Part shown: piece after piece, positions 1 to 64,000 of the stretch
Numbering within the stretch: the stretch's first letter is position 1
How the letters are laid out: every line of letters begins with the position of its first letter
From: Ylistrum balloti
Lineage: Eukaryota
NCBI RefSeq assembly: GCF_031769215.1
Contig: NW_026782617.1
Location: 124,001-188,000, forward strand
Length of the DNA stretch: 64,000 bases
Direction: 5' to 3'
Program-made: the position numbers and the translations under genes
The notes under the pieces: generated by a model
Seen by the model: only the letters and a program-made list of their open reading frames with translations
Database searches by the model: none
Told to the model about the DNA's origin: nothing

Positions 1-295
1 GACAAATTGATTGTTACTACATGTATACAGTATGAACAATGGACAAATTGGTTGTTACTACATTTATACAGTATGAACAAAGGACAAATTGATTGTTACT
101 TCATTTATACAGTATGAACAATGGACAAATTGATTGTTACTACATTTATACAGTATGAACAAAGGACAAATTGATTGTTACTACATTTGTACAGTATGAA
201 CAAAGGACAAATTGATTGTTACTACATTTATACAGTATGAACAAAGGACAAATTGATTGTTACTACATTTGTACGGTATGAACAAAGGACAAATT
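1..295. repeat. 41-bp minisatellite, ~7 copies (truncated by window start), intronic
   Basis: Unit GACAAATTGATTGTTACTACATTTATACAGTATGAACAAAG recurs at 1, 42, 83, 124, 165, 206, 247. Confidence 0.95.
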
Positions 296-447
296 TGTTC
301 CGTTACCCCGGTTGATATTTAGTATTTGTCTTGAATTTTACCTCAGACGCATGAAATCTGCATGCAATTAACATTCAGAAATACAAACAGTACGTTGATA
401 TTCATAAATTTCATGTTCAGTTTTCAAATACTTTGCATGTGATTCAG

Positions 448-519
448 AAATGTTACGTTCAGAAGATACGGACACACAATGGCCATGACAAGTACACTTC
501 CGGGTGTGTAAATAACCAG
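448..519 (+). CDS. Exon (phase 0-0) of LU/TSP1/FBG mosaic gene: middle of three-finger-like module 1
   Basis: ttcag|...|gtaggt boundaries; 72 nt, KCYVQKIRTHNGHDKYTSGCVNNQ; same pattern (xC...SGC) as exon 1769-1834. Confidence 0.85.
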
Positions 520-757
520 GTAGGTCACATCATGTAAATGGTCATATATCTCCTATCATTATCTAGTTTCTAATTTCAAATTATCCTTTCCATCAGTGAT
601 TCGTATAGAGCTGGAGAGTTATCATATTTTTCTTTCATAAATGATTACTCCATCTCTGTTCCTGTTTAATCAACTTCATTTCATATTTTCATATTTAACG
701 AAAATTGCGTTTTGTAACTAAGTTCCATGAACAATAACCATTCTTGTTATTCTGCAG

Positions 758-878
758 AGCTGTTCTTTAGATACCAATTTCCACGGTTCGTTTGGAGAAC
801 TATCACCTTACGGACAGGTGACGTGTGTCGAGTGTTGTGATGGAGACATGTGTAACAACCAAGGGTGTGGGGATACAG
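758..878 (+). CDS. Exon (phase 0-1): C-terminal part of three-finger-like module 1
   Basis: ttctgcag|...|gttcgt; SCSLDTNFHGSFGELSPYGQVTCVECCDGDMCNNQGCGDT with the LU-type CCxxDxCN signature. Confidence 0.9.
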
Positions 879-1217
879 GTTCGTGTACCAGTTAAAACAG
901 ACAACCCTTTTCACTGTTTTATCTTAATTAAGCAAACCTAAAGACATTTCACGGTATGTGATCTCAAAACCAGCAGTCTATATTCTTTGAATGAAAACAT
1001 GTTATTTTTTTCAGAAACTGAACCGTGACATGGAATCAGTTCTATTTGTAACTTCGGCAGAGTTTATAAAACTTAAAGACCTTTGTTGAACTGTTCACTT
1101 TTTTCGGCTGCTTTAATTACAAATCATAATTGTGTTTGTGGGAATATTTTACACATTTTCTATACAGGAGTTATTTCTTTATCGTATGTTTATTGGTAAC
1201 TACTTGTGCTCCCTAAG

Positions 1218-1318
1218 GACCTCCAACTAGAGAATCCCGTGGACCTTACTGTTACCAGTGCCAGCACATGCCAGACCCGAGTTACTGTGAAAGGCTCACT
1301 ATTTGTGACAGCAATGAA
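1218..1318 (+). CDS. Exon (phase 1-0): N-terminal part of three-finger-like module 2
   Basis: ccctaag|...|gtatga; (G)PPTRESRGPYCYQCQHMPDPSYCERLTICDSNE, with the CYxC start typical of LU domains. Confidence 0.88.
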
Positions 1319-1442
1319 GTATGAAGTCAAACATTGCATACATTAAAAAGTATGGTATATATATATATAGATAAGTAATTTAATTAATGTGTGATTTTAT
1401 CACCAGTATTTTAGTCCATTATCATTTCTGGAGTGTTTGAAT

Positions 1443-1485
<43 letters not shown>

Positions 1486-1768
1486 CATAAGCTCACTCGT
1501 CTAGCTAAACCAATTTTTACGAGGGAGGGGGATAACCAGAACTGTCATCTCTCGCTTTTACTTTTTCGTTTGCATCTCTTTTACGATTGCTGCAAAAATC
1601 AAATGTTGGTAAGTAATCTTTTGTGATAAACATTAATCATCGTAAGGCATTCAAATTTATCAATTAAATTCATTCTCCTCGTGTCTGAAACGTTTAAAAT
1701 GTTTGAAAAATGTTAAGTATTGAATTATTGATGAAAGGTAAAATGACTATGATATGATTTTCGTGTAG

Positions 1769-1834
1769 GTTTGCAGTATTGACGAAACCGTGTCTTTTGG
1801 ACATCAGTTCTCAAGCGGGTGCAGGCGAAAAGGG
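1769..1834 (+). CDS. Exon (phase 0-0): middle of three-finger-like module 2
   Basis: tcgtgtag|...|gtctgt; VCSIDETVSFGHQFSSGCRRKG; phase fits both neighbours. Confidence 0.8.
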
Positions 1835-1873
1835 GTCTGTATTCTTCCATCCATTCACTTATTTACTTAACAT

Positions 1874-2028
1874 NNNNNNNNNNNNNNNNNNNNNNNNNNN
1901 NNNNNNNNNNNNNNNNNNNNNNNNNNNNNNNNNNNNNNNNNNNNNNNNNNNNNNNNNNNNNNNNNNNNNNNNNNNNNNNNNNNNNNNNNNNNNNNNNNNN
2001 NNNNNNNNNNNNNNNNNNNNNNNNNNNN
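1874..2028. other. Assembly gap (155 N) inside an intron
   Basis: Run of N; flanking exons join in phase without needing hidden coding sequence. Confidence 0.99.
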
Positions 2029-2082
2029 ATACGATGGGTAAATAGTACATGGTCATTTTACTTAGAAACTCGACTTTGACAG

Positions 2083-2212
2083 GAGTGTTTGCATGAAGGA
2101 CTCCTAGTGGGCCGGGATACCCATAATTTGACAAGGTCGTTCAATCTCTGCCACAAGTGTTGCTCCGAAGACTTCTGCAATCAAGATTGTCAGGATCACA
2201 AACCCCAACAAG
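2083..2212 (+). CDS. Exon (phase 0-1): C-terminal part of three-finger-like module 2
   Basis: ctttgacag|...|gtattt; ECLHEGLLVGRDTHNLTRSFNLCHKCCSEDFCNQDCQDHKPQQ with CCxxDxCN. Confidence 0.88.
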
Positions 2213-2313
2213 GTATTTATTTTATTGTTTTCATACGTGCGGGTGCTTTTGAATTTTCGTGAACAAAATTTTAAAATTCTAACCATGATTTACATTCTAC
2301 CATCACTATACAG

Positions 2314-2475
2314 AGATGGTATCTTGGAACGTGTGGAGTCCATGGAGTGAGTGCTCGACTTCCATTGGAGTTCAAATCCGGAACCGTTCATGTACAAATT
2401 CTAAAGGCGTGGTGCAATCACAAGGTTGTGAAGGGGTACCAAAAGAAGAACGAAATTGTTCCAGACTATGTTCAG
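2314..2475 (+). CDS. Exon (phase 1-1): thrombospondin type-1 repeat
   Basis: tatacag|...|gtaggt; (E)MVSWNVWSPWSECSTSIGVQIRNRSCTNSKGVVQSQGCEGVPKEERNCSRLCS, showing WxxWSxWSxCS and RxRxC TSP1 motifs. Confidence 0.92.
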
Positions 2476-3104
2476 GTAGGTCTATATAAATCAGAGTTGG
2501 TTGTATGGACGAATCGTCGTCATCGTCTTTTAACAAGTGTTACAGATCTTAAGATACAGTATAAAATCATGTTAATTTCAATACAACTTCTTCTTTAAAC
2601 CATTCAGACTTCATCCATGGAATTTGCTAGACAAATATCCCTCTTCATGCATTTCGGTTGATCAGTAGAAGTCGTATGAGTATTTAGACAAATTTGACTG
2701 GGGTGATTTTGTGCAATGATCAAAGTCAGACGTTAGAGCATTTTCATAAATTTAACTCATAACCTTGAATATGAATGAAGGTTATTACTTTTCACACTAT
2801 TTGTGAATTTTCAAATGTTCAAAACCTCAGTTCTTATTAGGAAACTTTTCGCTTTGGCGATGGCATCTTCAAGCAAAATACCTATTTTCAATTCTTTTCG
2901 TTTCATCAGCAGAAGTCACTCGAACGACTAACAAAGGATCCCTGTTACCTTAGATACGGATCGATGTAACTTTCTTTCGGTTATCGAGGGTTTTATCCCA
3001 AGAACCTTACAGCACAAAAGCAAGATTCCAGGCCAAAAATTGCAAAAATTCTTATCCAAGCAGGGGTTAGAGCATTTCACAAATTTGACAAACAATCTAG
3101 AATA

Positions 3105-3309
3105 TACGATGGCCGAAATCGGCCTGACAAAACTGTGTAACTAGTAGCACATTTTCGTCAACAAAATATGTACGAACACATTTTTTGTACAAATATGTTC
3201 ATTACTATAGTAGTAGATTTATTTGACACAAAAGGTGTTCGTACATATTTTGTTGACGAAAATGTGATACAAGTTACACTGTTTTGTCAGTCCGTTTTCG
3301 GCCATCGTA
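3105..3309. mobile_element. Foldback MITE (~205 bp, long TIRs, TA at both ends; Tc1/mariner-like by TA termini) in the last intron of the FReD gene
   Basis: Left TACGATGGCCGAAATCGG...ACAAAACTGTGTAAC...CACATTTTCGTCAACAAAATATGTACGAACAC is the near-perfect reverse complement of right GTGTTCGTACATATTTTGTTGACGAAAATGTG...GTTACACTGTTTTGTC...TTTCGGCCATCGTA; second copy at 52.8-53.0 kb. Confidence 0.85.
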
Positions 3310-3870
3310 AGAATATGAGTCAAGCTAATTTCTTTTCGAATGAATGTGAATTTTCCTAATAGAAAACTTTCAGTTAATTTATGTCTTTTTGTTTATCAGA
3401 AGAGGTCCTTTCAGTATTTAAACACATTTGACCAATGGGACTTGAACTGTAGATAAAGATAATCTATTCTTGTACAATTTTGTTCGGTTCTGTGCCTTAA
3501 AATCATCAAAAAGACATCATTTAAGTGTTGTAGCAAATTCACTCATGTAACCTTTCATATGGGTCAAAGTAAATTTTTAAGGAAACATTTTCGAGTCTTA
3601 TTCCAGAAACACATCAGATAAATATTGTAATTTCGGCTTTTAGAAGAAATCATTTGAAACTTTTAACAAATTTTGGCCTCCTCAAACTTTATCGGACTTC
3701 AATTAGGGAACTTCCCAGTTATACATGTCAATATAAACCTTGACACGGCAGGAAAGGTGAACTTTAAAGTAAAAATTATTACTACAGAAATTCTATAAGC
3801 ACTTTTTCATGCTTGCTGTTTGTCAGATTGCTATACAAGAGTTGAATTGTTTTTTTTTTCCCGACTGAAG

Positions 3871-4472
3871 GTTGTGTTGAATTGTACAACAGCGGAACAC
3901 GTGATTCAGGTGTGTACACCATAGCTCCCCCCGGACACCAGCCTCTGAAAGTCGTCTGCAACATGACGGACGGAGGAGGATGGACTGTACTTCAACACAG
4001 GTACGACGGCTCTGTCACCTTTAATCGTACATGGACAGACTACGTCACGGGTTTTGGTGATCTACATGGCGACTTCTGGTTTGGTTTAGAAAACATTCAC
4101 ATGCTTACATCACAGGGAGTCCAAGTCATAATAGATATGATAACAATTACCGGGAAGTCGATACGGTACAGCTACGATCACTTTGAGGTAAAGGACGCCA
4201 GCACATCGTATCAACTGTCAGTTTCTAATGATACTTCTGTATATGGTAGACGTGAACAAAGATTAGAATATAACAACGGTCATATCTTCTCTACCCCTGA
4301 TAGACCGGATGAACACAAATGTTCTTCTCACGGTTCGGGCTGGTGGTTTAAATATTGTACATATTTCAATATCAACGGTATCATAGGCCTGGTTGAGAGT
4401 GACTATGGACTGGCAATAAGAGACGGTGTTATGGATGTTTTACTGAATGAAACAATCATGAAAGTAAGGTAA
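3871..4472 (+). CDS. Terminal exon: fibrinogen C-terminal (FBG/FReD) domain
   Basis: Poly-T tract + gaag acceptor, phase 1; GCVELYNSG...SGVYTI...VVCNMTDGGGWTVLQHRYDGSVTFNRTWTDYVTGFGDLHGDFWFGLENIH...FSTPD...GWWFKYC..NING...IMKVR*; AATAAA at ~4562. Confidence 0.95.
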
Positions 4473-5438
4473 CTGTTGTTGATTTATTACTAATTTAATG
4501 CTGAACAACGGTATATCTGCACACGCCTGTCAATTCCCCCTTGATTATATATAAGATAATCAATAAATATTTTTTTTTATTTTTTTTTATTTTTTAGTTT
4601 TTATTATTCATATTTATTTCTGTAGTCATCGTTTCCTTATCATCCCAAAGAGGTCAAACTACAGGTTCTGTAAGACACAGTCACATACCAACGAACATGG
4701 ACTTATTTGACCGTGACGTTTTGTAGAGTGAAAACAAACCATGTTGTACTAATTAAAATGATTAAAAGATTACAGTCAACATACTAAGTGGTACCATTTT
4801 TTTCCTGTGTAGTAACTTTACATAAATGAATATATATGCTTTAAAAAGATCAAAGTTTGGTACTTTTGTTCACATTACTGGAAAAAAATTTCCCGAAAAA
4901 GTTATCCATGAATCTTGACTATATAAAATGCGATGGTGGTTTGCAGACTGGCATTCGTCTTTCACGTAAGCGAGATTGTACAAAAGACAAATAAGTGAAC
5001 AGCACCTTTTAACACAATTTTACAATGAATTAAGCTGCATTATGCAGCTGTTTGAAGCCTATGGGCTACTAAGGCAAATCCAAAGTGGTCAAAAGAAAAG
5101 TAAAAATCTAGACGGGGAGTTGTAACATCTCCTTAATCAAATTAATCTCGTAATTTTGATATATAATTTTAGAACAGCGTCAAGTACATGTGTATATTCT
5201 GAACCGTGCCACTATTCGACTGCATTAAAACGGGGACTTAAAGTCCACCAGCAGTGTCTACAGACAAAAAAAGCACATGTGAATAGTACCTAATATCCAT
5301 TTATTAAACATGGCAATTGGGGGATTACAGCTCATAGAATGATATTAAAATGTAATAGAATCACATGAACATTTGTTTTTTTCCTATCATTCATTCATTT
5401 TCTTCGTGTAGATAATCTCAATAGAACAGATCAGGTCT

Positions 5439-5686
5439 GATGAAGGTGACCGTGTAGTCATAGAAACGTCACACTCTAATCTTCTAATGGTTTTGTTATA
5501 AGATGAAGGTGACCGTGTAGTCATCGAAACGTCACTCTCTAACCTTCTACTGGTTGTGTTATAAGATGAAGGTGACCGTGAAGTCATCGAAACGTCACAC
5601 TCTAATCTTCTGCTGGTTGTGTTATAAGATGAAGATGACCGTGTAGTCATCGAAATGTCAAACTTTAAACTTCTACTGGTTGTAAT
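5439..5686. repeat. 63-bp minisatellite, ~4 copies
   Basis: GATGAAGGTGACCGTGTAGTCATCGAAACGTC... at 5439, 5502, 5565, 5628; explains the repetitive ORF 5387-5650(-). Confidence 0.9.
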
Positions 5687-5699
5687 ATGAGAAGTTCTA

Positions 5700-6270
5700 T
5701 TCTACAAGCCTGTTAAAATCTAAACATTCGGCTTCCCCAAAGGATGTCCCACAAGTAGAGTTTAGTAGTTGAGTGCTTGAGGTGCAGTCATTCATTACAA
5801 TAAGTACAGAAACGCGAGGTTGTTCATTAACAGGTGGCATGTGTAGGGGTGACCACGAAATTCCATAAAGTGGAGAAAATGAAAGAGACTTTCACTTCTT
5901 TGTCATATTGAGTCCTATTGGATATAGCAATTTGCCACAGAGTGTCCAACTTCTCTTCCAAAGAATCCAGTCCATTGGTGGACAGGGGATTCAACACAAG
6001 TCTGTGTTGGATACCAGCGTCCATAATCGTGGGATCTGGAAATGAGAAAATGAATCAGCGATTTCTTTTTTAACACCTGGCAAATATTCAATGTAATTAG
6101 CAAAGTTATTGTGTGTTGCACACATGAGAAGCGTTTGTGTAAGTTTCATAATGAGATCTTTAAAACGCCTTTTGAAAATAACGTGAACAGTATCCTGATT
6201 TTCACAGTAACACTGCATTATCATCCCAAACAACTGAAGCCACAACAATAGGATATAGCTCAAGGATAGA
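5700..6270 (-). mobile_element. Decayed DIRS-type (tyrosine recombinase) retrotransposon fragment: RNase H C-terminus followed by YR N-terminus
   Basis: Minus strand: CYCENQDTVHVIFKRRFKDLIMKLTQTLLMCATHNNF..EYLPGVKKEIADSFSHFQIPRLWTL resembles the DIRS RNase H end (CDNxATVxIINKGRSK..IM.L...PGxxNxIADxLSRFQ). It is followed in other frames by LEEKLDTLWQIAISNRTQY and FCTYCNE*LHLKHSTTKLYL (YR SAM-like N-terminus). Stops and frameshifts present. Confidence 0.75.
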
Positions 6271-6286
6271 CAATGAGAGCCGTAAT

Positions 6287-6480
6287 TACATTTTCTGGAA
6301 GATTCGTACATATGGGTGCACAAGTATACAAAAATGCGTGCGACAGCAGCCACGTGCACACCTATCAGAATGAAGTATACACTTACTTATCAGTCGTGTA
6401 TTTGAATGTCTGCTATCGCTGTTTGTTTGTTGTAATCTTGAGACAAAGGACAGCAGAGAGGTGTCTTTTTCTAAATTTTA
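6287..6480 (+). repeat. Dispersed repeat / local duplicate, homologous to 9115-9500
   Basis: Shared blocks TACATTTTCTGGAAGATT, GGGTGCACAAxTATACxAAAAT, CACGTGC, TCAGTCGTG, TTTGTTGTAATCTTGAG. Confidence 0.8.
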
Positions 6481-6544
6481 GAGGCAAGGTTGTCCCTTAC
6501 GATTATCAAACATATGTTAAATTATTACTGCCCGTGTGTTGTTT

Positions 6545-6785
6545 GAACCTAAACTTTATTTATTTTACAACAATAGCGAAACAAGCTTTCAGTCTATATC
6601 AATCCTTCTTGTTGGCCCGCATGGAAGCGTGCGGAGGTTCGTACTGTGGGAGGAAACTGGAGTATCCGGGGGAAACCCACGTGGTCGGGCAGGTGACCCA
6701 TAGTTTTTCATGTTCGTTCCGGGAATCGAACCCCGGACGGCTAGGTGAAAGACGAGTACGTTACCACTGCGTCAACAGATGTCAT
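6545..6785 (-). mobile_element. tRNA-derived SINE (tRNA-Glu-like head, V-domain-like core)
   Basis: Minus strand: A box TGACGCAGTGGT, CTTTCACC loop, B box GGTTCGATTCC (6722-6732), then GTGGGTTTCCCCCGGATACTCCAGTTTCCTCCCACA, the conserved V-type SINE body as I recall it; sister copies at ~11860-11975(+) and 30190-30430(-). Confidence 0.8.
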
Positions 6786-7308
6786 AGTTTCAGTGCAGTG
6801 ATTTTATATATGCGAAAAATGCGAAAACAAATGTTGAAATTTAGAGAGATGAAGGCCGAGAAGTTCCCTACTGTTAAAAATGATTTCTTTAATATGGTGG
6901 TATGCTGCAGCTTTTAAAGTCATGTTGTTAGGACCATAGAATTAGAGGTCGCTAGAGAGTGACAACAGGCGATGATTACAATGTTGTCATTGTCAGATGC
7001 TAGAGGATGTTCCTTGGTAGAAGAGAATGTTTCTCTTTCTTGCCATTCCCGGCTCCGCAGTTCGTCTACACATCCTTGATTCGCAACATTACCAGACTCT
7101 CTAGTGGCTGTTCTAGCTAGTCTACCAGTTACACAAGATTTCATTTCATTGTCGCACCGTGACCCTTGTCGCTCGTCTGCAAGGAAGCTGAACCTAGTTG
7201 CATTTACTGTATACAGGATGCACTCTCCTTGCGATGATTTTAACCGCACGTTGCAGAGCTGACGTTGCAGTCCTGGATGACAGGAAGTAACAAAGCCTAC
7301 AGCCTAGC

Positions 7309-7599
7309 ATGGAAAATTTGAACTGTATGATTGATAAAAAAAATCGATAACCTGCAACCATGTGAAACGGACGTAAGTAAAACTATTTGCTTTCCCTTCA
7401 TCAAGAGGATAGGTCTGACAGCGTGTTAAATTATACATAATTGGTTTAAATGCTTTCAAAGACAGTTTATTTACTAGTAATAGGAATACGTCCTTGTCAC
7501 GATAGAGTAGTACCTCCAATTGTTTTATCCATTGGCAGATCTACCCCCTTGAGAAAAAACTTTCGAGTTAGCAACTTTATTAACCGTTATAACAGCTCC
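7309..7599 (+). CDS. Tentative first two coding exons (7309-7372, 7539-7599) of an unidentified + strand gene; requires one extra A in the A8 run at 7336-7343
   Basis: Strong donors GAC|gtaagt and TCC|gtgagt, acceptor ttttatccattggcag; with A9 reads MENLNCMIDKKKSITCNHVKR/TSTPLRKNFRVSNFINRYNSS. CpG-containing upstream region with CAGGAAGT. No homology recognised. Confidence 0.3.
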
Positions 7600-8484
7600 G
7601 TGAGTTCAGACTTGATTTTGCTCAAGATCTATCATACATGTATTCTCTGTAATGTCATTCTAGGTCAGATAGACCGATGTCAAGTGTCACTTTAAGGAAA
7701 TGTTCTGACAAGCGTTTGTGTGTGGTAACAATTTTACATGAATACATACTACCAGTGTCAGCAAGAGTTGGCAGTTATGGATTTCGTACGAGATTTTCTG
7801 ATAACTGTGATGTAAACTTTAGCCCGATAGGTTGGAACTAGGGTGGCTAGTTCCGGCGTTGCCCCGGAATATTTAGTTGATTCTTTGATAGAGGCAGCAA
7901 CAGAAGTTAGTCAGAATTAACAAGTGGTTAGTGGAAAATTCCAGTTGTTCCCACTGCAGAAGTAAAAATGTTAAAAGCAAAATTCAAACTCAAAATATAT
8001 AAATTTCGCCTGTCTCTACAAATCTAAAACTGTGAAATGATAAATAATATTCCCAATTTTGTTTAGTTCATGTTTGAAAATTTCACTAACCACTACTTAC
8101 CTCTCACCAGCTTCTGAACAACAGGAGCTTGGTGTCATAAGTTCTGGTACTCCACTTGTTAATAATATCGACCAACAGGAGACCCGCTAGTACTTTTATA
8201 GTCTTTTAAAATCTAGATATTAGATGTGGCAGTAGTTTATGTTTGTAACGTCTTATCACATCATAACTTCATCCTAAACTACTGTTATTAGCTTATTTAA
8301 TTGTCTTTGATGAAATTTAATTTGATTTCACCCCAAAGACAAATAAATGTTGTTGTTATTAGCGTACAACATATAAATTCAGCTGAAGGCGTGAGCTCGA
8401 GAATGTATTTATACATGTTCTGTCGAAAAGAAATCGTGTTTCCATTCGTTTAATGTATGAATAACAAATTGAATAAATTAATTA

Positions 8485-8590
8485 CTGAATGAATGACAAA
8501 CTTATTATAGATAGATCTGCTGAATGAATGAACTTATTAAAGAAAGATCTGTTGAATGAATGAATGAATGAATGAATAAATGAACGTCAT
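8485..8590. repeat. (TGAA)n microsatellite, imperfect
   Basis: Repeated TGAATGAATGAA. Confidence 0.85.
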
Positions 8591-9114
8591 TACAGTGTTG
8601 AACGAGAGTCCTCTTGCATGAGGACATAATTACACACATGCTGAACCCAGGGCCCCAACCCTGGCAGTAGTCTATATGTTTACATGTTCTGGGGCATTTA
8701 AACACACGAGAAACGTTTCTTCCTTTGCTTCAAAGCATATCTTATAGGGAAAGAAGCTGCGGCGGTTACCTTTGAATCCATATCATGTACAACCTACAAT
8801 CCCGTAACTCCACATTTTATAGACAATTTTTTTTTTGAAAGTCACTATATACATAATAGAATTAATTTTTACCGTTTGATTATTTTTTTTTACCGAAATC
8901 CGGTCAATTTTATCCGGAATCAAACAGACTTGGTCTAAGATATTGGTTCTGTTACCTATAGTTGATTTCCAGTACAGGAACTATTTTTCCTCTTCACCAG
9001 ACTTGATACTTCCAGGGGTAGATCTGACAATTCGGGGCGACCCTGTTTCAATTTTTTCTCAGTAGTTTTAGATCTGTTATTATTTTTGATCATGCCGAGT
9101 ATTGATGTTTGGTA

Positions 9115-9500
9115 CAGTCACTACATTTTCTGGAAGATTACTACAGATTAACCACTCTCAACGAGAAAAAGTTGTGTCTTGATACGCTTATTTTTTGCCC
9201 TCTGTGGAGATATCTTTCTGCAGTTTCCTCTGAAGCTGTTCCTGGCTGTGACACTGTCACTTGGTTTGAGAATATCCTATGGGCTCTGGACAATACAGAA
9301 AATTTGCTGCTCTCTCTCTCTTTTTTCCTGGTGGTTGTTCTGTGCAAGGTGGGTGCACAAATATACGAAAATACGCGCGACTCCGGTCACGTGCCTACAT
9401 TTTAGAACGAAGCATATACACGTCAGTCGTGCGTTTGACGATTTCTGTCTTTACTCTCAGTTTGTTGTAATCTTGAGGCAAACAGACAGTAGAGCGCTCA
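9115..9500 (+). repeat. Second copy of the 6287-6480 repeat, with ~200 bp extra internal sequence
   Basis: Aligns to 6287-6480 on both sides of an insert (~9150-9345). Confidence 0.8.
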
Positions 9501-11039
9501 GTTCAGACATGTATGCATACAAGGTTCACTCCCGTCCCTCGCATCGACCCTGCGCAACAAATCTAAATGGGAAAAGAAAAAAAAAAATGACAATTGATGA
9601 GGCACCTCACCGGAAGAAGCTTGTCACACATGCCGGAGTGGACAACAAAGAACCGTTTACTACCATACATATCCCCGTGGCTCAACTCTACACATGTACA
9701 GAACACCACATACAGAACAGTTGGTTGGACATAACCCCACACATGGTTAATAACCAAATAGTTACTGAAATGCAAGACCATTTGAAATGGAAACTCGTTA
9801 CGTTATTTTTTATTTAAAATGTGCTACTAAAACAAGGCTTTATATTTTTTGCTTGTTACCTAGATGCGGGGTTGTGCCCAATCTATTGGATGTCGTAAGG
9901 ACCCGGTAATAAGACACATCTTTTATATTAGTCGTTTGTTTAAAGAAAAATAAAAATGCATTATTTAAAATTATTTTAAGAAAATGAATTATACATGTTG
10001 CCCAGTATCATAGTAATAAAAGATTACTTTGAAAAGTGCAAGAAATAAGAGTTAGCTACAATTTGGCTTAATATACATATGCATAGAACAATTGATTAAC
10101 TCTATGTATGGAGCAGTTAGCTGTCATTAAGCTAACCATCGACATCAAAGACCAGGTAACGGATAATATATATATATAGGTTCACTGCTTACACAGTAAT
10201 TAAATCAACATACATCAACAGGTTAAGTAAATATTTGTGAGACAAAACATTTTGAATTTTTTCATGATATATAAGATAGCAACTTTATACATTTGTAGGT
10301 CTAGACCTCAGGACAGAGGAGTTGGAGAGGAGACAAGTAGAAAGATGAGACAACATGGTGGAAATAGAGGTAGCTTTTAAATTACCCTTTTAATCCTGGA
10401 GAAAGGAACTGGACATGCCATTTGCTCCGGACAACATTTTACTTCAATATAACTAAATTCAATCAAATTGTGATAGGGGGAAGTAAAATTGATACTGTTT
10501 GAGATTTCCTTAAAGTTATAGGGATATGTTTTGTAATAAAACAAGATTCCTATAAAATGCTATGTAGTCATTAACATTTTATTTTAAATTTAAATCTACA
10601 ACATTTTTTTTATCTGCTCTAGTTCAGTAAACTAGTCAAGAAAAAAAAACAAATATTGACTGATGAATAACAAGGCAATGTGTTTTACTGGTATAAATTT
10701 GTAATTTGCCAAAAAAAAAAAATTATTTAAAAAAACAATTGAAAAGTTTTTGTTCTCTCCATTTCGAGCACCTTTCACTTTCCTGTTTGAAATTGAAACT
10801 TTACGATAAAGAAGATTTTTTGTCTCTTTTTCGTCGTAATGCACATACAAATGTCCTACTTACTTCTGCTTGTTTGTTTGGTGGTTTTAAGGTGGGGTCT
10901 CATTGTAGTAACTGGTGGCTACCACATTGAACGGCATATACGGGCCCGTAACATGCCATCTAGAGCAAGGGGACAGTGCTGCATAGACCCGTCTGTTTCA
11001 TGAATGTTATGTCTATTTATTTGCTGAGTTTGTCATTCC

Positions 11040-11150
11040 CTGAACAGTCAAGGTCATTTTGAAGCCATGTTTCCTTATATAGCTGGTGCCATCCGGAGCA
11101 GTTCGGGTAAAGTCATCATGCCCAAAGACAAAAACATGACAACAAAACTA
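11040..11150 (-). mobile_element. Possible CORE-SINE fragment
   Basis: GGGTAAAGTCATCATGCCCAAAGAC resembles the reverse complement of the CORE (MIR-like) domain GGTTAAGTGACTTGCCCAAGGTCAC. Confidence 0.35.
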
Positions 11151-11251
11151 TATGATTGTCATTCTCAATGAACCAACATAACTGTTACTGAAAAGATAAA
11201 TGGAATTACAGAATAAAAAAATGTACCAAAAATACATTTTTGTTTTTTCAG

Positions 11252-11358
11252 GGACAAATTTTCAGATCGAGAATCAAGAATGGCATTAAAGATGTTAAAA
11301 AAACCCCTTAAAAATAAACCTGTGTGGCAGAGGCCCATTTCACATCATCGAAAATCTG
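11252..11358 (+). CDS. Probable internal coding exon of unidentified gene (phase 2-1)
   Basis: Strong acceptor ttttgttttttcag, donor CTG|gtatgc; open frame DKFSDRESRMALKMLKKPLKNKPVWQRPISHHRKS. Confidence 0.5.
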
Positions 11359-11859
11359 GTATGCTGGTATAGTATACAGGTATGGGTTTAACTTGCACTG
11401 CTAGGCTTGATTTGTATTAGATAAATCTCAGGCTTCCAGAATGTACTTCTCTTGAATTTTTTATAAAAAATGTACTGAAAGTGCCACAGCTTTCTTACTT
11501 TGAATACAGACATGCTTTGTTTCTATTGATCACTGTTTTTTTTTTTTATTTCTGAACGAAGTGCAAGAACAATGAACCATGATTTTATGAGGTAGTACTG
11601 TACATCCATGACTAACACAGGATATACATTGTGTGCTAAGGGTCTGTGGTTATCGCCATATATAGCAAGGAAATTTTGTAGACAATTCTTTTTTCTGTTC
11701 TACTATTCTTGTTTGATGCTATAACTAGGAAATGTCTGAATTTTGCTCGGTATGTGTTAGTGTAGTTTCAGTGTACATTTCATGCATGACTACTGATAAA
11801 ACAACAACAGTTTGAATCTTGACTTGGCTGTGATGCACGGATATTTGGATGGCATGGCA

Positions 11860-11975
11860 GTAACACTCATGTTTTGCACTAAACAGATGATCAGCATTTG
11901 ATTTCCCAATCAGATGTGAATAGATGTGCCTACCCCTAAGGTTTTCCCCTGGAACTCCGATCTCTTTCCACGGAA
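11860..11975 (+). mobile_element. Highly decayed copy of the tRNA/V-type SINE
   Basis: GGCAGTAACACTCATG...TTTGATTTCCC...GGTTTTCCCCTGGAACTCCGATCTCTTTCCAC aligns loosely to the 6545-6785 element. Confidence 0.5.
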
Positions 11976-12737
11976 AGACACTTCACGCTTCCTTATGCAC
12001 TATTCATTGTCGTGTGATCTTTCAATTTATACCTGTCAACATTTTTATTACACAATGGTGTGTTGATAATAGTGACATGAAGAAGGACGTCACATTGACG
12101 AAAAAAAAACTTGCTGATTCCAAGTGTTCAGCTAATATTGATGGTGTTATTTATCTGTCCTCTGAATGTGAGATTGACAGGAGAATCTTTTTGTGTTATC
12201 TTGGAAGATTCAAAACATCGGAAAACAGGATATCAGTGTAAAAACACACAAGAAAGCTGTATATTATGATTTCTGTACCATATGTCAGCAAAACTTGGAC
12301 GGTTTGTAGGAAAACTCCTGTTTCGGCAGTTTTTCCCCCTTTTTTCCATGATGTAATTATGTAATAAAACAGATATTCATTGTTGGTGGTATGTACATGT
12401 AGTCAAAAATATTTGCCCCTCAAAGCTGATAGCTTACCATGTGTTACATTGTAAACAGGCTGGAGTCACCTTGGGTCAAAAACTAGCAACTTTGTTCCAA
12501 GATTTCTGACTATAGCATGGGAAGGCATGAAATATCTCCATAATAGTGCCAAAACCTGCATGCCATGCCTTGACTCATTTGAATAGTGGCATGGTTCTGA
12601 ATAAACACATTATAATTGACATTCTTCTAACATTGTCAGGTATGAAAAAATTACAAAATGTATTATACATAGTAGGGCTTGTGTATCTTCCTATCTAGAT
12701 TTTAACTTTTTTTAAAATCAATTTAGATTTTCTTCAG

Positions 12738-13002
12738 GTGCTTCCAAAGCTTTCAAATTTAGGCCCCAAGCATCATTGACGAGTCCTAGAAGGACAAAAC
12801 AGCTGTATAATACATTTTACTTCATTGTTTGGCTCTACTCTATCCAACTCTAAATTTATATCAAAAGGTGTTATTCACTTGTGTGTCTTTTATACAATCA
12901 TGAAAGAGGTTGACCAATTTGAAAATAATATATATAAGATAAGATAGTTTTTTTTTCGGTTCAGGACGTGAAGAGTCCTCTCTACCAGACTCAATAATGC
13001 AG
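12738..13002 (+). CDS. Two tentative small exons (12738-~12782/12804 and 12965-13002) of the same unidentified gene
   Basis: Acceptors gattttcttcag and tttttttcggttcag, donor CAG|gttaag; frames GASKAFKFRPQASLT and REESSLPDSIMQ; the donor of the first exon is ambiguous. Confidence 0.4.
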
Positions 13003-13094
13003 GTTAAGTTTCAAGATTCTATAATAAATTGATAAAATATATATGTCTCTCATAAATCATTGTTTCTGATATTGTTAATTCAATAGTTAAGTTA

Positions 13095-13475
13095 TTTCAA
13101 CTCTGTAATTGAAGAACAGTTCTTGGTTCTTCCAGTAACAGTCTAGCTAGTTTTTAAACCTATTCACAGTTTTTGCAGTAACAAGATGGTCCGGTAATTT
13201 GTTCCAGATCAATGGTGATCTTATGGAAAAAAGTTTTTGCGTAGTCTACTTGAAGTTTGTTTTAGAAAAACTGTTTGCAAGCAGACTCACCGACTGTGTC
13301 GTTGAGTGGCCTCTGCCCATAGTTGGACAGAGTTGCAGCATTCCTGGTCATACATTCCATTGGTGATTCTATAAGATTCAATCATTTCTCCCCTGACTCT
13401 CCTGAAGGCTAAAGTTGGTAGGTTCAGCTTTTCTAATCTCTGTCTGTAGGTAAGATTTTGCATGCCAGGTAGGCA
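13095..13475 (-). mobile_element. CR1-type LINE 3' remnant (ORF2 C-terminus)
   Basis: Minus strand LPGMQNLTYRQRLEKLNLPTLAFRRVRGEMIESYRITNGMYD...LRKNFF/IRSPLIWNKLPDHLVTAKTVNRFKN*LDCYW, the canonical CR1 ORF2 tail with stops and a frameshift. Confidence 0.88.
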
Positions 13476-13699
13476 TTTATATAAAGTTCCACTACTTCTG
13501 TTTTTAACTGAAAACAGGGACAGTATAGTTTTACAAGTTTTACATAGGGTATGTTTTACAAAGGGTAAATTTCATGGGTAAAACTATTTTGTGAAATACC
13601 AAACACTGCCTTAAATCCAGACAAAAACATCTTTTTTAACATGATTATATACACACACACACGCAAAAGAAGATATATGTACTATTTGTATTCATCCAA

Positions 13700-14130
13700 T
13701 TTAGGTCAACAAACAGAGGAAGATGTTCTAGTTTATTTGTATAAACAGTGTAAAGGTAGAGTTACATTCGTGGGGACAACCATCAAAATTAAAGTCTGCT
13801 AATATTACATCCTTGTACTCTTCTGGAATAGCGTATCTGTGATTACTTTAAGGTAATCTGATCTATGTATAGACATACCTGTACAATGTAGTTCATACCT
13901 GCAGTTTGCACCACAGATTTACGATGTATTGTAAACAATATCTTGCTCATTAATGCATAAAAAATTGTTGTTCCCCAGCTGATCATTTTTACCTTTTTTA
14001 ATTTTGTATCTAGATTGTACTGAACACGGGGAAACATAGCATTTGTAGGCTGTGATCAAATCCACGATTAGGTAAGTAGTGACTTCACATTGAATAAGTT
14101 CCTTTGTGTTTTGGAGAAAAATCATTTCTG
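13700..14130 (-). mobile_element. Possible decayed LINE endonuclease fragment
   Basis: Minus strand DVILADFN resembles the APE GDFN motif; KELIQCEVTTYLIVD..YKCYVSP resembles an APE N-terminus; heavily degraded. Confidence 0.3.
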
Positions 14131-15829
14131 GTTAGTTAGGGTCATATACTGGGACAGTCTTGATAAAACTTACGTGGAGGGTACAAAGTACATAAATACT
14201 AAAGCTGATTAGTATTGGATGCTGTAGAAGCATTGGGGAGAAGAAAAGGTATGTTTTTCTTATATAATAACATATGTTTGTGGTCCTGGAAGAGTCACAA
14301 ACTGAACAGTTTCTTGTAAAGTTGATTTGTTTATATAACCTGAAACCTCATGATATGTTTATGCAGATTTGAGGATCAAGGTCATTTATCTATATCAAGG
14401 TCAAGGTTGACAGAAGGTTACATTGAAGTGCTAAATAAAGAAACGATTTAAATGTTTCTGCTATCAGAGATATTGGAGTGCGAGAGGAGGTGGTGTTCCA
14501 TGTTCATCTTTGCCAAGCTAGCATGCCAGACAGCTTTACTCACATACATATTACAACATGTGTTACTCGTAATGATAGATTTTATGTCAAACAGAAGGGA
14601 TATTTGGAAAGTTCAAATATAACGTTTATCTCATGTTATCTATTCAGTTAACATAAATCATTTTGAAAATGATTTGTGGGGTAAAAAATCAATTTCCTTT
14701 GAAAACTGGTAAAATTGAATGGCTACATCAGCATGATTTCTTTTTCATTTTCTAAAGTTAGCATGTAAGACCCCATCCTAGGGGCATAAATAGATATAAA
14801 TACCCCTGGTCGCGCAAACATGCATTAGGAGTAAGATGTAGATTAAATGTGTGCGTATGCATGCATGTGTTCATACTGATAGAATCTCACAGAGTTGGTA
14901 TTCAGGGATTACGTAGTACTATGGAGTTTTTTAATTCATCTCTATTTTTTGATAACAGGCACTTTCAGTGCCACTCTAAGTATAGGACAGAACTTTGAAA
15001 GCCTGTAGTGGCCCTGTTCAGCAGTACAGGTAGCTGAGTTTGAAGATCTACAGACCTGTTTCTTTTCAACAGTGAGCAATCGTAACCATGACAAAGCTGT
15101 CTCTTTATAGCCAGTTTCTTTGGTTTATCAGTTAACTGGTCAGAATTAAGTTCATAATGGAACACTGAAAGCTTAATTCTGCAATGTGTAGCAGGAATCT
15201 GCTGTTTGTGATTTTAAAACAGATTGTTATACACAAGGTAACAGTGAATCTACACATAACACTGTCAGTATGAAGCTGCACTGAACACTTGGGACATCTG
15301 GATGTAACCAAATAGTACAACAGAGTGCAATGTACAATTGAGTGTGATGAAGTATAACTGAATACAACAAAGTATGATTGAATACAACAAAGTACATTTA
15401 AGTATAACTAAGTGTTGACATTGAGTACAAAACATTGTAAAACTGAGTTCCATGAAGTACATGTGTGTACCACGAGTGTTGAAAAGTACAATTGCGTACA
15501 GCAAATTACAACTTCGTGCAATATACAACTGAGGGTACAACGGAAGTACAACTAAGTTCAAGAAAGTACAACTGAGTGAGCCAAATGTTATAAAGCCGCA
15601 TCAGAGCGGAAAATGATGAACTTTATGTAACAGAATATATTGACCGACATTTAAACAGATTGAAGTTTTGAGTTACCATACAACTTTATTAAACACAGTC
15701 CAATGTTAGTGGTACAACTTTTTGATATAATGCATCTTTATTTTGATGGTATCACAATATTGAGTGACATATACACGAGTGGTGATCTGATAAGTTTTGG
15801 GATTTCCCTGTAAAGTGTAGGTCTTTGTT

Positions 15830-16140
15830 CTCCTGTTGGTATTCTGGTGGTGTTTTAAGGAGACCTGCCTGGAGATGAGTTTTGGACCTTACACCTTCCC
15901 TCAGGAATCAACGATACCTTATCAAATGTGTACTGATGACATACAGGAAATCTTGTGGGTAAGAAAAAAAATGAACAATTTTACACAAACTGAAATACAG
16001 GGAGTGGCAAGTGAAAATGGAGGTAATTAGAGGTGGTGATTTTTTAGGGACTGAGTGAAGCCCTCAGCTGGAACAGGACTGGAAGATAGAGGAATCTTTT
16101 GGAGGTCCATGAGTGGGTTCTACAGGGTGGAGTGTTGATA
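15830..16140 (+). mobile_element. Decayed RTE-type LINE ORF2 C-terminal fragment
   Basis: LPGDEFWTL (cf. LYGxExWTL) then, in another frame, QMCTDDIQEILWVRKKMNN (cf. EMxCYRRILxISWxxKxTN). Confidence 0.5.
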
Positions 16141-16499
16141 GGAAGGAGGGGGTGTTAAGAGACTGTGGAGATAAAGTACATGATCCTTGGAGAAGTTTGG
16201 TTCTCATGGGGGGGGGGGGGGGTGGGTAATGAATACAGTGTGTTTATGCCATTATAGAACTTGTCTCCAGTAGGTTTACTGTAAAAACAAAATAAATTGA
16301 CATAGCAACAGAATCTTCAAAAATTCAAAATCTCTAATTTGATGAAATAGGGCAAAAAGAAATAATAACTGAAAGGAAAAAAAATGTATATTTCAAAGAC
16401 ATCTCAATAAAGATTTTTTTATGATACTTTCAGATCTGGTAATGATACACCTGGAAGTTGAATACTAAAGTGAAGAATGTAAGACAACATTATCATATT

Positions 16500-16965
16500 G
16501 ACACTAAACTTTTATCCAAACCTGTCTTTATTATCAAAGCAGTGATACTTTTTAACTAAACTTTTATCCAGACCTGTCTTTATTATCAAAGCAATGACAC
16601 TTTTTAACTAAACCTTTATCCAAACCTGTCTTATCAATACAACCAATGACACTTTTTAACTAAAACTTTATCCAAACCTGTCTTAATTATCGAAGCAATA
16701 ACACTTTTGAACTAAATCTTTATCCAGACCTGTCTTACTTATCGAAGCAGTGATACTTTTTAACTAAAACTTTATCCAGACCTGTCTCAATTATCGAAGC
16801 AGTGATACTTTTTAACTGAACCTTTATCCAGACCTGTCTTAATTATCGAAGCAGTGATACTTTTTAACTGAACCTTTATCCAGACCTGTCTTAATTATCG
16901 AAGCAATGATACTTTTTAACTGAACCTTTATCCAAACCTGTCTTAATTATCAAACCAATAATACT
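16500..16965. repeat. 52-bp minisatellite, ~9 copies
   Basis: Unit TTTATCCAGACCTGTCTTAATTATCGAAGCAGTGATACTTTTTAACTGAACC; period 52 (16510 to 16562). Confidence 0.95.
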
Positions 16966-17084
16966 TGCTACATTTTTCCAGCGTTGATCCCATAAGCCAA
17001 CCTATTTATAACATTGTTTAGTAAAATTATAAACACATGCTAATTTATTGTCCTCTACTAAGCCCACCCCATTACTTTGAGTCG

Positions 17085-17414
17085 GAAATAATCCTTTGAT
17101 CCGTTGGGCTACCTAAAGAAATAATCCTATGATCCGTTGGGCTACCTAAAGAAATAATCCTTTGATCCGTTGGGTTACCTAAAGAAATAATCCTATGATC
17201 AGTTGGGCTATCTAAAGAAATAATCCTTTGATCCGTTGGGCTACCTAAAGAAATAATCCTATGATCCGTTGGGCTACCTAAAGAAATAATCCTATGATCC
17301 GTTGGGCTACCTAAAGAAATAATCCTTTGATCCGTTGGGCTACCTAAAGAAATAATCCTTTGATCCGTTGGGTTACCTAAAGAAATAATCCTTTGATCCG
17401 TTGGGCTACCTAAA
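17085..17414. repeat. 33-bp minisatellite, ~10 near-identical copies
   Basis: GAAATAATCCTTTGATCCGTTGGGCTACCTAAA, period 33. Confidence 0.97.
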
Positions 17415-17478
17415 TGCTGGAAGAATATGATAATAATGCTAATAACTATAAATCTATGTATTCTGTCTGGAATTATCA

Positions 17479-18676
17479 GTGACCAGTGTTCTGTCCAGGG
17501 TGACCAGCGTTCTGTCCAGGGTGACCGGCGTTCTGTCCACGGTGACCGGCGTTCTGTCCAGGGTGACCGGTGTTCTGGCCAGGGTGACTAGTGTTCTGTC
17601 CAGGGCGACCAGTATTTTGTCTTCCCTAGTCAGAGTAACCAGTATTCTTTCCTTCTCTGTACACAGTAACCAGTATTGTCATTCCTTGTCCAGAGTGACC
17701 ATTATTCTATCCTACCCTGTCCAAAGTGACCAGTATTTTGTCTTCCCTAGCCAGAATGACCAGTATTTTGTCTTCCCTAGCCAGAATGACCATTAGTTTA
17801 TCCTTCCCTAGCCACAGTGACCTGAATTATGTCCTCCCCTGTCCAGAGTGACCATTATTCTATCCTTCCCTGTACACAGTGACCTGTATTATGTCATTCC
17901 TTGTCCAGAGTGACCAGTATTTTGTCTTCCCTAGCCAGAGTGACCAGTATTCTGTCCTCCCCTGTCCAGAGTGACCATTATTCTTTCCTACCCTGTACAA
18001 AGTGACCTGTATTATTCATTCCTTTTCCAGAGTGACCAGTATTTTGTCTTCCCTAGCCAGAGTGACCATTAGTCTATCCTTCCCTGTCCAGAGTGACCAG
18101 TATTATGTCATTCCTTGTCCAGAGTGACCAGTATTTTGTCTTCCCTTGCCAGAGTGACCATTATTCTATCCTTCCCTGTCTACAGTGACCTGTATTCTGT
18201 CCTCCCCTGTCCAGAGTGACCATTATTCTATCCTTCCCTGTACACAGTGACCTGTATTCTGTCCTCCCCTGTCCAGAGTGACCAGTATTTTGTCTTCTCT
18301 AGCCAGAGTGTCCATTAGTCTATCCTTCCCAGTCCAAAATTACCTGTATTCTTTCTTTCCCTGTTTAGAATGACCAGTATTTTGTCTTCCCTGTTTTAAG
18401 TGACCAGTATTTTGTCTTCCCTAGTCAGAATGACTAGTAGTTTGTCCTCCCCTGTTTAGAGTGACCAGTATTCTGTCCTTCAATGTCTGGAGTGATGACC
18501 AGTATTTGGAGAGTGACCAATATTATTCCCTTCCCTGTTCAGAGTGACCAGTATTATTCCCTTCCCTGTTCAGAGTGACCAGTATTATGCCCTTCCCTGT
18601 TCAGAGTGACCAGTATTATGCCCTTCCCTGTTCAGAGTGACCAGTATTATGCCCTTCCCTGTTCAGAGTGACCAGT
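17479..18676. repeat. Complex minisatellite: 21-bp units grading into 31-bp variant units
   Basis: GTGACCAGTGTTCTGTCCAGG at the left; AGAGTGACCAGTATTATGCCCTTCCCTGTTC at the right; mixed variants in between. Confidence 0.93.
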
Positions 18677-20079
18677 AATAAAATATCTGGATTTAACTTG
18701 TTTCATTGTACATTTTATATGTATTGTGTTCTAGCAGTAGAAAATAACTGGTTTATTAACTCTAATTAAGGTTTAATGGATATTTCAATGTGATTTCAAT
18801 TAAACAATATGGTGTATTTAGCCACCTCTCTACAATGCTTTGTACATGTATCTAAGAAATTAATTGAAAATATGATAGAACATAGGCCACTTTTATTGCT
18901 GTTGAAATCACTCTTTAACAGTCTGTTATGAAGTTTTATGAGTTAAATGTATCATTGGTCTTATTTGGGTGTCCCACATTTCAGATATTCCAAGATATCT
19001 TTCAGTTGCCATTTTGGCTTTAGACTGAAGTTTGGTACCTGTGTTTCTGAATAATTACAGCAGAGACCTTCTTGAAACTTTCTGAGCATGTTCAGTTTGG
19101 GTTAAGTGTTTGTTTTATGAGCCAAATTTTGAGTATGATTAGGTATTCAAGATGGCCGCCTCTAGCCATTTTTGATTTTGATAGCTGCTTAATTTGCTAT
19201 TAATATCAGTCAATGCAAGAGATAACTAAGAGAAAAGATCAGACTTTAATAGAAACCAAAGTGAAGATTATCATATGATGGACTCTTAGATCTTCGGGGA
19301 TCTCTTATTTCAGTGCTTCAAGTTTAGATGGAGCCTTATAGGCCCCATGGCTTTCTATAGACTTAAAATTATCTGTTGAGCTAAACTTTAATGAAAATTT
19401 GGCTAGCTATTTTGGTATTGTGTGGCTTTGGAGTGTTATACCAGGCTTCAATGATGATGTATGATATAAGATCAGTCAATATTAAATGATGTATCCTTCA
19501 TACTTCAGTTTTCTAGTGTGTTAGAGGATGATCATGTGATGGAAGGGAAACATTTAAGGATGTAAGAAATATGTCCTTTCCCTTGATACGGATTTCCTTG
19601 ATTTATCCTGACTTATAATACAGGCCTCACAGTGATATTAACCAGCCGATTCATTTACAGTGATGTAACAGTAAAAAGTCATATGATATCCTCATCATCC
19701 GAAAGGTTACTCCCCTTTGGAGAATTCTTTTTTGGAAAATGACCAAATATCACAGAGAAATGTAAGGGTTATGCATCTGACTGTAAACTGCTGTGTGTAA
19801 TCCAGTGTGTCTTAGTTCTCTGTACAGAGATTGAGATATCTGGCATTATTAGTAATTTGATATACAAATGTTGATTTCAGTCAGATTACCAGATTTATTT
19901 TGCAATATGCACAAAATCCAACACATTTGATAAAATTTCAAGAGATGAGCTTATCAAAGAAAAACAAATTTGTTGATGGCCGTTTCCCTGTGCAACAATT
20001 GATGTATGTGGGTGGGCTTATTGTCAAATACATATAATAATTCTGACAACTCTACATAGGAACAATAACAGTGACATAT

Positions 20080-21240
20080 TGAAGGTAAAAGGATATTTAT
20101 AGCTCACTGTTAAGAAAATTATTACCGGCAACAAATGAAAATAAAAAGCAGTTTTCAACGACCAACTTCGACCTTCATAGAAAGATTCCTTACATTGTTA
20201 GCTCAGACAAATACGAAACTGTATTTTTAAAAACAGAAATTCAAAGTTATGGCCCCTTATTCAATTACCAAAACATTGTCTGTGCGATATAGCAAAATTT
20301 ACAGAGTTGTGGCCCTTTATTTAATTACAGACATTGTGTCCGCTGAATATCAAAAAATAATTTTAAACAGACCAACTCCAATCTGCTAAGGAAGGTTCAT
20401 TAAGTTGATAGCTCAGACAAGTAAGATCACCATGTTTCTAAGCATGATACCATGATAGCTCCGACAAATTAGATCACCATAATTCTTGGAGCATAACTCA
20501 TGGAGTTATTCTCACTTATTCAATTACCAAAACAGTGTTGGCTTGATACCACAAATAGTTATCAGCAGATCAACTTCCAGCTTTATCAGAAGGTTTATTT
20601 CCAGGATTGGTTGGACAACTTAGATGAAAGCTATATTTGGATAAAAGTTTTGTGGAGTTATGGCCTTTAGTGTTCACTCAAAACTAAAGGTAGTTTTTAA
20701 CGGATCAACTTCAACCTTTGTAGGAAGCTTCACTAAGTTTAATAATGGTAATTTTGGAGAGCAATTCATAGAATTATGGCCCCTTATTCAATTACTGAAA
20801 GTGTCCGCTTGATATCACAAGTAGTTTTCAAACAGATCGAGCTTTATTGAAAGGTTCATTACCATAATAGCTTGGACCAGTTCAATAGTTGGAATTTTCA
20901 GTTGAAAATTTACAGAATTATTGCCCTTTATTTAACTATCTGCTCAATATTGAAAGTAGCTTTCAACGGATCAAGTTCAAACTTCGTAAGAAGGTTGATT
21001 GGATGACCACAGTTTTCAGACAAAATTTATGGAGTTAGGGCCCTTTAATCACCAGTTCCTCTAAAACTTGGTAGGCTTTATAAACATCATGTGAAATTGT
21101 GTTTTCCTTTATTGCTATATGATTTTACAAATTTGGGAAGAGTTATTGCCCTTTGTTTTTTTTCAGCACTTGTAGAGATATCCGCTCCTTCAGTGTGTAA
21201 TCAATTTCTTTGAAACTTATGGTCTGAAAACCACAACTTG
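20080..21240. repeat. Degenerate ~130-170 bp internal repeats of a HINE/Helentron-like interspersed element
   Basis: Recurring GAGTTATGGCCCCTTA and CAGATCAACTTCAA motifs about 8 times; family assignment inferred. Confidence 0.5.
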
Positions 21241-24179
21241 AAATTGTGTTCTTCTGATCAGTGTTTTCATTCGACAGTATTTAAAAGAGTTATTACAGTT
21301 TGTGTTTCCAGCATGTTTATTTTGTCCACAATATTTTTTTTTAATTTTCAGTTTGACATAATTTGGTTTCCCTCTAGGCATTTTGACTCATTATCACAAT
21401 TTTCACATACAGCATTTCATTGGCATGGGTCCGATGTATATTGTTCTGCCCCGCGGTAATCTTGATACTTGACTACATACATACGGATAGGAGGATCGAA
21501 AAACACTTATTCTTGACTCTTCATACTTGGGCCTACGAAAAATGTTAGCATTTGCAAACATTAGATAGACTTGATTTCCAAGATTTTAAACCCAAATGTT
21601 GATCGAGATCTTGTTATTGAAATCTCAACCTTAAAGTACGATGTATTCGTAAAATGTTACATTTCGAAGGTTCATTAACTTACATGCACGCATCAGATGA
21701 AGTCTTTAGTTGTAACTATATCACTCTACAATAGATACACTGACCTGATATCCAAAAGGATCCCCAAGAAAATACTGCTTTGTTAACTGGATATCACAGT
21801 ATTCAGTGTGAACATAATAAGGTATGTGTAGCTATTTCAAAACTTTTAAGTTCAATTCTTCTTCACTGTAAAGTGAGACATTTTGTCATGCAAGGTTTTA
21901 GGTCAATGCAGATTGTGCTAAATCAGTGCTACAGTTAAGGAGGTTATTTTTGGCTGTCGGGAAAATTCTGTTCAGCAGTGCATTCGATATTTATCTGGCG
22001 AAAAAATTGCAAATCATTTGGAGAAAAAGTGATACTGGTATTTGGGTTTTTTTTCAATTTTTATGGAAAAATTTTATACACAACAGTTGGGACTGTTAAA
22101 CATACCAAAACATAAAGTATCTGTAAATTTGAATTTAGCAGAATTGTGTATTTCATGAGTAATTTTGATTTGTTAATATTGAGTTTTTAACAATATTGTG
22201 TTCCTTTATATACAAAAGTAAGTTTACATATTTAAAACTAGTTTTATAAAGAATAAAGAAGATATTTTTAGAAAAAAAAGTTTTTTAGCTAGCTGTATTT
22301 ACAACATTTACCATACCACTGCAGTTCATCTACACATCTTCTATGTGAGAAAGCTGGTACATTGCCATGAGGAATATGAAGGTCAAGGTCGATGAAATTC
22401 AACTCAATACCTGATACATGTACAATGTCTAGAATTGTTGAACAATACTTTGTTTGTATATATGAATAAGTAAAATGTAGGTAAGAAGACCATATATTTC
22501 AGTCTAAAGCAAAAAAAATCTTAGGGTAAGTAGCATTTTACCAGTGTTTAAGAATTTTAATTTTGAAAATCCATTTTTTTTTTCTACTTTTCTGTCAGTT
22601 CTTTTCTATCATGGTTCAAACTAGGTCACAAGAAATGTCAAATTAGGCATATTTGTCTGGATCTGTTTTGAGTTGTTGAACACTGTTTTGTATGACACTA
22701 TAGAAATGTCATGTTGTCATAAGTGCCTGTGGTATATATTACCTGTAAAATTAAAACCTTACCAGGAATATCAAAGTCGTGAAGTCTCTGAAAGTAACAC
22801 ATAATGAACTATCGACTCATTGCAGTACGTTTAGAACCTTTATCTCGTCGTCCTGATTTGATCTGTTCCTACAGTCTCTCTGGATATACTGTAAACCTAC
22901 GATCAGTTTAAACAAAATTAACTTAATTATTATTAGATCCGTTCTAATTATATAAAATTATGCTTGTGAAAATAAATTTGAGTTCAATCTTTTGCAGTAA
23001 ACATTGCCCAAAATCATGACTAAGTGATTAAAAAGGTCCTAGCCAGACAGGAAACTATTATTTGGGGGTGGGATTATCTGAGAGAAAAACAGATTGATTA
23101 TAATATCATTATCTTTTAAAACACTTACTTCACATGTTAATTGACTGTTAAGAAATCACATGTCTTATATTGTTCTTCATCATGCTGGATTTTGTGACAA
23201 AGAATCTGAGTAAAATATAACCTGAAATACATGTCTGCTAGTGTATTAGTAGAAGTTAGTGTTGACTAATCAGGATTGTGTATTGAAACTTGTGACTAGG
23301 GATTAATGTTTGTTAAAAAATCTCTATGACTCGTACAATTATTTCATTGATATAACAAATAGGAAAAGTCTCGACATTGTTATCTTGCTGAAACAGGTAG
23401 TGAAACACTGTTGGTCTTTGACACTGATCGATTCTACTGTTGTACATTTCTGTATATACTGATCTCTTGTAATACAGAGTTGATGCCACAAGTTCTTTCA
23501 GCTGGCATGAGTAAGGTATGATGGCAATATAAGATAATCAAAGTACTGAATGTACTGAGAGGCTAAACGTATTGAAAAATGTTCACAAATAATCGCTAAG
23601 ATATATTACTTTCCCCATACTCCTACACTTTGGAATGCAAAAATTACTAAAATAAGAGAACCAGAGGCTATTTTTCTTAATTTTAAGCGATTTTATATCT
23701 TCTTTAATTCTTATTTCAAATTTGACGACAATAATGTAAACAAATCAAAATAGGTAAAAAAAAAAAAAAAAAATACACACAACCATATATTTATCGCCAA
23801 CAAACCAAATGATAAATAGCTCTATGATGAAGTTGACTAAATAAAACCTTTGAAATACCCAAGATGTTGCAATTACTATCCTATCAATAAGAGGATTTAA
23901 ACAAATCGAAAGGACTTTATACCTACTTCTTTATTTTGAATGTATTGAAAAGTAATAGTCCTTACTTATTATAATTGTATTTGTAGTAAAAATCCTTTGT
24001 TTGAAGGAATATTTTCATTTCAAGGAACTTTGATACTCATTAACAAACATTGAGAAATCAGTACAATCAACCTTCATCAAATAAAACTAAAAGACAAAAA
24101 ATATAAAAGTTATAACAAAGTCAACATCATGATCAGTACAGTATTAAAAATATATCATTCATAAATCATGAGCACCAAA

Positions 24180-24750
24180 TGTACCTTGCCTACGAAGCGC
24201 AAACATTTTATCTTCAAAAACTTTAAAAAGTGTCTTTGCGATGGATGTGAAAATCCTGAAAATGTGTCACATCGGAGGGTGTGCGCGTAGATGAACAGTC
24301 CAATTTTGTGACGTCTAATGAGGTGAAGTGATGTTATATATTAAGACGATCTTGCCAAAACGACAAGGATTAAAGCAAAATTGATGTTCTGTTTGTAAGT
24401 TTTGTTTGTTTATAAGTTCTGTTAGTTGATAATTCAAATCAAGCCCCAAGACAGTGTTCTGTACGCTTACGTCATGTCGAGAATTCCATAAAATATATTG
24501 TTCAAAATTTATCAATAGTTCAACCACACTGTGCTTCTTTTTTGAAATATATAGTAATTGTATTGTTATTAAACAAATAAACTAATTTTGAATGCTTTTA
24601 AAATAGCGATTTGAAAAATTGCGACATTATTTATGCAGAAAATTGCCGCTAGAGGGCTCTAACTCTTTTTGATATTTCAGCCAATGAGAAGGCCAGGATC
24701 GGTAAAATTTTGTCTTAAAGGCCGTCGAAATAGGCTATGCGTACTGAGTA
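24180..24750. promoter_or_regulatory. Putative (possibly bidirectional) promoter island
   Basis: Locally CpG-rich; TTACGTCA (24467-24474) and TGACGTC (~24309) CRE/ATF-like sites; CTCF-like TGCCGCTAGAGGGC (24644-24657); CCAAT at 24681; minus-strand ATGTTTGCGCTTCGTAGGCAAG|gtacat (24206-24185). Confidence 0.45.
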
Positions 24751-25114
24751 CATTTAGCCTAAAATTTACACTTACTCAATGCTAATTAATTGACATGTAT
24801 GTGTATACTTTGGTGGTATCAATTACTTAAAATGATTATGTACACACCGCTACAACCAACAGCATTTATCATTGATGTGAATAGTGATGACATTGAGTGA
24901 TACGCTGGCAATTATCTTCTTAATAGTTATAAGTGTGGTTTCACAATCTGTTTGAACAATTCAATTTATAAATGAAACAAAACTTGAAAGGGTTTGAACT
25001 ATCTCTAGACAAAAAGTTATTGTTTTTATTAAAAAAAAATCATGTGTTCAAACTACCTGCCTATTCAATCTGACTGGGAATTTACCAAAGCCCTTGTTAC
25101 TAGGCTTAGGTACT

Positions 25115-25380
25115 TTGTCACAAGTGTCAAATTTGTTAAAACCTTAAAACAGCCTCTTCTGACAGACCAAAAGGTGCAGAAGTATGGTATTTGGCTGATA
25201 GGTTCCAGGGATGAAGCCCAACAGAGTTTGTGAAAAGAAATGACCTTAATGCTTATTAATGTCACAGAGGTCAAATTTGTTAAAACCAGTAAAAGGCTTC
25301 TACTGGTAAACCAAAAAAGTCCAAGAATTTGGATATTTGGTAGAAAGGTGTTTCTAGGTCAAAGCCCAGCAAATGTAGAG
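25115..25380 (+). repeat. Two ~143-bp diverged tandem units related to the HINE-like element at 63.6-64 kb
   Basis: GTCAAATTTGTTAAAACC...ACCAAAA...GATATTTGG...AAGCCCA duplicated; same motifs at 63740-63900. Confidence 0.6.
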
Positions 25381-26836
25381 GAAAAAAAAAATGACAGTTA
25401 CCAATAATCAGGGTCATATCTGTCGATGTTTAAAGTTGAGTATTCGAAGCTTTTTGTTGTTGAAATTGGCAAACATTGATTGGCTTTGCCCACTCTGAAT
25501 GCCAATGGTGTACATGTCAATGTATTTGTGATGAACATTGATTCTGTGTTTGATGAACAGTAAATACCAGGTGAATGATGTAGGCCCATTGGGACTCTTG
25601 TTAGTTAACAGAAAACATATCCTTCTCTTAGCTTGCCCTTGAAATGGTCAACAGCATCTTATTTGTATAAGGAGTAATTAAAAGCTACTAGTGAGACACA
25701 GAGTAGCTGCTTATCTCAGACACCATAGTCTGCTTGACTAAAGGAAAATTCCAACTAGATAAGACTATAATACAAGGTGACCTGTGTGAAGATGTTTACC
25801 AGTAGTCACTGGTAGATTACAACTGTTTAAAAAAGTCCTCGTACTGTTCAGTTATCTATTGCTGTTTATAATAATGGACGTACCAAAATGAAATCTTCAA
25901 ATTAATTTTTCATGGGTGCGTGTTTAGTCTAATCATTTCATTTTTTAACCCATTTCTTGCTCCTAAAGGGCCGGTTTCCAAAACGGCCCCTTCTCTGATT
26001 CAAATTTCCTGTTGGTGGTGCATTGCCCATGCTGTTGTGGTCACAAATCTATAAAGTATAAAGATTTAGGTCACTTGGCTTGTTTTTATGGCTCCTCAAA
26101 GTTGTACCTTTCAGAAGCTGTCTAAGTGTTGATAAAATGTGCATGTTATGTAAAATATTAATGAAAATCTAATCAAATGATAGTCACCGTAAAGAATACA
26201 TTCATGGCATGATTGTGACAAAAAATCATGTTTCCATCGCGCCATTTGGCTGTTTTATGGAAGAAACAATCTCAAAAATGCCATTTTCGATGATAACATT
26301 TTAGACACAAAAACTGTGTTTTTTAGAGAATACACCCTTTTATGGGCGTTGGATGCAAACCAATATTTATCCTATTAAATAGTACGTAATATGCTATTGA
26401 TGAGAGGAAAAATCATCAAAATGTAAGTGCTGGAACATTTTCAAATGTTGGGTTGAATTAGCCTATGGTTGAATTGCCGATTTTCGACTTTCTTTAGATA
26501 ATTAACAAAAAAACGAGAGTATTTGCTCGGTATGTTGAGAATATGTACACAGATATGAAAAAAAGTGAGAGAAACACTTTTTCATAAAAAAATCCAACAT
26601 GGCTACTTCATAAGGCCCCGTGCTTGAAGACATTGGCTGACAAATAGACAGAACAACAAACAAAACGTGTTCCTTATGATTTTGGTTGGTTTTCGCATTT
26701 ATGGGAGTGTTCATAGCTACGGGCGATTGTATAATACCTATATTTATAAGTTTGGTTAGTCACATGGTAACGGGGATCTTTCATATAGAGCCCCAAACAT
26801 ACTTTCGACATATGCACTCTGTTGCCGCATGGAAAA

Positions 26837-27166
26837 CTATTTCAAGTTTTGTCGGAATTTCTTTACCTGTGGTTGTAATGGTCGAGGGTTTTCCAGCGTC
26901 CTGTAATACCCAAGGTAGTACAAGATACTGGAGATGTGCGCACACATTCCCATCGTTCTCTCTCCAACTGGTCACTGGCAGTAGTAGTCCTTTATTGGGG
27001 CCTCAACATCGGGTGAAACAGTGAACCGTATCCAAACGTTATATTTCATTTGGCTTTTGTGTCGAGAATGTATTTGACATCGGAGAAGGTCTGGGGAGTG
27101 CTGGTAAAGCCACACCTCATAGTCGCCGTCATCACTTAAATGTTCGGCGATGTAACCAGGAGCCAG
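26837..27166 (-). mobile_element. Pseudogenised C-terminal SWIM zinc-finger region of a PIF/Harbinger-ISL2EU-like DNA transposase
   Basis: Minus strand LAPGYIAEHLSDDGDYEVWLYQHSPDLLRCQIHSRHKSQMKYNVWIRF...IKDYYCQ*PVGERTMGMCAHISSILYYLGYYR: CxC-x(n)-CxH SWIM pattern, second Cys replaced by TGA (26972-26974). Confidence 0.75.
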
Positions 27167-29289
27167 AGGTTCTCAAGTAATCAAGATCGAGACGGGGAAA
27201 CAGTACTTTATTTATTTTTTTTTTTTTATCATAAAACTGTCATGAAAATATCCGCTCTGATATTCAATATAAAAGTTTGTATATAATAAGCTATATAATA
27301 GGGTTTCAGACAAGGTTGTTACTCATTTCCCCTTTTCTTTCAATTTACAACTACATTCAGGCGGCGATATGAGAACGTTCCACCACATGGAATTAGCTGA
27401 TTTTTGGTACACATATGAAACAAGTAAAGCTCTATCCGATTTTCTGATGGAAATTTGCATCCAAAACTATATAACGGGAGAAAATTGCAAATTTATGGCA
27501 TTTTTCTTCATAATTGTGTCTCTGCAAGTGCATTTTCATCGGAGAATATTTTTTTTTTATGTTTTATGAATAAACACGATGTTTTGGAAATATTTATCAA
27601 AAGAAATTTATACTATGTTGCGAATTACAATTTCGAGATAACCTTCTTTTATTTACGAACTTATGTCTTTGATGCTGAAATTGACAACTTTATAAAAACA
27701 CATTTTCACTGAAATTATGAAATCTGGGTGTCGGAAAGGTGTAAAATTACTTTTCGGAAAAGAAAAAAACAGTAGTTGAGCTAGATAAGAAATTATACGG
27801 GGGCAGGCTCCTATGGAGAATTAACATTACTGGAAACAGGCCCTTTGGGCCTTGAAGTTGGAAGTTAGGCTGTTACCTGAAAAGACTGGCAGTTAATTAT
27901 CTGTTTTGTTAAAGATTCAATGCTGATGTGATCGGTTCATTGTTTCTTTGAGCGAGAGCATTCAGGTTTACAGGCTTGACCATTTACACTGACAGAAGCT
28001 GTTCAGTTTTATGTCTTCTGTTTATACTGACAACTTGCATCACCTTCATTTACCTATGTTATTTGTCTGTCAGTCTGTCTGTTCATCATAATTTTATCAA
28101 GAACATAACGCAAAAACTCTTAATTGTTATCAACTTGAAACTCCATAGGTTGATCTCAATAAGGAGAAGTGCAGTGTACAAGAACCATAACTCTTTTTTG
28201 CATATTTTATTATTGAAATTTGGTGTATACATTGGTCATACTAAGAAAATGTAAGGTATAACCAAATTCAGGGCCTGCAACTTCTTAATTACAGAGTTAT
28301 TGCCCTTTGATTGAATTTTGCGCACAGTATAATAATTTTTTACGAGGAGCATTCACCGTTTCACTGATACTCGCTTCACATAGCAGGCATGTTGTAGAGT
28401 AATCATTCGTCATTGCATCTGAAGTGTCAAAATGGGGATTGAAAGTGAATGCACACAAGTATTTACCTGAAATTACATTAAACATAGTCAATAATATGTA
28501 GAAAAATGAGCAGGTGTCTGTAGAGATTAGTGTTCAAAAACTAATGCAAGTTATTGGGTTATCACAGACATTGGATGAGAAACAAGACACTGGCATTCCT
28601 TGATGGAAGAAAAGCTGATACAGTCTTGTTATTTTCCGCCTCGTTAGAAGTTGAATATTGCAGCCATCATGCCCATTTTGCAACTTGACTAACTTTTCTT
28701 TCAGGTCAGTCTAATTTCCAGTATGGCTGCCATCTTAAAAAAAAACACATTTCAAACTTCTAAAGTTCCTAACAGACTAAATTGAAGTTTTGCAGGTCAG
28801 CTCAAATTCCAATATGGCAGCCATCTTGAAAAACACATTTTAAACTACTTAAGTTCCCAACAGACTAACTTTTTTTTTTTAGGTCAGTTCAAATTCCAAT
28901 ATGGCTGCCCACTTTAAAACTCACATTTTGAGCGTCTCCCAACGGGTGCCATTGAGTTCAAAATTGTTGAATATGTTAAGGAAGGAAGTTGACAAACTTG
29001 TTATTTTTCAGCTTCATCAGAAGTTCATTATGACAGCCATGGATAAAAATCCAGAATTTTTCAGAAAATGATAACGATAGTGTGCAGTTGAGGAATTTTG
29101 TCGTATCTTAATCTCATGTTAGGTCTGTCATACTCAATTTATTATAACAAAGGCAAATGAACATGGTTGTAGATAAACAACAGTATTATGTGGGGCCTTC
29201 TTTTTCTGAAGTTTAGGAAGTTTGTTGCTCTGAATAAATCATAAAGATTAGGAATCCTTCAAAACATTGTGTACTGACACTGCACAGCT

Positions 29290-29720
29290 CATTCAAGGCT
29301 TGATAAAAAAACCTCTATTTATCAAACTGGTGGATAAATTATTCTGCAGTGAGGTCAGGACCTGTCTTTTCTCAAGTCCAAAATTAGGTTCATGTGCATG
29401 ATTGTACATTAACCGTAAAAGTATGTTACAGTTTAAATGTTGGGTGTTGACTGTATGGTAATCTGTTAACGTTATGACTTCAGATCTGTGTCCTGTCATC
29501 ATCCTCGGGAGATGACTTACCCCCATTGTTTGACACTACCATATCTGGATTTTCAAACCAACCCTAGCCCTTCGTTGAGAGGTGATCATACTGTGTTTAC
29601 TATAGGGTCAGGGTATTGGCAGACTGGGATCCTTTCAGTGCCAGTGGACATGTGTCACATTTGTGTGTTGGGGTTGAAGACAGAGAAATTCAGAATTGGA
29701 AATTATGATCTGTTCAGTAG
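29290..29720 (-). mobile_element. Possible decayed LINE RT C-terminal fragment
   Basis: Weak similarity: FNPNTQM (cf. FNPxKC), LLRLMYN..EPNFG (cf. LxxYxxxxRPxLEY); many stops. Confidence 0.3.
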
Positions 29721-30189
29721 ATAAACACAGTCCTTATGCAGATCCGTTCTGGTAATGAAAATCCTATAGAAAGGGAATTTTTGTGTGGAATAGGGATACC
29801 TGCCATGTTGGGCATTTCTTACCTTAATTACACAATCAAAGTGTTCCCGAGCAATATCTTTTTTGAACTTCTGATGTTCTATCAGTGGGATTCAGCTGAA
29901 ACTTGCCTCAATTGACCTTTAGGTGGTCTAACCAAGTGTTGTTGTTTTCAGGTTTGTCCAAAATCCAATATGGCTGCGATGGCCAACACCTTGAAAAAAA
30001 CATTGTGAAACTTATTGTTCTCAATGCCATGTGTGGCCCTGAACTGAAATTTTATGGAAATGTTAAGAAACTAAAATGAGAAGAGGTTCTGCTTGAATAT
30101 TATGAACTATTTTAAACCTTTAAAACTGTTCTTATTGGAACTAATATTAAATCTAATAATACCTGGCTGCAGCTAGTTTGCTGTAAATA

Positions 30190-30430
30190 AATTTAATTTA
30201 TTTTAAAACAGTTGCAAAACAAGGTTTCAAGCTTATAATATTTATCACTCTTGTTGGCCCAGATGGAAGCTCACAAGGGGCTTACTGTGGGAGGAAACCA
30301 GAGTACCCGGGGGGAAACCCACGTGTCTGGACAGGTAACCACATACCTTTTCACATCCTTTTTTCTGGGAATCCGACACAGGATCGCTAAGTGCAAGACA
30401 AATACATCACCACTGTGTCGCCTAACCACC
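30190..30430 (-). mobile_element. tRNA/V-type SINE copy
   Basis: TTGTTGGCCCAGATGGAAGC...ACTGTGGGAGGAAACCAGAGTACCCGGGGGGAAACCCACGTG aligns to 6609-6700; tRNA head more decayed. Confidence 0.8.
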
Positions 30431-31865
30431 CGGCTAGGTTGTTGTAGTCATGATTTTTCAATGATGAATAAGGTTTGTTTTCAGAGTGATAAAAAAATCT
30501 TATAAGATGGAACACTCATTTGAGAACATGTTACTAACATAAAATCAGACATCAAAGGACTTGTCTATGAACCTAATGTATCAGTCACTGATCATTGATA
30601 AATAATCAATTTTTTAACCATTGCACGCTCAACTGCCATGTTTTAAAATGTCAGTTTTTGACAATTTTCAGATCAATGAAACTGAGATATCTAGAGTATA
30701 AATCAATACGAGAAACATCTCGTGAGCAATAATCTACAAAATATTAATATACATAACAACATAATATTGATCCTCTTAGAGAGAGAGACAGAAATTTTTA
30801 GTCTATCTTTTTTGAGAGGATAAATGAAAGAATACAAAAATACAATTAGTGAATCAGACATCAAATTCTATAGGCAAATAATATGTAATTATATACCAAA
30901 GATCTATAAAACATAATGTAAAAAAAAAATTTGAGTTCACTCTAAATGGTATGTTTTTACCTGTTTGGGAGAAATTATGTATATAGATCGGCAGTTGATC
31001 AAAAACAGTATGAAGTGTCAGCAAATATGAACCACATTGTGTGTTTCAATTACTGTGATATTACTCGGAACTGTCATTAACGGAGACTTCACTCGCTTAT
31101 TGAATCATGTCTACTCGGCCATATCCTGGCTTGGCTGATTACAAGTTGTTAAATACATGATGAAAATATATTTAATTTGTATCTAAGTGAACGTAAAAAC
31201 ATTTGATTCGGAAATGAAATATATGAACTAGCAGGTACATAGAGTATTGACTATGTAGTATTTTATCCTTTGTTGAAAAGGCCGTATTATTTTGTTGGCA
31301 CTACAGTTATACAGACTTCATCATCTGCTGCATAGATAAAGGCAGCTATTTGTCACTGACAGGTAAGATAAGGTAAGGCAAATTGTCACACAATTGATGG
31401 TCAAAAGGAAAGGTGAGTCTTTCAACTGAATTTTCAAAAAAATATTCATTATGTTTGTAGCTCACTTGGCTAGATTTGGCATACCATGACATCTGTTCAT
31501 CAGTCAACTTTTCCTACCAATCACTAGTATTCATGAATGACTGAGAGTTTTCGACCATATTTGGTCAAAAGTATCCTTAGTTGAAGGGCCGGTTTCAATT
31601 TTGTATCAGTCGGACCGCTTTGGGCCAGAGAGGTGGGGCCAAATAGGGGAAGTAGAGGAATTTTTTTCAAATTATTCTACTATTGTAGAAATGATTGGAT
31701 TTTGTCCAGATTTGGCCAGATATACCCTTTGTTGAAAGGGACTCAATTCGAATGCCTGGATTCTCTTCCAGTACACAGCAGGAGGGGCAGGGCCGATTAT
31801 TGGAAAGAGTGCAAATTTGTTAAAATGCTACTTCTTTATGGATGAAGATGGCTCAGTTTGTATTG

Positions 31866-34682
31866 ATGGTGGGTTGCTGCCTCCCGTGATGGTGGGTTGC
31901 TGCCTCCTGTGATGGTGGGTTGCTGCCTCCTGTGATGGGAGTTGCTGCCTCCCGTGATGGTGGGTTGCTGCCTCCCGTGATGGTGGGTTGCTGCCTCCTG
32001 TGATGGGAGTTGCTGCCTCCCGTGATGGTGGGTTGCTGCCTCCCGTGATGGTGGGTTGCTGCCTCCTGTGATGGGAGTTGCTGTCTCCTGTGATGGTGGG
32101 TTGCTGTATCCTGTGATGGTGGGATGCTGCCTCCTGTGATGGTTGGTTGCTGCCTCCTGTGATGGTGGGTTGCTGCGAGGTGGGTTACTGCCTCCTGTGG
32201 CGGTGGGTTGCTGTCTCCTGTGATGGTGGGTTGCTGCCTCCTGTGATGATGGGTTGCTGCCTCTTGTGATGGAAGTTGCTGCCTCCTGTGATGATGGGTT
32301 GCTGCCTACTGTGATGGTGGGTTGCTGCCTCTTGTGATGGAAGTTGCTGCCTCCTGTGGTGGTGGGTTGCTGTCTCCTGTGATGGTGGGTTGCTGCATCC
32401 TGTGATGGTGGGATGCTGCCTCCTGTGATGATGGGTTGCTGCCTCCTGTGATGGTGGGTTGCTGCGAGGTGGGTTGCTGCCTCCTGTGATTACGGGTTGC
32501 TGCCTCCTGTGATTGTGGGTTGCTCTCTCCAGTGATGGGAGTTGCTGCCTCCTGTGATGATGGGTTGCTGCCTCTTGTGATGGGAGTTGCTGCCTCCTGT
32601 GGTGGTGGGTTGCTGCCTCCTGTGGTGGTGGGTTGCTGCCTCCTGTGATGGGGGTTGCTGCCTCCTGTGATGGGAGTTGCTGCCTCCTGTGATGGTGGGT
32701 TGCTGCCTCCTGTGATGATGGGTTGCTGCCTCCTGTGATGGGAGTTGCTGTCTCCTGTGATGGTGGGTTGCTGCCTCCTGTGATGGGAGTTGCTGTCTCC
32801 TGTGATGGTGGGTTGCTGCATCCTGTAATGGTGGGATGCTGCCTCCTGGGATGGTGGGTTGCTGCCTCCTGTGATGGTGGGTGGCTGCCTCCTGTGATGG
32901 TGGGTTGCTGCCTCCTGTGATGGTGGGTTGCTGCCTCCTGTGATGGTGGGTTGCTGCCTCCTGTGATGGGAGTTGCTGTCTCCTGTGATGTAGGTTGCTG
33001 CATCCTGTGATGGTGGGATGCTGCCTCCTGGGATGGTGGGTTGCTGCCTCCTGTGATGGTGGGTGGCTGCCTCCTGTGATGGTGGGTTGCTGCCTCCTGT
33101 GATGGGAGTTGCTGCCTCCTGTGATGGTGGGTTGCTGCCTCCTGTGATGGTGGGTTGCTGCCTCCTGTGATGGTGGGTTGCTGCGAGGTGGGTTGCTGCT
33201 TCCTGTGATTGCAGGTTGCTGCCTCCTGTGATTGTGGGTTGCTCTCTCCAGTGATGGGAGTTGCTGCCTCCTGTGATGATGGGTTGCTGCCTCTTGTGAT
33301 GGGAGTTGCTGCCTCCTGTGGTGGTGGGTTGCTGCCTCCTGTGGTGGTGGGTTGCTGCCTCCTGTGATGGGGGTTGCTGCCTCCTGTGATGGGAGTTGCT
33401 GCCTCCTGTGATGGTGGGTTGCTGCCTCCTGTGATGGTGGGTTGCTGCCTCCTGTGATGGGAGTTGCTGTCTCCTGTGATGGTGGGTTGCTGCCTCCTGT
33501 GATGGGAGTTGCTGTCTCCTGTGATGGTGGGTTGCTGCATCCTGTGATGGTGGGATGCTGCCTCCTGGGATGGTGGGTTGCTGCCTCCTGTGATGGTGGG
33601 TGGCTGCCTCCTGTGATAGTGGGTTGCTGCCTCCTGTGATGGTGGGTTGCTGCCTCCTGTGATGGTGGGTTGCTGCCTCCTGTGATGGGAGTTGCTGTCT
33701 CCTGTGATGGTGGGTTGCTGCATCCTGTGATGGTGGGATGCTGCCTCCTGGGATGGTGGGTTGCTGCCTCCTGTGATGGTGGGATGCTGCCTCCTGGGAT
33801 GGTGGGTTGCTGCCTCCTGTGATGGTGGGTGGCTGCCTCCTGTGATGGTGGGTTGCTGCCTCCTGTGATGGTGGGTTGCTGCCTCCTGTGATGGGAGTTG
33901 CTGCCTCCTGTGATGGTGGGTTGCTGCCTCCTGTGATGGTGGGTTGCTGCCTCCTGTGATGGGAGTTGCTGTCTCCTGTGATGGTGGGTTGCTGCCTCCT
34001 GTGATGGGAGTTGCTGTCTCCTGTGATGGTGGGTTGCTGCATCCTGTGATGGTGGGATGCTGCCTCCTGGGATGGTGGGTTGCTGCCTCCTGTGATGGTG
34101 GGTGGCTGCCTCCTGTGATGGTGGGTTGCTGCCTCCTTTGATGGTGGGTTGCTGCCTCCTGTGATGGTGGGTTGCTGCCTCCTGTGATGGGAGTTGCTGT
34201 CTCCTGTGATGGTGGGTTGCTGCCTCCTGTGATGGGAGTTGCTGTCTCCTGTGATGGTGGGTTGCTGCCTCCTGTGATGGTGGGATGCTGCCTCCTGGGA
34301 TGGTGGGTTGCTGCCTCCTGTGATGGTGGGTGGCTGCCTCCTGTGATGGTGGGTTGCTGCCTCCTGTGATGGTGGGTTGCTGCCTACTGTGATGGTGGGT
34401 TGCTGCCTCCTGTGATGGTGGGTTGCTGCCTCCTGTGATGGTGGGTTGCTGCCTCCTGTGATGGTGGGTTGCTGCCTCCTGTGATGGTGGGATGCTGCCT
34501 CCTGGGATGGTGGGTTGCTGCCTCCTGTAATGGTGGGTGGCTGCCTCCTGTGATGGTGGGTTGCTGCCTCCTGTGATGGTGGGTTGCTGCCTACTGTGAT
34601 GGTGGATGGTGGGTTACTGCCTACTGTGATGGTGGGTTGCTGCCTCCTGTGATGGTGGGTTGCTGCCTCCTGTGATGGGAGT
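31866..34682. repeat. GC-rich 23/22-bp minisatellite, ~2.8 kb, with higher-order duplications
   Basis: Units GTGATGGTGGGTTGCTGCCTCCT (23) and GTGATGGGAGTTGCTGCCTCCT (22); marker CTCTCTCCAGTG at 32524 and 33243 (offset 719). Confidence 0.97.
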
Positions 34683-36071
34683 TACAGGGGTCAACTGGGA
34701 AAATAGGGAAAATCCGTCAGAAATCCTTCTTCGTTTACAGGAATGTCAGGTTGTTTTCTTTATTTAGCCTGAAAAATCTTTGGCTGAAAAATCTTCTGCT
34801 GAAGATGTCTTGGATTTTTATAGACATTTGGTCCCAGTCCTTAGGGGAAGGAGAGCTGGAGCCCAATAGGGAAAATTGAAATAATTCTTAAAAAATTCTT
34901 CTTCTTGACTGCAGGATGCCAGGATTCTGTAACAAACATATGTAAGGAAACTTTATGTTGATATTATTGTTTAGGGTAATTTTTTACCTTATTTAGAAGG
35001 GGTTGGAGGGGCATGGCAGAGGAGAAAGTAAAGTAAAGCATTACACTATTTTCTCCTTAATTCATTTTTTTTCACCAAAATGTTTTCCCATTCACTCTGA
35101 TTCATTCATAAACACAAATAACAAAAAGTATGTCTGGGGTGGGGAAATTAAGGGTGGGGCAGGAGGTTTGGTTTTGGTTTCACTACACTATGGCCATGGT
35201 AAAGTGAAATATTACCCTTTTTTATGTGTTTATATGAATATATGATTATACCATTATTGTATTTTGACCCCAATTCATTTTCTCGTGCTTCACAATACTA
35301 TGCTACACCGGTATGTGTCCATTATGAATGCAAATAACTGGTTAGAGGATTTTCTTGAACAGCCATGGTCCAGAAGTGAGAGTTACCAAGATGATCTGCA
35401 GCCATTAAAAGCTCTTGGCGAGCCAAGTTGAAATCAGAAGAGTTTAAATTTATGCCATATTATGTTGTTATGTCCTTTATCATAGAGTGTGGTTAAATAT
35501 ACACAGGTGATGTCTGTAATATTATCAAGAGAAGCCTGCACCCTCTCTATTTATAAACTTTTCTTAAAATAAAGTGAGATATGTTGGAGATCTTGAATGT
35601 AATCTTTGGCTTACTCCTACGTCTAGCAATTATAGTGGCTGTCAATCCCTTACATACAGGGTGTAGAGAAACAATCTATTTAACATAGAGGTTAGGGAAG
35701 TGCATACAATATTGTATATAACTCATATTAACCAGTGTTTCCATTCAATCTATAAATTATATGTTATATTTTAATAGGTTTTTCTTTTAAAGATATACCA
35801 CCAATGCTTTGTATAAATTATTAACTGGTATCATTATCATAGATGTTTGAAATATTTTTTCATTACCCTTAGTATATCTTGAGGGAAAGGTTTTATCTTT
35901 TATAGACCTATATAGATCAATTGATATATATCTTCAGAAACAATTGACTATGCTGTGATCAAAATATGTTACAGATATCTCACTATCATATATATATCTT
36001 CCATATCATACAAATATCTCATAGATATCAAATCGGTATCTGTAACATCATTTCAATAATCTGCATCATTA

Positions 36072-36744
36072 TACAAGTCTAGGGCTGATTGATAAGCTGT
36101 GAGCCTCATATTTAAGGGTGTGACTTTTGGTCGATATATTGCATTATTTTTCAACATAATCCCCTTCAGTATCTGTACACTTCTGCCAGAGATGTTTAAT
36201 GCCCTTAGTGCCCCTTTAAAGAAGTCCTTTTCTTGACTGTTTAGAAAGTCCTCCGCTTCTTGTATGAAATCATCATCTGACCAGAAGTGGGTGGCTGGAA
36301 ATGGCCTTTTTTCCATTTTGGAAATAGATGAAAGTCTGATGGAGCAATGTCAGGTGAATAAAGCAGATGTTCAATCAATCCAAAGTCAACCATAATAATA
36401 TAAGGGACTTTATTGACCGTTTCTGGGATTGCAACAGGCCTTCCGAGACCGGCAGCATCCCAAAGGCTCTGCCTACTATTCTTAAATCCCGCCAACCACC
36501 TTTTCATTGTAGCATATTGAGTATGGATATCCTTAGGTGCTAGACTTTTCTTTTTTGTAAATTTTGTAAAAGTCACTTGACTTGTTAACTTTAGAGTGCT
36601 AGTTCTTCGACATGAACTGACCAAATGACAACAGTCTTAGGGTACACAGCCTTAAATAGTCAGGAAATATTATAGAGCTGAAAAAGGACATCCTTGCTTC
36701 AATTCTTCAATACAAAGCTAACAACTAATCGATCGGACCTTGTA
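36072..36744 (-). mobile_element. Internally deleted mariner (DD34D) transposon relic with TIRs
   Basis: Minus strand MKRWLAGFKNSRQSLWDAAGLGRP (HTH region) joined directly to FGLIEHLLYSPDIAPSDFHLFP...FWSDDDFIQEAEDFLNSQEKDFF...WQKCTDTEGDYVEK*; imperfect TIRs AGGGCTGATTGATAAGCTGTGAGC (~36081) and GCTAACAACTAATCGATCGGACCTTGTA (ends 36744). Confidence 0.88.
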
Positions 36745-36754
36745 TTGTCAGCAT

Positions 36755-37290
36755 CATAGAGACATCTCCAATATCATACAGATATTGCCAATGTCATAAA
36801 GATATTGTCAATGTCATACAAATATTGCCAATGTCATAAAGATATTGTCAATGTCATGCAGATATCACCAATGTCATAAAGCTATTGTCAATGGCATACA
36901 GATATCTCCAATGTCATACAGATATTGCCAATGTCATAAAGATATCACCAATGTCATAACGATGTTGTCAATGTCATACAGATATCACCAATGTATTACA
37001 GATATCACCAATGCCATACAGATATCACCAATGTCATACAGATATCACCAATGTCATACAGATATCACCAATGTCATACAGATATGAATATCATACATGT
37101 ATTGTAGATTTCTTTGAGATATCACCAATATCTTTAGAATATTTTTTGTCAATGCCATACATGTACTATATTGTCAATGTCATGCAGATATCTCTCACAG
37201 CATACTAATAGTTTCATTGTGGTACAGATATTACCAATATCATACAGATATTTTCTATATCATTGAGATGTCTCCACTCTCACACAGATA
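36755..37290. repeat. 20-bp minisatellite, degenerate at edges
   Basis: AGATATCACCAATGTCATAC, period 20 at 37021-37080. Confidence 0.92.
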
Positions 37291-37909
37291 TCTAAAATGA
37301 GATGGAGACATCTGCAGACAAGATTATTTCATTTATACAAAGTTTTACCAATATGTTAGTTATCACTGTATATAAAGCTGTGTGCCAGCTCTTCTAATAG
37401 TAAGCTATTCCCTAGAGAAAGATCTTAACTATTGTGTTACAAACGATCACTTTATCGAGATGTTAAATGAAATTGCAGTGTGGACAGATGTTTGCTCTAG
37501 CTCTGATTATAATACAGGATTAATGTATGTTTAATCATACTTTGACACAGTTCACAAATTTATTTGGAATATTTATAAGCCTGCAAAGTTTCTGTTCAAA
37601 CTATAAAAAGACAAAGATTTAAATGTTCTGTCGTGTGGAAATAGTTCTGAAAAAATTAACTGTAACAGTGAAATTGTACTAATGTTAGATAGAGTTGTGC
37701 CCCTTGGTATACAGAAAATATTTCATCATGTCTGTGTATATCTGTCTCTCCTGTGAAGCCGTAAGTAATTATACTGTATTATCATCTTTAGAGTGTATTA
37801 AAAAATCTTCGAAATTTTCATTTATTATTTAGGAAATACATATTGGAGACCATTTTATTAATTGATATAAGGAAGATGATATATACTATACATTGTGTAT
37901 ATAGATTTA

Positions 37910-40900
37910 ACATTACATCAAGCTGACCAGGACCTGTACGATGTGTCTATATAGATTTAGTATTACATCAAGCTGACCAGGACCGTTACATCAAGCTGAC
38001 CAGGACCTGTATGATGTGTCTATATAGATTTAGCATTACTTCAAGCTGACCAGGACCTGTATGATGTGTCTATATAGATTTAGTATTACATCAAGCTGAC
38101 CAGGACCTGTACGATGTGTCTGTATAGATTTAGTATTAGGTCAAGCTGACCAGGACCTGTATGATGTGTCTATATAGTGTTATTATTACATCAAGCTGAC
38201 CAGGACCTGTATGATGTGTCTATATAGTGTTATTATTACATCAAGCTGACCAGGACCTGTACGATGTGTCTATAAAGATTTAGTATTTCATCAAGCTGAC
38301 CAGGACTGTTACATCAAGCTGACCAGGACCGTTACATCAAGCAGACTAGGACTGTTACATCAAGCTAAACAGGGCAGTTGATGTATCTATATAGACTGAT
38401 AGTATTACATCAAGCTGACCAGGACCGTTACATCAAGCAGACTAGGACTGTTACATCAAGCTAACCAGAGCAGTTGATGTATCTATATGGACTGATAGTA
38501 TTACATCAAGCTGACCAGGACCGTTACATCAAGCTGACCAGGACTGTTACATCACGCTGACCAGGACCGTTACATCAAGCTGACCAGGACCGTTACATCA
38601 AGCTGACAAGGACTGTTACATCAAGCTAACCAGGGCAGTTGATGTATCTATATGGACTGATAGTATTACATCAAGCTGACCAGGATGGTTACATCAAGCT
38701 AACCAGGGCAGTTGATACCTAATCGCTGATAGTATTACACCAAGCTGACCAGGACTGTTACATCAAGCTAGCCAGGATCGTTACATCAAGCTGACAAGGA
38801 CTGTTACATCAAGCTAACCAGGATCGTTACATCACGCTGACCAGGACCGTTACATCAAGCTGACCAGGACCGTTACATCAAGCTGACAAGGACTGTTACA
38901 TCAAGCTAACCAGGGCAGTTGATGTATCTATATGGACTGATAGTACAATTACATTACATCACGCTGACAAGGACTGTTACAACAAGCTGACCAGGACCGT
39001 TACAACAAGCTGACCAGGACCGTTACATCAAGCTGACCAGGACCGTTACATCAAGCTAACCAGGGCAGTTGATGTATCTATATGGACTGATAGTATTACA
39101 TCAAGCTGACCAGGACCGTTACATCAAGCTGACCAGGACTGTTACAACAAGCTGACCAGGACCGTTACATCAAGCAGACTAGGACTGTTAAATCACGCTG
39201 ACCAGAACCGTTACATCAAGCTGACCATGACCGTTACATTACGCTGACCAGGACCGTTACGTCACGCTGACCAGGACCTGTATGATGTGTCTATATAGAT
39301 TTAGCATTACTTCAAGCTGACCAGGACCTGTATGATGTGTCTATATAGATTTAGTATTACATCAAGCTGACCAGGACCTGTATGATGTGTCTATATAGTG
39401 TTATTATTACATCAAGCTGACCAGGACCTGTATGATGTGTCTATATAGTGTTATTATTACATCAAGCTGACCAGGACCTGTACGATGTGTCTATAAAGAT
39501 TTAGTATTTCATCAAGCTGACCAGGACTGTTACATCAAGCTGACCAGGATCGTTACATCAAGCTATCCAGGACCGTTACATCAAGCTGACCAGGGCAGTT
39601 GATGTATCTATATGGACTGATAGTATTACATCAAGCTGACCAGGACCGTTACATCAAGCAGACTAGGACTGTTACATCAAGCTAAACAGGGCAGTTGATG
39701 TATCTATATAGACTGATAGTATTACATCAAGCTGACCAGGACCGTTACATCAAGCAGACTAGGACTGTTACATCAAGCTAACCAGGGCAGTTGATGTATC
39801 TATATAGACTGATAGTATTACATCAAGCTGACCAGGACCGTTACATCAAGCAGACTAGGACTGTTACATCAAGCTAACCAGAGCAGTTGATGTATCTATA
39901 TGGACTGATAGTATTACATCAAGCTGACCAGGACCGTTACATCAAGCTGACAAGGACTGTTACATCAAGCTGACCAGGACCGTTACATCAAGCTGACAAG
40001 GACTGTTACATCAAGCTAACCAGGGCAGTTGATGTATCTATATGGACTGATAGTATTACATCAAGCTGACCAGGACCGTTACATCAAGCTAACCAGGGCA
40101 GTTGATGTACCTATATCGACTGATAGTATTACACCAAGCTGACCAGGACTGTTACATCAAGCTAGCCAGGATCGTTACATCAAGCTGACAAGGACTGTTA
40201 CATCAAGCTAACCAGGATCGTTACATCACGCTGACCAGGACCGTTACATCAAGCTGACCAGGACCGTTACATCAAGCTGACAAGGACTGTTACATCAAGC
40301 TAACCAGGGCAGTTGATGTATCTATATGGACTGATAGTATTACATCAAGCTGACCAGGACCGTTACATCAAGCTGACCAGGAACATTACATCACGCTGAC
40401 CAGGACCGTTACATCAAGCTGACCAGGACCGTTACATCAAGCTGACAAGGACTGTTACATCAAGCTAACCAGGGCAGTTGATGTATCTATATGGACTGAT
40501 AGTATTACATCAAGCTGACCAGGACCGTTACATCAAGCTGACCAGGACTGTTACAACAAGCTGACCAGGACCGTTACATCAAGCAGACTAGGACTGTTAA
40601 ATCACGCTGACCAGTACCGTTACATCAAGCTGACCATGACCGTTACATTACGCTGACCAGGACCGTTACGTCAAGCTGACCAGGACCGTTACGTCAAGCT
40701 GACCAGGACCGTTACATCAAGCTGACCAGGACCGTTACATCATGCTAACTAGGTCAGTTGATGTATCTGTATCGACTGTTAGTATTACATCAAGCTGACC
40801 AGGATGGTTACATCAAGCTAACCAGGGCAGTTGATGTACCTATATCGACTGATAGTATTACATCAAGCTGACCAGGACTGTTACATCAAGCTAGCCAGGA

Positions 40901-41010
40901 CTGTTACATCAAGCTGACCAGGACTGTTGCACCAGGCTGACCAGGACTGTTACATCAAGCTGACCAGGTTGGGTAATGTACCTATATGGACTGATAGTTT
41001 TACATTAAGC
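37910..41010. repeat. Composite satellite (~3.1 kb): 23-bp core unit with two related ~30-bp insert types
   Basis: TTACATCAAGCTGACCAGGACCG repeated, interrupted by CTGTATGATGTGTCTATATAGATTTAGTA or GCAGTTGATGTATCTATATGGACTGATAGTA; ~1.27 kb internal duplication (38031 vs 39302). Confidence 0.96.
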
Positions 41011-41120
41011 TGACAAATCAACACATTAGATTATAAAGATAACTTGTGGATTGGTGAACCTGACCTAATACTTCCCTACTAACGTTGTACTTAAACCTCA
41101 CATATTATCATTACAAATAG

Positions 41121-41263
41121 TGCATCCATGGATATTCGCCCTCCTCGAATACAGAAAGATTCACCCCTTATGGCTCGGGGGCACATTGGAGAGTCAGTGT
41201 CTCAAAATACTAGGTCTCCGTGGAAGCTCGGAGACTCCCCTGGAAAGAGAAGTCCGAAGGAGG
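41121..41263 (+). CDS. Internal coding exon (phase 2-1) of an unidentified Ser/Pro-rich protein
   Basis: ttacaaatag|...|gtatga; GC-richer than flanks; ASMDIRPPRIQKDSPLMARGHIGESVSQNTRSPWKLGDSPGKRSPKEG. Confidence 0.8.
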
Positions 41264-43176
41264 GTATGAAGGCTTTTGGGAGTCTGATCAACGTTGTATG
41301 TATATATATTATGTGTGAGATCTGTACATTGTAAATCATAAACTTTGTATGGAAAATCATGTGTTACAACCATTTAAAAGGGGTTGTTTTTTCGTAAATT
41401 TACACTATTAAGTTTTGATATAGTGTTTGCAGAGTGGCGAAACATCTGTTTACCCACAGATAGTGTATCTCTACTGTTAGGCTAAACCAAATTTATATCT
41501 GTTAATATCCCTATGACAAAAATGAACAAAAGAAACTACACACTGGAAGGGAAAACTACAAAGTCACTCTTTCATTTTATTGATCTGGCCTCCATTTTCT
41601 CCAAATATGACTGCTGTCAGTAAAAGAAGATTTAAATCAAACACATACTCCCATCTACGATCACCACTGATGTAATATGTACAACACTTATTTACCACAG
41701 GGACATGACTGAAGTGGGATGAGACATACATCTCTATTGTTTATCATCCTGACAAGACTATTACACGTGTACAGGGCTGTCCCCTTTAGACTTGCTACCC
41801 TTATATAGCTTTCATAGTCCATGGTTGTGCAAACCTTGATCAGAGTCTCATTATGGTCGAGTTATATATGAATGTGCAAGGCATCTTTAAGAACAATGTG
41901 TTAAAATTACTTTCCTAAATGGCTGAATTTAATATTTTGATAGAAATGTATAATTTGAATGTAAGATTTTGATAAAATGATATATACCCAGGTATACAAT
42001 GCATCTGTGAATGAGGTAAAATGCCATAGATATTACTGTATTAAAGAAACAGAATGTCATTGCAGCTTAAAGCTTCATTCCTTCTCTGTGGGTACAATTT
42101 CCAACCATCTTTCCTTAGTTCAGTAACCTAAACGTTTTCAGTGTTTGACTTAGGCGACGCATCACCATAGCCTTTTGCCCATTGTTGTGCATCATCCATT
42201 AACTTTTCACATTTTCAGCTTCTTCTTCTCAAGAGTGGCTGTGCCAATTTTAATCATTAGATTCAAAACTTAAGGGACATCAGAATTTCAAAAGTTGTGG
42301 TTCCTCACAGCGTAAGGCTCATAGGTTGAGGCCTAAATGAAAAAGGCGAACACTTTAAAAGAGTCTTTTTCTCTACTTGGTGACAAACCTGAAAGAAGCA
42401 TTTGATATATAAATATATTAAGATGAAAGATGCCGGCTGCTGGTTTGATACAGAAACTTATAGCTCAGCGTTTCAAGAGGTGCAGTTTGATGAAAGACTT
42501 CAAGTTTCATATTCACCATCATGATCTCCTATGAACTTGTGTGATATGATATGTACACTGTATGCCTTGTGCAGGCTTTACTTGCTGCAAGATTTGCTGT
42601 CATTTGAGAATATGTCATTAACTGCTTTGATTGGCCAAGATTTACACAATACTTCTGTACAGTCTTTATTTTAATGTGTGTGGTTTTTTTTTTATCATTG
42701 TCAGAGGAAACTCGTTATATATAGTGACATTTGGAGTGTACATCATGTGCTTAGATTGAAAGAGAAGTCACTATTAGTTACTGAGAAATGGAAGTTTTGT
42801 TGTTAAAGCTAGATCATGTCAAATTGCTGATTTCCTGTTTCCTGGTAAAGATATCAGTAGTACGAGAGTATGTTGGTTACAGTTGACCGGGTGAAAAATT
42901 AGGTGTATTTTATATCGATTTTACTGCAGTATGATGCTTCTGGGTATACTTCTAGGTAGAGGTGTTTAAAAGAATGAAAGTCAGCTTCACCAGTCACAGC
43001 AGAAAGGTTTCCTGGTGTTGAAATGGAAGATGAAAAATACAAATCTTAAAGATGAAGCATTGTTGATATTTTGATTTTTATTTGGTCATTTATAATATTG
43101 CTGAAATTTTACGTAAAATATTTACAGATCTGGTTTATGTTGATAGGTATACAGTAACTGACCAAATTTTGTTTAG

Positions 43177-43242
43177 GCAGTACTGACTACCACACAGATT
43201 TCACGACCCTAACCTATAGGACAGTGGTAGAGAATCAAGCTG
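43177..43242 (+). CDS. Tentative small exon (phase 1-1)
   Basis: ttttgtttag|...|gtaggt; only one frame open: (G)STDYHTDFTTLTYRTVVENQA. Confidence 0.3.
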
Positions 43243-43599
43243 GTAGGTTGCTAAGTATTGTTACTATGACGTCTGATAACTAGACCACATACCTGGAATA
43301 ATAGACAGGGAACACACCTATAGCTGGAGGATCAAGGGGTGTAAAGTGTAATCTGTCCCAGACAATTTGATAATACCAGACTTTATCAACCGTCTGTTCT
43401 AGACTTATTGAACAGAAAATTGTTTATAAAGCTTGTTTGTTAATCAGTATTTAAGATTTTAACAGGTTTGCTTGAAAGTCCAGCTTAGTTTTATTGCAAT
43501 TGTGGGTTTATAAATGTGATTTCCAGGTTGTAAAATGTGCAGTCTTACTAAGGAAAGTTGATAGTTACAGAAATTTTATCAAAATCACTCTCCATCCTC

Positions 43600-44040
43600 T
43601 TGTCTGTTTGAATTATGTCTGTCCATATGTCTTTTAAACCAATATCTGCTCATCTGTCTGTAAGAATCAGTGTCCATGTTCATATGTCTGTCCATCTGTT
43701 TGTTAAAATAAGTGCCTGTCTGTCAATTTGTTCAAATCAGTATCTGACTATTCATTTCATAAAATCAGTGTCTGTCCATATGTCTATTCAAATCTTATAA
43801 ATCCACCTGCATAATAAAATCAGTGTCTGTCCATCTGTCTGTAAAAACCAGTATCTGTTCATCTGTGTGATGAAATCAGTGTCTATCTGTCTTGTCTGTT
43901 AAAACCAGTAACTGTCCATCTGTATAATGAAACCAGTGTCTGTCCATCTGTCTGTTAAAACCAGTATCTGTCCATCTGTATAATGAAACCAGTGTCTGTC
44001 CATCTGTCTGTTAAAACCAGTATCTGTCCATCTGTATAAT
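43600..44040. repeat. GTCT/GTCC-rich degenerate repeat ending in 56-bp units
   Basis: TGTATAATGAAACCAGTGTCTGTCCATCTGTCTGTTAAAACCAGTATCTGTCCATC, period 56 (43921, 43977). Confidence 0.85.
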
Positions 44041-44056
44041 AAATATAAATATCAAG

Positions 44057-44385
44057 GATGATCTTAGCAGAAAGAGTCAAGGGTCATCTTAGTAGAAATG
44101 TCCAAGGGTGATATTGGCAGAAAGGGTCAAGGGTGATCTTAGCAGAAAGAGTCAAGGGTCATCTTAGTAGAAATGTCCAAGGGTGATCTTAGCAGAAAGA
44201 GTCTAGGGTGATCTTAGCAGAAAGAGTCCAGGGTGATCTTAGCAGAAAGAGTCAAGGGTGATCTTAGATGAATGGACATGGTCACCAGACTATGATTATT
44301 ATGAATGGTGGTAAACAAACAGATCATGAATGTAGTTAAGACTTTATTTGACTTAGCAGAAAGAGTCAAGGGTCATCTTAGCAGG
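44057..44385. repeat. 25-bp minisatellite (~8 copies plus a detached copy)
   Basis: GATCTTAGCAGAAAGAGTCAAGGGT. Confidence 0.9.
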
Positions 44386-44424
44386 GGGGGGGGGGGGGTG
44401 GTAAACAAACAGTGGCCATTACCT

Positions 44425-44580
44425 GTCCAATGTCTGTTCAATGTCTGTTCATTATCTAATGTCTGTTCAATGTCTGTCCATTATCTAATGTCTGTTCACT
44501 ATTTAATGTCTGTCCAATGTCTGTTCATCATCTAATATCTGTTCAATGTCTGTCTACTGGCTGTACAATGTCTGTCCAGT
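44425..44580. repeat. 11-bp-based degenerate repeat
   Basis: AATGTCTGTTC/AATGTCTGTCC recurring. Confidence 0.8.
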
Positions 44581-45657
44581 TAATTAAGCTCACCCTGTAT
44601 TTCAAAACTGTTTGAGAGTAAGTTAGATTGAAATGTTCTGATAGAATTTACACAATTCATCAACATTTGATAATTCATTAACTCTCACTTTATCATTATC
44701 GGTAACATATACTTTTGTAAAAGAAAAAAAATCACAGGTAGTATATACTGTATAGGTATGTATATTGGGAGTAATCTTATTTAAATGCTATGTTGAAATA
44801 CCAATTAACAATGCATTAAGTTTCAGAATAGTAACATCTGTTTTCAAATTTTTACATTACAAAAGAAAAATATATATACATATGTACATTTAGATTTACG
44901 AGATCAATAGCAATTCAGTTTCAAATATCATGCAAGCTTGACAGGTAAATGAAACTGGAAAGTCATAAAGCTAACCAACATCCTAACTTCAAACTACAGT
45001 CATTTGCAGAGAAGCATTCTCAGCATGATACCTTACATGTCAAATTTCATCCACATGTTTGATGTTATTTCTGGTAGACAAACAGATATCTGTTCACCAT
45101 AATTGAAGAAACGTTAATTGTTAACTAATGTAGCTGAAAAAGAAATGTTTGAGTGGTAAATTGACTATTGATTGGATGAAATAAGATATGATATGAGAAG
45201 TATAGAATTATCTAAAGTTAAGCTGTGACAGTGCTTCCCTACAGCAGGCATGTTGTTGTCACATGTTGTAGTACTGATGGCCAGCATACAGATAAAGAAT
45301 TCAACAACATCACAATTTCTCATTAACATACAATGAATTTTCATGACAATCCATTTTGGAGCATCTGGGTACTGTGTAAGGGAACACTAGGGGCATGCTG
45401 TTCAATTGTATAGGAAATTTTGTAATTAATCAATAATGTTGTAAATTGTGCCTGTTTTTAACTTGTTTTCCAATGTTAACTTCTCATAGTGGATATTCAT
45501 TTATCGAGAAAATTGAATGAGACGACATAAGATACAGAATTGAATATTTGAAAATTTGAAATTTCCCGTTTGAGCCCCCGAATGTATTGCATCTGATCTG
45601 TATACTGGAGTCCTGCATAGTACTTGATTACATTTATTTATTCTTTAACATTTCCAG

Positions 45658-45855
45658 CCAAACCGGACAGTATATACTCCTAAACATACAGGGATGTCAC
45701 CCACTGCGACACCTAGCTCCCAAGCCTACCCTCCCACAAACACACCCGGTATGTGGCAACAAAGCTCTACCCCGTATGGACGACCCAATACTCTACGATA
45801 CAACCAGCCAAACCCTGCTGCATATGGTAGCTACTCGACCCAACAACAGACAACC
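45658..45855 (+). CDS. Internal coding exon (phase 0-0; alternative phase-1 acceptor at 45692) of the same Ser/Thr/Pro/Gln-rich protein
   Basis: Strong pyrimidine tract ttctttaacatttccag, donor ACC|gtgagt; PNRTVYTPKHTGMSPTATPSSQAYPPTNTPGMWQQSSTPYGRPNTLRYNQPNPAAYGSYSTQQQTT. Confidence 0.8.
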
Positions 45856-46330
45856 GTGAGTACAACCATTAATTTTGTGGTGGAGGACATTCATTCTAGA
45901 GACTACATTTATCTGACTATAAGCCCATGTCTTGCAATAAGCCCATCCATGCTATCAATAAGCAAAACTATATTGCTATAGTCATGTATGAATGATGTTT
46001 CGACTTTGATAAAACCACCCCTGAGTTTGAATAAAAAGTAGCGTGTCGACATCCTGTCTCTTTGCAGGAAAAGTAGAGTATAACTGTATACTCTATAAAC
46101 ATTGCAGAGTATTTGTTTGAGGACAAGCTTAAATGTAATATACATGTATAATCAATTATTGCTTGTTGAACACCTGATTTCTTCAGAGATATCTATGAAG
46201 AAGGTTCATACCAACTGAAATAAGGGTCTGAATTTTAAAATTCTTTAAAGACCCAAAATATACAACTTTCACTTAAAAATCAAAAAGTAAAATAATCGAA
46301 AATAGATATGTCAAAAATGAGCTTATCAAA

Positions 46331-46510
46331 GGAATACTGAAGACAGCATCTTCAATCAATATTTCTATATTAACTGGAATACTGAAGACAGCATCTTCAA
46401 TCAATATTTCTATATTAACTGGAATACTGAAGACAGCATCTTCAATCAATATTTCTATATTAACTGGAATACTGAAGACAGCATCTTCAATCGATATTTC
46501 TATATCAACC
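46331..46510. repeat. 45-bp minisatellite, ~4 copies
   Basis: GGAATACTGAAGACAGCATCTTCAATCAATATTTCTATATTAACT at 46331, 46376, 46421, 46466. Confidence 0.95.
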
Positions 46511-47099
46511 GTTGAAAATCACTTTTTGTAAACATGCCTCCATTTTTCGTCATTGCCAAACCAAAGTCAGAAAATCTTTCAGAGTTTATGCAAGTGCTTG
46601 GTATTTACTGTAAACATGTATATGTCCTTTACTCAGACTACACAGAAATCCTCCCAATAACTGCCCTCTATTTACTTAATACTTTATAATAAATAACAAA
46701 TTCCTTATATACAATTAGCTGCTCAGCCTCAAGAAACAAAATGAGTCTGCATTTAATGCAAAATTTTTTTTAACTCATATATACATACAACCCACACATG
46801 ACAGATTAAAGAGATACTCATCCGCTGAAAGACGGAAAGGTCGTAATATTGGACGTAAAACCTGTTTTAAAAAAAAAAAGCATGACAGACTCCTCATATC
46901 AGTTAGTGTCTATCTATATAAAGCAAGCATACTACCTTGAACACCCATTTGAGGGTGACATTAGGGGCACCAGTCCAATGCTTCTTGCTGGGATTTCTAA
47001 CCATCGAGTATATCAGGAAATTGCTATCATTTACATTTCTGTACATAAAATTATGTTTAATTTAAATGTTTTGTCCGTTCGTGAGCTGACCAAAAGCTT

Positions 47100-47728
47100 G
47101 AATGCCTTACATCCTAACCCTACCATGTTACACATTTCTGAAACAAAAGCTAGAATGCCTTACATTCTAACCCTATCGTGTTATACTTTTCTGAAACAAA
47201 AGCTAGAATGCCTTACATTCTAACCCTACCATGTCATACATTTCTGAAACAAAAGCAAGAGTGCCTTACATTCTAACCCTACCTTGTTATACTTTTCTGA
47301 AACAAAAGCTAGAATGCCTTACATACTAACCCTACCATGTCATACATTTCTGAAACAAAAGCTAGAATGCCTTACGTTCTAACCCTATCTTGTCATACAT
47401 TTTTGAAACAAAAGCTAGAATGCCTTACATTCTAACCCTACCATGTTACACTTTTCTCAAACAAAAGCAAGAATGCCTGACATTCTAACCCTACCTTGTT
47501 ATACTTTTCTGAAACAAAAGCTAGAATGCCTTACATTCTAACCCTACCATGTCATACATTTTTGAAACAAAAGCTAGATTGCCTGACATTCTAACCCTAC
47601 CATGTTACACTTTTCTCAAACAAAAGCTAGAATGCCTTACATTCTAACCCTACCAAGTCATACTTTTCTGAAACAAAAGCTAGAATGCCTGACATTCTAA
47701 CCCTACCATGTCACACTTTTCTGAAACA
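47100..47728. repeat. 53-bp minisatellite, ~12 copies
   Basis: CATTCTAACCCTACCATGTTATACTTTTCTGAAACAAAAGCTAGAATGCCTTA, period 53. Confidence 0.95.
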
Positions 47729-48789
47729 ATCTCATTCAGGTTGGCTTTAATTTGGACATGCCCTTTAACCTACACGAGTGCCTTGTACCTATTTTAGTCC
47801 AATTTTCTACAAAACACTGAAAATTTTAAGTACACTCGCTTTCTACCTGTGAAATGGTGTCACCATATGCTTTCACATCATGTGATATTGCACTTTGCTG
47901 TAAACATGTTTACTACACCAATTCATTTTTCTTGTTAAGTTGAGTATTCAGATTGGTCAAATGTTTCTTGGTGTCAGCATTCACAGGTTCATTATCATGG
48001 GGGGCATCTCTGAAACATTTGGGAAATTGAAACTTCCTTTTTTATCTCAAAATGAATTCTTTGTAAACTTGCATTGCCAGCTTAAAGTATGTTTTAATGT
48101 TATCTCTGCATAATTATGAAGTTAAACTTTCTGAATCACAGAAATTTTCTAAGCGATGCATAGATTGGAGCAATTATACTGCTTGATGTTTAGAAAAGTA
48201 TTAGATTAATACATATAGCTTTGAAACATCATTTCCAGCATTCTGAAATAGAACTACACATATGTGTACAGAAATCAGTTTTATATCTGTAATTATTGTA
48301 TAAAAACATGTATAAGCCACCAATAACATTTCCCGGACTTTCGGAATGACATCGCTAAACATTACCGAGAATTGTATCATTTCTTGATTTAAAATGGACA
48401 ACTTGTAGTCATGAAGTATCGTTCATCTGAAGGAAATGTAAACAAGGATGCAAGTATCAAAGTCAAAGCTTTGCAGTTTTAACTGTTTCATTCACTAAGA
48501 TAATATTTTGTTTTATTCTTTTCTGTATATGGGAGGTTATAGCACTGCAGTTTGGTGTAGAACTCTGAATCAAAACTGTGTGAGGAAAGGTGCATCCTAT
48601 ATACTTAATTCCAGTCGTTAATTATCATACAGATTTAACAAAGAGTAACTTTTGTCCAATGGTTTACGTTCAATTTGGATTAAACAGTTCTGTTCTTAGG
48701 CTGTTGGGTACATACATCCTTTAGTAAAAAAACCAAATTCTGAACTAAATCGTTGTTCAGTCTTACCTAGAAAATCAAACAAATGATTA

Positions 48790-48824
<35 letters not shown>

Positions 48825-50164
48825 AAGTAATCAGTAACTAGTATCAGAATAGAACTTGGAAAAATAAAACTTGTTTGCAGTGAAACGTCATCTCATACAC
48901 TGACGTGTATAAACCTGATAATATTTGTAACTACAACCACAGATGTAGGATGGATTCATTCATATTCATATCAATTTTCATCCTTGTCAAACTTTTAATG
49001 AAAATTCAACAATATCTGTTGATGTTATTCTTCATGCCGTCTTAATATGAAAGGGAGATGATTTGAATATACATCATAAGTGAATACGGTACGTATATGT
49101 TACTTGGAATAGCTATCAATTTGTCAGTTGATGCCTCTGAATATTTTATAAATATCTGTTTCAATCTTCAATTTTACATACAAAATGGTGCATATTAAAT
49201 CTATTGTTTCTATATGGTGTCTTAGTTTAGTTTGATGACTCAACAGATGCCATGTTGAAAGCCGCCTTCGATTTTGTCTGGTGCCACAAATTCAATGTCC
49301 ATTCAGTACACCAATGGTCTTTATACATAGATTTTAAGAGGTTTAGTTTTAAAATTTCAAGTGAAACTTTTAATGATAAGCATATCGTTAAATCAATTTG
49401 AGTCTACAAAAACATGAGTAACGATTTTTTCCCGTGAACTTTGTGATTTATAAGTATATACAATTTGTAAACTGTAAAATTTCCTTTGAATTGCCACACA
49501 TTTTTACACTGTTATCTATTTGTATTATTTCTTTCTTTGTTGTTTGAAGAAAAAATAAACCCAAGTAAGAACAGAGCAAACATATGATAATTATAACAGA
49601 AGTGCAGAGGTCGAGAAAATGACTTTGAAATCTAAATTCTATATCCAAAAACAAACTGGTCCCACAGAAAAGGACATATGTTGTCATTATCCTCTGTTAT
49701 AGACGAGACAGTAAGAGTTGTTTCCCTTTAAATAGAAAACGCTTAACACACCAGTGTCCAAGACTTGGTTATGATAGAAACAAGGATGCTACGCCCAATC
49801 AATCAATCATTCAATCAATCAATCGATTGATTCATTTGAATCGATCAAAAGGTATCTGATGTTTTTTTAAGTGTGATGATATACTTCCAGTTCTGATATA
49901 CCTTAGTGTGCCAGTCCCTTGATTTCAGAATCAGATGTGTTGAAATTGTCAGTAAGACTTTAAAATTCATTATACAGTCTGTATACTGGACTATAATTGG
50001 AAGGGATTTCGGATCACAATGCTGTAAATTTCAGAAACCTATTGCTTGGAATGTGATATGAGAAAAACAAATGATAAGCAATTCAAACATAGACTTGGTT
50101 CTAATCACACGCTATACTCAGTAAAAATTTGCTGCCTTTGTTGGGAAAGTCTGAAACTTTACAG

Positions 50165-50227
50165 GTACTGATGTCTAGAAATAGTCTTGATAATTCTGTC
50201 TTTTGTAATGCAAAGTTATCTGCTCTG
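50165..50227 (+). CDS. Tentative exon (phase 0-0) continuing the 45.7 kb exon
   Basis: aactttacag|...|gtgagt; VLMSRNSLDNSVFCNAKLSAL; phase-compatible, no homology recognised. Confidence 0.35.
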
Positions 50228-50934
50228 GTGAGTAAGAAAACAATGTAATTTTTTCAAACAAATTTATGATGTAACAAACAAAAATAAAATCTTGTTAAGA
50301 ATAGAATTTTCAACGAAGGCTATGTCATAGTCAATAGAATACATTTTGTTTTGCATGAAATTTTATACCAGTGAACTTGCCCAACTCAGGGCATAAAAAG
50401 CCCCATGGAAATTATCTCTTAAGCACTTGTTTTCTATAGGTTTATAGCTGCATAATCCTCATCAAGTGAAATATTTTACAAAACAAAAGCTGTTGGTATA
50501 TAAAGTATTTGAAAACAGAAATGTATACTGTATATATGTAGGAAATCTTTAACTACATGAATTAAAATAAAAACTTCACAATGTTAGTCATAGGTTTTAC
50601 CATCGTTTCAATACTTAAGGTACTTACACTAAAGGAAGGGAGATAACTCATGCCAAATATAAGAGGATCATTCATGTAGTAGTAGCATCCAACTTTATAT
50701 GGAGTTGAAATATCTGACATCTAGATTTATTAACATGAAGTTATATTCTATCCTGGTCTTCAAATACTTTCATATTTGACCACAATAACAAGGCTAGATT
50801 TATGACTGGAAAACTGGAGATATCATGGCTGTAACATACTTCTGGAATTCTGTGTGGGTAAAGATAAAAAAAAAAATCATACTCTACAAGATCTATTTGT
50901 GTATGAAGTGGATGTAGCAGCTATAGTATGCTGG

Positions 50935-51610
50935 AGACAGGTGGTCTATATAGTCAGGTGGTCCCTTTAGAGAGGTGATCTATATAGTCAGGTTTTCATT
51001 TTAGACAGGTGATCTATATAGTCAGGTGGTCCCTTTAGACAGGTGGCCTATATAGTCAGGTGGTCTTCAAAGGATAGGGTTTCTGTAGACAATAGACAGT
51101 TGGCCCTTTAGACAGGTGGTCCTCATAGGATAGGGTTTCTGTAGACAGTAGACAATTGTCCCTTTATACAGGTGGTTTACGTAGACAATTGGCCCTTTAG
51201 ACAGGTGGTCCATATAGTCAGATGATCTTCATAGGATAGTGTTTCTGTAGACTGGCCCTTTAGACAGGTAGTCTGTTTAGACAGGTGGTCTATATAGTCA
51301 GATGATCTTCATAGGATAGCGTTTCTGTAGACTGGCCCTTTAGACAGGTAGTCTGTTTAGACAGGTGGTCTAGATAGTCAGATGGTCTTCATAGGAAAGC
51401 GTTTTGTAGACAATAGACAATTGGCCCTTTAGACAGGTGGTCTATTTAGACAGGTGGTCTATATAATCAGATTAGCCTTTTTGGTCAGGTAATCCTCTCA
51501 GAAGATGGTTTTTGTACATATCTGGTCCTATAGGAAGGTATTCGTTATCACAGATATGCATTTAAAAGTTGGTGGTCTTAATAAACAAGTTGTCTTTATA
51601 GACAAGTTTT
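50935..51610. repeat. Degenerate AGACAGGTGGTC-based tandem array, probably inside a pogo/Tc1-like MITE
   Basis: Repeated (T)AGACAGGTGGTCTATATAGTC and GGCCCTTTAGACAGG; related termini-like sequence at 51575-51610 and 51748-51890. Confidence 0.65.
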
Positions 51611-52793
51611 TTCATTGATTTCTTTGCACCTTGATTGAAGATCTTGATATACAAAAAAAGCCTGATCTTGATACAAAAGATGAGATGTTTTTTATAAAGA
51701 AAAAGAAACTTCATGAAGCATGTGAATCGGTGCAGTTATATATTTTATAGTAAAACCTTTCTATAAAGATCACTCAAGGGAGCTGTAAAAAGTGGCCTTT
51801 ATTCAGTTGTAGATAATTTTACTATGTTGGAAACTGTAACCAGTGACTTTTATCGCCAGATAACTGTTATATAGGGGTGACCTTGAAGGCTGTATTTGTC
51901 TTCAATCCTGATAGCCATTTGTTGACTGCTCCATGAGGTTGGCTATAAGATAGGAACAACAAGTTTCAAATTCATATATCAGATTATAAGAAACATCAAA
52001 TTTTTAAGTTTTTTTGGGAGCTTATAGCAAGCAAAAATTTTTTAAAAATTTATAAGAAAACAGATTCTTTTCACGCATATAACTCCGAAAAGTAACAGCA
52101 GGATACATTTTAAAGGTGATCACTGCCGAAGAAAATGTTATTTATTCAATAGAGTTTAACAGTGCAAATTTCAAGTTTGTCTGTATCCCTAACTAATTAC
52201 TATATTCTACTGAGGTTCAGAAAATGGCTGGATATATAACTTATGAAGGAAATCATAATCTAATCGAACTTGTCAGACTGATTTGATAACAGGTATATAG
52301 GCAGCTATATTAAGCCTTCAAATCCTGAATGCTTTGTGCATAGCACATGTACATTGCCCAAACAAAACATGTGCCGAAGAAAACTTTTGATATATATATA
52401 ACATCTTGTAGTGATATTTACAAAAAATATTACATTGGCGAGTTCACAGGATAACGGATAAACTTTGTGTTAATAAAAACCAGATTGATTCCATCAGATC
52501 AATTCTCCTTTCAATCATGAATATACTTGAAACCTAGTAGAATCAGTATATTTTTAGATTAGACGATGCATTAAAGTATATAGGTGTTATTTGATTGCAT
52601 TTATAAGGAATTAATGTCTGTGTACAGCTAAATGTTGGATGTGACAGGATGTTCAAGATAATCAGGAGGTCACATTTAAATCTTTTCTTAAAACATTTGC
52701 CGTATTTTCTCTTTTGGTAGATTCTAATAGAGTTTTAATGTTCAATTAATCTGGAAAAAAAATGTCAAAAATCTGCTGCTAACTACATATTTC

Positions 52794-53013
52794 TGACACA
52801 AAATGTGTACGTCCACATTTTTTGTACAAATGTATTCATTATTATAGTAGTAGATTTATTTGACACAAAATGTGTACGTACATATTTTGTGTACAAATAT
52901 ATTCATTACTATAGTAGTAGATTTATTTGACACAAAAAGTGTTCGTACATATTTTGTTGAAGTAAACCTGCTACTAGTTACACTGTTTCGTCAGTCCATT
53001 TTCGGCCATTGTA
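52794..53013. mobile_element. Second copy of the 3105-3309 MITE: left arm lost, 67-bp core tandemly duplicated
   Basis: TGACACAAAA at 52794, 52861, 52928; right TIR GTTACACTGTTTCGTCAGTCCATTTTCGGCCATTGTA ends 53013. Confidence 0.85.
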
Positions 53014-53639
53014 CATAATCCCCAAATCATCAAATATATCCTGTATCATTGTACAGCATCTTGCAGTGGCCTCCCTTTTTGCCATACTGTCTGAAATTGA
53101 TACAAAAAAAAAAAATCACTGACATTGTCTCCCAGTTTGAATCTGCCATGAAACAGCTGTGCCAGGGGTATATCATTGCTACCAGCATGGACATTGATCT
53201 ATCTTATTAGTCTATATGGGCCATGTGATTACCATAATTAACTAAATGTGTTTACCAAATCGTCCTGTATATGCCTACGGCAGGAAACAGAGCAGGGGGA
53301 AAAGCTAGTTATTGCTTTTTTATTGAAATGGGGAGGGCTAAATGTTGTGTAATGGATTGTATGTAAACAAAATCAAATGTCAACTATCAGAGATTCTATC
53401 AATTATCCTCATTCAAATTCGTTATAGATTTGCCAGTCATTTTGTAACGATGTTGTTATACCTTTTATGTGAAGAAGGTAAGAATACAAATGATACACAT
53501 TATGGAATAATAGAGCTGTTTTATCAGCTGATTAACTGACCTTAGAGAAATGTATAGACTTTAAGTCTGGCTGATTGTTTGTTATTACCTTCCACTTCCC
53601 AGCAGTAAAAGGTAGAGGTGGGTGGGTGGGGGATTTTCT

Positions 53640-53860
53640 GGAGTGAATCTGTCTGAGTGTATGTCTGTCTGTCTGTCTGTGTCTGTCTCTCTGTCTTGTC
53701 TCGTCTGTCCATACGCCCACGCTCCCGCCAGTCTGTCAGCCAAAAAATGGTTTCAGACTGTGAAACTTCACAGTAATGTTTGCCACCATGTGTAGATGTG
53801 CATGCAGGATTTTTTTTACCAGAAATTTGAGTTGCCATAGTAACCAGGTCACAATACACA
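53640..53860 (+). mobile_element. (GTCT)n microsatellite followed by interspersed-repeat body (HINE-like)
   Basis: GTCTGTCTGTCT run then GAAACTTCACAGTAATG...GTTGCCATAGTAAC motifs (repeated at 54055). Confidence 0.45.
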
Positions 53861-54689
53861 GGTTTTGATATTATGTACCATAACTCTTAGGCCTTTCATT
53901 GATTCTATTGAAGAAATGCCGTGGCTAACTAAAACAGAAATTTGAAATTAAAATAAGGATATTATTTGATTAAGTTGAAAATGAACATAAAAAGATTTAG
54001 GAGGATGATGAATACATTGGTATCATTATAACAAAAAAAAATTGCTGAACTTTGGGTTGCCATGGTAACCAAATGAAGGCCTGTTTGATGAATCTTGTTC
54101 ATACAAACCCTTATTTTTACCAAATTTTGTTTTAGAATGTTGATATTAGCCTTTGAAGGTCACGGTTACCTGGTAGATGATATTTAACAACAGAATTAGT
54201 TAATGTATCTTTATGTGTCCAAAATGACTTGATGTTGAGGTTTTATATACTAACAATTTAAGATCTGTATATAAATAAACTGTTCAAATCTCTTCTAAAT
54301 AAATCTGGCTTTTTTTCGAAATGGTTCTATAACTACACTGAGTACGGAGTCAAATTGTGATTTTTTTTTTTTATGACACAAAAAAATGTTAATAGTCCAG
54401 AAGTGGTATCAGGGATAGTTGACTTTAGATAATGGAGGAAGTGGGCTATCACAAGGATAATAAAAATTAGATCTCCCATCTGTCACACTGGGTACAGTGA
54501 CCCCTGCAATCCATTTAATGACCTCGTTTTATCTATAGTCTACTTTCGCTTTCTCCTACATAATGAATCAGGCAAATTAAAGTTGACATGTATAGTTATG
54601 GGTATTTTGTGGGCACTTAAGAATAGTAATGGCTAGCATTAACTACACCCTATAATAAAAAAACCTGAAACAGGACAATAAGGATATGC

Positions 54690-54900
54690 GTAAAGGAAAC
54701 CCAGTCTGACGTCTTCCGTAACGTGGTATAAAAACTACAACTATGCCACTCTATACACTGTTTTACGGAACAATACATAAAAACGCGAATGTCAGAGGAT
54801 TTTTTTCCAAAGTGTGTGCGTGCCCCTAGGAATTTATTGGATAATGAGAGGGTAATACGGTAGAGGTGGGGTGTTTTGTTTCCCCGACAGAATTTCATTT
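54690..54900. promoter_or_regulatory. Promoter-like CpG-containing patch
   Basis: TGACGTC (54707-54713) overlapping CTTCCG (ETS-like), TATAAAA (54727), ACTACAACT (ZNF143-like); could instead be a transposon end. Confidence 0.3.
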
Positions 54901-55230
54901 TATTTTCTGTGCATGGTGTATGCTAATACACCCAGCCATGTCACTACCGTTCAGCTAACATAATAAATTGTCTTATTCGCTGAAAGAATTTATTTTTTTT
55001 TTTATATTTATAAATATTGTAAAGAAATCAATAAGTTATATGTGGTATTAACAACAGTGTGTACAGCTTTACGTAGGATGGAGATTTATGTGGCAGGTTG
55101 ATTGTTAATCTTTGTATACTCTTGTTAATTGCCAGATTTGATGTTTATCGCGGATTATTTACAGTGAAATCTTGACAGTTTGTAAATAAATGTGTTAGAT
55201 CATTATTTATCTCATGTACCCAAAACAGCT

Positions 55231-56405
55231 TTTAGAAATCCCTTTATGTCTGGTACAGGTCTTAGAGCTTAGAAATCCCTTTATGTCTGGTACAGGACTA
55301 AGACTTTAGAAATCCCTTTATGTCTGGTACAGGACTAAGACTTTAGAAATCCCTTTATGTCTGGTACAGGACTAAGACTTTAGAAATCCCTTTATGTCTG
55401 GTACAGGACTAAGACTTTAGAAATCCCTTTATGTCTGGTACAGGACTAAGACTTTAGAAATCCCTTTATGTCTGGTACAGGTCTTAGAGCTTAGAAATCC
55501 CTTTATGTCTGGTACAGGTCTTAGAGCTTAGAAGTCCCTTTATGTCTGGTACAGGTCTTAGAGCTTAGAAATCCCTTTATGTCTGGTACAGGACTAAGAC
55601 TTTAGAAATCCCTTTATGTCTGGTACAGGACTAAGACTTTAGAAATCCCTTTATGTTTGGTACAGGACTAAGACTTTAGAAATCCCTTTATGTCTGGTAC
55701 AGGACTAAGACTTTAGAAATCCCTTTATGTCTGGTACAGGACTAAGACTTTAGAAATCCCTTTATGTCTGGTACAGGTTTCAGAGCTTAGAAATCCCTTT
55801 ATGTCTGGTACAGGACTAAGACTTTAGAAATCCCTTTATGTCTGGTACAGGACTAAGACTTTAGAAATCCCTTTATGTCTGGTACAGGACTAAGACTTTA
55901 GAAATCCCTTTATGTCTGGTACAGGTTTCAGAGCTTAGAAATCCCTTTATGTCTGGTACAGGACTAAGACTTTAGAAATCCTTTTATGTCTGGTACAGGT
56001 ATTAGAGCTTAGAAATTCCTTTATGTCTGGTACAGGTCTTAGAGCTTAGAAATCCCTTTATGTCTGGTACAGGACTAAGACTTTAGAAATCCCTTTATGT
56101 CTGGTACAGGACTAAGACTTTAGAAATCCCTTTATGTCTGGTACAGGACTAAGACTTTAGAAATCCCTTTATGTCTGGTACAGGACTAAGACTTTAGAAA
56201 TCCCTTTATGTCTGGTACAGGACTAAGACTTTAGAAATCCCTTTATGTCTGGTACAGGTCTTAGAGCTTAGAAATCCCTTTATGTCTGGTACAGGTCTTA
56301 GAGCTTAGAAGTCCCTTTATGTCTGGTACAGGTCTTAGAGCTTAGAAATCCCTTTATGTCTGGTACAGGACTAAGACTTTAGAAATCCCTTTATGTCTGG
56401 TACAG
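55231..56405. repeat. 37-bp minisatellite, ~31 copies, two interspersed variants
   Basis: TTAGAAATCCCTTTATGTCTGGTACAG + GACTAAGACT or GTCTTAGAGC; period 37. Confidence 0.97.
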
Positions 56406-58915
56406 GACTAGCTAATCACTGAAACCATTTATGTTTGGTACAGGACTAGCTAATCACTGAAACCCTTTATGTAATGGTACAGGCTAATCACTGAACCATA
56501 TAAAGTTTGATGTAATGTACAGCTAATCACTGAACCATATAAAGTTTGATGTAATGGTACAGCTAATCAGAGCTTAGAAATCCATTTATGTTTGATGTAA
56601 GGACTAGCTAATCACTGAACCATATAAAGTTTATGTAATGGTACTAGCTAATCACTGAACCATATAAATGTTAATATAAAACTACAGCAAAACACTCACA
56701 CATATTAATGTGGAGGTAATGGTCTAGCTAATCACTGAACCATATAAAGTTTGATGTAATGGTACTAGCTAATCACTGAACCATATAAAGTTTGATGTAA
56801 TGTCTGCTAATCACTGAACCATATAAAGTTTGATGTAATGGTCTAGCTAATCACTGAACCATATAAAGTTTGATGTAATGATCTAGCTAATCACTGAACC
56901 ATATTAAGTTTGATATAATTGTCCAGCTAATCACTGAACCATATAAAGTTTGATGTAATGGTCTAGCTAATCACTGAACCATATAAAGTTTGATGTAATG
57001 ATCTAGCTAATCACTGAACCATATTAAGTTTGATGTAATGGACTAGCTAATCACTGAACCATATTAAGTTTGATATAATGGACTAGCTAATCACTGAACC
57101 ATATAAAGTTTGATGTAATGATCTAGCTAATCACTGAACCATATAAAGTTTGATGTAATGGTCTAGCTAATCAGAACCTAAGTTTGATGTAACTTCTAGC
57201 TAAATCTGAACCATATAAAGTTTGGTAAGGACTAGACTTTAGAAATCCCTTTATGTCTAGCTATCACTGAACCATATAAAGTTTGATGTAATGATCTAGC
57301 TAATAGAAATCCCTTTATGTCTGGTACAGGACTAAGACTAATCAGAAATCCCTTTATGTCTGATATAAGGTCTTGATGAAACCATATTATGTCTGATGTA
57401 AGGACTAGCTAATCACTGAACCATATAAAGTTTGATGTAATGTAAATAGCTAATCCTAGAACCTAAGACTAATGGTCTAGCTAATCACTGAACCATATAA
57501 ATTTGATGTATGTCTAGCTAATCACTGAACCATATAAGTTTGATTAAATCCCTTTATGAACCATATACAAGTTTGATGTAATGATAGCTAATCACTGAAC
57601 CATTTAATGTGTAATGGTACTAGCTAATCACTGAACCATATAAAGTTTGATGTAATGGTCTAGCTAATCACTGAACCATATAAAGTTTGATGAAATCCCT
57701 AGCTAATCTGAACCATATAAAGTTTGATGTAATGACTAGCTAATCACTGAATCCCTTTTGATGTAATGATCTAGTATCAGGATAAAGTTTAGAAATCCTA
57801 GCTAATCACTGAACCATATAAAGTTTGATGTAATGATCTAGCTAATCACTGAACCATATAAAGTTTGATGTAATGGTCTAGCTAATCACTGAACCATATA
57901 AAGTTTGATGTAAGGAGCTAATCACTGAACCATATAAAGTTTGATGTAATGGTCTAGCATCACTGAACCATATAAAGTTTGATGTAATCCCTAGCTAATG
58001 TCTGAACCATATAAAGTTTGATGTAAGGACTAGCTAATCACTGAACCCTTAAGTTTGATGTAATGATCAAGCTAATCACTGAACCATATAAAGTTTGATG
58101 TAATGGTCTAGCTAATCACTGAACCATATAAAGTTTGATATAATGATCTAGCTAATCACTGAACCATATAAAGTTTGATGTAATGAATCTAGCTAAGGAC
58201 TGAACCATATAAAGTTTGATGTAATTCTAGAAATCCCATATAAAGTTTGATGTAACTAGCTAATCACTGAACCATATAAAGTTTGATGTAATGTCTAGCT
58301 AATCACTGAACCATATAAAGTTTGATGTAAATCTAGCTAATCACTGAACCATATAAAGTTTGTAAGACTTACAAATTAATGTAATGAGTAATGGACTAGC
58401 TAATCCAACAATCATATTCTGACTAGCTAATAAGAACATATAAAGTTTGATGTAATGAAAAATCTAGCTAATCACTGCCATTTGATTTTCATTTAATATC
58501 ATCGAGCTGAAACTGTCAGCCATGTAAAGTTTGTACAGTTAAATAAAACCACTGAGCCAATTAAAGTTTGATTTATTGTCTAGCTAATCACTGAACCATA
58601 TAAAGTTTGATGTAATGATCTAGCTAATCACTGAACCATATAAAGTTTGATATAATGGTCTAGCTAATCACTGAACCATAGTAAGTTTGATGTAATGATC
58701 TAGCTAATCACTGAACCATATAAAGTTTGATGTAATGGTCTAGCTAATCACTGAACCATATAAAGTTTGATGTAATGATCTAGCTAATCACTGAACCATA
58801 TAAAGTTTGATGTAATGATCTAGCTAATCACTGAACCATATAAAGTTTGATGTAATGATCTAGCTAATCACTGAACCATATAAAGTTTGATGTAATGATC
58901 TAGCTAATCACTGAG
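56406..58915. repeat. 40-bp minisatellite (~2.5 kb) with a chimeric, degraded central zone
   Basis: AGCTAATCACTGAACCATATAAAGTTTGATGTAATGATCT, clean at 56.8-57.2 kb and 58.6-58.9 kb; fragments of the 37-mer embedded between. Confidence 0.95.
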
Positions 58916-58989
58916 GCATTTTAAGTTTTAAGATGGAAAAAATTTTGTCTAGATTTTGTCTAGTCACTAATAATCTTATATGGAAGCAT

Positions 58990-60502
58990 ATGGTGTCTGT
59001 AATCCCTACATGGAGATCAATTCAGTGATGTCCCGTCTTCCCTACATGGAGATCAGTTCAGTGATGACCCATCTTCCCTACATGGAGATCAGTTCAGTGA
59101 AGAGCCATCTTCCCTACATGGAGATCAGTTCAGTGATGACCCATGTTTCCCTACATGGAGATCAGTTCAGTGATGACCCATCTTCCCCTACATCGAGATA
59201 AGTTCAGTGATGACCCATCTTCCCTACATGGAGATCAGTTCAGTGATGACCCATCTTCCCCTACATCGAGATAAGTTCAGTGATGACCCATCTTCCCTAC
59301 ATTGAGATCAGTTCAGTGATGACCCATCTTCCCTACATCGAGATCAGTTCAGTGATGACCCATCTTCCCTACATTGAGATCAGTTCAGTGATCACCCATC
59401 TTCCCTACATGAAGATTAGTTCAGTGATCACCCATCTTCCCTACATGAAGATCAGTTCAGTGATCACCCATCTTCCCAACATTGAGATCAGTTCAGTCAT
59501 AGCCCATCTTCCCTACATTGAGATCAGTTCAGTGATGACCCATCTTCCCTACATGGAGATCAGTTCAGTGATCACCCATCTTCCCTACATGGAAATCCGT
59601 TCTGTGATGACCCATCTTCCCTACATGGAGATCAGTTCAGTGATGACCCATCTTCCCTACATGGAGATCAGTTCTGTGATGACCCATCTTCCATACATGG
59701 AGATCAGTTCAGTGATGACCCATCTTCCCTACATTGAGATCAATTCAGTGATGACCCATCTTCCCTACATGGAGATCAGTTCAGTGATGACCCATCTTCC
59801 CTACATCGAGATCAATTCAGTGATGACCCATCTTCCCTACATGGAGATCAATTCAGTGATGACCCATCTTCCCTACATGGAGATCAGTTCTGTGTGACCC
59901 ATCTTCCCTACATGGAGATCAGTTTGGTGATGACCCATCTTCCCTACATGGAGATCAGTTCAGTGATGACCCATCTTCCCTACATTGAGATCAATTCAGT
60001 GATGACCCATCTTCCCTACATGGAGATCAGACCAGTGATGACCCATCTTCCCTACATTGAGATCAGTTCAGTGATGACCCATCTTCCCTACATGGAGATC
60101 AGTTCAGTGATGACCCATCTTCCCTACATGGAGATCAGTTCAGTGATGACCCATCTTCCCTACATGGAGATCAGTTCAGTGATGACCCATCTTCCCTACA
60201 TTGAGATCAATTCAGTGATGACCCACCTTCCCTACATGGAGATCAGTTCAGTGATGACCCATCTTCCCTACGTGGAGATCAGTTCTGTGTGACCCATCTT
60301 CCCTACATGGAGATCAGTTCTGTGTGACCCATCTTCCCTACATGGAGATCAGTTCTGTGTGACCCATCTTCCCTACATGGAGATCAGTTCAGTGATGACC
60401 CATCTTCCCTACATGGAGATCAGTTCTGTGATCCATCTTCCCTACATGGAGATCAGTTCAGTGATGACCCATCTTCCCTACATGGAGATCAGTTTGGTGA
60501 TG
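58990..60502. repeat. 36-bp minisatellite, ~42 copies
   Basis: GTGATGACCCATCTTCCCTACATGGAGATCAGTTCA; source of the (VMTHLPYMEISS)n ORFs. Confidence 0.97.
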
Positions 60503-62301
60503 CAGGGATGACAAGCACCAGTACACCATGGCATGTTTTGATGATGTTGTCATGGTTAGAGATGTATAGTTTTTAGTCTTACAGTTTATTTGAGGAAGAT
60601 TTTATCAGTGTTTTGAGATCTTTTGTATGAAAGTTTAATTGAAATTATTTTTTATGATTCAGATCAATAATCAGGTACATTAAATATGTGACTTGTTTGA
60701 AACTTGGTTCAGTCTTTGTGGTCACCTCTATTTCTGTATATAACAGTATACAAGTCCATACATGTTTTAGTCAACTTTCATGTTGAACATTTTCACCATG
60801 TCTAACAGGTAGTGTAGTGGGAGATTCTATTAGACGTCCATTACAGAGTTCATTGACCATAGTAATAATATTGAGCCTAAATATTACCAAGTCTGAAACG
60901 TTTACTTGTGAATGGATAAAATGAGCATGTTAGGTATATAACTATAGATTTTGTGGTTATAACGCTGCAGGCAATCGATGATACCTAGAGTTAACTATTC
61001 TAGTAATTTCATTGACAAGAAAATTGACTGTTGGCTTGAGGAGCTAGAGTGTTATTGAGGAAGATTACAGAGTATTATTGAAAAAGATTATAAGTCATAA
61101 TGATGGTGTCTGGCCGGGAGACTTTGATGTTGCGTGAAGATGCATGGATTTATTTAAGTAGAAATAGCATGCTTTGTATAAGGTAACCTTCCTTAGACTG
61201 GATTTTTACACTCAAGCAATTTACAGATAGTGAACAAGGCAGGATTGACTTGACAGTCCGTCCATTCATCCATCAGTAGCTTGGTTACGGGTTTTGATGA
61301 TTAGTGCCAACATTTGTCAATTCTGATATCTTTAGTTTAAAATACTGTGCTACCAAGACGTCAGGTTTAGGTCTCGGTAATCTATTTTCTGCTTTATTGA
61401 AGTATGGTTGTAGAGTATAGATAAAACTATAGATTATGTTAAATATCCAAGTCATTGACATAGATAAGTTGTCATATTTTGATGTAAAGCTAATACATTG
61501 GATACTGCTTAATATCATGTTATTTTAGGCAGGGGAAAATGTGATAATAAACAGAACTAGATACTAAGAGTTGTCACATTTTTTTTCTGATGTCAAAAAA
61601 CTCCTAATGTTCCACATTAAAATTTTTCTTACAGAATTTGTTTTGAAAACAGAAATTTGTAATATGATTAAATTTTCCATAAGCACATTGATTTTTCTTC
61701 ACTTTTGTTTGTTTATTCTTTGAATTATCTGTGATATTCACAGTTTGCATGTGGTCAAATTCGTACACTACAGTGTCACCAGCTGATATTTTGTCATGCA
61801 ATTCATCCATTACTGTGTAGGCTTGGCCAATACGACTGTGATGAAGGTTTTATAATGTGCCCAGGTGTGATGTATGGCCCTTGAGACATGAATCCACAGT
61901 TCTTGTCCTCACTTCCCTATGATTTACATGTGTTTATTTTGTGAAAGTTGTGCAAATGAAGTGATATTAAGTGTTGCCCACATGGAAATATTGACACATA
62001 CTATCAGATGTTGGAATACATAGGGTAAAAAATTGGTGTTTCAAGAAAACATGATATTAACTGGAAAGTGACATTAACCAGCATGACATTAAGTGGTACT
62101 ACAAATGTTCGTTTTGTAGAAACATTCATTGTTTTCTTGGCTATTGACAAACTACAACAATGAAATGCATCAAATCAGACTTCAGGTAAAAACACTTCTG
62201 TTCACATTTGTGATAATGACATTGTCATAATTTAGTTTTACTCATTAGTCTTAGACTAAAACTAGGAAAGAAAGTATCAACAAACATTTTATATTATACA
62301 G

Positions 62302-62440
62302 CAGGGTTTTCCGTAAGAGCCGGTCGCCGGCCAATTTGACCGGCTACTTTGATCATTTGGCCGCCTACGCCTACACCAATCCAGTTCCGTATTAATGTTA
62401 TGTACACTTTCATCACACTGATTTTAATTACATTTCTTTT
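62302..62440 (+). mobile_element. Probable DNA-transposon (hAT-like) terminal fragment
   Basis: CAGGGTTTTCCGTAAGAGCCGGTCGCCGGCCAATTTGACCGGCTAC: CAGGG start, CpG-rich CCGG subterminal repeats; no partner TIR seen in window. Confidence 0.5.
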
Positions 62441-62754
62441 GTTGTTTAGTCTTTATTTATCATACCTAGTTAGTATGTAATTAGTTAGTGTAAAGGTTCT
62501 AGAGATACATCAGAGTTGGGTTTATATTTATAACTGTCTATGCTCACATTATTAAAGGTCACAGATCAAATATGTACAAATATGAAAAATAAAAAAAAAA
62601 GTACAGTGACTTCTTCTCAGGAACCATAAGGCTTGGGGTCATATTTGTTAGTGTGAATGGAGGGATAAAATCTGTTTGGTTTGTAGCAACAAATGACCTT
62701 GACTCGAGTTTAAAAAAAACGAAGAACAACAATATTTAGAATAATGAAATAAAG

Positions 62755-63060
62755 ATGCCCAAATCATTTTTCCAATATCTGAAAATTAAGAATACAAGTG
62801 TCAATGAAACCTTCAACGCTATTGCATTGAAAATTACATTCTCATCTTTGTTAAATGTGAAATATTCATACCACAATAGACCCACATTTACACATAAAGT
62901 AGATCAAAGGTCTCCGTTAAGTGTCTTTTTGTCCCAGTTACCAAGATTTAGATGCCTACTCTATCCACGTTTGTCCTCCAAGGGCTACCATCATTGTAAC
63001 GAAGTTGGAAAACTTGACTGGATGGAGGAAAACTGTGTGATGTTTGATTGAGATCTTATG
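62755..63060 (+). mobile_element. Decayed LINE reverse transcriptase fragment
   Basis: FFQYLK...LNVKY...FTHKVDQRSPLS (cf. VK..S..F...GVxQGxxLSP), CLLY (cf. LLYADD), LDWMEENCVMFD (cf. LxxWCxxWxMxxN); catalytic DD absent. Confidence 0.4.
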
Positions 63061-63624
63061 TGTTTCTTCGTTTACAGATCAGATATCATAATGAGAAATG
63101 TGGACAACAGGATGTATTGTACTGTACACTAGAGTCTCCAAGCTACAGTAGTTAACCTGTGACACAGCTTCTGTAGAAACATTCCCAGCAGAGTTTCGCA
63201 TCACTAACAGTCATGTCATGTGGCATTTCTGTAGAATTGCTTGCCTGACCTAAAACATTATCATTTTTTGTCTGCTTCATTTATACAAATTTTCTACAAA
63301 TTGATTTTTGTGTGTATTTCTTGTCAATGGTTTTGAATGTTTAATCACTTTGATCCGTGTCAAGAGGTCTGTTTGGAATGTAGGGCCACTTCTTACAATT
63401 ACAGACCATTAACAGATTCATTCATCTCCTTGGCAATTTTCATTGCCTTGTGTTGTATCCATGCCTTCTCTCTCCACAGCATGCACAGTCGGATAAAATG
63501 TTCTGTAATTTTTGCGATAATTCAAATTCCATGTTATAACCTAATTTTGTTAAATCTTCTCAAGAAATGATGATCTTCAAATGTAATTGTTTGGTTTTAC
63601 TAGACTAGAATTATTTTTCTAGTT

Positions 63625-64000
63625 TATCAGCTCATCTGGCCCGAAGAGCCGAATAAGCATATGCCATCGTGTACAGCGTCTATTGTCTGTCCAGTGTTCA
63701 CTTTTCTGTTTAAACAATTCTTTTTCAATAGCCAATGATATTTGGCTAGAAGACTCCTTAAATATAGCCCATCAAAGTTTGTTTAAAAAGTTAACCTTGT
63801 TTCTTATTCAAAGTCACATAGGTCAAATTTTGTAAAAAGTTACAACACATTTTTCTCAATAACCAAAAGGCTTAAAATCTTGATGTTTGGCTAGAAGATT
63901 TTGGCATGAAGCCTCCTTTATATCTCAGAAACACAATCATGTTGACCTTTATTCAAGGTAACAAGTATCAATTTTATTAAAGCATTCAAACAACTTTAAC
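63625..64000 (+). mobile_element. HINE/Helentron-like non-autonomous element 5' portion (runs off window)
   Basis: Degenerate hairpin AGCTCATCTGGCCC-GAA-GAGCCGAATAAGC, remnant GTCC microsatellite, then ~150-bp internal repeats; structure matches bivalve HINE/pearl-like elements as I recall them. Confidence 0.55.

Follow-up and report, generated by a model that had tools for sequence, protein, structure and literature searches.

The stretch of 64,000 nt from the genome of the scallop Ylistrum balloti that was analysed here (the window) opens with a series of short exon-like segments, which raises the question of whether these form one gene, what kind of protein it would encode and how unusual its combination of domains is. 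From the sequence alone, the original prediction had joined seven exons into a single open frame and read it as a secreted-type mosaic of at least two LU modules, the first being partial in the window, followed by a thrombospondin type-1 (TSP1) repeat and a fibrinogen (FBG) domain. As putative roles it proposed a lectin-like FBG head, three-finger modules binding receptors or channels and a TSP1 repeat binding glycosaminoglycans. It had also pointed out that only the FBG exon is visible in the list of open reading frames, where exon G indeed appears alone, as an ORF of 196 amino acids.

The seven exons are part of a real scallop gene, LOC132560862, which is one intact multi-exon gene (Table 1). 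As read from the sequence, the borders of exons A to G are of the GT-AG type throughout and their phases match. Spliced together, they correspond to residues 53-469 of the RefSeq protein P0005 (469 aa, annotated as "uncharacterized"), which maps at 100% identity to exons A-G and to one exon upstream of the window on the same contig (C760), placed by this mapping at C760:123209-123343. Exon borders, phases and the order LU, LU, TSP1, FBG in one gene with one open frame therefore stand as predicted. Searches with single-exon references or database proteins as queries revealed the collinear exon series A-G at two further loci of the genome (C771 and C776), a series A-E and G without F at another two (C235 and C389), and the same collinear series in Pecten maximus. 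Since such series recur in paralogues and in P. maximus, the arrangement is not due to chance. The collinear paralogue exons show 40-82% amino-acid identity; in detail, exon A matches residues 53-76 of P0005 at 100% and is 71% identical in C771 and C776, exons B and C reach 72-78% and 58-82% in the paralogues, and the peptide of exon D is identical in P. maximus. Comparison with the paralogues gave pN values of 0.16-0.39 per site, far lower than the pS values of 0.65-0.97, the latter being saturated. Furthermore, X1, the only public run covering the stretch, consists of DNA contigs and contains an allele from a second haplotype or individual; its exons are free of indels and stop codons, and the frame is kept.

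Table 1. Features of LOC132560862 and its surroundings (positions in the window unless the contig is given)
Feature	Position	Strand	Phase	Description
Upstream LU1 exon	C760:123264-123343			Located 657-736 bp ahead of the window; supplies the missing part of LU module 1
41-bp satellite	1..295			End of an array of ~930 bp (Tandem Repeats Finder); intronic, separating the upstream LU1 exon from exon A
Exon A	448..519	+	0-0	Middle third of LU module 1 (KCYVQK...SGCVNNQ)
Exon B	758..878	+	0-1	Last third of LU module 1; CCxxxxCN motif CCDGDMCN
Exon C	1218..1318	+	1-0	First third of LU module 2 (CYQC...YC...IC)
Exon D	1769..1834	+	0-0	Middle third of LU module 2
Assembly gap (N run)	1874..2028			Inside intron D/E; no exon expected
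Exon E	2083..2212	+	0-1	Last third of LU module 2 (CCSEDFCN) and short linker
Exon F	2314..2475	+	1-1	Single thrombospondin type-1 repeat (WNVWSPW...RNRSC)
Hairpin inverted repeat	3105..3309			Intron F/G; 84-nt arms, 92% complementary
Exon G	3871..4472	+	1-stop	Whole FBG domain, ending ...NETIMKVR*
AATAAA	4562..4567	+		Likely polyadenylation signal ~90 bases past the stop codon, read from the sequence

Among the non-coding features, the hairpin in intron F/G is probably a MITE-like insertion; it is represented by several short contigs and raised depth in run X1. Neighbouring long ORFs in the window contain no credible Pfam domain, and the matches to MgtE_N in the window fall within a 36-bp satellite.

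The number of LU modules is exactly two, which gives the architecture (signal peptide)-LU-LU-TSP1-FBG. LU1 is completed by the upstream exon, and this exon directly follows the signal peptide in orthologues, so that the predicted "two or more" becomes two and further LU modules upstream are rejected. Signal peptides are present in P0006, P0007, P0008 and P0011. Pfam searches with the five LU exons singly gave nothing useful because these exons are too short, and the LU assignment is based on the database protein P0005, its relatives and the fold. Of the Pfam families, UPAR_LY6 (PF00021) matches LU1 and LU2 best, with 22.0 and 18.2 bits, respectively, scores below the cut-off of 24.8 bits though the matches span profile positions 4-81 of 82; among relatives of the LU-LU cassette, 18 of 116 match this family at E <= 1e-5 (best 4e-12). 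A CCxxxxCN motif closes both modules (CCDGDMCN and CCSEDFCN), each of which has 12 cysteines. The AlphaFold model of the LU-LU unit (pLDDT 87.9, pTM 0.80) found uPAR, C4.4A, CD177, TEX101, PSCA, GPIHBP1, Lynx2 and three-finger toxins as its best Foldseek matches in the PDB, with a probability of 1.00 for the top uPAR chains and target TM values of 0.49-0.72 for single LU domains; nearly all of the best listed matches are LU or three-finger proteins. The assignment of both N-terminal modules to the Ly6/uPAR three-finger fold is based on this confident model.

The TSP1 repeat of exon F scores 20.7 bits with TSP_1 (PF00090), just under the cut-off of 21.6 bits, which is exceeded by the relatives P0010 and P0012 (29.1 and 31.4 bits). 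The hallmarks WNVWSPW and RNR are present, as are five of the usual six cysteines, one being missing because four residues are deleted at the "TCG" position. Paralogues and orthologues contain zero, one or three such units, and the exon may act as an optional spacer or as an additional binding unit.

Judged by its sequence, exon G is certainly an FBG domain. It scores 148.4 bits with Fibrinogen_C (PF00147; E 3.7e-43, cut-off 22 bits) over profile positions 5-186 of 221, the last 35 positions being unmatched, and its closest PDB sequences are tenascin-R, ficolin-1, ANGPTL4 and angiopoietin-1 (E ~1e-31). The full-length model gives pLDDT values of 81-97 for this exon, and the four cysteines of the two conserved FBG disulfides are kept (GC...VVC and KC...YC align with tenascin-R, ficolin-1 and tachylectin-5A). 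In tachylectin-5A, the acetyl pocket is formed by Tyr210, His220, Tyr236 and Tyr248, with Asp198 and Asp200 as calcium ligands (PMC11741071). Compared with this structure (1jc9_A), Tyr210 is replaced by His, His220 by Thr and Asp198 by Pro, Asp200 is kept and the calcium loop lacks three residues; the comparison covers two of the four aromatic pocket residues, both of which differ, Tyr236 and Tyr248 being located beyond the aligned part. As the pocket is altered in LOC132560862, ligand binding through the classical tachylectin/ficolin acetyl pocket is probably excluded. The allele from run X1 differs from the reference by nine non-synonymous and one synonymous changes in the distal half of exon G, and by zero and three in the proximal half.

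Two readings would question the integrity of the locus itself. That the gene model is an artefact, in which exon G belongs to a separate gene or the join across the assembly gap fuses two genes or hides an exon, is very improbable. The gap between the exon D donor (1835) and the exon E acceptor (2082) is bridged by no contig of run X1, and the sequence behind it (2029-2648) has an inverted copy 5.5 kb upstream with 97.9% identity, the homology beginning at the first base after the gap. However, this copy is devoid of exon G and lies on the opposite strand, and the order A-G recurs in P. maximus, in DNA without a gap, as well as at C771 and C776. Exons D and E meet in phase 0, the proteins of P. 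maximus and Mizuhopecten yessoensis run without interruption through the junction ...SSGCRRKG|ECLHEG..., and exon E is the next exon after D in P. maximus and in all four paralogues having both. As no further exon separates D from E in orthologues and in four paralogues, none is hidden in the gap; in addition, LU2 contains the same 12 cysteines as LU1 and the AlphaFold model is confident across this junction. With regard to exon G, its start in phase 1, without start codon or signal peptide, argues against a separate gene, as does the length of intron F/G at C771 and C776, which is merely ~240-370 bp. Both junctions are read through in proteins of four scallop genera.

It is also improbable, though less strongly so, that LOC132560862 is a non-functional or decaying paralogue which lost its first exon or promoter by rearrangement, its orthologues and paralogues being functional. 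The region upstream is indeed rearranged; in the assembly, it contains exons E and F in an inverted duplicate, in the region C760:119.9-121.2 kb, and the 930-bp satellite, an array that continues in L006:9365-10000. The N-terminus of P0005 in RefSeq, MTLNMIQVTYTSPQNILFCYYKVLT, is not signal-like and reads in part like the 3' end of an intron. Within 20 kb upstream, hydropathy combined with donor phase and similarity to orthologous signal peptides revealed no convincing signal-peptide exon, the weak candidates at C760:120833 and C760:110379 included; the upstream extension proposed in the original prediction hence yielded the exon completing LU1, but neither an additional LU module nor a convincing signal-peptide exon. 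Decay would also be consistent with the weak donor of exon D (GTCTGT) and with the loss of three cysteines present in the orthologues, namely one in TSP1 and a family-specific pair in the FBG domain. Against this, none of the eight coding exons is interrupted and their GT-AG sites are intact, the frame is kept in the second haplotype or individual, the protein is 80% identical to its M. yessoensis orthologue, and the two FBG cysteines were lost jointly, as expected of a disulfide pair. The product of LOC132560862 has no transmembrane segment and no hydrophobic GPI-anchor tail and ends with the FBG domain; since the orthologues carry a signal peptide and no membrane anchor, it is probably secreted, in line with the type of protein first proposed.

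The family of this gene comprises at least five loci in the Y. balloti genome and has members in many bivalves. In RefSeq, LU-LU-FBG proteins are found in Crassostrea virginica, Ostrea edulis, Mytilus edulis, Mercenaria mercenaria, Dreissena polymorpha and four scallop genera, and LU-LU-TSP1-FBG occurs in Dreissena as well, so that proteins of the form LU-LU-(TSP1)0-3-FBG span scallops, oysters, mussels, clams and Dreissena. LU1, LU2, TSP1 and FBG are each bounded by phase-1 introns, and the family arose through shuffling of modules with such borders. Of the proposal of a lineage-specific exon-shuffled protein, the shuffling is borne out by these borders and by the varying number of TSP1 units (zero, one or three), while lineage specificity has to be rejected: as the family is present in many bivalves, LOC132560862 is no one-off invention.

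The combination of domains, which the original prediction did not recall, is in part on record. Paramonov, Shenkarev and Lyukmanova (2026) list LU+FReD in molluscs as a new architecture, alongside LU+C1q (PMC13719153). The LU+FReD proteins of this survey, which share with the LOC132560862 product the LU part, the C-terminal FReD and the mollusc origin, are likely to belong to the same family. The original prediction would have lost ground to a prior description, and with LU+FReD already reported it does so in part; the text of the survey mentions neither a TSP1 repeat nor a fixed double-LU cassette, as they occur in the family described here (PMC13719153). No paper on the family was found by orthologue accession or locus number, the terms "SCO-spondin-like" and "scallop" gave nothing relevant, and no bench study of any member was found.

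By sequence matches, the LU-LU cassette is a mollusc-wide module that is fused to other heads as well, including C-type lectin, C1q and IgGFc-binding domains. Among 116 cluster representatives, its partners are Lectin_C in 18, IgGFc_binding in 15, Fibrinogen_C in 12 and C1q in 2, and it is also joined to EGF, Ig, VWA and Sushi domains. The FBG and C1q partners agree with the LU+FReD and LU+C1q architectures of the 2026 survey.

Taken together, LOC132560862 is an intact LU-LU-TSP1-FBG gene of a shuffled bivalve family, and we consider it fairly probable that its predicted secreted product is a soluble recognition protein. Such a protein would be released to the haemolymph or mucus, its FBG head would recognise a microbial or cellular ligand, and the rigid LU-LU unit may serve as the adaptor or effector end contacting a host partner, a role suggested by the C-type lectin, C1q and IgGFc-binding heads that the cassette bears in other mollusc proteins. 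The partners of the cassette, the PAMP-binding FBG proteins of scallops (PMC11741071) and the allelic differences in distal exon G were counted in favour of recognition. An immune role is a prior expectation, because FBG and TSP1 domains serve adhesion and signalling too. With the same architecture, the product could instead be a matrix, adhesion or signalling protein (tenascin-, angiopoietin- or Ly6-modulator-like) of development, the nervous system or the shell-forming mantle, which we regard as rather unlikely. The tenascin-R, ANGPTL4 and angiopoietin-1 found besides ficolin-1 among the closest solved FBG sequences would fit such a role, as would the non-conserved acetyl pocket, the frequency of TSP1 and LU in matrix and receptor-modulating proteins, and the EGF, Ig, VWA and Sushi neighbours of the cassette. 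It is opposed by the absence of an angiopoietin coiled coil and of tenascin EGF or FN3 domains, by lectin-type heads being the commonest partners, and by a multi-copy family whose FBG half varies between alleles, as is typical of bivalve immune lectins; these counter-arguments are all indirect.

A broader analogy may be drawn, which we put forward as a doubtful one: the double-LU cassette could be a molluscan counterpart of the collagen stalk in vertebrate "defence collagens", i.e. a common N-terminal adaptor. Having been shuffled onto each of the classical lectin heads, namely C-type lectin, fibrinogen-related and C1q, and onto IgGFc-binding modules, the cassette would link many recognition heads to one shared partner, for example a receptor on haemocytes, a protease or an interface for oligomerisation, and LOC132560862 would be one FBG-headed member with a TSP1 spacer added. 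Genes for FBG, C1q and C-type lectin heads number in the hundreds in bivalves, and LOC132560862 shows that some of these heads share a conserved, rigid double three-finger cassette; its partner, once found, would make the head-to-effector question in mollusc immunity directly testable. For LOC132560862 alone, the analysis supplies a correct gene model, corrects the number of domains and places the gene in a wider family.

Relatives carry misleading automatic database names, namely SCO-spondin-like, angiopoietin-like, fibroleukin and techylectin-like. SCO-spondin is a very large protein in which VWD, LDLa and EMI domains are combined with numerous TSP1 domains. The relatives so named comprise 456-478 aa with one TSP1 and without VWD, LDLa or EMI, and the name stems from automatic transfer from a TSP1 match. 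An angiopoietin or angiopoietin-like protein is rejected as well, the N-terminal 245 residues being LU-LU-TSP1 and the full-length model showing no long helix. Ficolins and tachylectin-5A share the FBG fold, both disulfides and part of the calcium loop with the LOC132560862 product; the collagen-like Gly-X-Y stalk of ficolins has no equivalent in P0005, which contains no collagen repeat, and so a ficolin is rejected. The best structural matches of the N-terminal half, uPAR, C4.4A, CD177 and TEX101, likewise combine tandem LU domains with CCxxxxCN motifs, but they are GPI-anchored receptors without other domains, and their two LU domains are oriented differently (two-domain TM 0.2-0.3, rmsd ~19 A).

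Closer in taxonomy, the AiFREPs of Argopecten irradians and CfFREP of Chlamys farreri are scallop proteins that are secreted and have their FBG domain at the C-terminus, as predicted here; they consist of FBG alone or FBG with coiled coils and, unlike LOC132560862, none has LU or TSP1 (PMC11741071). CfFREP binds LPS, peptidoglycan, glucan and poly I:C, with the tachylectin-5A pocket residues likewise poorly conserved, and most reported mollusc FREPs outside gastropods are FBG only (PMC11741071). Assignment to the gastropod FREPs is rejected, since P0005 has no credible Ig-family match, a Big_8 hit inside the FBG domain (E 0.14) being at chance level. In the FREPs of gastropods (Biomphalaria), the FBG domain is preceded by one or two domains of the IgSF type. 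The logic of their construction is nevertheless the same as here, a multigene mosaic of N-terminal, beta-rich, cysteine-stabilised modules with a C-terminal FBG head, in which the N-terminal modules belong to the immunoglobulin superfamily in gastropods and to the LU three-finger type in the LOC132560862 product.

The gene at the start of the window, LOC132560862, is already modelled in RefSeq. Searches were run exon by exon: a word search with the FBG exon led to Pecten maximus proteins carrying TSP1 and FBG, and the relative P0002 from this species contains ...CGDTGPPPRESRGPYCYQC...SSGCRRKGECLHEG... and joins exons B-C-D-E-F-G in a single chain. Its LU part retrieved the database entry P0005 ("uncharacterized protein LOC132560862 [Ylistrum balloti]", 469 aa), the full-length protein, which matches the genome with 100% identity over the seven exons in the window and one extra upstream exon. 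Since P0005 maps onto exons A-G, the exon model of the original prediction is identical to the RefSeq gene. Reading of window 1-5200 located AG acceptors and GT donors at all seven exons, with borders and phases exactly as predicted, and the mechanical ORF list indeed gives exon G alone. The gene model is right and the architecture, LU-LU-TSP1-FBG, is real. The RefSeq model of P0002 ("SCO-spondin-like", 338 aa) begins at exon B; the exons encoding the initial two thirds of LU1 lie upstream, so this model is truncated N-terminally. The names that RefSeq uses in the LU-LU-FBG family (SCO-spondin-like, angiopoietin-like, fibroleukin, techylectin-5B-like, semaphorin-5A-like) were carried over automatically on the strength of single domains.

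Exons of LOC132560862 and associated features (plain positions count within the window; C760 is the contig, on which the window spans 124001-188000, L006 the stretch upstream of the window, L015 a P. maximus stretch)
Feature	Position	Phase	Remark
Upstream exon	C760:123209-123343		657-791 bases before the window; first third of LU1
Exon A	448-519	0-0	LU1; read and translated from window sequence
Exon B	758-878	0-1	LU1; read and translated from window sequence
Exon C	1218-1318	1-0	LU2; read and translated from window sequence
Exon D	1769-1834	0-0	LU2; read and translated from window sequence
Exon E	2083-2212	0-1	LU2; read and translated from window sequence
Exon F	2314-2475	1-1	TSP1; read and translated from window sequence
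Exon G	3871-4472	1-stop	FBG; read and translated from window sequence
N run	1874-2028		intron D/E
Source of inverted copy	2029-2648		exons E and F with introns
Inverted E/F copy	L006:5917-6538 (C760:119917-120538)		minus strand; ~3.5-4.1 kb before window
Exon B-like remnant	L006:7081-7191		minus strand
41-bp satellite array	L006:9365-10000 and 1-295		~930 bases; intron between upstream LU1 exon and exon A
Hairpin element	3105-3309		intron F/G; 84-nt arms, 92% complementary
63-bp tandem repeat	5439-5683		3.9 copies; ~1 kb past stop codon
Satellites of 37, 40 and 36 bp	55231-60502		adjoining; 5 kb
P. maximus LU1 exons	L015:7831-7908 and 8600-8671		upstream of P0002 start

An N run interrupts intron D/E, and no contig bridges it in X1, the sole public run covering the stretch, which consists of DNA contigs from a different haplotype or individual. 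Exon D closes and exon E opens in phase 0, the P. maximus and Mizuhopecten yessoensis proteins run through the D|E junction without a break, and E directly follows D in the paralogues on contigs C771, C776, C235 and C389 as well as in gap-free P. maximus DNA, where the intron measures 2.1 kb. Furthermore, the 12 cysteines of LU1 all recur in LU2, and confidence in the structure model is high over the junction. Judged from this conserved gene structure, nothing coding would be missing in the gap, and continuity of the DNA across it is inferred on the same basis. The 620 bases directly 3′ of the gap recur as an inverted copy 5.5 kb upstream (97.9% DNA and 100% protein identity). The homology begins at the first base past the gap and ends 170 bases into intron F/G, with no copy of exon G; the copy reflects either a genuine inverted duplication of recent origin or an artefact of assembly beside the scaffold join. 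An exon B-like remnant (77% DNA, ~53-64% protein identity) lies 600 bases from it with no C or D exons in between; this is probably a piece of a degraded paralogue.

The upstream exon encodes AGPQCFACSSIPRLEFCDYFTQCEEGE. The DNA immediately 5′ of AGPQ is a pyrimidine tract ending in CTGACAG, so the true acceptor is probably C760:123264, in phase 1. In orthologues from M. yessoensis and another scallop, typical signal peptides such as MASLILVSGLLFYHICLVFT stand directly before AGPQC, and the LU modules therefore number exactly two. Of the open-ended "two or more" LU-like modules predicted, two stand and further ones do not; the sequence before the window supplied the rest of LU1 and neither additional modules nor, within 20 kb, a convincing signal-peptide exon. 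As modelled in RefSeq, P0005 has an N-terminus that does not resemble a signal peptide. As to repeats, the hairpin in intron F/G, with raised depth and many short contigs in run X1, probably represents a MITE-like repeat. The 36-bp satellite contains spurious ORFs (59280-60292) that have weak matches to MgtE_N and other Pfam families.

Both LU modules have UPAR_LY6 as their best Pfam family and cover the whole profile, at 22.0 and 18.2 bits, below the cut-off of 24.8. The AlphaFold model of residues 26-218 (LU-LU; 108 aligned relatives as input) reached pLDDT 87.9 and pTM 0.80, and in Foldseek its top PDB matches were uPAR, C4.4A, CD177, TEX101, PSCA, GPIHBP1, Lynx2 and Lypd6, along with activin/BMP receptor ectodomains and three-finger toxins. 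The family assignment and these matches together bear out the LU-like designation. The FBG is clear (Pfam E 3.7e-43). The TSP1 scores 20.7 bits, just short of the 21.6-bit cut-off, with WNVWSPW and RNR present and the "TCG" cysteine lost by a 4-residue deletion; the relatives P0010 and P0012 exceed the Pfam TSP_1 cut-off. This cysteine and a family-specific FBG pair (SVNC, MAxxC; both substituted) are present in orthologues and paralogues (alignment A1 of family proteins; window 2316-2474 and 3873-4469), and their loss leaves an odd cysteine number in the predicted protein from AGPQC, the presumed cleavage site, onward. The full-length model (pLDDT 80.9, pTM 0.50; FBG 81-97, TSP1 62-79) fits beads on a string.

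A phase-1 intron lies at each module border, namely signal peptide|LU1, LU1|LU2 (B-C), LU2|TSP1 (E-F) and TSP1|FBG (F-G), and LU1 and LU2 are each made up of three exons, with phases 1-0, 0-0 and 0-1. This pattern is the hallmark of classical 1-1 module shuffling, which accounts for family members that stay in frame with 0, 1 or 3 TSP1 units, so the proposed exon-shuffled mosaic is upheld. The Y. balloti genome holds at least five further loci with the exon series: C771 (P0009) and C776 with exons A-G, C235 and C389 without the TSP1 exon, and C735, where the 20 kb read showed LU exons alone. With LU-LU as query, a full scan over 1.84 billion cluster representatives gave 357 clusters at E <= 0.001, of which 177 reached E <= 1e-10, nearly always with both LU domains matching as a single unit. 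Local profiles place an FBG after LU-LU in about 15 of the top 150, with one TSP1 in between in P0132 and three in P0098; named LU-LU-FBG examples come from M. yessoensis, Crassostrea virginica, Ostrea edulis, Mytilus edulis, Mercenaria mercenaria and Dreissena polymorpha. Each of the 30 representatives checked for its source was molluscan (29 from bivalves and Haliotis, one a Logan contig). Over 116 representatives, the partners were Lectin_C (18), IgGFc_binding (15), Fibrinogen_C (12), EGF (6), MIB_HERC2 (4), Ig (3), C1q (2) and VWA (2).

In a tree of 19 LU-LU-FBG proteins, the TSP1-bearing scallop proteins group in a single clade (100/99) whose sister is a TSP1-less scallop protein, and a TSP1-bearing Dreissena pair is placed apart, so the TSP1 state changed at least twice; the alignment included TSP1 columns, which may favour this grouping. 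Dreissena isoforms ~54 residues apart suggest cassette use of TSP1 exons. The architecture is neither unique nor lineage-specific, contrary to what was proposed. A survey of three-finger proteins in invertebrates, published in 2026, lists LU+C1q and LU+fibrinogen-like combinations in molluscs as previously undescribed architectures of unknown function (PMC13719153); LU+FReD is thus already in print, and TSP1 is absent from the survey text. A literature search with orthologue accession numbers found no paper. What stays of interest is the LU-LU cassette, unstudied and spread across molluscs, with its preference for lectin heads.

Against its paralogues, the gene shows 0.16-0.39 non-synonymous differences per site with saturated synonymous sites (0.65-0.97); its exons are genuine coding sequence and evolve under constraint. 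For this particular copy, decay is a rival reading; the lost cysteines speak for it, and the X1 allele, which has no indel or stop in any exon, speaks against it. Between assembly and X1, exon G (3873-4469) differs by 9 non-synonymous and 1 synonymous changes in distal codons 111-199 and by 0 and 3 in proximal codons 1-110 (one-sided Fisher p ~0.014, calculated by hand from one run and few sites), which may reflect allelic diversification of the presumed ligand-binding half. Domain order, absence of an anchor, signal peptides in orthologues, constraint and family context are established; we infer a secreted recognition protein. A matrix, adhesion or signalling role is another rival reading; the closest solved FBG sequences are tenascin-R, ficolin-1, ANGPTL4 and angiopoietin-1. 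For a recognition protein, the FBG head would be the usual ligand-binding end, and the LU-LU unit, predicted to be rigid and shared with other lectin heads, may be the common adaptor end.

Outside gastropods, mollusc FREPs are mostly FBG-only, according to a 2024 study on a Chlamys farreri FREP that also gives the pocket residues of tachylectin-5A (TL-5A; PMC11741071). In the alignment with TL-5A, Tyr210 is replaced by His, His220 by Thr and Asp198 by Pro in the FBG of LOC132560862, and its calcium loop is three residues shorter; these differences make a ligand other than the simple acetyl groups likely.
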